DNA from: Cirrosporium novae-zelandiae
Lineage: Eukaryota
Direction: 5' to 3'
DNA length: 64,000 nucleotides
Assembly: GCA_026023565.1 (NCBI GenBank)
Contig: JAPETS010000020.1
Span: 496,001-560,000, forward strand
A program made the translations under genes and the position numbers. Numbering within the stretch: position 1 is the first letter of the stretch; the number at the start of each line of letters is the position of its first letter. The notes beneath the pieces are model-generated. The model was not told the origin of the DNA. It was given only the letters and a program-made list of their open reading frames with translations, and searched no databases. Shown here piece by piece: positions 1 to 64,000 of the stretch.

Positions 1-3000
1 TTTTATGCTTAGCTATAGATGGGGCCTCACGTGATTTTGCTGCCGGAATTGTCTTCTTCCTCTACCTCTTCGCGCTCACAGCTTACTTTACGATATTGGC
101 TGGCCTTGCTGGCCTGCAATTTCCAGGTTCAGCTTTCAACTCAGTAAGATTCTATTTCCATGCTCTTATGTGTCATAAAATTGCTAACCTCTTTCCCAGG
201 GGAGAAAAATAATCTTGTTCTCCATACCCATTCTTTTCATTTCCCCCATCGTTACCATGTGGGTACGTAATCACGATACATTGATATATCTTGGGGTCAT
301 CTATGCGTTCATTACAATCTTACTCTTTGGATTGAGACGCTGCACCACAAAATGGGCGACTTGGTTTCATAAAATCGTATTCACGAATGATGCAGAACTC
401 AAGGACTGGTATCTCAAAACCAAAGCCGGTGGCGATGAGACAGCGCTGCCAAAGAACGAGCCAGCGGCACTGAAGCTGGCGAGAAAAGCGCTACTTATCG
501 ATGTTCTTGCCGAAACCAAAAAAGGGCCATTCTCTAAAAAGACCAATGATGAGTTCGTTCGAAAGCTTGCGGCGAGCTGGGAGGCGACACACTTTCTTAT
601 GGATTGGTATTGTCCGTATTCTGATACTGCCAAGCCTATCCCTTTCAGTTCATCGTGGAATGCAACCACCAAGGGCTCTGTCAACGTACTCAAACAGACG
701 CAGAAAGGCATTCGCTTACATAGCGCCTTCGTTTTATGGCATCAAGCTGGCGACGAGATTGGCTGTGGTGTGCTGTACTTCTTGGTTGCGCTCCTCGATA
801 AATGGACTGGGCTAGCTGCCAACAATCCGCTTCTCGGTCTTGCTTCTGGTGCTGTTCAATCCTACCGGATAGCTGTTGGACTAGGATTAGCTTATTACCT
901 AATAGGTGCCGTGATTCTAGATACTCAGGCACAGAAACTCCATGTTTTGGCAGCAAAAACCAACGTATCCCCAGTAGCGACAGCACCCGACGTCCGACAA
1001 GCTCAAAGAGACCACGCACGAATGAGGAATCAACTTTACTGGAAAACATTGATGCATTTCTGCTTCTGGCATGTGTGGAGTTTGGCAATAACCGCATCTT
1101 TGGTTTGGACATTCCAAGATAGCAGGGACAACACCTTAATGTTCATACTCTATGTTTTTGCTTATACTGGTCTGCTATGGTATCAATATACCAAGATCTT
1201 TACGTCACGTGCACTTCTACCGCTTTCAATCGCAGTTTTGATTGCCCTACCTGGAGGAATCATCGCTAAAAAACTTCAGCCTGGATTTATTTATACTGAC
1301 GTTCTTGCGCTTGCAATTGCAACCTGGACTGCCGCCATAGGAACGCTTCTGAGAACTGATATTCGGCCTCCCAAGTATGTTGACATGTCGCCAACGGAAC
1401 TTGACGAATCCTATCATGCTTACAGTGAACCATGGGAAGATGAAGATTGGTCACAACAAGAGCTAAAGTCTTTATTTGATAGTCTAGCAGCCCTGCCGGT
1501 CGATGACTGTTTCAAACTGGAACCTGAAATACATCCTGGATCCGTTGTGCAAACCACACTTCTAAACTACCTCACAAAATTCGGAGACCCGGCGATCAAG
1601 AAAGCTTTCCCCGCAGCTCCTCAATGCGTGGAGCGTTGCATCCAAGATTGGAGAGTTGGGCACATCGGATTATTTTTGATTCCTCGACGGGCCCTTGCTG
1701 GGTTTAGTCAAGGCATTCGAGCTATTAGCCGTACAAATCCTGATGGGACAATACAAATAATGATTGGGGTTGGGAGAGAGGGCGAGGGAGACAGGGCTAT
1801 TGACATCAACCGGTTCTGCTTCGACGCAGCACAGATAGCGCTTCACGCCGTTTCCGAGACTATTTATAGCCTACCCCATAACCACTCTTACTTGATGGAG
1901 TCCCTTCTCACCCCTCTTACAGAAGACCCGGTGGAGTTTTTGTATGAAGACTACAACCGTCCTCTATTGTCTGGTTCAAATTTTTCGGGTAAGTATCCAA
2001 CTGCCTCGAAATATTGGGAGTTGCAACAACTAAGCTATCTTTGCTTTGGAATCCGCTTTGAGACTGAGTGGGAAGACCTGCCTGGCGATATCCGGCGAGT
2101 ATTTTTGCAACGGCTATTGGGCCAGGGTTCCAAATTATCTGATAATCAGTGGGAATGGCTTCAAGTAAGATTCTGTGGATCAGACAAGCTTGACATCGAA
2201 ACTTTTATCGCTAGATGCAACTATGGCGTCTCCCTTGCTTCAGAACACCAAAAAGCCTTCTCTAATTTGGACGACGACAATCTTTTGTTGGATGGTGATG
2301 CGGATGACGATAATCAAGAACAACTTATGTTTGTAGCTACCGATTTGAAGCCATCATGGTCAACTAAAGCTTTAGAACTGATTCGAATTCCGATGACCTT
2401 CATCCTACAATGTGTCAAGTTCTTCACTTTTGCCATGATTGCTGAGCCAGAGCTTCAACGAGAGCTTGACTACGTCCTTGATGAGAAACCGGTCATCTTT
2501 AGAATTCCTGCTAAGCTATTTATCAATTTTGTCTGGGTCTATGGCAAATGTACGCAGCGATTAGCTCTTCCGTTTTTCCTCCTCCATGGACGAGAAGACG
2601 TTTCTTGCTTGTGGGGGGACCTTCGGGGAACTATCATTAAGATTAAGGCGAAATCTATCCAGGTCCGAAATTCTGGCAAAATATTTACATCATTTGTCAG
2701 CAAGAACAAAGGAGGATACAAATTACACCAGTACGAAGGTCTTCTCACTCGCCAGCCTCCGGAAGAGAAAGACTTGCAATCAGTCATGACATTTTCTAGA
2801 GACACGCTTCTCACTAACCGCAAAGAATATGACAAAAAGGGCCTTGTCAATGAATATCAATATGAATATGTCAATCACCAAAATTCCTCACGTCGGGTTC
2901 GAAAGCAGCATTCGAGACTGCCAATATCACGTACATGTGTTGATGGCAAAAACCAGGGCCAAATTATCTATTACAACAGAGAAGGATTAACGGAGGCTGG

Positions 3001-6000
3001 TTCCTATATGAAAGACGGGAACTTCATTCGATTCAAGTATCATTATCGGAAACATGCTCGCCTTAGCGAACAGCTGCTTCGAGCAGAGTTTGCTTTGGGT
3101 CATATCACTGTAACTGTGTCTTGGTGTGCTCCTCCAACACGTCACCAGGAGAAAACCAGTCACTGGGTAAGATATCTTCCTCCAAGTTGCGAATACTAGA
3201 TTGCTAATAGCACTAAAGATTCCCCACTCTAAAGTGATGGAGGCAACCTTCGTCATTGGAGCTGATATTTACGAATGCAAGTGGTTTTATCAGGAAGATA
3301 AACATCATCCATTTATTCTTACAACCTTGAATGGTGATGAGGTTCTTACGCCCCCTCTAGTCGAATATGACTACCTTGGGATCCTTCGCAAACCTAAGGA
3401 CTGCAGCTTTCTAGAAGAGAACCCATTTGCTTCTTTCAATTCTTTAAGAGCTAACCCAATTGTCCGATGGCTTGGGTTGAACACTCACTGTTTTCCGATG
3501 TCGACGGGGCGAGCACGATCCCAGCTGTGGAAAGCCTGGAAAGACTCTGCAAGTTTTGACGGCGTAATGGTCAGATTCCTTGACGAGAGGCTTCTTAGAA
3601 GAGATCGACTACTCATCCCTTACTGGCGAAAGAGGGATATCGGTAACATTCCGGCTGCGATTCAATATGCAGACATTAATGCAGATGCTATTACTGCAAG
3701 CGTTGACCTTGATGACGACATTGCTAGTTGGTGCCCACTTGCCATCAAAATCACTGATTTTTTCCACTTTGGCTCCGGGGGTGATGCTGTCGCTAACACC
3801 AAACCTGATATTCTACATCCCGATACACGTGAAGCTCTACATGTGATGGCGTTAGATTCTGGCACTTGGCCAAATGAGGTTTGTACTCTAATATTCTCTC
3901 TAGATTATAAATGCTAATAGAATATGATTAATAGGGTGGCGGAGTATCGGCTTGCCGTCGAGATTTGATTAACAACCTAAAATCAATCCGGTGGCATATG
4001 GTTGTAGAGTCTGCGACCGACTTTGGAATTCCAAAACATCAAACAGAGGAAAATGTTCAGTCACTGAAGCTCATTCCCTTGTGGGGACTTGATCTCTTAA
4101 CACCCACTCATGGCATCTATCAGAACCGTCTTCATTCTGAGGTTCAAAATATCATTCGCGATGTCCCTCCTTCTGATATTGAGCGACATTTCCTGCCGAA
4201 TCTTGCGGCTCTAGTCAAATGTGCTCGAGCAGCTTCTCTTGATAGAGCAGCTGTTCGACAGTGCACCAGGGCTCTTGTAAATATTAATAGTTACTTCCAA
4301 GGTTCTCGGCATTGGAGTCAAGTTTGGAAAAGCGACATCGTCAAAAGTAGCTGGAGAAATTTATGGCTAGCGGAAGGGAAAGCTCATGGTCAACCACTTC
4401 CACCCTGGTTCGACACAGAGTTGCCAACATTAACGCACCTTGATACAGCGCTCGAGCTCTGGTTCAGGTATCTCTTCATCTTTTCCATCCCTATTCCAGA
4501 CAACATTCCGGCAGTTTTCCAGGCATCCCACCACAGTGTCAGTGCTACCTATGGGGTTATTTGCAAAATCAAGCATGGCTGCCAACTTCAGATCTGGGAC
4601 CATGCTATCAGTTGGAGAGAAACTAATCTTTGTCTCTCTTCAGCTCTATGCAAGCTACCACCATTTGTCCGAAATGCACTTCTTGGGTTAATGCGTATCA
4701 CTTCAGTACTTGTCCTGCACCATGCCGATGTCATTCTTCCTTGTGCGGATTTCTTCAATCCAGGATGGGAGGTTCAAATTGGCACGTGCCAAGGAGCTCT
4801 GGAGCACCCAAGCTCATTTGCACGGAAGGTTGACCCAATAGTCAATGGTATCCCGAACATGGAAAAATTTGCCCCTATCAAAGAGGTCAAGTCCAAGAAG
4901 CCCACGGTTACTATGCTATCCCATGTATGGTTCGCGAAGGATATAAAGACCGCACTTTTAGCCGCAGATATCATTGTCAATCAATGGGGCTTCGAAGATT
5001 ACCAACTAGATATCTACGGAGCCCTCGACAAAGCGCCGACTTATTCAACAGAATGCCAAGAAGTTGCTTCATCAAAAGGATTGAGGAAAAATGTCAACCT
5101 ATGTGGACCTTCAGATGCTTTGAAGGTTCTAGAAAAAACGGTACGCACCTTGAATTTTTAGTTCAATTATTGTTACTGATATGTTTCTTTAGTGGGTATT
5201 CCTAAATTCCTCGATCTCAGAAGGCCTCCCACTAGCACTTGGAGAAGCTGCTTTAACTGGCGCACCAATTGTTTGCACTGATGTCGGTGCTTCGATGAGA
5301 GTTCTAAGTAACCCTGAGGACTTTAAACGATATAGTGCTGTTGTGGCTCCTAATGACGCCACTGCCTTGGCCCGGGCTCAGATTAACCTTCTTGGAATGT
5401 TGGATGAATGGAGTGCCTATGCTGGGGATGCGCCGGGAGAAGTCGTCCCTACCTTACCAACTTCTCCTTCTCCTGATGACGTTGCAAAGATCACTAAGCG
5501 AATGTATGCCAAAAGCGGCCAGTTGCGTAAACTCGGTATGAAGGCCCGAGACATCATCCAAAGATCCTTCAGCGGCGAGAGGTATCTTCGAGAACATGAG
5601 CAGATGCTATGGGTTGGCAAGGCTCGCAATCAAATGGTGACCGGCACGCTCGAAGTACCTCTCCCTCTCCAGAGATCGGGTTATGCAACTCCGGTCGACA
5701 GTGAAACCATGACTTTTCCTAAGCCAGCCTTACCACCATGGCGGAATTCATGGAGAAATTCCAGAAGCCCATCTCCCTCTAGGTCCTCTACACCTCGAAG
5801 ACGTTCTCCAGCGCCTTCATTTTCTCCTAGTCTTGGAGGATCGACAGAAGTGGAGCGCCCCCTACGGCCACGAAGTCGAGTTTCGTTCGCTCGCAAATCC
5901 GGTGATGTAGGGAGAATGAAACTACACTTAAGGGAAGATTCACGACAAAGTACATTCAGTCACTTAAGCTCACCTAGTGTCTCTTCAACTCCTCGGCGGT

Positions 6001-6056
6001 CAGAAGTGTTTGACCCTCCCGAGAGTCCACTGCATAGGGTAACACGAATTCCCTAA
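1..6056 (+). CDS. gtb3: Very large multi-TM GT4 (PelF-like) glycosyltransferase, 5'-truncated by window edge; resembles galactosaminogalactan synthase Gtb3
   Basis: ORFs 215-3199, 3201-3917, 3965-5161 and 5295-6056 join in frame through GT-AG introns 144-199, 3167-3218, 3879-3934 and 5141-5192. Multiple hydrophobic TM segments in the first ORF. The spliced C-terminal exon reads WVFLNSSISEGLPLALGEAALTGAPIVCTDVGA (GT4 E-x7-E motif), preceded by KDIKTALLAADII. GT4 family call is strong; Gtb3 orthology is from recall of the architecture. Confidence 0.75.
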
Positions 6057-6552
6057 TATTTTCTTTTTTTATGTTTTTGCTCGCGAATTTTGGTCTTGGG
6101 GGAATAACGGAAAACAATTGGGCATGACGACATTGGTCTGTGTTATAAGGGAAGGATATTATGGTTGATTGTACTGTACAAACTAGCATTTACTGTGGTC
6201 ATATTTCGATGTTTTGATTTGATTTGATTAGCGGCATTCGAGAGTGGTTAGCATATAATATAATAATTAAATATATCTATTGTTGACAAGGTAATGATTC
6301 TTCTGTGTAGACTACAAGTTAAATTATGGCAATTGCCGGACTAAAAGTCACGATTCGGTTCCGGTGACGATACAGCCGATGGAGCTTCAAGACCTCTCTA
6401 ACCAAGCTTCCAACTTAATCTCAATCCCCACCGGGCCTTTCACCGTCTCAACATTATACCTTCACGCCGTCGTCGATATCTTTGGAGCATTCGCGCTCCA
6501 TCCTCTCCACGTCCTGAAACTTGTTTCCCTCTCCTAGTAAATCTTTGTCACC

Positions 6553-8463
6553 ATGGCTCCGATACTAGATCCCCGCATGACCACCGTCACTCCTCGACTG
6601 CGCTACAATACCATTGGAGGTGTCAACGGCCCACTGGTTATTTTAGACGATGTATATACCTTTGAAGCCTTAATGCGCTACAAGAAACTTGTTGATATGC
6701 CTTCAGGTCAAATTTCCTCGGTACAACGAAATTGTCTCGTTGACTTTACCCGATGGCACTGAACGCTCTGGGCAGGTTCTTGAAGCTCGAGGTAACTAGT
6801 TCAATCTACTATTGTGCGTTTTGCCCAAGACTAATCTAGAAATATAGGCAACCGAGCCATCGTCCAGGTAATACAGCTTTTGGACTTAATATAACTACAA
6901 CTTACAAATATCTAGGTGTTCGAAGGAACTTCTGGCATTGATGTTAAGAAGGTAGATTCCCCAGCTGCTGGTCCTATATCTACCATACTGATGAGTATTA
7001 GACCAAAGTCGAGTTCAGTGGACACAGTTTGAAGCTTGGCGTCTCCGAAGACATGTTGGGAAGAATATTCGACGGGTCGGGTCGAGCTATTGACAAAGGA
7101 CCCAAAGTGCTTGCTGAGGATTATCTTGATATCAATGGCAGTCCTATCAATCCCTACTCTCGTGTTAGTAAATCCTTGCCATGAATCTATTTAGAGAATA
7201 GAGGGGTAACAATATTTCAGGCCTACCCGGAAGAAATGATCGCAACGGGTATTTCAGCTATCGATACCATGAACTCGATTTCCCGTGGTCAAAAGATTCC
7301 CATCTTCTCTGCCGCCGGTCTCCCCCACAACGAAATCGCTGCACAGATATGTCGTCAAGCAGGTCTAGTCAAAAAGCCTACAAAAGGTGTTCATGACGGT
7401 CACGAGGAGAACTTCTCTATTGTCTTTGCCGCTATGGGTGTGAATATGGAAACAAGTCGATTCTTTACAAGGGATTTCGAGGAGAACGGCAGTATGGAAC
7501 GTGTTACACTGTTCTTGAACCTGGCCAATGACCCAACGTGAGCGCCTGATTGTCCGCATTGAAAGATTAAGCTAATTATTTGCAGCATCGAACGTATCAT
7601 TACCCCTCGTCTGGCTCTTACGACCGCCGAATATTATGCTTACCAACTCGAGAAGCACGTGTTGGTTATTCTTACCGACTTATCCTCGTACTGTGATGCT
7701 CTTCGTGAGGTGTCCGCTGCCCGAGAAGAAGTGCCTGGTCGTCGTGGATATCCAGGTTACATGTATACTGATTTATCTACCATCTACGAACGTGCAGGAC
7801 GTGTGGAGGGACGTAATGGATCTATTACACAGATTCCTATTTTGACTATGCCCAACGACGGTACATTCCCAATGCCAAAGTTCAGATTCTCTAGATACTG
7901 ACATTTGGTTAGATATCACCCACCCCATTCCCGACTTAACTGGTTACATTACCGAAGGCCAAATCTTCGTCGACCGTCAACTCCACAACAAAGGCATCTA
8001 TCCTCCCATCAACGTTCTCCCCTCCCTTTCTCGTCTCATGAAGTCCGCCATCGGCGAAGGCCTCACCCGCAAAGACCACGGCGATGTCTCCAATCAACTC
8101 TACGCTAAATACGCCATCGGCCGTGACGCCGCAGCTATGAAAGCCGTCGTCGGTGAAGAAGCCCTTTCCTCGGAAGACAAGCTCTCGCTCGAATTCCTTG
8201 ACAAATTCGAACGAACCTTTATTTCGCAATCAGCGTACGAGAGCCGCACAGTCTTCGAGTCCCTTGATCTGGCGTGGAATTTGTTGAGGATCTATCCCAA
8301 GGAATTGCTGAACAGGATTCCAGCTAAGGTCCTGAATGAGTTTTACCAGAGGAGCGGCAAGGGCAAGAGGAGAGATATGGAGGCTGAGGGACAGGGCAGC
8401 AAAGATACTAAGGATAATAGCAAGCCTACGGACGGAGAGACGGAGAATTTGATTGATGCTTGA
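6553..8463 (+). CDS. VMA2: V-type H+-ATPase subunit B
   Basis: Motifs [81 protein letters not shown]. About 7 short GT-AG introns, including a 20-nt exon at 6848-6867. Confidence 0.97.
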
Positions 8464-9167
8464 TTGAGATCTTGAACGCTAGTGATGAATGAGGGTGATG
8501 ATGTTGGGAGGAGGAATTTTGCGTTTGCGCCTGCTCGTGGGGAAGCGGGCAGGTTTGGCTGTTTCGATATAAATATACATTCTCCCGGATTCTGATCCGA
8601 ACTAAAGTGAGGCTGGCTTCGAGGTTCATCGTCATGCAATGCATAACTTCCACTATCTATGCCCCAGCTTTTGGTATACCTTTTTTTGTCTGGTAATTGG
8701 AGCATGTAGAATGGTGGAATGGTCTGTATGTGTATATGCTAGTCGAAGTTTAGTGACGTGGAGAGCGTATCTTGTTCCATAGAAAAATGAATAGATATCC
8801 TATTGGCGTGTGCTTGTTGCATTTGCAAAATTTCTTAATATATGGCCGTAGCGACCACTGGAATGACCAACTAACACTTAATCCATCCCAATAACAGATT
8901 GATATCATATTATATATCTACTCACACATATCTCCTCTAGGGGGCGTCAGGTACCTCAAGGACGGATGAAAAGACCAATTCAAAATCCTACGTTATACGG
9001 ACCGAGCGAGTGCTTCATATAACGCCAATAACAAGCTCCATCCTCCCGCAGGTATGTCAATTAAACATAAATTCATCCCTCCTAGTCTGGGCCTCTAGCC
9101 TCATGGAGGATTAGACAGACAGCGCTTGGTGCCGTTTTATGGAATCTCGTTCCAAGGTGGACTCAAT

Positions 9168-10861
9168 CTATGAAAAGTCTTCGCCCTTCTCTTCGATGGA
9201 GTTCTTCACCCTTAGGAGAAGCGTGGTCTTCCATTTGTCGAGCTACAAAGCCTTTTGTCAGTATTGGGTTTTCTCGATACATATACAACAATGCGCCGAC
9301 ACCGTAAGGAGGGCCTTTGTAGAGTGGGTGAAACAACTATTTACCTTGCTCAACTGATCAAACTGAAACAGCTTATCGGCAAATGCATCTTGGTCTCCTT
9401 CCTCGACGGCTGCTGCGAGGTCGGTTAGGAGAGCGTGTTCCCTAGTGCTGGCGAACGTGTTATCCAGTTCGCGGTATTGTTCAAGAGCCCTGTTTGTTGC
9501 GACTATATCGTTGCTAGCGAGGTGACTGTTGCGGATGAAAGGTTAACCATGATTTTAAATAGTAATCGCTTTTTGAATCTTACCAGATGCCGGCCTTCAA
9601 GAAATAATCTTTCACGGACCATTTCATAAGGTTACTACTTATGCTGCTCTTTGCGACTCGTTCGTAATGTCCGATGGCTTTGTAGTAATCGCTCTCCATG
9701 GCAGCGAGATCCGCAACTTTAAGGAATAGCTTATTTGCTAGGCTAAAAGGGTTGGTTAGATATTAGTGCAACCTGATATATATTGCGACTGGTTTATCCA
9801 TAGGGAAAACTTACGCTTCCTGAGGACGCCATATATTAGCAAGGTAGCAGGTCCATGTATTAAGAGAGGATACTCACAGCATTATCAGACTCATACCCTA
9901 ACAGCGTCATGGGTCAGTAAGTTCGTAGATTAGAATATGATAGAGGAACACTCACAGCCAGCTGCTGTCTAATAGCATCATCAGTCAATTAATCGGGTGT
10001 CTCCCTTTGCGTACAATGGCTCAACCTGGGATTCACGAACCTCATATGCTTCCAAAGCCCGTTTAACGTCGCCAAGCTCATTCTCATAGAGTTCTGCGAG
10101 ATTATTTTGATGCTTGAGGGGATAGTCAGCCGCTGTTAACGTCCTCCTCCACTTATGCGACCCAAGGGTTTGAAACGTACTGTGGCCGCTCTCCTGAAGT
10201 TTCCTTTCAGTGTATAATGCTATACAACATTAGTCTCACGAAATCTCATTCATACACATTAAGTAGTGATTATATTGCCCACCTGAATACTCTTTGTAAG
10301 TACCCTAGCAGCTGCCTCGGGTTCGTCTTTTCGATAGACTTTGAAAGCCTAATAGTCGAAAAATCAGCCATCGCAATCGAGACTTATAATATGATGGTAG
10401 CGAACCTCTGTTAACGTGTTCGCCATATCATCAGGCTCCGAAAGTTTGTCTGCCTGAATAGCTGCCGCCTTTTCGACTGAAGGGATGAGTTAGCGGTCAT
10501 GGCAGCGCATGATCGAACATGATTCAGCGTACAGCAAGATCCCGCCTCCTTGTTCAACTTTTGCATCCTGAAGGCATTGGCAGCCTGCATATATAGGTCT
10601 AAAACATTATCGTTAATGGAATGGCCATCACTAAAGATGTGGTTGGTGGGGGGCGGGGTTGTGTGCTCATTCAAGGGATATTGTACCGGCTGCGCGTTCG
10701 AATTTCTCGCCTCTACCACCGAAGAGGCTGAATCCACCAGAAGCGCTGGAGATCTCCCTCTCCGCCTAGAGTAAACAAGTATTAGTTGAAATTTATGCGA
10801 GGTGTAGGTACAAAGAGGGGTACTGTGCCTTCTGTAACAGAACTCTGGGATCTTGAGCCAT
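9168..10861 (-). CDS. SEC17: Alpha-SNAP vesicle fusion protein, at least 12 introns
   Basis: Spliced translation MAQDPRVLLQK|AEREISSASGGFSLFGGRGEKFERAAD...QAANAFRMQKLNKEAG...HYTLKGNFRRAAT...NLMKWSVKDYFLKAGI...LDKWKTTLLLRVKNSIEEKGEDFS*. Mostly missed by the ORF track. Confidence 0.95.
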
Positions 10862-11147
10862 GGTTCTAGGTTGTTCGCATGAACTATCGGGAAGATAATG
10901 AATAAACACACAAATGGAGATCTATAAATTGTGTCGTTTGCGCTATCAAAAGGTAAGTGAATCTTGTTAACTGTAAATAGTCCAAAGTGGAAGGAGGAAT
11001 GATGCCAACTCAAAGTTGTTCAATCCCTGTCATTTCATCATCGCGGCCCTTGATATCTCCGACATTTGTCCCCTCCATCTTCTACCCTCTGCCCATAACT
11101 TTCTTTGAGCATTTGTGGCAGAGCAATGTCTATTTCCGATTCTAACA

Positions 11148-11768
11148 ATGAAGCTTAATCCCTCCACTCTTTATGTTAAGCCTTGTATTTCAGTAGCAAA
11201 ATATCGACTTTTAGTCCCACAATTGACCTCTCAATTCCACCGCCCTCGCTACTTGAGCTCCTCCAGTTCCGACGACAGCTTCCTCTCCGACCTCCTTTCT
11301 AAGCCGACATGGTCTGCACGCTCTCTCCTTCCATCGTCATCTTCCAGCGACCATGATACGCCTACAATAAGCTCTAGACAACTCCACCACCTCCTCCGGT
11401 TATCGGCCCTTCCACCTCCCTCTACCCCAGAAGAAGAAGCATCCATGCTCGCGACTCTTCAATCGCAACTTCACTTTGTGCGTGAAATACAGAATATTGA
11501 CACGAAAGGGGTAGAACCCCTCCGCGCTATCCGAGATGAAACTTCAGTAGCACAAAAAGAATCGGAGATTGGACTGGATGATGAAGAAATAAAAAAAGCT
11601 TTAGAACAAGAGGAAGTAATTGGGCGGAGTAGAAGGATTAGGAGAAAAAATAACGACGATGCGAAATTTGGGGAGAAGAAGGAAGCCGAAGATTGGGAAC
11701 CATTGAAGTGGCCAGAAAAGAAGGTTGGAAGATTTTATATTGTTGAGACCAGTAGGGAAGGGGAGTAA
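11148..11768 (+). CDS. Mitochondrial Glu-tRNA(Gln) amidotransferase small subunit (GatC-like)
   Basis: Single exon. Basic/Ser-rich presequence-like N-terminus; LHHLLRLSALP...LQSQLHFVREIQNIDTKGVEPL resembles the GatC core; ends with a GRFYIV motif. Confidence 0.7.
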   Translation: MKLNPSTLYVKPCISVAKYRLLVPQLTSQFHRPRYLSSSSSDDSFLSDLLSKPTWSARSLLPSSSSSDHDTPTISSRQLHHLLRLSALPPPSTPEEEASMLATLQSQLHFVREIQNIDTKGVEPLRAIRDETSVAQKESEIGLDDEEIKKALEQEEVIGRSRRIRRKNNDDAKFGEKKEAEDWEPLKWPEKKVGRFYIVETSREGE

Positions 11769-12497
11769 GAGCCATAACTTGGAACTGGGTGAATTAACAT
11801 GAACCACGGTTCGAACATCCCGGACCTTGTTATGTGATGTTTTTGTTATGTGCTCCAGCCTCTAGATGAACGCGAAGCATCAAACTGCGGTTAAAAAAGC
11901 CCTAAAGGTGCTTCCCCCAGCAAAGAAAAACAATCTACTTTCAATGAAGAGCTGCTGTTGGAGCAAAGAACCATTCATTATACCGTGCATGGATGTTCAG
12001 TAGCTTGATGTCTTGATGGAAACAAGCTTCACAGCCAAGTTATCCAAGGAGCCGGGCGACCTAATATATAACTGAGCATGCCTATACAATACAATATATT
12101 AGAATGAGCTACTAAGCTATATGGCAATATGCATGCTGGACCTAACGGGAAAGACTCTTTATTGTGGCAGGATTAAATATATATACAGGCCAAACAATAT
12201 TACTATTTTATAGACACACTACATTTCCGCCCTTTACATATTACGACTTTGTACCACAGTCTAGTAAAAAAATCACCAATACAATCTTGGTCATACCCTC
12301 TGAAGGGATGGATATCTACCAAATTTCTTAAAGTTCGAACATAGTACAGTATGTTGAAGTGAAAAATAACGTCGGCCTTCAACCCCCATTCGTCCAATCT
12401 TTCCTCAAAGTACGCAAACCCCGGCTATCCCCCTTTTCTTCACCGCCCCACAAAACAAAAACCAAAAAATTTATCTGCAGAAGCTACTGCTTTTGAA

Positions 12498-12579
12498 CGA
12501 CGCCGACTGGATTTGAACCAGTGCCTCCGAAGAGATGTGATTTCTAGTCACACGCGTTAGACCACTCCGCCACGACGTC
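12498..12579 (-). tRNA. tRNA-Ser (anticodon AGA), intronless
   Basis: Minus strand GACGTCG-TGGCGGAGTGGTCTAACGCG-TGTGA-CTAGAAA-TCACA, long variable arm, then GGTTCAAATCC...CGGCGTC-G. Acceptor, anticodon and T stems pair; T-run about 30 nt downstream. Confidence 0.96.
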
Positions 12580-13863
12580 CATTAAATCCATTTCTGTTGA
12601 GGATTGAGCCAGTGATTGACTGGTGAAAGGTTAAGAAGAAAATTGGATTATAGTGACAGACGCTGATTGGTAACACCGAGGAGTGGTGCTTTTGGTGGCA
12701 CAAAATGCTCAATTTATGCAACCTTGGATTCCAGTTATACTTGTTGCTGTACAAAAAGAACCCTATTGAATTATTCGTATGTTGAATAGCTTTATTGTGT
12801 TTATGAGTATTTTCCTAGCGATGTTCAAGCAAACCGAAACTTGGAATAAAACATATTTTTCTGTTTATATTCCCTTCAATAGTTTAGGAACGCAGTGTTG
12901 GCTAGTCTAGAAAAGCTGTCTGTTTCGCTTTTTATATGTATCCCAGATGTTGGTTTAACCACAGAGCTCTATTATGCGACAGACAATTCTACCTACACAG
13001 TACAAACACGTTGTGAGAAGATCTTCGGCTATGAATCTCAGAGGACTTAGTTAAAGGTGAACTTTGCTCTAACGTATGTTGCAATCAGTCTAGGAACAAT
13101 TCCCGAATCGTCGTCATAAGCTTCCAGCCCTATTAGGATTTTTAACATCTGACAACGTAAAAAATAGTGCTGCGGAGACAGGATAGCATCGATGCTTTCT
13201 AGCATCTATTGAAAGCCTCTGTTTTTCTGCGACATTACAAATCAGGCATCTTAATTATTACTGGCCCTGATAAATTATCATCCTCTTAAGGGAATATCTT
13301 AAGACTATCCAGCCCTGAGTTTTGTGTAACTCCACCGCAAAGCTGCATCATTCATATCAGATTGCATATTCAACCCGGGTCATGGCTCACTATTAGGATT
13401 TCATAAACCACTATGATAGGCTCCTGCTGCCAAAAGACCTGCATTACTAGAGTGTATGTATCCCAAGGAAGGGGATGCCGATCTTGCAGCGTTCCTTGTG
13501 TTACTGGTGGCTGGTATGACCCCTAGTTTCCCATCTATGAGATTTGGTTATCTTCCTTAGATGATGGAACGCATCAAAGCCTATCTTCTGGCATAGGATA
13601 ATGTCTTACCATGTCGCTTCAGATCTTCCCTTCTTGCTTGCTATTTTTCTATTTCCATTAATAATTATTCAGTGGCCTCGCCGATAAATTTCAGTGCTCC
13701 ACAAGCCCGTGCAATTCCGATGTGTTGAGACATCAATATTTTGTGGCTCAATTTTTAAGACTCTTGTGCGGAATCTGTGATTGAAAATATATATTCCTCG
13801 TCTTATTTCTTATTCCACCCTTTTATTAGCCCTTCTCACGCATCTAAGGATTTTGCTATCAAT

Positions 13864-15813
13864 ATGACCGAGAATCATTCTCCTAAGTGTTTAGAGGATA
13901 TTAAAATAGTGGATGGTCATGCTGTTCCTTTGAATACTGAAACGCAGTCTTTCGCGGATAGGGATGATCAGGAAATGGCATATATGGGAAAGAAACAGCA
14001 ATTAAAAGTATCCGGTCTCACCTACGGATATTGGATTATAGCTGACACTATTAGCGGAATTTTCGCTTCCTAGGTATCCTTGGGTTGTCCTCTACAATTA
14101 TGATTACCTGGGAAGGGATGTTTAGGTTGGTCCAAGGTCATCGAGAAGGGAGCAAACAGTCTAATTCTATGACAGTGTCTTCATATACGGCCTAGAAGAT
14201 GGAGGACCTGGCGGCTTGATATACGGGTTTCTTTTTGTATGGGCGGGTTATATGGCCGTTTGCGCGTCGATGGCTGAAATGACTTCAATGCAAGTAGCAT
14301 ACATTTTTGATAACATAAGCTTTCTGATTATTAACATAGGTATCCTACCGCTGGAGGACAATACCACTGGACATATATTCTTGCGCCTGCACCCTGGAAC
14401 AAATTCTCAAGTTACATCACAGGTATAAGTGATGGGTCTCACCACTTAAGGATCTGTACTCACATTCACCAGGATGGCAGTCAGTCATTGCATGGGAAGC
14501 ATGCCTTGCAAGTGGAACATATCTTGCAGGAACCATGATTCAAGGTCTCATCGTGCTGAACTATCCAGACTATGTCTTTCAACGCTGGCATGGAACCCTC
14601 TTAATCTATGCCGTCGCACTTTTCGCATTGTTCTTCAATACATATGTGGAACATCATCTCCCCAAGATTGAAGGAGTCATCTTAATTCTCCATATCGGTG
14701 GCTTCTTTGCTGTCCTTATCCCCTTAGTCTACCTGGCTCCTCACAGTTCCGCCGACGACGTCTTTGCAAAGTTCTTGACAATGGGTGGCTATGACATGGG
14801 TTTGTCCTGGTTCGTGGGTCTTTTAACTCCCGTGAGTAGAATTACTCTTTCATTTCGAAGAACCGTCACTGACAAGCTACAAGATTTTTGCCTTTGTGGT
14901 AAGATTTTAACAACATCTATTCCATTCTGAGACAGCTGCTAAACCTAGGTAGGGAGCTGACGGCGCTATGCACATGTGTGAAGAGGTCAAGGACGCTTCT
15001 ACTGTTGTTCCTAATAGCTTAATGGCTAGCATCGGCCTAAATGGCATTCTCGGATTTGCAATGCTAATCGCAGTGCTATTCTGTATCGGAGACATCAATA
15101 CTGCCCTTAATACACCTACCGGATACCCATATCTCGAGATCTTCACACAAGCAACTAACTCTATTGCCGGCGCAACTGCGATGGCATCTCTTATTGTAGC
15201 CCTAGTGATCTTTGCTTGTATTTCCATCCTCGCCTCAGCTTCTCGTATAATGTGGGCCTTAGCTCGAGATCAAGGTCTTCCCGGGTCGCATACTCTCTCA
15301 AAGGTAAGGTTTTCATCCGAGATTTCTTTTGCCATGTTCCTAACGACCTGATAGATTGAGCCTACCACTAAACTACCACTTTGGTCACTTACTACTACCA
15401 CCGCAATCACTCTCCTACTTGGTCTTATTAATATCGGTTCAGCCACTGCATTCAATGCCATTGTTTCTGTGGTTGTTGCTGGCTATCTAGGCTCTTACAT
15501 TCTTCCCATCAGTCTCTTCCTCTATCGCCGTCTTCATGATCCCAAATCTATGCGATGGGGACCCTGGACCCTTGGCCGCTGGGGGGCTGCCATCAATATA
15601 TTCTCGCTCATGTTCACGCTTATAGTTATGGTATTTAGCTTTTTCCCGACCGCAGTGCCGGTAACCCCAGAGTCGATGAATTGGAGTGTTTTATTATGGG
15701 GTGGAACCAACATGTTTGGAATATTGTTTTATGTTTTTTACCAGCGACAATATTATCATGGGCCGATTATAGAAATAACTCTAGAAGAGGTGGTTCGGGA
15801 CAAGTTAGTCTGA
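13864..15813 (+). CDS. APC-superfamily amino acid/choline/GABA-type permease
   Basis: Spliced motifs GGPGGLIYGF, SMAEMTSM|YPTAGGQYHW, GADGAMHMCEEVKDA, SRIMWALARDQGLPGS, GPWTLGRWG. Multiple introns including one GC-AG (14290-14339) and a 15-nt exon (14884-14898). Confidence 0.9.
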
Positions 15814-15957
15814 TGAAACGGGATGTAAGAGGCGGTCATGGTTATGGTATGGACAAGTTTGTAGATACTTTAGACGTATTGGTATTGGGTAATTTTAGTA
15901 ATTAGCCCGTAAATTGTTTCGGAATCCGAACATAACGACGCACAAGCCACGGCCCGT

Positions 15958-15999
15958 GATAAGTAGATAAACAACGGGTTAACGGCTTATCTAATTATC
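15958..15999. promoter_or_regulatory. Inverted repeat carrying four GATAA motifs upstream of BTN1
   Basis: GATAAGTAGATAA-N16-TTATCTAATTATC (13-bp arms, 1 mismatch), about 200 bp before the ATG. Confidence 0.45.
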
Positions 16000-16196
16000 C
16001 ACTCTTCTTTCGCAGCCGGACCCTTTCTTCAGACCGACACCCTTCTCGTGACGCGCAAGTCGCTCACAAGATATCAATTTCCCTTGGAAGATCATTTTTC
16101 TAACTATGCACCGTCTATACCCTCGGATCATTCAAAACTTTTTGGTTGTCTCCAAGGCTTCCTGAATCTATTTGGGAATACCCGTCCTCCTTAAGT

Positions 16197-17754
16197 ATGA
16201 CCATCCTACCACTTCCTTGCTCTCCTTCCTCATCTTGGGCGATGTACAGAGAACGCCTTCGCGCAATCTTTAATGGGGCCGATCCTAGAGTCTGCACGGC
16301 ATTCTGGCTTTTTGGTATGGCGCTAAATCCATTCCTTGAGGTATACAACTAACACTTGGCAGGTTTGATCAATAATGTGCTTTATGTCGTAATCCTTTCT
16401 GCTGCCTTGGATCTTGTCGGTCCCGATATCCCCAAGGGTGCCGTACTGCTGGCAGACGTGATTCCTTCTTTCCTTACCAAGCTTTGTGCGCCATATTTCA
16501 TCGGCGTAATTCCATATGCTACTCGAATACCATTACTTGTCGCATCATCGACTTTGGGGATGACTGTGATCGCGCTTTCTCCTGCAAACACTGATGGATC
16601 TACTGTATCAAGTAAGGTGGCCGGGATAATACTGGCGAGCTTGAGTAGTGGAGGAGGTGAGCTGAGCTTTCTTGGCCTGACCCATTTCTATGGCCCTTTC
16701 AGCTTAGCAGCCTGGGGTAGTGGCACGGGTGGGGCTGGATTAATTGGAGCAGGAGTTTACGGTGGGTTTTGAGATACTAGTTTTCATTTCAACTGTTGAC
16801 TTTCTTCCCTTTAGCCTTTGCGACGACTACCCTTGGACTAGGTGTCAGAGCAACGCTCCTTGCGTCAGCGTTCCTACCGTTAATTATGCTCTTATCGTTC
16901 TTCGTCATACTACCACGTGCACCATTAGCACACCAAGCATCCAAAAAAATAGATTTTGAGGAAGATTCCGATCCAGAACCACTGTTCCCCGAAGCCACAG
17001 AAACCGTGGAGGATGACCCAGACCGATACCACGAGGAAAGTTCATTGATGGCTCAGAGTACACCCGCGCCCAGAAGTATTACTTCCGCTCAAGTAAATGA
17101 AGATCCCTGGGCAAGCTTCAAACATAACCTAGGACGGAGCCGCAAACTCTTTTTCCCTTAGTATGTTCTCTTTACTACCTAATATTGAACCATAATGGAT
17201 ATGGCAATCTTGCAGTTGATGATTCTGGCGCTAATATTCCTAATAGCATGCTTCCTCTTCTCCTGGTTTACGTCGCGGAATATTCCATCAATCAAGGAGT
17301 AGCCACTACACTGCTATTCCCTCTTGACCAAACTCCATTCAAGCATTACCGAGGATTCTATCCCACTTACAATGCCATATATCAGGCTGGAGTTTTCATC
17401 TCCCGCTCATCTACTCCATTTTTCCGTGTCCATCATCTTTACATCCCATCTTTCCTTCAGATTGCAAATCTGACACTCCTAATTCTTCAATCTTTGTTCA
17501 ACTTCATACCAAATGTTTACTTTATCTTCCTTATCATCTTCTGGGAAGGTCTTCTCGGTGGCCTGGTATATGTGAACACGTTTGCGGAGATAACGGATCA
17601 TATTCCCAAGGAAGATAGGGAATTCTCTCTAGGTGCAACCAGTGTCAGCGACTCTGGAGGTATCTGCATAGCCGGGTTTGTGGGAATAGCTCTAGAGGTC
17701 TCTCTCTGCAAATGGCAGGTGCTCCATGGAAGAGACTGGTGCACAAGAATTTAA
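16197..17754 (+). CDS. BTN1: Battenin/CLN3-family vacuolar membrane protein
   Basis: [83 protein letters not shown]; three introns. Confidence 0.95.
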
Positions 17755-18047
17755 TGAATAGAGACATATATAAAGTAGCAACGGTAATAAATTGCTGTTT
17801 ACCATGCTCTCAGCAAACAATAATGGTCTTATCTCATCGGTGAGGGGCCATTTGGCGAACTACTTTTAATTATTGTGAAGTTCTGCTTTCGAAAGTACGT
17901 CACCGGGAGTTTCCATTTCCTTATCAGGCCGACGATTGGCCGACCCTAGCTAGCAATCTGTACAGTACTTTGTGCCTTGGTACTGGGTACGAACAATTGT
18001 CTCCAACATCAATTCCGACCACCTGTACCCAGGGTGCATTTAATAAA

Positions 18048-18958
18048 ATGGCTCTCCACATTAAAAGCCGTATCGTTGACCTCTCCAGTCTACTCGTCCT
18101 TCCCGTTATTAGTTCATTCTGTATGGTCGCAACTACATTCCCAAGCTTAATGAAGCTATACGATGCGCTGACCATTTGTATACAGTCCTTGTATTCACCC
18201 TCATAAGCCATCCACTTCTTTTCATCCTCGACCGCTCCAAATTTTGCGATGCCTGGTTTAGTGCCTTCTGGGCACGGATGGGCCCTAAAATGGCTACCAA
18301 CGCCACCCTCCTTGCTCCCATCAGCTCCACGCTCTCGTCCGCTCGTGGTATCACCCTCGAACTCGGCCCCGGTGCCGGTGATCAAGCATTCCATTATAAG
18401 CCTGCCCTGAAGGCAGGACAGATTACACACATGTACGGAGGAGAGCCGAACCGGGGCTTGCACGATAAGCTCCTGCTAAACGCGAAAGAAGCGGGGTTCG
18501 GGTCAGAGGAATATGGGATGGTGCCATACACAGCGCTGGAATGCGGTGCGGAGCCTGAATCTCTGCTGCCCGCTTTACAGAAAGCAGGATTGCTACCAAT
18601 GGATTGGAAGGCCGGGAGCGAAGGCATTTTCGATACCATTATCACATGCAAATCGCTATGCTCGATGCCCCAGAAATATCTACCGGACACCCTGCTCGTC
18701 TTTCAGGCGCTGTTGAAGCCTGGTGGGCAGTACTTGTTTCTCGAGCATGTTGCGAATTCCTATGATAAGGGAGCGGAAACCATCCAGACAGTTTTGGGGT
18801 TGGTATGGCCGGTATTCTTGGGGGGGTGTCGGTTGGATGGGCCGCTGGAGAGGTATGCGAAGAGGATGGGTGGTTGGAGTAGTGTGGAGGTGGGAGGTAT
18901 CGAGGGACAGGGTGAGTGGGAGGTTATTAGGTTTGTGAAGGGTGTGTGTAGGAAGTAA
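18048..18958 (+). CDS. Class I SAM-dependent methyltransferase (METTL7-like) with hydrophobic N-terminus
   Basis: Motif I TLELGPGAG, FDTIITCKSLCS, LLKPGGQYLFLEHVA. ATG 18048 joined in frame by intron 18121-18185. Confidence 0.85.
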
Positions 18959-19492
18959 ATCGGGGAAGATGATGGGTAGGTACCCAGGCATTATCTACTG
19001 CGTGCATCAGTTGTATTGTACTTCTGAAGGAACACTGGAACATGGTTGGGCAGGATTAACTTCTGCAAGATTAGGTTGTTCCGATATCATATCATCATGA
19101 TTCAAGTGGGATGGACAACTACAACTATCAGCAGCAGCGCAGTGACATTGGAGCTGAGTTCATCTGAACACAGAGCTACATTATTCCCCTTCACATATAG
19201 AGAAAAGAAAAAAAAATCAATCTCAAATCGGTCATTCTAATTTCATAATAGATATAGCATCGTCATCATCATCATCTCATCCGTTATCACTCCTAATCCT
19301 GTATAACCAACCCTTCCTCTCCCAAACCGAACCCTCAATCAACCAACTAACCCCATCCCCTATACATAAACAAGACCGAGCCTAATCCCACATTTCCATA
19401 CCTATATCCATATATCTCAACTCCATTCGATCTTTCGTGCCCATCCATCAAAGGCTCACACAAACCCTCTCACCAGCCTTTCTGTCATCGCT

Positions 19493-19667
19493 CTAAACCG
19501 GGCATGTCTACATATAACCAATTAGCCCTTCAACTCATTCTTAGGGGGAGGAGAAAAGAAGAGAAAAGAAGATAAAAAGTACTTACAGCACCGCATCCAG
19601 AACAAGTCTTAGTTCCACTCGACATGGCAGCTCCGCACTTGGGGCAGTTACCGTTATGTCCGGACAT
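19493..19667 (-). CDS. 31-aa cysteine-rich micro-protein (zinc-ribbon/metallothionein-like): MSGHNGNCPKCGAAMSSGTKTCSGCGATCPV
   Basis: ATG in A-rich context. Exon 19587-19667 (27 codons); intron 19508-19586 with GTAAGT donor, GCTAAT branch and TAG acceptor; exon 19493-19507 (TCPV*). Confidence 0.8.
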
Positions 19668-21493
19668 TTTTTTTTAGCTTTTTGAAAAGGATATCTAAGA
19701 CTTCTTTTTCTTTTGTGTTTTGTTTGTTTGGAATTTTCTTTGAGGGTTGATTTGATTGTTGGTGAGGGTGAGGGTGAGAGTGAGAGTGAGAGTAGGTAGG
19801 AGGGGTAGAAGAGGGATGGGGGAGAGATAAATACTACCTTACTTTACCCTTAGAATTAGTAGGGTGCTGATAGGGTGGGTTTGGGTGAGTTGGATCGGCC
19901 CGCTTTTTTATCCAAGGGACCCGCGTGATGTTTCTTTTGGCTTTTGGTAGGGCTGACTGGTAGGCGGTCTTTCTTTGGGTGTGGTGGGTGTAGTTAAGTC
20001 GGTCAGTCAACCTTCCATATAATTCGAAGCAAAGCAAAAGTAATTGGCTACAACTATTCGCTTTTTATTGAATGGATTGCCATGGTTCCTGTAATATACC
20101 AATTATATATTTTCCTTATCATACTATTTTACTTCTGATATACATGTACCTCTAAGTAAGTAAGTAACATAACAAACTTCCGTCCTTTTCCCTTCCCTCT
20201 ATCCCCTTTTCTATAATTTTATATCAAGTATTACTATTATTATTCTTTTTCAACTATGAGAATAAATAAATGTCTTTATTATTATCATCATTATCATTAG
20301 GCTTACCATTAATTATAACAATGGAGAAAAGAATATCAAGGAATGAATAGGGGAGTTTTTTTTTTATGATTTTGACTCGAAACGTTGCCTGAGCTTTTCA
20401 ATTTTCCTGTCTATGATATTATTTCTAGCCAAATCCTCTTTGATCTATCTTTGTCTTGTTATTTACATATATTGTCATAATAAAATATTCAATGCTACAT
20501 TAACCCTTAGAATTTGAACATCTTTTCCCGTGATGAGAACACTATGGATTTTTGTTCCGCTAAAGAACACCCTAGATTAATGTCGAGAACAAACCCTACG
20601 ATGAAAGAAAGAAGCATTTATAATCTTCTTGATAACATGGAAAGGCTATTGTTTCTCAGATTTCCCTACCAATATCCAAATCCACAGGGCCTGCAGGACT
20701 CCCTCAGCGATGGAATGAATTACTACCCACCACAGTTCCAGCCAGCCATGACTACAGCCTGAAGGTCCTGCTTAGGGGGGGGCTGAAGGGATAGAGGGTA
20801 TGTCTGTCTTGGACGCGTTCATGGGTTAGGTGAAAGGGTGGTGAGGCAGCTTTAAAGAAGCAGAACTCACAGTGGTATATTTGGTTGAAATTCTAAAGCG
20901 AGAAGATCTTTGCTTGTACATGTACATGTACACTCTCTAGAACAATTTCCCAAAAGACCCTCTTCTAGGAAGCTAATGGATGGTCATGCCTGAACCTGGA
21001 ACCCAAGGAGATTAAACCGATGGAAGGGACCTTTCCTTACATATATATGTATATATATTTAGATATAGTAAGTAATTATCATGTCTTTGGTTTGTGAAGT
21101 GGGCCAGCATCTACATCCTGATCTATGTGATTTATGTGATATCCGTTTCCTTGTAAGAATTCTTTGCGAACATGTTTGAATGGTATATGATTCCGACAAC
21201 TTTTTTAAGGGAGGTTGGGATGGATTGAATGTCGTATAGCTGGCTGAGAAAGCGTGAGAAGAATTAAAGCTGGACTGTGGATGTAAATATCTGCTTGGAA
21301 ATGATAGCCTTTGGATTGGAAGTTGGAATTTGTTGTGGATATTTTATGTTTGTTCAGTTTGCTCATAATTCTCCGGGGCCATCTCAGTCCGACAATGGCC
21401 GGTCTAGATATCATGCGACGCCAGCAACTTCATATAAACTTAACTAGTAGTAAATATAATATTGATCTCTTCCTCACTTTCCAATCCTCCATC

Positions 21494-22603
21494 ATGTCAG
21501 CTCCCCGCTCTCTCCTCTCTAGAAACCTACTCCGCTCCCAATCATCATGGCTTTGTACTTCATGCGCCCGCCGCTCCCTAGCCAGGAAACCGAATCTCCC
21601 AGCTCTTGAGCGTAGCATTTCCTCCAATCCTAACCCCCCCTCCAATGGCTCGCCGAAAGACGCTGCAGCACGGTCGGATCTACATCAGCAACAACATCAC
21701 CAACCACCAACATGGGAAGAATTGAGAGCGCCGTTCAAGGAGAAGAATAGAACAGGCCTGTATGCCGTAGTCCCTTCCTACCCTCTCCACAGTGCCAGAA
21801 AGAAATAATAGCTAATCCATGCATTTACCTACTCCTCTTAGCTATTATACCCTCAGCATAATCCTCGGCACCGTTGCTCTCTCTTACGGTTCAGTACCTC
21901 TATATAAAATGGTACTGTTGAAAATTCCTCCCCCGGCCCGCCGTTCCGGGACCCCGCCCAATTGACCCTTCCTCCTCAATTAACAATTCCCACAGATCTG
22001 CCAAACCACCGGCTGGGGCGGCCAACCGATCAAATCCTCCACCCACACCTCATCCCCCGACCGTCTGTCCCCCGTAACCGACGCCCCGCGCCTGCGAATC
22101 ACCTTCAACGGCTCCGTCTCCGACGTCCTCCCCTGGAAATTCATCCCCCAGCAGCGCGAGGTGCGCGTCCTGCCCGGTGAAACGGCCCTGGCCTTCTACA
22201 CCGCAACCAACAAGTCCCCCACAGATGACATCATTGGCGTGGCCACATACTCGGTCACCCCGGGGCAGGTGGCGCCGTACTTTAGCAAAATCCAATGCTT
22301 CTGTTTTGAGGAGCAGAGGCTGAATGCCGGGGAGACGGTGGATATGCCCGTTTTCTTCTTCATTGATCCCGAGTTTTCCAAGGATCCTAATATGAAGGGC
22401 ATTGAGACCATTACCCTGAGCTATACATTTTTTAGTGAGTTGCAAGACCCCCGATCATTCTTAAGTCCCCCTGATGGAATGTTTTTAAAAGCTCCTTTTT
22501 GGGCTTAGGAGATCATTAGCTAACGTAGGCGCGCTCACCATTTATAGAAGCCCGGTACGACAAGCACGGAAATCTATCACCAATTCCGGGAACGGTGGTC
22601 TGA
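21494..22603 (+). CDS. COX11: Cytochrome c oxidase copper chaperone Cox11/CtaG
   Basis: YGSVPLYKM|ICQTTGWGG, LPWKFIPQQREVRVLPGETALAFY, YFSKIQCFCFEEQ (CFCF copper motif), ITLSYTFF; three introns. Confidence 0.96.
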
Positions 22604-23168
22604 ATTGCCCCTCCCCCCCACCCAACACCTTTCATATCCCCATGTAAATATTCCTCTGATTCTAACCCACAACATACCCCCCAAAATTTCCCGGCGCAAT
22701 TTGGTTCACGGCAACATGATATGTACATATACCTACCTACCTACCTACCTAGGTACCTATCTAGGAATTCCAAAAAAAAAATTTGAATATGAGGAGAATT
22801 TCCCCCCTTCTACTCTTATTGTACGTATGAGAAAAGAAATACTATTGTTCGAGGAAGTACCTTTCTTTGTCTCTCTTGAGACTCGAAAAAAATAGTCATG
22901 GGTTTATTATCATGTTTGATTTTTTTTTTTTTTTCGTTTGATCCTCAGTTCTATTTTATGGATGAGCTTAAAAGTGAATGAGGGGTGTTTGGTTAATTAT
23001 GTTGCATTTTGTACACACCACATCGCGTGTATGTGACATATGCAATTCACAGATCAATAGAATTCCTGCAACTGCACTTTCTACAGTGCATGATACCCTA
23101 ATCTCACAAGTCCTTGACGTTAACTACGTGGGAGTGGAATAATCGATGGGACACCAAAAATTCCAAAA

Positions 23169-25172
23169 TCAACCAACGATGGTCCGCCTAGCCCGCTTCC
23201 AGAAGCTTATATCTTCGATATCATTATCAGCATGATTTCCCTGGCTGTTGAGCCAATCTCTCCGTCCGCTGACCAGATCCGCCTCGTGGGGCTTGATGAA
23301 TTTTGTTTCTGGTGGATATGTTAAAAAGAAATTTTATTTTTTGGTTTGGGTTAAACTTACTATGCCAAAATTTCCAGCCTAGATAAAAGATTATAAATAA
23401 TGGGATGACTAGGTAGAAGAAAACGAAGTCGACGGGGGCGAATGGGGCCAGAAGGGTTGTGTATCCTTGGATAAATACTAGGAATATGTTGATTATGACT
23501 AGCGCCCATGGGATGTAGGGGAATAAGACAGATCTAAAGGGGAGGACCTCAGTTGAAATTCCCTGTGCGGTCATTGCTTTCCGCATGCGCAAATGAGTCA
23601 GCCCGATAAACGCCCATGCAATGAAGGCGGCTGCGCCGGAGATGTCAAGGAGGTATCCGAATACCGTGCCGGCGGAGGAGGAAATGTTCAGCAGAGCGAT
23701 GAGGCCGCAGGTGGAGGTGAAGAGGATGGCATTGGCTGGAACACCACGGCTTGTGGTTTTCCCGAGGAAGGCAGGCGCGCGTCCAACAGCAGCGTGTGCG
23801 CAGAGGGTGCGGCTACCGATGTAGATGGAGCTGTTGATAGCGGAGAGGACGGTGATGACGATGATGGTGTTGATGAGATTGCCTGCGCCCGCCCAGCCAG
23901 CACGTTCGAGCGCGATTGTGAAGGGGGCCGATGCGGTTTTGGAATCCGCGTTAAGAAGTTCGTCCGAGTCCGAGGGGCAGATTATTCCGACGAAGAAGAT
24001 CATGCCCATGTAGACGATGATGATGCGCCAGAAGGTTTGGCGGAGGGCTTTAGGCAGGTCCCGTTTTGGGTTGCGGGATTCTCCTGCTGTGATAGCTACC
24101 GCTTCGGTACCGGAATACATGACAGCGGCCAGAACGAGAACTTTTCCGAAGCCATTGATGCCATTTACGAAGGGGTCCGGGTTTACCCAGTACCGGAATC
24201 CGATATAATCGCCGCCGATTCCTCCAGTGTCGATGAGACTGGTCATGTTAGTATCGGGAAAGGCCTATTGCCAAGAAATTATTGAGAGGAAAACCGTACA
24301 TTGCAACCAGATACAGGGCAATGATGATGAAGAATTTGAAGCTGGCAAGCCAGAACTCCATCTCCCCGTACACAAGGACCCCAAGTAGAGAAGTGCAGGT
24401 GAAGAAAACCCAGCAAATCAGGATCCAACCCCAGTTGGGTATTGCAGTTGTCCAGTATTGCAAAATGAGAGCAGTACCATTGTACTCATTTGCTAATATT
24501 GTGACCTGGTGTTCTGTCAGTGCATATTTTGACCTAGGATGTCGAAGACAGGTGGCATAGCTCGAGTTGCAGTTCTGAGAAAGCATCTCAAGGCTACTCC
24601 TAACCTATAGAGTTCAAATTGAGACTTTCTAATGAAGTTTGAATTCCATAAATATCAGAAGACTCGTGAAATATTGCCCCAAAACTCCAGCTACGAGTTG
24701 TATCATTCAATCCGAGTTATTGGGGATATCCTAACCCACATGAACCTATTCACTTGGTTACTCCGCGTTACGGCATATAACCAGTTTGCTTCACATACCA
24801 GTAATTCCAACCAAGAGCAAATGAAAGTGCCGGATCCACAAAACGTCCTGCAAATTCATTGAAGGAACCTGTCGATGGGAATAGAGTTGCCATTTCCCCA
24901 AGAGACTGGGTCACGAAGAAGACATCGATACCAATAATGGCGTATCCGATTAAGGCTCCTATAGGACCCGAGTATTGCAGAGCATAGCCGGTCGCATAAA
25001 ACGTTCCAGGTCCAACGACTCCACCCAGGGCAATCATCTGAAGATGGCGGGACTTGAGAGCGCGGCGGACCCCATTGTCGATAGTATTGCCGTCGACGGG
25101 AACAATCTCCCCGCTGTCAACATCCTGGTCAGGCCGCCTTTCTGTAACGGCTGTTCCCTTCTTGACATTCAT
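23169..25172 (-). CDS. YAT-family amino acid permease
   Basis: LKSRHLQMIALGGVVGPG, SLGEMATLFP, FAGRFVDPALSFALGWNYW, YGEMEFW, YSGTEAVAITAGES-NP. Spliced C-terminus TKFIKPHEADLVSGRR...IVG*. Includes a 10-nt exon at 24736-24745. Confidence 0.93.
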
Positions 25173-26066
25173 GGCGATTGAAGATCAAGGGACTTCTTGG
25201 AATAAATTTGAGATATCCATTAGTGCAATTGGCAAATGATATTTCAATTAAAACCATGGGTCGCCAAGGAGTTTGATAGCATGATGGAAGAATCGTTATC
25301 TCGCGCGGTACTCCGAAGGAACTGGCTTCGGGCTGCTTCTTCAAAGCCCGTCCAACTGGCATATCTAGAAGATCTTGTGAATCAAGAGAGCATATCTAGT
25401 AGCGTTGATACCTTATGCTCTTTAGTGGGTTTAACCTCGAATTCCTCTCATCTCCTGGCTAATTACCCAATTAGATTGAAATCATGTAAATAATTGTTTA
25501 GTCTAGGTACTGTAGAGAAGAAGATTATGGGCAGGTTATCTATCTGGTCACGTGCTATCATGTTTGCTTTGTTTGCCTCGTCAGTATAGGGCCTGAGGCG
25601 CACTTCTAATTATATGCCTAGGGAATCAGCTACTACGCTCAAGTTAACCAAAGAAATATCTACAGAATAAAATATGTTTATGTTCTACATCATGTTCTCC
25701 TCCAAGACCTCATTCCATATAGTTTAAGCCATCAATGGCCGACACTTCATTTCGTCTCAGCGCTGTGTATGGATTAATACATCACAGTCAAGAAGCTGTA
25801 TGGCCGCACAATAACTAGAAGGTCGCATGCTATATATATATCCTTTCAATCAAACTCTTTCTATTCTATTTTTCCTTGAGTTCTTGTTTAAAAGTTGGCA
25901 AATTCCTATTTAATAGGAGAAAAAAAAAGAAAATTCTAATATAACCAACTAAAACAAGCAAGCATTTAAATCACATTCCCCTTTGCCATAGGCCATGGCT
26001 ATATCAGGCCCCCTCTCCCCCAAATACCCAGTTCTATTCTCCTTACCCAGCTTAATCACTCAAGTC

Positions 26067-27353
26067 TCAAGGCGTATCCCCCACCCGATAAACCAACTTC
26101 TCACCACTTACCCTACCCTCCTCTAGCATCTTCAACCCATCCGCCACACCACTCAACCCCCCCTCACACACCCTCATACGATGCGGCACCACCTTCCCAG
26201 CCGCAAACGCTCTCTCCGCAATCCCACTCCACACCTTCGCAAACTCAAAATCCTCCGGCACCGCCTCAACCGGCCACGGCCCCTCCTCCAACGGATACTC
26301 AAAATACTCCCCGAGGCACGTGATCCCGTTCACGAAGCTGACCTTAACGTCTTTGCGAGGGATATCAAAGAGGGGGAGAAGGGAACAGTATTTCAAATCT
26401 AAAGATCCGTTTGAAGAAAGAGCTTCGGCGGCGATTTTGGCGGAGGAGGGGAGGGATACGGTGTCCAGAACTAGACGGAGGGTGTTTTGGGTGTATTCTC
26501 GAATCTGGGCGCCGCATTCGGGGTCGTTGTAGTCGAAGACGGCTGCAGCACCTAGACTGCGGACGTAATCGAAGTTTTTGGGTGAGCAGGTTGTGATTGG
26601 GACGTATCCACACCTAAAAAAAAAAAGAAGAGAAATTTCGTTAGCATGACATATATCCATCGCTCCATTGCCTCATCCACTCTTCCAAGCAGACTCTCTC
26701 TTTCTCTCTCCGTCGATACTAACACAAGAACCACAGACGCACACACTGTGTACTCACAATTTCACAAACTGAATCCCCAACGCCCCACTAGCCGTACTCC
26801 CCCCATAAACAAGAACAAACCTCTTCTCCCCCCCATCTTCCTCACCCTCACCACCACCATCCCCCTCCCCTTCCACCGGCAACGGCAATCCCAAATCCCT
26901 CAACCCCAACCCAACAACCCCACACCCCACACCCACCGTACACGCCTCCTCCCACCCCCACGCCCCTGGAACCCTAATCCCCACATCCCCCTTAACAACA
27001 ATCCACTCCGCAAATGCCCCGTTCCCCTTCTCCAACCGATCATTCCCATGTGTAAATCCACAAATCCTATCCCCCCTTTTCCAATCCTTCGTAACTTCAG
27101 ACCCCACTGCAAAAACAGTACCGGAGTAGTCGAACCCGATTAGGGATCCCGGGTGGGAGGTGGGGTTTAGATGTTTGTGGTCGGCGGGGTTTAGGGCGAT
27201 GGAGTGGGTATGGATGAGGAGGTAGGTGGGGTGCAGGGTGGGGAGGAGGTGGGTGTGGGTGAGGCGGATTTTGTGGGGGGAGTGGTAGAGGACGGCTTTT
27301 TGGGTTGTTGGGAGTGGGGGAGAGGTTGGAGGGGCTGGAGTTGGTGTGGACAT
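26067..27353 (-). CDS. MDR-superfamily trans-enoyl reductase-like oxidoreductase (LovC/ToxD-like)
   Basis: IALNPADHK, GFDYSGTV, GAFAEW, LVYGGSTASGALGIQ, ITTCSPKNFDYVRSLGAAAVFDY, GRVSGEKLVY; intron 26614-26757. Confidence 0.9.
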
Positions 27354-28044
27354 GGTTGCGTTTTCTTTCTTCTAAAGCGAGAGGGTGCTGGGTAATAGGT
27401 GATAAGATAATAGATATATAGTAGATATCAAAAATATATATTTAAACCTGAACCAAGTGAGAAATACTTATCCCATACCTCTCTCCTCCCACACTCCACG
27501 AACAAGGTTATATATATACACCTTCAATTCCTCATCTTTTTTTTTTAAAAAAAAAAATCATCCATCCCCTTCCCATTTCAAATCACCGCAATCACCACCG
27601 CAACCGCCACCACCAGCGTCCTACAACATTGCACAGTCAACCACCCCCCCGCTATCCCCAGCAGCGGTTCAATTTAGTTTCGGTTCGGCTCTCCGCAAGA
27701 AATTACATTTCCAATAAAAACCTTAAATCCCCGCCCCCCATCATCTCAGCCGCTTTTTTTTAATTAATCGGAATTCCGCATCGCGTCGCCACTCCGCAAC
27801 CCTCCTTTGCAGAGCATTTGTAATACTTGATATATAATCATTTTATTTGCTGTGGGAAGTGATTATTGGGTATGATGAATCGTGATTAGGTAGTTAGTTA
27901 TGTAAGTGAAGTGGTAAGTGGTGAGTAGTATGGGGTGTATTACATTTAATTAAAATGCGGAGTTTTTTTGATTTCTGATTTTCCTTCGTGGTTTCACACG
28001 ACTATCTATACATGGAAAAACGAGTACGATATTTTTTTTTATTT

Positions 28045-29437
28045 TCACAGGGCCATTTCCGCAGCGACTTCTTGTTCAGTAATGTCGTACGCTGCCATGA
28101 TGACCTTCACGATACCCTCCAGATCCTGCGGAGTCATGATGAATGCGGGCGCGAGAAGGATATGGTCACCCCGTTTCTCATCAACGGTGCCGGCTAGGAT
28201 AGATGCTCATGCCCATATCCAAAGCATGCTGATGCACTCTGGCTGTAAACGCCAGCTTCGGATCCAAACTCTCTCGCGTTTCTTTATCCTTCGCAAACTC
28301 CACCGCGTAGAACAAGCCACGGCCTCGGATGTTTCTCACATATTTTTTCCCTGCCAGGGATGAGGTGAGTAGTTGTTCTAGCACTTTGCCCATCTTTTTG
28401 CTGTTGGCTACGAGGTTGTCTCTCTTGACAATGTTTTGGACCGCTAGTGCGGAGGCGCAGGCGACGGGGTGAGCTTGGAAAGTACAGGCCTGGTTGAACC
28501 AACCGGATCCTGATTCGATAGCTTCAATGACTCGGCTATTGGCTAGCATTCCTGGAATGGGGATGTAGCCTGCTCCTAGACCTTTGCCAATGGTGAAAAT
28601 GTCCGGAACGACACCCTCATCCTGCCAGGCGAAGATGCTGCCTGTCCGACTCATGCCGCACATGACTTCGGCAAGGATGAACAGCCTGGAGGCAGTCCGG
28701 GACTGGCGGGTGTCAGCCAGAAGCTGACCCGCTGACAGTTTCTGCGAAAAAGGCTATCACATTCTCAGGCCCCAGACGCTGGAATTCGTCTTCTAGCTCT
28801 TGATCCAGCCTTGACACATAGTCATTGGTTGTTTCGTGTTCATGTCGGTACTGGTATGGATAACATGGGCCCACGTGGCTGGTGTTAGGCATTAAGATTC
28901 CTTTACACTGCTTTACGCGAGAAGCAGCTGTTGACAAGCTGAGGGAACTAATGGTGCTCTCATGGTAGGCCTGGCGTCGAGAGATGAACTTGGTGCGTTG
29001 CAGTTGTCCTTTCTCGTAGAAATATTGACTAGCAAGTTTGATCACCGCATCGTTGGCCTCACTTCCACTCCCGACAAGGTAGACCTTGGAGAACCCATTT
29101 GAAGCACGAGGGATTCCGCGACGACGGTTGTATAAGCCACATTCTGAACATACAATACTTGTTACATCTAATCCACCGCTGCTTTCAAAACCCCACTATT
29201 TCCATGACCAATTGCAGCAGCCGTCGCGCCCCCCGATGCGTCTATAACGATGCCCTTATCAGGTAGATTGATTGTAAGCTTTGATGCTGCAGTTGCAAGG
29301 AACGGTCTCGTCTTGAGCATATAGTGCATCAGGTTTAGTTCAGATCGGGAGGACCAGAAATCTTTCGAGTAGTTAACACTAGACGCATCCTCACTCCCGG
29401 AGTGGACTGCAAGAGACTCTGAAGCTTGATCCTCCAT
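28045..29437 (-). pseudogene. Disabled class-III PLP-dependent aminotransferase
   Basis: Motifs DASGGA--AAIGHGN, GSGSEA, RRQAYH, EVMCGMSRTG, TIGKGLGAGY, RGRGLF, GDHILLAP are present. They are interrupted by stops (29168, 29162, 28713) and frameshifts (about 29105, 28680, 28196) that lack splice signals. Confidence 0.88.
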
Positions 29438-30705
29438 CTTTTAGAGTATAACATTTGAAAGGCTAAACAAGGTAGAATAATAGATGGTATATCAATACCG
29501 CAGCCCAGGCCTCAGCCGAGCCGATACCGGCTACTGCATAGTAATCAAGGTCGAAGGGCGTGGACCTTGCCTCCGACAAGGCGTGACCAAAACACTCGGA
29601 ATACTACATATGACAAGCATTGATGCAGGTCATATGTCTAACAGATTTTGGAATGAAAAAGGATGGATTCGATTACTTCATAATGGTATATAGCTACTTA
29701 ATTACAAGGAACAAAAACCCAATACCAGTACAGAGTATAAATAACAAGGCTAATTAGTCCTTGATTGTATTAGCGGGAGACGTCGGGGGGAACAGTTGCC
29801 GAAAGCCTTGGGAGCTGAATACCACAGAGCAAAGCAGGTAGTTAAAACTACATTATAATTTCATCTCCTTGACACAGATATATATATATCCACCTATGCT
29901 CCCATTTCCATGATGCTTCCACTATCACCACTTACTATTCTAGCTACTATACCCTTACCCATCCTAAGAATCTTTAAGCCTTGAGTCTTGAGTCTTGAAA
30001 GTGAACGACATCTACGAGAGGTGTACTGTAGCACCATTATCCCAGATAGAGAAGGCAATACTACATTGAAATTCTTGCAGTTTGAGAGGCCTCCGGAGAG
30101 GTATCCTACAGCTCTACAAACCCCCATTCAGTAATAGCTAGCCTCCAGCAGAAAAAAAAAATACTTGGTAGTCTAGTGGCCCAGCCCCTCCACCCCCTCA
30201 TTCTCGGGCATATATTAATCCCCGAGAGATGATAATATGATTTGAAGGGGATTCGCATCAAACCATCCTTGATCAACGAGACAATGTCCGTTCAATTGGT
30301 ATCTTATCACAAATAGAGGAAGCAAGACAGTACAGTACTTCAAGTTTCCTGGCAGCAGCAGCAGCACCGTACTTACATCGTCCGTATATTATATTATAAA
30401 TCATATATTTCGCAGAGTAGTACAATAATCCCTGCAACGTACATGTACGCTACCAAGCACACCGGATATCTTTAAAGCACATGAACTTGTCTATAAGACT
30501 TTTGAGTAACAGAAAAAGCCTACGGGCCTCTCCGAAGGCGCTAGATAGCAAAAAAGGGTATTTAACGTTGGCACGATCTCCCCCCTCCAGTTCAGATATG
30601 TACATGTACAACTAGAACTTATTTTACATTTTCTACGGTTTCTGGATCGCTACATCTTCTTAGGAAATATATCATAGGTCAATTTACTTGCACCGATTAT
30701 TTAGC

Positions 30706-31849
30706 ATGTCTAAAGACTATTTACCTTATAGTAAGTCCCAAATTCTACAACCGTTATTTTTCTAATATGCTCTGATACAAATATCTTCTTCTAGCCACCC
30801 TTGATGTCTTTACGGCAGAAAGGTACTGTTCAATCGAAAATATATCCTTCCCCCCACCTTCATTTTTATGCATTCATTACACCGATATCATTTGATCCCG
30901 TCCCTGTAGCTAACACAATATCCACCCACTCCTAAGACTCCAAGGAAACCAGCTCGCTGTAGTCGAAGTAGGATCCCGCTCGCTTTCTCCAGAGCAGAAG
31001 CTGAAGATAACCCGAGAATTCAACTTCTCGGAAACCGTATTCCTGCACGAGGTGGAGCAGCCGGGCCAGAAGTGCAGGATCGAGATATTCACCCTCACCG
31101 GAGAGCTGGATTTCGCCGGCCACCCTGTCATCGGTTCGGGACATTATCTCTTTAAAAATAAGCTGGCTGTTGAAGGCGGCGGCGATGCGCAGCTGGATGG
31201 CCAACATGCCACCCTTATCACAAAATCCGGTCCGGTCACCATACAGTACGACCGAGCCAACCAGACCGTCACGGCCAATATTCCTCACAACGTCCATGTA
31301 CACTCTCACAAGATAGCCAGAGATCAAATCCTCTCCACCCAACCGCATCTAAAACTCGTCGCCGAGACATCAAACATGAAGGACGAATACCCAATGACTT
31401 CCATCGTCAAGGGCGTCACATTCGCCCTAATCGATCTGACCGATGTCCCGAGCCTGATAACGCAACTGAAGCGGGGAGACTCCCCACAAGTCCAAATGGA
31501 TGAAACCTGGCTCCCCTCCTTCATCGGTTGCATGTACTACCGAAGGGTTTCATCAGATTCTTCTTCCTCCCCATCGGTCGAACATCTGCACGTCCGTATG
31601 ATTGCGATCGGTTTGGAGGATCCCGCCTGCGGGAGTGGCTCGAGTGCACTAGCGGCCTATCTGTCCCTTCAGAAAGGTGACAAGAATGGGAAATATGTTT
31701 ATAGGATCGATCAGGGATTGGAAATGGGGAGACGGAGCCACATCATCGTGAACGTGCAGCTAGATGATCAGGGTACTGGCATTGCTAGCATCGCGCTCAC
31801 CGGTCAGGCGGCCTTTACCATGGAAGGGAAGTTGTTTCTGACGGGTTAA
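30706..31849 (+). CDS. PhzF/diaminopimelate-epimerase-like isomerase
   Basis: Spliced N-terminus MSKDYLPYTTLDVFTAER|LQGNQLAVV (introns 30731-30794, 30823-30936); EFNFSETVF, IFT--GELDFAGHPVIG, EDPACGSG, QGLEMGRRS. Confidence 0.92.
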
Positions 31850-32722
31850 GGAGGCGAGTAAATCTTATTAGCATAGCAATGAGTAGACGATTTTGTAGGT
31901 GTAAATTATTTCTTACACCTAGGCCATTTAGCTACCCTTTCCTCACACCTCACACCTAAAGAGAGTAAAAAAAACTTTTAAGAGAGAAATGCTTTCAACG
32001 TTTACCAATATGCATCAAGAAGGGGAGACTTTTCAAAATCCTGAGGTGTTCTTCTAGGTAGCACAGAATAAGTGACAAGAATACTTATTTCTATTCAGAG
32101 AGAGGTGGGGGTAGACACAACCTAGTAATATTTACAGCAAACAAAAAACACAGAACCACATTTTCTTTTTTTTTTCATCCCCAGAAACTGGAGGTCTTTT
32201 TCATTTATCCTAATTTTTTTGGCAAAGCTTGGTGTTGGGTGCCTAAGTACATACATGTAGGGGGAACGGGTGTTTTTCTTTTTTTTGAACACGAAACTTG
32301 AAACTGAACATGCGTAGACGTGATGAAAGAAGAAAGCGGGGGTAGAATATTAAGGTAGAGGTGAGGTTTCGATAAAGTCCCTCCTTTCACCACGTGGGTG
32401 GATGCACGGATGCATATCTCGGCGCCATTATCCTCACTTCGTCTGATATCGGCCCGGATCGGATAGGATCGGAACATTGCAATGGCGCGTCATAGCGTGT
32501 CGCGTTCACGTCATTAACAAAGGAAATTTCAACATGAGAATGTAAAGAAGTGCTCGTAAAAACCACGGGGCAAACTCATTAGGGATTAAATCATCGATAA
32601 AAGAAATAAAACACGCCAGAGGGTATCTTTAACATTGTAAGACGCCTGTTCTTAACCGCCGTCATTCGTAAAAACCTCCTGCAACTGTAGCATGTAAGGG
32701 TATTCGTTTTCTCATTCTGACC

Positions 32723-33969
32723 TTAGTCTGAAAGATGATTGACCCCATTCATGTTCAAATTCCCGACACCACTACTAGCAAAGACATAACTATCATCCAG
32801 GTTTTCACCACCATCGGCAAAACCAATCTCATCATCATCAAGGCCCAGTGTATCATCAAAATCGGCGCAGAGACGATAGCGCTCTTGGAATTCAGATGGC
32901 AAGTGCTCCTGGTGTCGATCACGGTCAGCTATAACCTGGTCCTTCAACTCATGAGCCAAGTCTAAGACTTGGTTGGCACGACGAGTTAGGCGGTTATATT
33001 TCGTCAAAAGCTTGTAAAAGCCTGCTCGTACAGACTTAGCCTCATCAATCTTAGCCTTCAAGTCGTCCCTTAACTTTTCGTTATCGTCGCGAGCCTCAAC
33101 AAATGCCGTGTTTAGTGATAGGTAGTGACTTCTTAGTCCAATGAACGCATTCGCTGTAGCGGTCATTCCAGGAACGTTGTGAGTATCAATCAGATTAGGT
33201 TGCATTGTAGGAGGAGGTGTCCATGTGGCTGAGCTAGGATCTTCCATCTTGGTATTAATGGGTGGGAGATCTTTATGTGCCTTTCGCCCGCTTGCAGGAG
33301 TAGCTGGAGTAATTTTCCTTGAGAAGTTCATAGGAGTTTGAGGGGGAGCAGTATGAGGGGGAGCAGTATGAGGGGGAGCAGTATGAGGGGGAGCAGTATG
33401 AGTAGTAGCAGTTTGAGCAACAGCAGTTTGAGTACCAGAGTTCCCCATTCTTTCACGGAACGAAAGGTTCGTGTCTAAGGCAAGTGGTAATGCGGCCATC
33501 ATTGCTTGATACACCACACCTTTTCTTCGAGAATTAGATGACTTGCTAGAAGGACTCGAAGTCTCTTGAACAGATTCTTTCGTGATAGTCTCTTGCTGTC
33601 GTATGACAACAGATGGAGCTTCGGAAGCTCTTTCACCCCAAGAAGCTGATCGAGACTGCAAGCCTATATAAGGTTAGATGCCGGTGAAGTATAGGTCGAA
33701 ATGGAAATAAACTCACTTGATAACTTCTCTTTAGAGCTCGGAGGAGAGGGGATGAGGTGAGACTGGTCAGTAACTTCAGAGCGCTCGTTTGAAAGGCCTT
33801 GAGGAGTAGTTGAATAGCTTCGTGGGATTGATAAAGGTTCTATAAGCGGTGATCCTCTACTTAGAGCGACAGCGAGTGCAAGGTTGGCATAGGATGGGTA
33901 AAAATCACGAGGTTGACGTGAGGATTTGGATAAGTTCTTGGTCATAGACTGAGTGGGAGTTGATGCCAT
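32723..33969 (-). CDS. Hypothetical protein: S/T/P-rich low-complexity N-terminus with C-terminal coiled coil
   Basis: ORFs 33664-34020 and 32723-33661 join in frame via intron 33664-33716 (GTGAGT...CTAAC...TAG). Start codon uncertain; no family recognised. Confidence 0.65.
33339..33398. repeat. Coding minisatellite, 15 bp x4 (encodes a HTAPP repeat on the minus strand)
   Basis: TGAGGGGGAGCAGTA repeated four times in tandem. Confidence 0.95.
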
Positions 33970-34602
33970 TGTAAATAGAAGCCCTATGTGGTCCGTGCGG
34001 GGTGCGTCTTTCAAGTACACCAGGCAGCTCCTAATATGGAAAACGCCGTCACGTATTTACACAGTTCAACTCACATAAACAAGGGAGCTCTTGGACTCGA
34101 GTTCTACTAACAGAAGGGGAACAAAGACCTCAATAGCTCGCCACAGAACTTTTAACTACAGCAATTTCGAAGCCAGAGACTCTATTTAGAAAGGTAAGAA
34201 TCTGCGCATCCATAAAAATGATATTGCTTACCTTTATCACCACACAGCTGAAATCACTTTGTCGGCGCCCAAAACAACTGAAAACTAGTCGTTTGTCTAC
34301 GATCCAACCAGCGTCCTTCACTAACAGTCAGAGAAAATATTAGAAAAAGCTAGGATGTCACAAAAAGAATTTGCTCGTGGTATAGCTCAAGAATAGAGGA
34401 TATACCAACAGGTGGAGTAGATGAATGAGTCGTCGAGGATGCGCGAGTAATCGATTCGACTATAACGCCTCGATCTAGAATTGATGCTCTACGTTAAAAT
34501 AAGAGGTGGTCCGTTCGTATGATATACAATGTGATGAAAAAGGGGAATTGAAAACCAGTGCTAGCAAGTGAGGCCCATGGATAATCAGATGACAGTGGCA
34601 CC

Positions 34603-37600
34603 CTACTTCTTCCCTTTACCTTTTGGCCTTCCGCGGCCCTTCTTTGGTTTTACCTCCTCATCGTCATCCATATCCTCCTCATCGTTAGCCTTGCCCTTGC
34701 CCTTACCCTTCTTCTTTCCACCACCCTTGGTATCCGCCTTCTTAGCAGGCTTGCTTTTTGCAGCCTTGACATACTTATCCTTCTTCAACTCCTGCGCCCG
34801 AGCTTCTTCTTCCTTTTTCTTTTTCTCCTCTGGGTCCGTGATTTCCTCCGCTTCGGACTCTACGACCTCCTCGTCTGACTCTTCGAAGGCCTCATCAAGG
34901 TCAGGCCTCTCTTTGCTCACCTTCTTGGGGTCAGCAACACTACTAGCTTTCATAAAAGGCAATGGATGCGTTTGCTGATTATATTTCCTCGTAAATGCTC
35001 CTCTGACTTTGGCGTCAATTTTGACCTTGTCCTCAGCCATAGGACCCACGCCGAGCTCGATAATGGCATCCCAGTCATCTTTTGTCAAATAATAGCTGTC
35101 CATCAGCTCAATAATTTCAGGGATTTGGTCTTGACCCAGAATTTGAAGCTCTTTCACGAGCTGGTGCCAGAGAAGAGGCAAATACTCCTGCCGAATTGCA
35201 TGGCGGTCCGCGGAAGAACGAAGACGCATATGTCCTTGGACTTCTTTGATGAGACGCATGAGTTTGGCTAGAAGGTGGTCAGCACCATCCATAATCTACC
35301 ATAGAGAAAAGGATACTTACTTTGCTTGCTATTGTTGCCCAGCCAGGCTGTAAACTCTGTTCGGCCTCCTCCTGCTAGACTTCCAGCCATGAAGCTTGCA
35401 GGACGGACGAAACCGAAAATCGAGTGTTCATTCATCAACGTCCACTGCTGTTGTGACCCATGAATCATTCGATCAACAAGGTCACCATCGCTAATACTTT
35501 CAGCGGCATTATCAATTAACTCTAACAATTTCAGCTGGCGTTCCTTGCCCGAGTAAGTATTAGCTCGTATTGGAGATGCCTTGAGATAATTCTCCTGCAA
35601 CATGAGTGGGGCGAACTCGAAATCGTTGAAGTAGAGCTCCGTCTTATCGCTCAAAGACGCTGTAGAGTTTGGCGCAAACATATGACCGCCAAGTATCTTG
35701 GTAACAATATCCCAAGGCTTGAGAATAACATGCTTCTGCCAAGCTTTGGACATTTCCTTTCCCTTGTCGAAGCTCATGGCTTCTTGGTCGAGCTTAACGG
35801 TAGAAAGCATGTTGACGCATTGACGAAGGTCTGCATGGGTACCCTCGATAAGAGCATCTAGGGCAGGGGGTGGTATTTTCATGCCTTCCCGATAGCAGAT
35901 GGTCATCATCCTCGAACGGATTTGTTCTGTAGTCGGCCGCCTGAATGGCATATCAAAGGTGATACCGTCAAAAGGTCTCATCTTTGGGCTCCTCCGTTCA
36001 TTGCAAATGAGAATCATGGGTATCTGTGTTTTCTTGGCGATTGCAGCAAGGGTTCCAACACCACCTCGATCACCACCAGACATTCCATCGACTTCGTCCA
36101 TGATGAGGACAAGTTTCTTGTTCTCAGACTCAACCACCTTCCCGTCTCCGGCAAAATAACCACGAATAGATGTTGTGTCTAAGACATCCCCGAGACTTTC
36201 TTGAAGAAGTTTTTTGTTTCGAGTATCACTAGCATTCATCTCAAGAACATCGAATCCCTCGAGCTTGGCAACTAGATGTGCTGCGGTGGTTTTGCCGATC
36301 CCAGGTGGTCCATGGATCATTACAGCACGGAAGACGCCAAAACCCTCCTTGCCGGCAAGCTTGAACTTCTTTCTGGCACTTTCATGCCAGCCTCGAAGCC
36401 AAGTCTGAAGCTTCGTCACTTGCGCCTTGTTTCCAACAATCATATTCATGTTTGACGGAGCATATTTGGTAGTCCAAAGTCTTGATTCCACCTCTGGACC
36501 GACAGAGGCCTGTGCTGGAGGGCCCCCATTGCTAGATTCTCCCGCCTGTTTAGACCGTTTCTCCTCTTTATCAATCTCTTTTGCCATCTGTCTAATTTTT
36601 TCCCCTTCTTTTTCTTTCTTTTCTTTGATCTTTTCAGCGGCCTTACCATCCCCACCATTAGCAGGGAGACGCCTAATGAGCTCGAACAAGCCGTCTTCAT
36701 TGATAGTCTTCAAGTTATGTTTTTTGATGGTCTCGAGTTTCCTAGGACCAGCGTCGTTACCCAAGACAACATAACTAGTTTTGCTGCTTGGTGCAGTGGT
36801 GACCTTGCCCCCATAACGTTTAACTAGCTCTTGACCCTTATCACGTTCCAAGGACTCTAAAACGCCAGTGAAGACAAAAGCTAGTCCTTGCAAACAGTTC
36901 TCCTCCCCGACAGGAAGATCCTTACTCCCAGCAGCAGGTGGGGCCTCTTGTTGCTTGCCGAATTGCCATTTTTTAGGCTCTCCGGATGTTGGAGGTGGGG
37001 TAGGTGGTCGAACAGTAGGAATGCTATTAAAGATGTCCTGAAGCTCCTTACTCTCAGGCTGTTCCTCTTTCTTGGCACGAGGCTTCCGTGGGGATTTAGT
37101 GGATTTGGCTTTCTTGGGTGCTGGATCATCCTCGTCATCCTCATCAACGACTTTGGATTTGCGTTTTCTACTAGCTGTTGAGGGTTTCGGCTTTTCATCG
37201 ACAAATTCTTCATCGTCGTCTGGAACGATGAGGTTTTCATCTGGATCAACCTCTTTCATATTAATATCTTCTTCCTCAGAAAGAGTTTTCTTCTCTTTCT
37301 TTTTACTGTGTAACGCCAGCTTTTGCTTCGAAGATGGTTTTCGGACGGGTATGACATCTTCCTCTTCCTCATCACTCTCGACATATGCATCAGGCCCTTC
37401 CCCAGGCTTTTGAAACTCTGCCTGGAAGATATCGTCTGCATCATCATCATCATCATCGTCAAGGAAGTTCTCTTCAGTGTAAGTCTTGACGTCTGACTTC
37501 CTTGTCGAAGCTCGTGTAGGTGTCGCTTTGGGAGCCTCTGGTACGCTCTTTGCTGGTTTGGCCTTCTTAGAAGGTGCCGATCGAGAAGGTTTTGACTTGC

Positions 37601-39113
37601 CATTGGTGGCAAAATAATCAGATGTAGTAGTGGCTTCGCCTTTAGGTGATTCATTCCTCCTAGTAAGGTTATGTTGTTAGGTATTGGAATTATAACGTGA
37701 ATCGATTGAGAATAGTAGTCTTACACTCGCTTTCTTGGAGCTGCCTTTTGAGGGGTAGCCTTCTTGGGTCTAAAATAATGTTAGTTGACTTTGGCAAAAA
37801 GTCATATAGGCTTACTCACTCTTTATTATCATCATCTTCATCGCTATCATCGATGACCATCCTCTTAGAAGCTATGGGAAATAAGCAAAAGTTCAATTGC
37901 TAAGGGATATACCTTATACTTGCCTCGACCTCTTTTCTTAGGTGCAGGAGCCTGTTTCATTATAACATCCATGTTAGCCAATTGAACAATATCTGCAGCG
38001 AATGAAAGATCAACAAGGAATAGAAGATATAAAACTTATAGACAGATAGATAGTGCGGAAAGGACCAGAGCTTGCAGAAAGAAAAAGGGCCAAGGTGGGA
38101 TGGGAAAAGCAATGATTGTTTCGAAGTTAGAGGATTAAGCGAGAAGGATAGAATGAATGAGTAAATAAGCAATAAGGCTCCAGACGGGGAAAAGGTGCCC
38201 GACCCGCCGAGGGCTATCAATTCCCCCTCCTCCGAGCACGTTACTATCTTGTAGTCTTGCTATGCAGTCAATCAAAGGGGGAATAATAAGCACGAGATGA
38301 AAATAGAGCCTAGTAGTAGAGCAAGGGTGAAGAGGCAGATATCCCAGTCCTACAAACGGACTCATGGCATCACACAATGTTCACGCTTCTACCAGACCCA
38401 TACATAAAGAGACTCGTCTGGGGAGAGTACTCGAAGGGGATAGATTAGAACCAAACAGCTAGTAGTTGAATCGAGAACTAGCCGGATGATAGGGAAAGAG
38501 ATTGACAGGGTAAGCTGACTCTGCAGACTGGCTATGCGTCTGCTTAACGATCTCAAGAAATCCAGCAGGGAAACTAGAGAACCCAATAAAAGCCGAGAAA
38601 CTCAGCAAAATGTACATAGATGAATAAAAAGGGGTGTATGCCAGCAGTGAAACATAAAACCTTCCTTTACCCAACCCTACTCCAGACCCATAGATAATCG
38701 AACAGGAATGAACAGACATGATAGTAGATCATAGTCTTAAGCTATTCAATATTCCTTTTACCCCACCAACTTGGGGGCTTTATTCAACATATGGCATTAT
38801 GACATGGAGAAGAAGTATAGGAAAAGGGGTAGGGGCTTGACTGCTATAGAGATTTTTTTATAGTCTTTCATCGTCACTAATGGCCATGGGCAATTGTTCC
38901 AAATCGATAATGCAATTAAAAAAACATATCGACAGCGAGTGGGTGAGATGAATAGATAAAGCAATGCAATTCAGAATATACGAGTTCTTTCTAGAGGTAT
39001 TATCTTAACAAAATATTATAGCCTACCTCCTGCTTTTTCTTCTCTTGACTCAATCCTCCTAGACTCCCCTGGCTTCCTTTCCCACCAAAGAAATTTCGGA
39101 TATCGGCAGGCAT
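34603..39113 (-). CDS. RFC1: Replication factor C large subunit (BRCT + AAA+)
   Basis: Exon 1 MPADIRNFFGGK (39027-39113); BRCT CLQGLAFVFTGVL...YGGKVTTAPSSKT; Walker A GPPGIGKTT; MDEVDGMSGGDRGG; WLGNNSK. First intron 37952-39026. Confidence 0.96.
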
Positions 39114-39591
39114 ATTGTACAGTAGAACTTTCGTTTTAACACACGTTTGAAGGTCTTTCGAAAAGTAACGGGCCGTAAGGACGAAGTGATGTTACACGCG
39201 ATAGTGAGTAGTCGATAGTTGGACGAAGGTTGTAGATTAGGACCACCGGAATAGCAGCATCACAATATGCATGGTTAATTACGCTGAGCTTATACCACCA
39301 TCAAAAGAGTGGAAATAGAAGTCAATATGTCAATTTGATGACATTGGAGGACGCGCCTGCTAAAGTATGATGATGTCGGAACCTTTAGCGACAATTAGCG
39401 GTTTGGTCGCGACATTCCACGCTATTCCTTTTTTGGTCGATAGTGACGGTATTTTGGGTTGAATTCTCCGTCCTCCACTTACAAACCGTACTTGGTATTG
39501 TATCTCTACGGGACCAATTCCCCGACGGAAGTGCTAGGCATTCCAATTCAACGACTCTCCGCTCCAAATTTCTGATTCATATACCTCAACG

Positions 39592-40451
39592 ATGAAAACC
39601 AGAAAGATTGCTCGGGGCATATCTTCTCAATTCCTCGGGCAGATGCATTTTCGGACTTCAAAACCAATATGCCGTAAGTGCTTGGGATGTATTCGCCTGG
39701 TTTTGTGATATATATCATAGCTACACACATATATTGATACGTTATTGAATAAACAGATGGTTCTTTCCCCAGCCCTCTCGCCTCCGCTCGCGCCTTTTCG
39801 ACAACCTCTCCCAAACTCGACTGGCTCACTCCCAAAAAGCTGGAGGCCAAAAAATCTCCAAAAGGTCGTCCTCGTGTCCCAACCGGAGGATCCGTCCGAG
39901 GCACCACTGTTGTCTGGGGTGATTATGGGTTACGAATGCGAGACCATGATCGGAGGGTATCTGCCGCACATCTGAAGATCGGAGAAGAAACCATCAGACA
40001 ACGACTTAGAGGTCTAAAATATAGGTTGTACACGAGGGTATGCGCCAACATTGGTGTGTATACAAGCGGCAACGAGATGAGAATGGGAAAAGGAAAGGGT
40101 AGCTTTGATTACTGGGCAAGTAGGGTGGCTGTTAGCAAAATCATATTTGAGCTGAAGGGAGAGTTCCATGAGAAAGTTGCCAGAGAAGCATTCAGACTAG
40201 CTGGGAATAAGCTACCTGGTGAGTTTTCTCTAACTATAGCCTCTATCGCTATTTTGGGTACAAACACCATTCTAATTCTTCAACTCGTTTTAGGGCTTTA
40301 TGAATTTGTCAAGAAAGGTGATCCACCAGTCCAAGGCCTCACCAAACTTCCACCTGGAACAACATTACAGGACATGAAGCGATCACAGAAAAAGATGCCC
40401 CCAAGATTATCAGCTCCGGCACCCCAGCTACCAGCGACAACGCCCCCATAA
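39592..40451 (+). CDS. MRPL16: Mitochondrial ribosomal protein uL16m
   Basis: KGRPRVPTGGSVRGTTVVWGDYGLRM, RMGKGKGSFDYWA, EAFRLAGNKLPG; introns 39674-39756 and about 40219-40292. Confidence 0.94.
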
Positions 40452-40781
40452 TCACTATATATATCCTTTCCGTAGCTGTAAGAATTCAAACTCCTTGAAC
40501 AAGATCTCCACTTCATAGCTGTCTGCTCTACCAGTAGCCAGATGGTCAGGGACTCTTCAACCATGGTGTAGTCATGATGAAATTAGTAGTCGTCGTAGAA
40601 ATTTTAAAGTAGAAGCATAATGTGGCCTAAAATATTGAACGCAAAGCCATATACTGCAAGCATGGGCTCATGGTGTGCATGCGAATGCGAACGGCTCCCT
40701 AAGATGTTAAGAAACCGTTTATCCTATATGAAATCCTTCATTTACAAGCCCCCCAAAAATAATATAATTTTTTTTACGAAT

Positions 40782-41083
40782 AGATGTAAGCAGTCATGGT
40801 TTTGCCCAACATTCATAGACCGACGGCCATCAGAAACGCTTTGGAATATGACGCTCTGCCCCCAACCCCACCTCAACCGAACTCACCCACCCCCAAGGAG
40901 GCAAGGAGCTCAAAGTTTCGGATTCCGGGAAAGGAAGCATTTGCTCTGAGATCTGTTCGACCGACGGAAAATTGACATCACGGGAGTGCGAAGATGGCTC
41001 CTTGAAGGTGGTCGATAAGAGTCCACGGCGTACAACCGACTGAGCGGTGCCCAGTGGGACGAGGGGACACAGATCTTATGGTT
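40782..41083 (-). ncRNA. snR30: Probable snR30/U17 box H/ACA snoRNA (about 300 nt)
   Basis: Minus strand: TATAAA about 55 nt upstream; start AACCATA; 5' hairpin (AGATCTGT/ACAGATCT, TCGACC/GGTCGA); H box AGAGCA (40942-40947); 3' hairpin holding m1-like ATATTCCAA (40841-40849) and m2 AAACCAT (40796-40802) opposite each other; ACA box 3 nt from the end (ACATCT). Confidence 0.82.
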
Positions 41084-41572
41084 TGGTGAGGAAAAGAAAG
41101 AAAAAGAAGAGAAAGGTAATGGGGGAGGGGAGAGCTTTATATGGGTGGCTGTGGGAGCTAAGATTTTTTTACACACTAGATTGGATTTGGTTAGTGTGTG
41201 TATCATTTACAAGAAGCTTTGGCCGTTTACGCGAAAATTGATTGATTATCGCGTTCCTCCTCACATTTACCAGAACACGATTAGAGCATATATTTATTCA
41301 TTCTACCGATGACCTTTGTAATAGAACTCAAGCTTTACACCTATCAAATTTACTTACATTAATGTAGCATAAATAACATTCCAAAATTGCTAGCGTATAG
41401 TTTTTACCATATCCAAGCAAAGCAAATTACATAGACTCGCCAAACACCAGCACGAACCCCCCCCCCCATATTATCCCAACAAGAAAAAACCCCCCCCCCG
41501 CGTCCCAAAATTCCGACAAATGATGATCTCCCACCAACCCCACACTCCCTCATAATCCACAACACATAAAAA

Positions 41573-42343
41573 ATGTCTTCATCACCAGCAGATTCCTCCA
41601 AAACGGGCATCGCCATCGCGGCCCTCATTGTCGGTGGCCTCGGCGGCTATTTCCTCGGTCAAACATCTAGCCTTGACGTGTTTTCGGGAAAGGGAGGGAA
41701 AAGCTGGCCGAATGATTTTGATGTCAAGGTGCATGCGGATTCTTCTGACGAAGATGAAAGTGGGGATGAGGATGATGAGGATGAAGAAGAGGAGCAGGGA
41801 GAATTGAATGAGTTCAAGGGGAATAATGAGGAGTGTAAGCTTGTGCTTGTAGTTAGGACGGATTTGGGGATGAGTAAAGGTAGGCTTTGGTTGTTTTGGA
41901 TTTTTGTGACTTTTTTCTTTCTTTCTTTCTTTCTTTCCATCTCTTTTTCTTTTTCTTGTCCTTCTCTGCTCTTACCATCTCTCCAATTTCATTACACGCA
42001 CACACACATATATATATACAACCTTACATATACCACAGGAAAAATCGCCGCCCAATGCTCCCACGCCACCCTCGCCGTCTACAAATACTTCCTCGCCCAC
42101 GCCCCCTCTTCCCCAATCCTCAAACGCTGGGAGCGCGCCGGCCAAGCAAAAGTCGCTTTACAAGTCAAGGGAGAGGACGAGCTACTGGTACTACAAGCTC
42201 AAGCAATCAGCTTGGGATTGTGTGCGCAGGTTATACAGGACGCGGGGAGGACGCAGATTGCTAGTGGGAGTAGGACTGTGTTGGGGATTTTGGGACCTAG
42301 GGGGGTGGTTGATGGGGTTACGGGGGGGTTGAAGTTGTTGTGA
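41573..42343 (+). CDS. PTH2: Peptidyl-tRNA hydrolase 2
   Basis: N-terminal TM anchor; KLVLVVRTDLGMSKG|KIAAQCSHA, GQAKVAL, IQDAGRTQIASGSRTVLG; intron 41880-42038. Confidence 0.95.
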   Translation: MSSSPADSSKTGIAIAALIVGGLGGYFLGQTSSLDVFSGKGGKSWPNDFDVKVHADSSDEDESGDEDDEDEEEEQGELNEFKGNNEECKLVLVVRTDLGMSKGRLWLFWIFVTFFFLSFFLSISFSFSCPSLLLPSLQFHYTHTHIYIYNLTYTTGKIAAQCSHATLAVYKYFLAHAPSSPILKRWERAGQAKVALQVKGEDELLVLQAQAISLGLCAQVIQDAGRTQIASGSRTVLGILGPRGVVDGVTGGLKLL

Positions 42344-43132
42344 GGGGGGGGGGGGGCCCTTGTATTGGCTTTAGAGGGTGTTGGTGCTGGTGCTGGCGTT
42401 GGCATTAAAAGACTTCCGAGGGACGGGTTATACTATACAAAATTAATGAAACCAACAAGGGTTAGAGCAAAAAAGGTAGGTTAGGTTAGGTGATGAAATG
42501 ATTCTCTAATGGCTTTAATGATTCAGGTACATATACATGTATATGTACAAATACCCCCTTACCTTACCCATCCCATATATGATCTACCTACCTATCTATC
42601 TATCTATTTATCTATCTACACGTCAAATTAATACAATCACAACGAAACCCTCGCCCTTTTCCTCTTCCCCTCCCCCTTCCTCAACAAACAACCAATTCAA
42701 CATTACTAACTAACTCACCTCCATTCCAAATCTCTTAGTAACAACCACAAGGACACTCCTCCCTCCCTCCCTCCACGAATCTCAACTAAATCCCCCCTCC
42801 AACTTATGACCGTGCCATCCATCCATCCATCCATCCATCTCTTAAGCATTCTATTCCCCCAAAAAAGCTTTCTAGTTTCTAATCAAGCAAAAAAAAAATG
42901 GAAATGGGTTAGTAGCATAACTAGGCTATAGATCATTTTGGATCATCAAATATATCATTATCGTTATGGCATTATTGATAGCCATTCTCCCTCCCCCTTT
43001 TTTCTTTTCCTTTTTTTCGCAAGTGTCCCTCCGATATTCTAAATGCTGAATAAATTACCATAATTGCATAACTCGAGAACAAATATCCAATCCCCAAAAC
43101 CCAAATAAAATCCCCAACCAACCCACCCCTCT

Positions 43133-45343
43133 CTACCCCGGCACCAACCCCCCCACACTCCTCCAAAAATCGCATCGAATACCTCTCCCCCCCTCCCACG
43201 TATACGCATTCACCAACGTAAAATCATTCTTCAACCCCGGTTCCTCATACTCAGTCGCATTCGGCGCCCCGCCACCCACCACGGCCGTCGAGAACTCCCG
43301 GCCTCCCGTCTCGTTCAGGTTCAGTTGGTAGGGGGCGTAGATGGAATATTGGGGCCAGGTGCTGGCGGGGTTTGGGGTGCTGCTGTTGCTGTTGTTGCCG
43401 TTTGCGATGGCGGAGGGGATGGAGGGGTTAGAGGTGATTATGAAGTTGCCCCATATAGCTATTGTTTGTGGGGGAGATGTAAGTAAATGCGTGCAAATGG
43501 TGTTTTTTGGGGGGAGGGGGAGGGGGGCGGGATGGGTTGTAAAAAAGAGAAAATAGGGTGAGTATCTATATAAATGTACGTACTCATAAACGCCTTCTCA
43601 AAATCAGGACCCTGGGCCGGCGACGCGGGCCCAAAATACCCCGTCAAATCTGCCCCGTGCTGTGCAGCAGGCACCGAGTATTGATATTTGTATGCGGCAC
43701 GACCGTCACCGGCGAATGCTTCCGCGAGCCAGTAGCTGGGACAGACAAAAGTGGTTTCGGCGTAAACGTTCCGTTTGATTTGTGAGATGAGAATGTTTTT
43801 TTTTGGCTTGGGATGAAAAGAAAGGCTAGGGTTCGATTGGGAAAGTATAAGGGGTAGGACAGGATAGGGCTTACATCCGCTCGCTGCTGCTGGCCTGTGC
43901 CAAAGGAGCTTTCGTTCAAAGCTGTAGCTCCCGTGTACCCCAGTGTGGCATAATCGGGGAGGCTGGCATCTACGGATGCATTTGTGCTGGGATAATAGTA
44001 CAGGATCTTTGCAATGTCGTTGTTTGTGAAGAGGGGGAAGGTGAGTCTCAACCACGCGACGAAGTCGTCTTCGGTGGTGATGTTTTGGACCGTAGACGAT
44101 GGCCCTTCGTTCGCATTGTTCTAGAAAGAGAGAATGCCTATTAGCAGCAGAAGCAATCGGTACCAGTCTATGAGTTTTGGAGGAGAGTGTGACGTACCCC
44201 TGCCAACATCCTCACCCCATTAACTTGCTTCTTTAAAAGCTGCTGGCTGGGCAATTGCTGTATATACACGCCATCGGTCACAGGCACGAATCCCCACGTC
44301 CCATACTTCCCGCTCGCCGAAACAAACGCGCTTGCATTTTGCAGCGTGTCCGTATCCTTCTCCACCAAGCACTTGAAGACCGTCTGAGCAGTGTTCCCAT
44401 ATGCTCTAGAAATGTCGCATCCAGCCGCATACGCAAAGGCATAGTACGACTGCGAGGGCATCCAATCCGCATATCCATATTGCATGCGCAGGGTGGGTGA
44501 CGCAGCAATGATATTCGAGAACAGGGAGTCGCCCAGCATACCTCCAAAGGCCATGGCCTGGAGCATGACGGAGCCCGCTCCGGCAGACTCGCCAGCAATG
44601 GTAACCTGGGAGGAGTTTCCCCCGAAGAGATGAATGTACTTCTGCACCCACCGCAACGCAAAGGTTTGGTCCAGCAGTCCCGCGTTAACAACCCCATTCC
44701 GAAATACCTCATCCGAAGCCAGGAACCCAAACGCTCCCAGCCGATACTGGATCGCTACACCCACAAATCCCTTCCCGTTTGTGTTGATAAGCTTACTCAG
44801 ATCTTGACTTCCATCTCCCCTGCCATATCCACCCCCATGTATCCATACCATCACCGGCAGTAATGTGCCCTCCCCTTCTCCTTCTCCTTCTTCCGACTCT
44901 AGGGATCCAGATGGCGCATACACATTCAAAAACAAGCAATCCTCACTCCCCATATAACTTATCTCAGGATCATACGGCCCATCACCACTCTGGGGACACC
45001 GTTCCGGAAGTGCAGTCGCCTCGATGACAGAGTCTCTACTGGCAAAAGGCACCTGGGGAGCTTGCCATCGCAGAGCCCCTGTAGGCGGTGCAGCATATCG
45101 GATTCCTTTCCAGGTGTGCAGACCAGTGCTGATATTTGCAACGCCGTGGTAGATGGAGTAGCCAAGGTCAACTGTTAGATCATCTTGAGGTTGGCGTTTG
45201 CTGTTCAGGGAATCGAATGGATTTTTACTGCTGCTACCAATGCCAACAGCTCCAGCGATGGCGCAAAGGAAATTAGCTATAATAATCAGATTAATCGATC
45301 CAACCAACGAGAGTTTAAACATCCTGACAATAATAAATTTCAT
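43133..45343 (-). CDS. Secreted type-B carboxylesterase/lipase
   Basis: Signal-peptide-like N-terminus, GIRYAAPPTGALRW, SEDCLFLNV, VWIHGGGY, catalytic GESAG, HGADL, C-terminal WEGGRGIRCDFWRS; three introns. Start may be 45322. Confidence 0.93.
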
Positions 45344-46216
45344 CCTCAGTCAATCAATCCATCAAATTTTGTTTAACAAAAAAGAACAATGAAAAAAAAA
45401 AGAAAGTTATATATTTGCCCCACTCCTCAATTTTCTTTTAAGTACGCAAAGGCCGAGAAAGCCCTTATTTGGTAGACATGGTAGGTATGTAGGTACCCGA
45501 TGAAATACATGGAGTAACCCTCCAACCAAAAAGTAACAAGAGAAAAAGTAAATACCGATCTAATGCGAGGTGACCTCTCAATGCATCATGCACGTCCATG
45601 CTCGGTATTGTTTACGTATATGCAAGGGCAAGGCAATAAATGCAAGGATCAACCAAAAACTAAAATATACATACAGTAACATCCAGATAATCAAAATAAC
45701 TTACTTTTCGACTTTTATAATATCACAAACCTCTCAAGGAACCTTTAACCCCATCTGTGCCTTTTCTCTTCCCGCACACGCCACCGTCAACGAATGTATC
45801 GGTCTTTGTTTCCTCTGAAAATATCTATCGATGTGTTCCTCATCAAGTGCCATAGAACATGGAAGAAACAAGCTCATTCAATGACCAAGAACCCTCAAAT
45901 CCATGCATGCATCTTTCGATATCCACGGGCCGAATGAACATCAAACGAGAATCACTGAAACGGTGTTATCAAAGTAATATTTTTAATATTCATCAATCCG
46001 CACTAATATATTTCATACTGCAAAATCGAAAACAAATTGGACCTTAATGTTCGCCACCACGCACAAACAACCCTGACGCCCAATAAAATTATGTGACTTA
46101 TATGTCCCCTGAATACCGTGTAAATATTTTCTGAATTCGAATGGCGAGCATGCAAACACCTGGCGCCTCGCTGTGTAGACCATGCGATCCCTCCCGATTT
46201 TTTTGTATGCTTCAAG

Positions 46217-48840
46217 TCATAGATCCTTCTTGCCTTCCTCGCTGTACGGAGTGGTGGCTCCGGAGCTAGCCATATCCCAACTTCCTTCTTCACTCCTTCT
46301 CCTTGACCTCTCTTTGCTTCTTTCCTGCATAGCTCCTCTAATTTTCTTGGCTACCTCATCAAAGCCTTCCTTACTATCAAGAGTACTAAAAGCTTTAATA
46401 GGGAAACTACCAGATTTAGCGAATCCACCACTGGAACTGCTTCTGCTCCTACTGCGACTAGGCGGACGAGTTGCGAAGAGACCAATGTTTCCAAGGTTTC
46501 TAAATGATTCATTGCGGGGAAGGTTTCCGATGATTGAGGAACCACCAATGCTTGCACCGGCCGTGTTGCTCCGAGCGATCGGAGACAGATCAGATAGCTC
46601 ACTAATACTGCGATGCCTGAGGGGAGGTGTAAGCGGTTCGTAGTGGCCGGGCTCACGGAAAGGATCCGCGACAATACGTGCTGCGTCAAAGTCTGGAAAT
46701 AGCTCAGGGCCCAGTGTATTGATTACGTCCGTCACTTCAGCTGATAGCGCTGCCCGTTCTTCTCGGAGCTTGACCAGAGAATTTGCCGAAGCCAGATTCA
46801 GGGATAACACAAGTGGACGCAAAGATTTTAGGATATCCATCCCAGTTTCACCAATACGAAGTGCCGCGAATGTAATTGCAACATTCAGGCTGAATCCGGC
46901 AATAGCAATGACCCATAGAGGCACCCACCCTGGGACATAACCTTGGACGCGATTTTTCCAGGCCCAGTATGTGAGTGCAGTGGTATAGAACCCATATAGC
47001 AAAGGCGCAAAAGCTAATGCTACCAGCAGTTTCCATGTGGCCATGACATCTCTTCCCTGCAGCTTAACAGTAGAAGCTGCAAGAGCTTCTCGAGACTTTT
47101 TAATGGAAATGGCTTTCGAAGCAATAAACACCGGAGCAAACAATATTAATCCTGGTAAAGTACCAATAGCCATGACCGATATCTTTCCCACTCGATATAT
47201 CAACGTTGATACAACTTTGATGACGGAGAACTTGGCATACTCCACTTGATGGTCACGAACACCTAATAAATGAAGCTTTTCGTTGTATTTGTTCACGGAT
47301 TGCTTCAACTTGACAATCCGAGGGTCATCTTTGTAGTGAGTATAGCCTTTGACCAATCGTCGATTGAGTTCAACAATCACTGGTAGAGGGAGCTTCTTGT
47401 GGGTTGGGTTGTACAGCCGTCGAGCAGCCTGAATTAGCTTTGAGGTCGTTAGTAAAATATTTTCTTGTTCTATTCCAATAAAGTACTAACCATAAGTGTA
47501 TCATAATCTGGGCTTGTGACGGTTACAGCAACAAGTGCCTGATAGACCATTTCTAAGACCTGACCAACTGCATCTCGACGTTCGCCGCTCTTGTAAAGGT
47601 CAACAATTTCCCGAGGAATTTCCATCGGAGTTCCGAACTCAATCACGGCCCGTGATCTAAATTTGTGAGCATGGAAGTAGTTCATTCCACAAGGAACGAT
47701 CGTCAGGCCACTGTCTGGCTCAGCGGCCAAAGCTCCAAGAGCCATAATTGCAACACCAGCTTCACATATGTTAGTATATCTAAATATTTAGGGAAATCGG
47801 ACGGGATGTACCTTTCAAAGGAAGAAGTTCTGTTCGGTCATGGCTACCACCTTCAGGGAAAATACCTACACATCCTCCAGAATTGAGACGATGGAAAACG
47901 GCATCGTAAACCTTTGTTTGATCGACGTGCGGCGCAACTTTGAATTTTGTACCTTGAAAATCCCCTGAGACATCTCCTGGTCCAGTGGCATCACCATTTG
48001 TAACGTTTCCATCAATAGGACCCTTCCTTCCTGTTAGTAGCATATTAGCACATTTAGACTTAAATTCCTTTCTCAATCGTAGTTCCTCAGGTCCCAAAAT
48101 CTCGCCAATTTGAGCGGATGAAGTTTCACCCTCAAATTTTGGAAGAACTATGGTACCCCCAACCTGGAAGTCAGGGGTTTCAAAATTTGTACCGACTCCT
48201 CGAATCAGTAGCGGGTCGTTGACTGGATCGGGCATGTATATCTTTCCTGGCACAGAGTGAACGCTATCCATTGCCCTCGAAACCGGAACAGCTCCGGCGC
48301 ATCGTGACGAGAACCCGATGAATCTCCGTTTCATGGACTTTTCGGCTGTAAGGAATGAGACACGTCTATGTGCTTCCAGATGGATCGTTCGCATAAGAAT
48401 GAGCGGATCAACAAACTAATAAATCATATTAATCATACTTGTCCATAGAAATCAGTCAAGGGAATTGTGCCTACCTGGTTAGCGTGTGGCGCGGCAACGA
48501 ATATGACTGGTCCTCTCCGTGGTATCTTCCATGATCCTCGTGGGTGCACTTCCCTAAAGAACAGGTCGACCAGTATAGAAAATATCCATAGCATGAAGTC
48601 GTAGACCCATGGAATAAGTGGGGCAAGTTCTTTCTGCTTCGCCATCTTGTTCTGTAATGTATTTGCTTCGGCTCGTCTCTGTGCCCTCTGTACCTCAGAG
48701 TGAATATCCTCGATCCACCGTTTGAAACCGTGCCCAAGGCTATATCGTCGACGTCTAGTGGAATCCCCGTTTTCCCGGGCTCGTGGTGGGAGATGAATTG
48801 CAGGATGCGACTCGGTTCTGGAGATGCGTTTAGAATCCAT
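46217..48840 (-). CDS. SCT1: Glycerol-3-phosphate/DHAP sn-1 acyltransferase (Sct1/Gpt2 family)
   Basis: APHANQ|FVDP (HxxxxD), IFPEGGSHDR, GMNYFHAHKFRSRAVIEFG, GRDVMATWK; three introns. Alternative in-frame ATG at 48645. Confidence 0.93.
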
Positions 48841-49605
48841 TTGGTTTATCGCGATAAGGGTGGTTGAGCCCCTCGGTGCTCTATTATGACAGGGATGGAA
48901 GGATACATACCTATTTATTTTCTAATTCCAATCAATATTTGCGCTGGATTGTTCCTTCCAAGTCCATTCACTGAACATGCCAAAATAGGCCGACGCGCTT
49001 GATATCAAGCCGGTCAACATATATACATATATACGTATATAGGTGGCGCGAAGAGTCTGTACAGGTCCAGGAATGTGTTTGGGCGAATCAAGAGCCAGCT
49101 AGATTGCTGAAGAAGAAAGTTGTCTGAGATTAGGAATTCATGATGAGATGCAAAAAATTGGATTTTGTGCGTGCGTGATCTCTCTGGATATAGGAGTTAG
49201 AGAATGCGGGGGTTTCCGCCATGCACCTCGAAGCTTCCAAATGCTTGTTGAATAACCATCCCTCCTCTCCCTTGCATCCACCGACGTCAGGTCCCCTGTC
49301 CTGTGAGCCCAACAATATTTTCAACAACTATTATTGATGAACAACTATCTACTACTTTTCTTACTAAAGCTGATCCTTCATCATCTCGCCTTGTCGTTTG
49401 CTGTATCTGGCTACGTGGCAAGATCAAGTACCGAACTAAATATCTAGGCATCTTATTCTTATCTTAAACCCCATATCATGTATCCTGATTAGATAGATCA
49501 TTAACAAATACATTATAACGGTACATCATCAATCCACCATTTAAAGAGCTCCCAAGATCAGTGACCAAACTCATGACGAGTCTCTAATCTACCCCTCTAA
49601 TATTC

Positions 49606-51144
49606 TTATTCTGACCTTGAGGTCAAAGCCAAAGTATCCTCAGCTGCCTTGAGCCTTTCAAGTAGATGTTCATTCTTCCGTTGCCATTCATCCGCCCATT
49701 CTTCATCTCTCTCAGCCACTGCCCTCTCCACTTGCTTCTGGCTATCCAGCTCTATCCGGCCCATCCGCTCCATCAGATGTCGATCCCGGTCTTTCCATCG
49801 CATTTCCCATAAATCCTCAACCCGATTCTTGGCTTTATCAATAACATCTTGGTTGACGGTTTCAAGAGCATTCGCTTTTGCACGAAGTTCATTAATCCTT
49901 TTATCTCTCCGCCTAATTTCTTTTAGGTAATCAATCTCTTGTTTATTCATATTCTCAAGAGCATCCACTCTTTTACGGAGCTCGTCAATTTCCACATCCC
50001 TCCATTTCAACTCCTTCCGGTATACCTGATCCTTCTCATTGAGCATCTGTCGTAGTTTGCTATTGTCTTCATCTCGCGAATGCATTTCTTCGCGATACAT
50101 GCGGTCTATCTTCCGCATCATACGGGTATAATGAATATGTACGTCATCTTCATGTTCCATTGCCGGAGGGACATGGTTTGCATCATGATCTTCGTCAACA
50201 TAAGCGAAGCTCCGGTTTCTTGTAGGTGTCAGGTCGCCATCCCCGTGTTCTGAAGGATCTGTGTCCAGATCGTCATCACCTTCCGACTCGTCACGAGACG
50301 AGTTATTATCAGGAGAGCTCCAAACAGGAGCCCCTTCTGTATGAATGGGAAATGGAACCGTTGCAGACAAATCTTGTTTGTAGGAGTTATCGAGAGCGTC
50401 ATCAAATTTGACCGGTCGATGAAGATCTAAAGCGTCTAAAGGTCTCCTTGTAGTCATTTCAATATGTTCTTGGTTCCGTGGGCGAGGGATATCTAAACTA
50501 GTTGATCTTTTTTGTAATCGCCATGCAGGAATATACTGCATACTCCCATAGGCGTCGGCATTTTGAGCATCATGTGGGCATGAGAGGCCTTTAGGCATGA
50601 GGGAAGAAAGTCTCCGGGCGAATGATGGAGGTAATGGAGGTAGCCCTTTTGTGAGGGATCGGGCTAGCGCTGAAATGCTTCCTTGCTGTTCAGGGAGCCT
50701 TGGTAGGGGTCGTTGATTTAATGAATGCGAAGAAGCTCGCAAGGTTTCGGTGGAATGGGTAGAGCGGAGAAAGGAAGATATCGGACATGACACTGTACTT
50801 CTGGCGATTGATTGAGAATCCGAATTTTCATCATATGATCCCGGAGAGAAATCCACACTCGTCCATTCATCTTCATCGCTAGAGTAGGGAGGGGGAGCAA
50901 TCGATAATCGATCAATATTAATGAATGACCCTTCTCGTCCTATCGTGAATCTATCATTTCCTAGGGATAAATCGATTCTCCTCCCTTCCTCTTCTTCCCG
51001 AATGGTGTTAATTGTAACCTTTGTTCCGGTAGATACCATGCTTGAGGCTCTGCTATGTCTCGAATAAAGGGACATGACCTCATCCAGCCTTGATGGAGGT
51101 GGTGCAGGTAAAGGATATGATATAGATGCGTTCAAAGGATCCAT
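49606..51144 (-). CDS. Hypothetical protein with disordered N-terminus and long C-terminal coiled coil
   Basis: Uninterrupted ORF of about 510 codons from the first ATG; charged heptad-rich C-terminus (VEDLWEMRWKDRDRHLMERM). No family recognised. Confidence 0.75.
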   Translation of the reverse strand: MDPLNASISYPLPAPPPSRLDEVMSLYSRHSRASSMVSTGTKVTINTIREEEEGRRIDLSLGNDRFTIGREGSFINIDRLSIAPPPYSSDEDEWTSVDFSPGSYDENSDSQSIARSTVSCPISSFLRSTHSTETLRASSHSLNQRPLPRLPEQQGSISALARSLTKGLPPLPPSFARRLSSLMPKGLSCPHDAQNADAYGSMQYIPAWRLQKRSTSLDIPRPRNQEHIEMTTRRPLDALDLHRPVKFDDALDNSYKQDLSATVPFPIHTEGAPVWSSPDNNSSRDESEGDDDLDTDPSEHGDGDLTPTRNRSFAYVDEDHDANHVPPAMEHEDDVHIHYTRMMRKIDRMYREEMHSRDEDNSKLRQMLNEKDQVYRKELKWRDVEIDELRKRVDALENMNKQEIDYLKEIRRRDKRINELRAKANALETVNQDVIDKAKNRVEDLWEMRWKDRDRHLMERMGRIELDSQKQVERAVAERDEEWADEWQRKNEHLLERLKAAEDTLALTSRSE

Positions 51145-51985
51145 GGCTTCTATTAGGTCGTAGTTCAATGGCGCTCGTAAGTTGTTTAGCTGACAAGTAC
51201 GAAGACGATAGGTGGTTGGTGTATGTAGAGAGCAGATTATACATTAAGTTGAGCTTCTATTGCTCAATGATCTTTATAAATCGGACAAGGTCAGAACTCC
51301 AACTGCAATAGCATATGAATTGAGGAAAGGACCGTTCATGTAGTGAGCGGGATAGGAATAGGAAACGCCCTGAGGAAAAATAAGACGAAGGATGTAGTAC
51401 ATGGACCCAGGCAGCATCAATAGAAGAAGCCAACGATATAACGATTTTACCTTTTGCAATAATGAGAGAGCAAGGCACCCAAATTTGAGATGTTGTAGTG
51501 AAAATGTACACGTTGCCAGATTAAGTTCACAATTGAATTGACGGCTGTGCCTAGGCAGCAATTGAAGCTGAAGGCTGACTCTAAACCAAGATCTGCATGA
51601 TGTGTGGGATGGTAAGCCAAGTGCTGCTCCTTTCTATAGGCAGTTGTTTAGCCAGATATGCTGCCAGATTGAACGCGCTGACAATACCTACAAGAAGATT
51701 CTTATCAAAATGTCCGTTCGACCCCTTCCCCAGATTTGTGCGGATCATAGAGATGTGGTTGGGTTGGCAAAGGGAACATGATGATCCGAACCGACGACCT
51801 AACGACCCAACAAGTCAAGCCATCAACGTCCGTGAACAAACAAGCAAACAAGCAAACAAGCAAACAAGACAAACTTTAATATTTTCATATCAAAGCCCCA
51901 CCACCGCCATACCCCTCCCCCAATTTCTCAAACAATATCTTAACACTTCAAGGTACATCATACAAGCGCATTTCATTTTACAAAA

Positions 51986-52322
51986 ATGGCAGAAGACCCT
52001 GAGAATATCTATGATGAAATAGAGATCGAAGACATGACCTTCGATCCGACTCTCCAAATCTATCACTACCCATGTCCATGTGGCGACCGCTTTGAAATTT
52101 TCATCGATGACATGCGCGACGGTGAAGATATTGCCGTGTGTCCTGGCTGCAGCTTGATGATCAGAGTCATATTTGATGTGGTATGTATTTGCAGCTCTAC
52201 TCCTTTTTCCTCCCTATGATGATAAAGGTCATCAGCTTATGAGTATATTGTATCAGGATGACCTTCCCAAAAAAGATGAACCGGATATGAGCAGTGTCCC
52301 ACAGATCTCCGTCGCAGCTTAA
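51986..52322 (+). CDS. KTI11: Diphthamide biosynthesis protein 3 (CSL zinc finger)
   Basis: [10 protein letters not shown]...YPCPCGDRF...[12 protein letters not shown]; intron 52181-52256. Confidence 0.96.
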
Positions 52323-55300
52323 TAAAGATCCGAGAACCGTACAATAAATAGTGCGCCGTTACATCCTTTACGAGATTGTGTCCACCAACATGACCATTCT
52401 AAATTGAGGGAATTATCCCAATATTAAATTACCATCGAGGAAAGCAATGAGGGAAAACGAAGGAAAAATGAAGGACAGTGCCGATTCGAGAAAGTAGAAA
52501 TTGCAATGCTTGGTGCTGCGAAGGGATACAAGATGGAACGTATGATTTGACAGGTGTTACTATCCGGGCTGTGATGTGTAATTCTTCTAGCCCAGCACTA
52601 TCTCCACATATATTGGAGTTTTGTCTAAGAGTTATCGCATAAATAGAACCCGGCAGCCGAAAAGGAGTGAGAAAGCGATCCTTTTACAATAGTTTGGGCA
52701 AGAAGTTGTACATTACAATATTTACAGCAACGCCTAACCTCTAGAAGAAATATTCCGCAATTCATGTCAAAGCAACTTTCCCCTACGCAAGGGTTAAAGC
52801 ATTAGTCAAAATACATCGCAATCCTCGTATTTGGGAAATCTCAGGGGCAAGGTTGAAGGGGCTGAGCTGATTGTTTTACAGAGTACTTAAATGCCTAGGC
52901 TAGTATGAAACAATTAGATTCTTATTTTATATATATTTTATATACTTTAAACGGGAATTGTTTCTACAGCAAAAAAACCTCAAGACGTCCGAGGAAAATA
53001 GATTGTAATCCTCAGGAATCTATGCTACACAACTCTGATGGTTAGCTTCTGTTGCTTGTTGAATTATGACTTGCTATTGATAGTTGATTAGCTAATTATT
53101 CGTGACTCGTAAAGCTTAGGGATCAAGGGATCAATCAACTTAAATCAAACCCCATCAGATACCTCGATTATTATTATTACTGCCATAGACCATTTTCCTT
53201 GTCTCTAAGCACTATATCAAGGTCAGGGAAATATATTTCCCTACTTAGGCCTTGTTAAATATAATGAGGGGGCCTATAAGATTTCTTGGACTAGTTAGGC
53301 TATGAGGAACAGCTGGCTCCTTAAGCTGATAATGAACGAAGAGCAAAGGTTACTTTGCACAGAGTATCTTGTAAGAGTTAGCTTTTACTTTGGGACCTTT
53401 CATCTCTTTTCGGGGGTCCCTCGGGTTTCACTAAGCTTGAAGCTTTACTGGGTTATGTTGAAGCAGTATCAAATGAAGCAAGAGAGTATATACAGAGATA
53501 CGACACCAAAAAAAACAAAAAGCTATTTGGAGCTTATCATGTTAGTCATAGCGGGCGTTATTCGTTACTCCAAGTCCTATTATGTTGAGCTCGCTCTAGC
53601 TATTATATCTTCTATTCTGATTCTAGCAGGGAGAGTCTCACTGGAGCTTACGAAAGCTTGTCCGAATATCATGTGGGATCAACTCTAGTCCCATCTCTCT
53701 CACTCTCGCCAGAATTTGTATTTTACGAGGAGGATAATGAAACTGGAACGGCTGGTGTCCGGTTGCAATCCAAGGAGTCCTTTATGGGGAACACCTTAGC
53801 CAGCTACTTTTCAAGTTGGTTGCCTTCATATATAATGGCCATGTACTGTACATGACACCATCCATCCATTGAAGTTGTTGTTCGCTTAAAAGCGACTTTT
53901 TCCTACCCACAAAAACTCCCAAAGAACTGATGATATTGTCGACATGAAAACTTCGCTCTCTTTATTTGGCTTTCAAAATTTCTCCGTAGTGGCCAAATTT
54001 GGGGCCGTCGACGATGATGATGAGTGTTCATCGAGACATAGGTAACTTACATGTACAACCTTCATTACTCGCCTTGATGCAAAAACCTGCATTAGTGCCA
54101 CAAAGCCACAAAAAATCCAAAGGATGAGTCTTGTTTGTCTCAACCCACTCTTTTTTGAAAATAGAAACCGGAGGTAAATTCTTAGGGTATGTCTTGCCTT
54201 CAAATGAAAGATTAGATATCTACAACTACTCAGGAGGAAGAAGTCCCTTTGTTTTGGCCATCCTAGATTTCCCGATAGGGCCCCCCCTTCAACAATTTTT
54301 AGAACAAGCCTATTATTGTAGCAGCCAGCACAGGTGACACTCACTTCTACAGTATATGGCGTTCGGCGCTTTGTTATATGCCGCATGGTTAGTTTTTTGA
54401 GTATCAACAACATACAGTAGAGTAAGTAATTATCTGAAACCTCATCAACGGGTTTGACCATATAATGAAAAAAAGAAACAACAAAAGCGTAACGTTATAT
54501 ACTTGGAATCCTTTCAAACAAACAGTTGCAAAGGAGATTTTTTCTTTCTTTCTTTAGATCAACCTTTTTTTTTTTATTAAATCTCCAAGAACTATCAACC
54601 CTACCTATTGTCCTCGTGAACATCATAGATGTCACAAAAAACCCATACAAAAAGATATTATAGTGGACATTTACGAGCTACTACCGTACCTTTGGTTTAC
54701 TTTATAAAAATAATAATATATTAGCCATCATCATCATCATCATCATCAACATCTCCATACATCCCCAAATCTACTCATTCCAAAAATTCCTCATTCAATT
54801 AATCCAACCCCCCCTCCCCTTACCCATACACATACAAAATTCAAATACAAATTATATAGACTTAAAAAAGCCATGTTATAATAATAATAAAATATTTGTA
54901 AAAAAATATTTAATAAGAGTGAACCTTTTTTAGGTAAGTAAAGTAAGTAAGTAAAAGAAAAACCACTTTCTTTTCGAATCTTATTAGCTTTTTTTTGTGT
55001 GCGCTGAAGCTGCATGTATGTAAGATATGTTATGTTAGGAAAAATAATTACTGTACTACGCTTCTGTATGTACATGTACGCAAGTAAGCCTTCCTTCCTC
55101 CTCCTCCTTCCTCCTCCTCCGCAAGAGGGGGGGGGGGGCATCTCATCCCCATCTCATCCCCCCCCTCAGTTGTAAGCAAGTCAGCCAGCCAACAAGCCAG
55201 CACAGCCAACAAGCAAGCCAGCCCAACCCACTTCAACCATACATACCATGCATATAACAATAAACCCATGATCCTTACACCGATACAAAATTCCGTGTGC

Positions 55301-56976
55301 GGATTTTTTGGGCTTAATGCAATAGGAAAAAAAAAAAATAAAAGATTCTGATAATTCTTTATCTACTAAAAAGATTTGTTGCAATTGTTTGCAATCAAAA
55401 GGGGGGGCGTCCTACTATTACCGCTCAGCTAGCAGCAACTGACCCAACGGTCCTTAGATATCTTATCTCGTGGTGCGTGGGGGGGGGGCGTGTGTGTTGT
55501 TGTTATCGTGAGCTTATTGGAGCCAGAAAAAAACAACATTTAGTCATTCAACTCGTATCATATCATATCATTAATCACTATCATGGTTCCATACATACAC
55601 ACACACACACACTCGAGGCGCGCAGTGGTCTCGCTCGAGATAAATGAAAAGGGGAAATAATTTCCTCATTAAAGATTTAATTATCTAAAAAAAAAAGGAT
55701 CCCGCAACGGGATCGGGCTGATCCGTCACGGGTGACTCTACTACTACAGAGAGAAAGGCTTGGTTTGGCTTAATTGTTAAGTTGTTTTTTTATTATTACT
55801 GTTATTTGTGTGGTCTTAGAATTGTTGCTTTGGTCATCGTGCGACGAATCCACCACAAATGGAGACGACGGGGGGAAGTAATTCAAGTGTATCAGTGTGT
55901 TTCGGGATTAAGCAACCGGGGGAAGAGAAAGAATAAATCTATATTTGGATGTTGATCTTGATTTTCAAACTTCAACGGTTGATGAAGCATGATTTCTTGC
56001 TTAGATTGATCAAAGGAAAAAGATAAAAAAGAAAAGCAAAAAAAGTTAAGCAACAACGTCGGGACTCTCGTCTAGATAGATATCAAGCTGTGTGTTTTAA
56101 AGCCCTGGTAGAAGCTTCAGCACACGGCAATTTCTGGGCCCTGGCAGTCAAGACTTTTTGTCATCCTGCCCTAATTTGTTATCCAATCGAACGCGAAACG
56201 CGACCAGGCAGGGTTTACAGCCACAATTTCACGTTGTAACGGGGTTATTGCGGTAAGATATGAAACATTACCATCATCCAGTCAGCTATACAAGGTCATA
56301 TGCATACGATACTTAGCCTACGCGGAGTTGACGCTAAAAAGTTGATTGCAACGGTTTTTTGATCATATCGGCAAGCCACCAGCGAATAAAGTCCATGTCA
56401 ACGACGTCAACGAGTCAGCGAGTCAGTGACTGATGAACATGGTGTCTGTGGGAGATTGAGGCTGAAATGTAATTTGGAATTAGCAGTCATCAGATGACCT
56501 TTGGTGTGATTACCAGTCAGGGCCAGATCTTGAGATGAATGGACGCCAATGGGGTAGTTTCCGAACTGTTGGAAGATAGGTTTAACGAAGATCCGAAATA
56601 ACTGAGTTTCGTAAGGCAGAGGCTGAAGAACAGACGAAGTGACGAAAAGAAGGAAATCGGGTAAAGTCAAATGGAGACAGGATTCGGGGAACAAGAATCC
56701 AAGTGGAAGGGGAATAAGATGATGGTGATGATGATGATTGCCATCCTGATGGGGAGAACGGGTACTCCAATTTCCATACCAGACGGACAAATGGTGGGTT
56801 CGTGGATTATCCATGATCTGATCATATTTGAGGGCTGGACCTTCTTTGAGTCAGGTCTCTCTCTCTCCCCGCTCCGTTCGGGCCTTTAGAGAGAAGTTCA
56901 CTTTACACAGGGTCCATTACAGAGAGGGTGGGGGGGGGGCTGGTGGCTGGTTCATGATAGCGGTGGACATGTTGGT

Positions 56977-57004
56977 TGCGACATGCGACATGCGACATGC
57001 GACA
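56977..57004. repeat. 7-bp tandem repeat (TGCGACA)x4
   Basis: Direct reading of the sequence. Confidence 0.9.
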
Positions 57005-58168
57005 ATTGTAGAAGGATAATATGAGACTAGCAACCTATAGCAGAATATATTATTACATTATTTACGGTGTCGACAGGTCACAGGACAAGATTGTGTAGCA
57101 TGTTGGTTTTTCTTTTCAGAAATTGGATACCTCGATGAACAAGCTAAGAAAGGTAAGAGGTGTCGTCGATCATCAAATGAAGGGTAGGAGGGTTGTGGCT
57201 CAACTGGTCAATTGGCTTCCCTCCCCCCTGGCTAGTTGAGTCTTGATTGCTGACTTTTGGAGGTTCTGGTGATGTTCTTTGATGTTCAGGGGTAAAAAGT
57301 GGAGCCACCAAGAAGCGGAATTGGGTTTCATAGGTTAGCTTCCAAAGGTTCTAAAAGCTTCTAGAAGGATAATAGAAGGAATTTGGCAATATTAGTCTAA
57401 AACTCAACGGAACCTTTGATTGTTACTGTTGGCTCTTTTAGTTCACCTTGGGAAGGGATCTTCGATGATTCTTTTGTCCTTCCATTGCCCATACCAATTT
57501 CGGGGATTCTTCTCCGGATACACGCCAAATTGCCCTAGGAAGCTCGAGAAGAGAAGCCGGTCCAACCTCAAATCAGTTTTTTTCCTTTGTCTCTGAACCC
57601 AGCCTACCTTGTTTGTCTTTAGCCAGGCAGGTAAGTCTGGGTTGGGAAGGTGAGATGGTTCGGTCTTAATTGCTATTAATAATAATAATATTGATGATAA
57701 TCATAACAACAAGAATAATTCGGAAAAGATGATTTTACAAAAATATGGATATCTAATCTGTCATCTAATATCACGATAATTGCGGTGGCGAGAGTGATGT
57801 TGGATGGCTCTTGCTCAAAGGCTTGTCGCAATTTAATATCACAAAGTGCTTATTGATACTTTTGTGCTTGGTAAAAAGAAGAGGAAGATGGGTGGTAAGG
57901 CGAGGGGAGATCAGAGGGAGACAGGAGCAGCCTTTGGTCCGAACGGTGGTTTTTCTGGGTTTTGTGGGCAGTAAGGTAGTGAGGGTAGCGAAGTAGCGAG
58001 TAAACAGGCGATGTGAACAAGGTCCAGGGAACCAGGAACGAGGATCTATCTGGTGATGGGAACACTTCTCGAAACCAAAGGAGCCAACTCATTTTACTAT
58101 TGGGAATCAAGCCTACTGGTGGATAATGCTCCGAATTGCGGACTTTGTCTGGTACTTTGACTAAAAAC

Positions 58169-58238
58169 TACCTAGGTACCTTTCCCTAGGGGGCTCTAGG
58201 AGCCTCTAGGGGCCTTTAGGGGCCTTACCTAGGTACCT
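58169..58238. repeat. Imperfect 10-bp tandem array bounded by 13-bp direct repeats TACCTAGGTACCT
   Basis: TACCTAGGTACCT at 58169-58181 and 58226-58238 flank units TTTCCCTAGG, GGGCTCTAGG, AGCCTCTAGG, GGCCTTTAGG. Confidence 0.85.
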
Positions 58239-61200
58239 ACCGACAGGTACAGTACCCTGGCCTTGCCTGGAACTAGAAATACCCTGGAACTCCCTCCAAC
58301 TGCGGTAAATTCCGGCACTTGTTCCCCGTTAGGTCAAACTGGGGCCTAACTCGCAACATCCTAGTCCAAAATCTCTCTTTTTTTCATTTCATTTCTTTTC
58401 TTTCCTTTTCTTCTCATTGGTCCATTTCATTATTTTCATTTCCCCCCCCTCAATTCCCCGTTCATCCGACTGACCAGAACAATCCTTCAAACAAAAGAGA
58501 ATGTAGACCAACAATCAATGCTGCATGAGATAATTGCGCATAATACCATAGCTTTTTCCTGCGTCATATGAGAGCATGCCAGCTGGTGCACCGATCACCT
58601 TTGGGTTCTTTTGTAGATCGGACGCTAAGGTGGGCAGAACGACGAGCGAGTCTGTGCAGCCACGCCTTGTGGCTCTTCTGGCTTCTGCTTTCTCAGGGGC
58701 ATCAAACCTTTTCTTTGTTTTTTTTTTTTCTGCGTCTTTTCTAAATCGAGAATTAAAAGAAAGGAAAAATTTAAAAAAAAATAAAATCTAAATAAAATAA
58801 AATATAATAATAAGAGAAGAAGGGAATGAAGAAGCATCAGAAGACCAAGAAGAAGAGGAAAAAAGGTTAAAAATTAAAAATAAATCTTACCGCTCTTCTT
58901 GCCTCCTGCTTTGGCTTAGGTAATTAAGCTATAGGGTACCTATCCCCCCCCCCCCTCCCCCAACATGCGACGTTGAGTTTATGTCAAACTTTTCTGTTCT
59001 CTGTTTGCAATGCTATGCGCCTTGTCCATGTGAGGTCTCGGGGACAAATACGAACTCAATTACTTGCGTGAATGAGTATTGCCAGTACGAAAAGAGTCAT
59101 CGAAGCAGAAAAAACAAGAGAGAGAAAGTGGGGAGATTCCTCATACTTCTCACATACTTGTACAATAGTAAGCGTAATGGATTCGGATCTGATACGGATT
59201 CAAAGAAATAATGATTTTTTATTCGTTCAATTGCTATTAGTCTTCCAGAAGGTTGACCTTGCCCGGAAGCTTTCTTTCCATTCCGAAATAGTTCTCTCCA
59301 AGATCCATGACGGCGTCCTGAAGATTTGACGGAACTAAAAATTGCCAGCCCTGAAGAGTGAGACAACCAAAGTGGGCTCCTTTCGCACCGTGGTTTGACT
59401 TTACTCTTGGCCTTTCCAAACACTAAGATGATCTTCTAGCCAGGGAACAAGAGAATCATGAAGCAATTGTTTAATTGCATTGGGCTCCAACTGTCCATTT
59501 CGGGTACTCTATCGGACCTAGACTTTCTAGATTTGCCAGACTCGCCAGACTTTATCAACTCGCTTGTTGGCACCGAGATGAGCAAGAGAGAGCCTTTTGC
59601 GAGTCTTGATCCTCTGAAGCAGGTGGGTGTAGTTAGTTAAATGTAGTTTTTTGGTTTGTTGTCAATACTAGCGGTGTGACAAGAAATTTCTCAAGAAAGA
59701 AGAGAGAGAGGATTGAAAAAGAGGTTATTTGGTTTGTTCGAATTTCAAAAACCCCAAGTAGGAAGTTAGTTACTCTGGTCTCCAGATGGAGTAGTCAGTA
59801 TGGATGGTATTGAACAAATAATTTAGAAACTAAGTCAACTCCTGTTTCAGGCATTACTTTTTTACTTTTTTTTCTTTTTTCTTTTCTTTTTTTTTCTTTC
59901 TTTTTTTTTGCTTGCTGGGGGTTTACTTTGACGCTTGGTTATTGTTGTTACCAGGGATGTGTCGGACCTTCTATCAAATAGTTACTACTCGAGTAGGTTA
60001 CTAGGGATTCCTAGAGATTTGTCCATAGTAGACAAGAGACTAATAGCAAAAGTGTTCAAAGGTGCGTGTCATTCGAAGTCTTCTCGAAGGTCGCTAAACA
60101 AGTAAACTAAACCCAGCCAAAAGGTTTGCGGACCCACGACTACACTACTTTTGCCTACTTTACCACTTTAACCCACCTACCCACTACCCACTACCCACCA
60201 CCCACCACACTACACTACCTACCCTACCGACTACTGAGTACCTTCACACTACACACCTACACTCCCTACGGCTCACGGAGCACTTCCTTTTTGCATCCAC
60301 CCCAAACCTTCGCATCATCGTCTTGACGTGGCTTGGGAAGTGGGCAAATTTACGCTCGGTAAGTACAAGACCCTCCTCGCGTCTTCAACTCTGGTTCTAC
60401 CAATAATTACCGACTTCTCACTTTCAAACTTGTTCAGGACATTTCCAAACACATTCCTCTTTCCTTACCACACTTCCTCATCAATCCATCATCCCATCCC
60501 TTCACAACAAACAATACCAAAGTAAACAATCTTCACTGTCTCCACCATCTCCCACCTTACTGCCTTCCCAACCTACCATCTTTAAGCTTGTCGCATCCCA
60601 TCTTACTCGCCCTCGACCTGATCGAACTCGACCTGATTCGAATACCACTCGTTGTCTATCGTTCTACCTCGAATAGGACGCTGCCAATTGCCTTCCTGCG
60701 ACTCGCCGTCTAATATCCGATAGAATTAATTCCTCAAGGTAAATTTCTAAATTCCAGACCTCTTTCGTCATCACAATCAAGCTCGGACACATGTCAGAGA
60801 CGATCAAGTTTCATTTCTTGTTTTTTCTTTGATTCGATTCATTCTAACTGGAGAAACTATGTCCAAAGATCGACTTGCTAATCACGGTGGCCGCATCTAG
60901 GCTTAATCACCCTTCATTCGTTCGCCCACGAAAAGATCGGGTACCACGGTCTAGAATAAACTTGTATAAGACATATTCACGCCTCAATAATCACAGACAC
61001 CAAGATATTTGGCTCAGACACAGTTCTTTGATATATTCATCAACTTTGGGACGAACTGTTGGTTCGAGCTTGGAGGACTGTGCTCTTCCGAGAACACTGA
61101 GACGCCTGAACGCACGGGTAGCTGATTCTTTGTTCTTCCTCTGAACTGTCCGACCAAGGTCAGTAAATCCAGTAAAATCCATCTGATGCCCTTCACTGCT

Positions 61201-61573
61201 GTCGAGTAAATAATACATATTTTTCTATTTTACAATTTGACAAAAGTTGTTTAATTTTGCCCGTTTGTATCCATCTCGACACCAACTTTTTCTACGTTAA
61301 CTCGCGTGCACGCCTCCTCTCGCCAAAAAGAATATCTTCAACTAACTAGGTTGTTTCAGTTCTCGACCTTCCCAAGTCGAATTGGTCTGGCTCAAATATT
61401 AGAGCACACCGCATCAGCGCTTCAATAGTCGGTGAGACACGGAATCTCCGAAGGATCATCAAAACAATCTGCGACACTATTTCTATAGTTGCTTTGATCG
61501 AGCCTTGAACCAAGTTTTGTTGAAAAGCCAACTCACATCTCTCTAAACACCTTGTTTATACTCGACTGGCGAA

Positions 61574-62974
<1,401 letters not shown>

Positions 62975-64000
62975 ATGAGAATCAGCTTGGTTCAAAAGAT
63001 TGCTTTTTCTTTTGTGTTCCTATGTAATCTGTCTCTGAAGATACCCGAATGGCTTTTTCTACTGGACATCTGGCGTGTTAGGCGCGTTGGCGATGCAAAT
63101 ACCATTATCTGGGTGTTTAGCATCGTGAACATGGATGATGGGTTTTACGGGTGCTCACTAAAAGCTTGATTGAGTGCTTATAGTTAGCAAGTATAGGATT
63201 GGCCCGAAGTGGTGGTGTTTGGACTGGGGGCATCTTTTGATAACTGCATTTCCTGAGAGTCTTTCATGACGTTCATGATTCATGATGGAAAGAATATCGA
63301 TCCATTTTTTATTTTATTGTATCCCCCCGTGCCATTTCCCGTATTATGGAATATTTGTTTCACGGAATTAATCGGGGGAGCTTTGCTTTGTGATTTTTGT
63401 TCTCTTACAGAAAATACAGCGCAGGCTTAGGCAATATATTATCAATAGAGGAAATAGGGCAACCATTTAATACAGAACATATGTGTCCAAGATTAACAAG
63501 GTTGTTGTTGATATACTGTGCTCATAGGGGAAGAAGTTGAAATGAATACGCTTGATTTAGCCTTTGAGTCTCTTTAATATCTAGTGCGTTAACCTGCGTA
63601 GGTAACGGTGCCTTGATCTACACACCACCTAAGTTGGGTTAATAAACAGTGTGTTAATCAAGCTCTGATAACGAGATTATTGTTCCTCTTGCCTCTAGAC
63701 AACAACGACAGCAAGGTCGATACTATATTTATTCATTTTCAGTTTCCTTTTGAAGCAAAAAGCAAAGCAAAGTAAAACAAAAGCAAGAAAATAAATGATT
63801 AACCAATTAATATTCAACAAACGAACAAAGAACTTTCTTCATCTCAAACCCCCCCCCCTCCCCGCCCCCTCTTTCTACCTCTGAGAAAGAAAAAAGACCA
63901 ATTACCTAATCCAGTAATTTTCTTTCCCTATTTCCCATCTATCTATCTCTCTTTTGTTTATCTTACCCAACTCATCCTCTAGGCCTTCTTCTTTCTCCAC

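What the first reader, a model, noticed from the sequence alone, without database searches (positions are those of the whole stretch)
40782..41083. Hidden snR30/U17-like H/ACA snoRNA gene between MRPL16 and PTH2
Seen: a minus-strand non-coding unit with its own TATAAA, a long 5' hairpin, an H box (AGAGCA), and a 3' hairpin (GCAG..GTCAT / ATGACTGC) whose internal loop holds ATATTCCAA and AAACCAT, ending in ACA-TCT. Known: snR30/U17 carries the conserved m1 (AUAUUCCUA) and m2 (AAACCAU) motifs, which pair with 18S rRNA expansion segment 6 and are required for 18S processing. It diverges quickly and is easily missed. Inference: this is the roughly 300-nt orthologue. The m1 variant UAUUCCA could add one base pair with the 18S sequence UGGAAUA.
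Basis: partly seen in the sequence, partly recalled or inferred. Interest (0 to 1): 0.72.

Follow-up and report, generated by a model that had tools for sequence, protein, structure and literature searches.

The report
Fungal snR30 ribosome-assembly RNA gene
This is a real, single-copy gene for snR30/U17, the small nucleolar RNA that eukaryotes need to make the small ribosomal subunit; the RNA type is well known, and the one fresh point is that the RNA family catalogued without a function as Afu_309 in moulds appears to be this same RNA.

Summary
Confirmed. Window 40782-41083 (minus) is the snR30/U17 gene of a filamentous ascomycete. It matches Rfam Afu_309 (88.8 bits, cut-off 48), once in the genome. 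Its m1 and m2 motifs give 7 and 6 Watson-Crick pairs with the genome's own 18S ES6 sites. A model built from 10 other snR30/U17-type 3' hairpins scores it 51 bits, against at most 16.8 in 58 control loci. Outside the 3' hairpin it shares collinear exact blocks with yeast snR30 (3 of 2000 shuffles). Rfam's own snR30 and SNORA73 models do not reach their cut-offs here, and expression was not shown. It is a new member of a known kind: the 296-nt Neurospora relative Nc ACA12 was cloned in 2009 and matched to snR30 in 2018. I found no paper linking Afu-309 itself to snR30; Rfam lists it as a clanless sRNA. Minor departures: m2-ACA spacer of 8 rather than 7 nt, and a GGA(A)GC block kept in the 'variable' 5' domain in 11 of 12 genes.

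The parts
40782..41083 (-). snR30/U17 H/ACA snoRNA gene, about 302 nt (5' end inferred)
   Evidence: Rfam Afu_309 88.8 bits over 40782-41093; single copy; first 7 nt identical to the first 7 nt of yeast snR30
41136..41141 (-). TATAAA box, followed by a pyrimidine tract down to about 41086; likely own polymerase II promoter
   Evidence: sequence; function inferred
41070..41076 (-). 5' strand of the basal stem of the 5' domain (pairs with 40955-40949)
   Evidence: fold; same stem in the Afu_309 consensus
40996..41005 (-). UCAAGGAGCC block of the 5' domain, identical in yeast snR30
   Evidence: GGA(A)GC core in 11 of 12 genes
40949..40955 (-). 3' strand of the basal stem of the 5' domain
40942..40947 (-). 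H box (AGAGCA, fits ANANNA)
   Evidence: the only ANANNA directly after the 5' domain
40876..40913 (-). core of the internal hairpin; both strands (40913-40906, 40885-40876) match yeast snR30 letter for letter
40848..40856 (-). 5' strand of the basal stem of the 3' hairpin (pairs with 40797-40788, one bulged U)
   Evidence: one both-sided change among 3 counted pairs
40841..40849 (-). m1 motif (AUAUUCCAA); 40848-40842 pair with own 18S rm1
   Evidence: 7 Watson-Crick pairs with L002 2107-2113
40813..40828 (-). distal stem-loop of the 3' hairpin and the following C-x-AUGA; loop U40823 aligns with yeast U565
   Evidence: alignment A3, pairs, yeast numbering, Krr1 contact in yeast (PMC12095548)
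40796..40802 (-). m2 motif (AAACCAU); 40802-40797 pair with own 18S rm2
   Evidence: 6 Watson-Crick pairs with L002 2143-2148
40782..40787 (-). ACA box and 3-nt tail, 8 nt after m2; followed by an A/U-rich tract
39936..40451 (+). 3' part of the neighbouring mitochondrial L16 gene (converges on the RNA's 3' end)
   Evidence: PF00252 E 5.7e-25
41573..42343 (+). neighbouring PTH2 gene (diverges from the RNA's promoter)
   Evidence: PF01981 E 1.5e-36

Best explanation
The locus is an independently transcribed gene for the snR30/U17 orthologue in its compact, about 300-nt filamentous-ascomycete form, the family Rfam calls Afu_309. The RNA would load H/ACA core proteins (Cbf5, Nop10, Nhp2, Gar1) at its H and ACA boxes. 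[quoted passage not shown] With Krr1, Kri1 and Utp23 it would chaperone the platform subdomain and allow early pre-rRNA cleavage, without making pseudouridine. Shown here: sequence anatomy, homology, single copy, pairing potential. Inferred from yeast work: transcription, protein binding, the role in cleavage, essentiality.
For: Afu_309 88.8 bits, E 2.9e-22. Own 18S has one GGAATA and one TGGTTT, 35 nt apart; 7 + 6 Watson-Crick pairs; the intervening 29 nt fold into a 12-bp hairpin, -10.9 kcal/mol. Model R1 (10 hairpins, none of the Afu_309 family): window 51.1 bits, E 1.3e-10, next best in the 64 kb 10.8; Afu_309 members L079, L060, L034 score 35-41 bits; best of 58 control loci 16.8. Collinear exact blocks with yeast snR30: 0 of 2000 shuffles overall, 3 of 2000 with the 3' hairpin removed. 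7 counted pairs hold in 98 of 98 cells, 11 with both-sided change. Loop U matching yeast U565 is invariant in 14 of 14 rows and was not in the search pattern. SNORA73's only match in the genome at E up to 10 is this locus. Nc ACA12 shares the 5'-domain, m1, distal and m2 blocks (read by eye), is expressed and was matched to snR30. Afu-309 gives a 320-nt northern band. Kri1 (1 match) and two Fcf1-family genes are in the genome.
Against: Rfam snR30 (RF01271) gives no match at E up to 10; SNORA73 reaches 19.3 bits, E 0.17, against a cut-off of 74, and at that threshold also rings in 4 of 14 prokaryote controls. The m2-ACA spacer is 8 nt, published as invariantly 7, though one added base was harmless in yeast. 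Whole-RNA folding is no better than shuffles; the 3' hairpin alone z +0.6. The C3 pairing of the internal hairpin with ES7 is not found (111 of 200 shuffles as good). 9 of the 10 training hairpins were retrieved with a pattern drawn partly from this locus, so they share its motifs by design; one (L019) had no Rfam match. No expression data for this organism.
Confidence: 0.95

Rival explanations
1. Afu_309 is a separate lineage-specific structured RNA (for example a regulatory long non-coding RNA) that only resembles snR30 in its 3' end.
For: Rfam types it as a clanless sRNA; the discovery paper could assign no class (PMC2377427); a 2026 preprint handles afu-309 as a plain ncRNA that falls at 42 C (PMC13015456); Rfam snR30 and SNORA73 cut-offs are not met.
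Against: Blocks shared with yeast snR30 run in order from the first base to the tail; no other snR30 candidate was found in the genome by RF00045 or RF01271 or among the other pattern hits; the Neurospora member was matched to snR30.
Confidence: 0.025
2. It is an H/ACA RNA that acts mainly as an ordinary pseudouridylation guide.
For: H and ACA boxes and a pocket-like internal loop are present.
Against: [quoted passage not shown] I did not run a guide-target search on the distal pocket.
Confidence: 0.01
3. It is a silent or decayed copy, or chance motifs in an intergenic stretch.
For: Loose motif pattern occurs at chance level in the genome; folding energy unremarkable; no transcript data.
Against: Single copy of an RNA essential in yeast, all boxes intact, TATA box upstream, both-sided pair changes kept, 88.8-bit family match.
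Confidence: 0.015

Closest known systems
Rfam RF01512 Afu_309; A. fumigatus Afu-309 (AM921953; PMC2377427, passages)
   Same: Full-length match, model positions 1-322, 88.8 bits; same size (318-nt cDNA, 320-nt band), intergenic, same three-domain layout.
   Different: Listed with no class or function; this copy has a shorter first arm (18 against 45 hidden positions) and an 8-nt m2-ACA spacer against 9 in the consensus.
Neurospora crassa Nc ACA12 (EU780991; PMC2780460, passages and one supplement passage), matched to snR30 in PMC5824354 (passages)
   Same: 296 nt, intergenic, H/ACA; shares the 5'-domain blocks, m1 AUAUUCCAA, distal hairpin and m2 (compared by eye).
   Different: m2-ACA spacer 10 nt; H box AGAAGA; first arm and internal hairpin differ in sequence.
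S. cerevisiae snR30 (Rfam RF01271; locus L052, 739 bits; PMC2664660, PMC7601244, PMC12095548)
   Same: [quoted passage not shown]
   Different: 609 nt against about 302; m1 ends UA (6 pairs published) against AA (7 pairs here); spacer 7 against 8; ES7 pairing (C3) not found here; Rfam model does not detect this gene.
Vertebrate U17/E1 (Rfam RF00045 SNORA73)
   Same: 3' hairpin aligns with the same spacing between m1, distal hairpin and m2; GGAGC in the 5' domain.
   Different: About 210 nt and usually intronic (the latter recalled); only 19.3 bits against a cut-off of 74.

Membership tests
snR30/U17 | m1 and m2 motifs on opposite strands of the basal side of the 3'-hairpin pocket | tested here: met
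   m1 differs from the table in PMC7601244 at position 8 (A for U)
snR30/U17 | m1 and m2 complementary to rm1 and rm2 in the cognate 18S ES6, with a hairpin between | tested here: met
   7 and 6 Watson-Crick pairs, 12-bp intervening hairpin; pairing potential only
snR30/U17 | H box after the 5' domain and ACA box 3 nt from the 3' end | tested here: met
   boxes present; the true 3' end is inferred from the Afu_309 model, not mapped
snR30/U17 | 7 nt between m2 and ACA (called invariant in PMC2664660) | tested here: inconclusive
   8 nt by count; 7 if the bulged U of the best fold is left out. One added base had no effect in yeast. Related fungal genes show 6, 9 and 10, and the 10-nt one is accepted as snR30
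snR30/U17 | distal element of the 3' hairpin (protein docking site; U565 in yeast) | tested here: met
   4-bp stem kept in 14 of 14 rows, loop U invariant; the base matching A566 is not kept
snR30/U17 | internal hairpin between H box and 3' hairpin | tested here: met
   fold; both strands match yeast
snR30/U17 | Rfam gathering score of RF01271 or RF00045 (a database criterion, not a biological one) | tested here: not met
   no match; 19.3 of 74 bits; these models also leave 6 of the SNORA73-type matches under the cut-off
snR30/U17 | extra ES7 pairing of the internal hairpin (C3; proposed for yeasts, not universal) | tested here: not met
   -18.6 kcal/mol, 111 of 200 shuffles as good; no positive control with yeast 18S was run
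snR30/U17 | expressed, nucleolar, bound to Cbf5, required for A0-A2 cleavage | not testable with these tools
   relatives are expressed; nothing for this organism
Rfam Afu_309 (RF01512) | score above gathering cut-off over the whole model | tested here: met
   88.8 against 48 bits, positions 1-322
pseudouridylation guide H/ACA snoRNA | [quoted passage not shown] | not tested
   no target search run; the conserved complementarity is basal

The most novel reading that the evidence does not exclude
Beyond Afu_309 being the mould snR30 (likely, about 0.93), the 5' domain and internal hairpin, described as variable and dispensable in yeast, hold an unrecognised conserved functional site: a GGA(A)GC block present in fungi and animals (11 of 12 genes) and a short internal helix whose two strands are the same in budding yeast and this mould. 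These would be a docking site for an assembly factor such as Kri1, Nhp2 or Rok1, or a second RNA contact, and the compact 300-nt form would show the minimal snR30 scaffold.
Probability: 0.25. Interest if true: 0.55.

Novelty: new member of a known kind. Interest (0 to 1): 0.27.

Why it matters
As a gene call it is routine: snR30/U17 is reported across eukaryotes and its Neurospora form is in print. The usable gain is a relabelling. Rfam RF01512 finds this RNA in moulds where the snR30 and SNORA73 models fail, so placing it in the SNORA73/snR30 clan would give those genomes their missing snR30 annotation. It would also change how A. fumigatus afu-309 data are read: a drop at 42 C would more likely reflect ribosome synthesis than a dedicated regulatory RNA. 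The half-length fungal form also narrows down which parts of the 609-nt yeast RNA are kept, and shows that the m2-ACA spacing is not fixed at 7 in this lineage.

Tried and rejected
Expression: no RNA holder was listed for 40300-41600; this is no evidence either way. Synteny: the window's L16 and PTH2 proteins found nothing in 7 loci (L034, L060, L079, L019, L036, L052, L055), but the three Afu_309 loci are short or cut at the gene, so synteny is untested; the identities of Afu4g10420 and Afu4g10430 were not checked. Pattern scans of prokaryote genomes (18 loci) and viral contigs (9 loci) gave no homologue and served as controls. A 10-12-bp complementarity of the H-box region to 18S just upstream of rm1 was rejected: it overlaps the H box, a 10-mer is expected by chance between these two RNAs, and the bases differ in the Afu_309 consensus, Nc ACA12 and L079. 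A 23-bp helix (one bulge, 6 G-U) between 40932-40910 and 18S near L002 2397-2420 reaches 4 of 300 shuffles, but that rRNA stretch is G/U-rich, also attracts an unrelated part of yeast snR30, and the RNA bases are not kept in relatives; left as probably chance. C3/ES7 pairing not supported. A coding reading of the interval: four ORFs, no Pfam match. Atzorn 2004 is not held and the supplements of PMC5824354 could not be read; either may already note the 5'-domain block, and the latter may list the Aspergillus gene under the snR30 family.

Full report
Observation. The neighbours are a mitochondrial L16 gene and PTH2, both on the plus strand, so the RNA is an independent unit, divergent from PTH2. 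Motifs alone would not prove anything: a loose m1..m2..ACA pattern has 8 matches at 7 places in the 31.4-Mb genome against 4 for its reversed control, and the 312-nt strand folds no better than shuffles (z +0.44, 65 of 100). By domain, only the 5' part is somewhat stable (9 of 300 shuffles; internal hairpin 41 of 300, 3' hairpin 213 of 300).

Family. An Rfam scan of the whole window gives 2 matches over cut-off: a tRNA and Afu_309 at 40782-41093, 88.8 bits against 48, over the full model. It is the only copy in the genome by family and by DNA search. Rfam types Afu_309 as sRNA with no clan. The snR30 model finds nothing in the genome; SNORA73 finds this locus only, weakly (19.3 bits, E 0.17, cut-off 74).

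Pairing with the target. The genome's own 18S gene (L002) holds one GGAATA and one TGGTTT, in ES6, 35 nt apart. That is the arrangement shown genetically in yeast (PMC2664660, passages and two sections), where 6-8 pairs are the usual range.

Homology tests. A pattern scan of metagenome contigs returned 68 loci. I gave 20 of them to Rfam: one is S. cerevisiae-type snR30 (L052, 739 bits), six loci carry eight SNORA73 matches (two over cut-off), three carry Afu_309 over cut-off (L079, L060, L034), and the rest had no such match. From 10 hairpins outside the Afu_309 family (including L019, chosen on motifs, stem and ACA although Rfam did not match it) I built model R1. It scores the window 51.1 bits, E 1.3e-10, next best 10.8. 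Over 71 loci (37 of the 68 metagenome loci, near-identical repeats left out; 7 own-genome, 18 prokaryote, 9 viral), the three Afu_309 members score 35-41 bits and the best of 58 controls 16.8. Most controls carry the search motifs, so the gap comes from other positions; model E-values are rough. Separately, exact blocks of 7 or more bases shared with L052 form a collinear chain that 0 of 2000 shuffles reach, and 3 of 2000 when the 3' hairpin is removed: the first 7 bases, a 10-mer in the 5' domain, and both strands of the internal helix. On a 14-row alignment, 7 counted pairs hold in 98 of 98 cells, 11 with both sides changed; slid controls give 28-42%; related rows inflate the shuffle control. 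The loop U at 40823 is invariant and aligns with yeast U565, the base held in a Krr1 pocket in the cryo-EM structure (PMC12095548, passages and two sections).

Mechanism. Most likely the RNA binds two sets of H/ACA proteins, docks m1 and m2 on pre-18S ES6, and with Krr1, Kri1 and Utp23 folds the platform subdomain so that early cleavages can occur; it does not modify the rRNA. Kri1 and two Fcf1-family genes are in the genome (which is Utp23 was not checked). Anatomy, homology and pairing potential are shown; expression, protein binding and function are inferred from yeast (review PMC7601244, passages and one section).

Departures. The m2-ACA spacer is 8 nt. PMC2664660 calls it invariantly 7 but found one extra base harmless. 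Of 12 genes counted, 10 have 7, this one 8 and L079 6; L034 and Nc ACA12 have 10 and the Afu_309 consensus 9; L060 lacks the ACA. The best fold bulges the extra U. The ES7 pairing proposed for yeasts (PMC4105744, passages) is not seen. A GGA(A)GC block occurs in the 5' part of 11 of 12 genes, with a chance of 0.15-0.43 each; the motif was chosen after looking, several genes are close kin, and L034 and L060 were left out.

What is known. Afu-309 was cloned in 2008 as an unclassified 320-nt RNA (PMC2377427, passages). Nc ACA12, 296 nt, was cloned in 2009 as an orphan H/ACA RNA (PMC2780460, passages and one supplement passage); by eye it shares the 5'-domain, m1, distal and m2 blocks with this gene. 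In 2018 it was matched to snR30 (PMC5824354, passages; supplements not readable). So a 300-nt snR30 in filamentous fungi is in print. The link from Afu-309 or RF01512 to snR30 I did not find: 0 papers hold both names, accession searches return only the 2008 paper, and the two relevant papers that name afu-309 have no occurrence of snR30. PMC3890542, PMC8216456 and PMC12921299 (term searches only) add nothing. The library lacks most subscription papers, so this is limited evidence of absence. Earlier notes of this scan had no look-alike of the sequence.

Verdict. Real, correctly interpreted, and a new member of a known kind. Confidence in snR30 identity 0.95; interest 0.27, carried by the Afu_309 relabelling and the conserved 5'-domain block.

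Noticed in passing
window 41078-41084 (-): A second exact copy of the m2 heptamer lies at the inferred 5' end; yeast snR30 also starts with these bases, so it may be a conserved leader or start signal.
   Followed up: partly
window 40998-41004 and 40903-40910 (-): The GGAGC block of the 5' domain could pair over 8 bases with the 5' strand of the internal helix (seen by eye); yeast keeps about 7 such pairs, Neurospora fewer. A possible alternative fold, untested.
   Followed up: no
window 40910-40932 (-) with L002 2397-2420: 23-bp one-bulge helix possible with 18S just after ES7 (4 of 300 shuffles); not kept in relatives, probably chance.
   Followed up: yes
L060:1363-1639 and L079:441-715: Two almost identical Afu_309 members that differ only at both ends; L060 has lost the ACA box and the basal 5' stem, so it may be a decayed duplicate or an assembly chimera.
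   Followed up: partly
L019:1436-1723 and L036: An snR30-like RNA (m1, m2, 7-nt spacer, ACA) that no Rfam family matched at E up to 0.5: another lineage missing from the Rfam models.
   Followed up: partly
L031:724-951 and 1421-1681; L038:1988-2228 and 3051-3290: Two U17 copies within about 1 kb on each contig, apparently in successive introns.
   Followed up: no
L002:1307-3542: The genome's 18S gene spans 2236 nt against a model of 1831, so it carries about 400 nt of insertion, probably an intron.
   Followed up: no
window 12498-12579 (-): tRNA gene (Rfam 58.1 bits) with a long variable arm.
   Followed up: no
window 35268-37259 (-) and 44168-45343 (-): RFC1 (BRCT and AAA domains) and a carboxylesterase gene nearby; ordinary.
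   Followed up: partly
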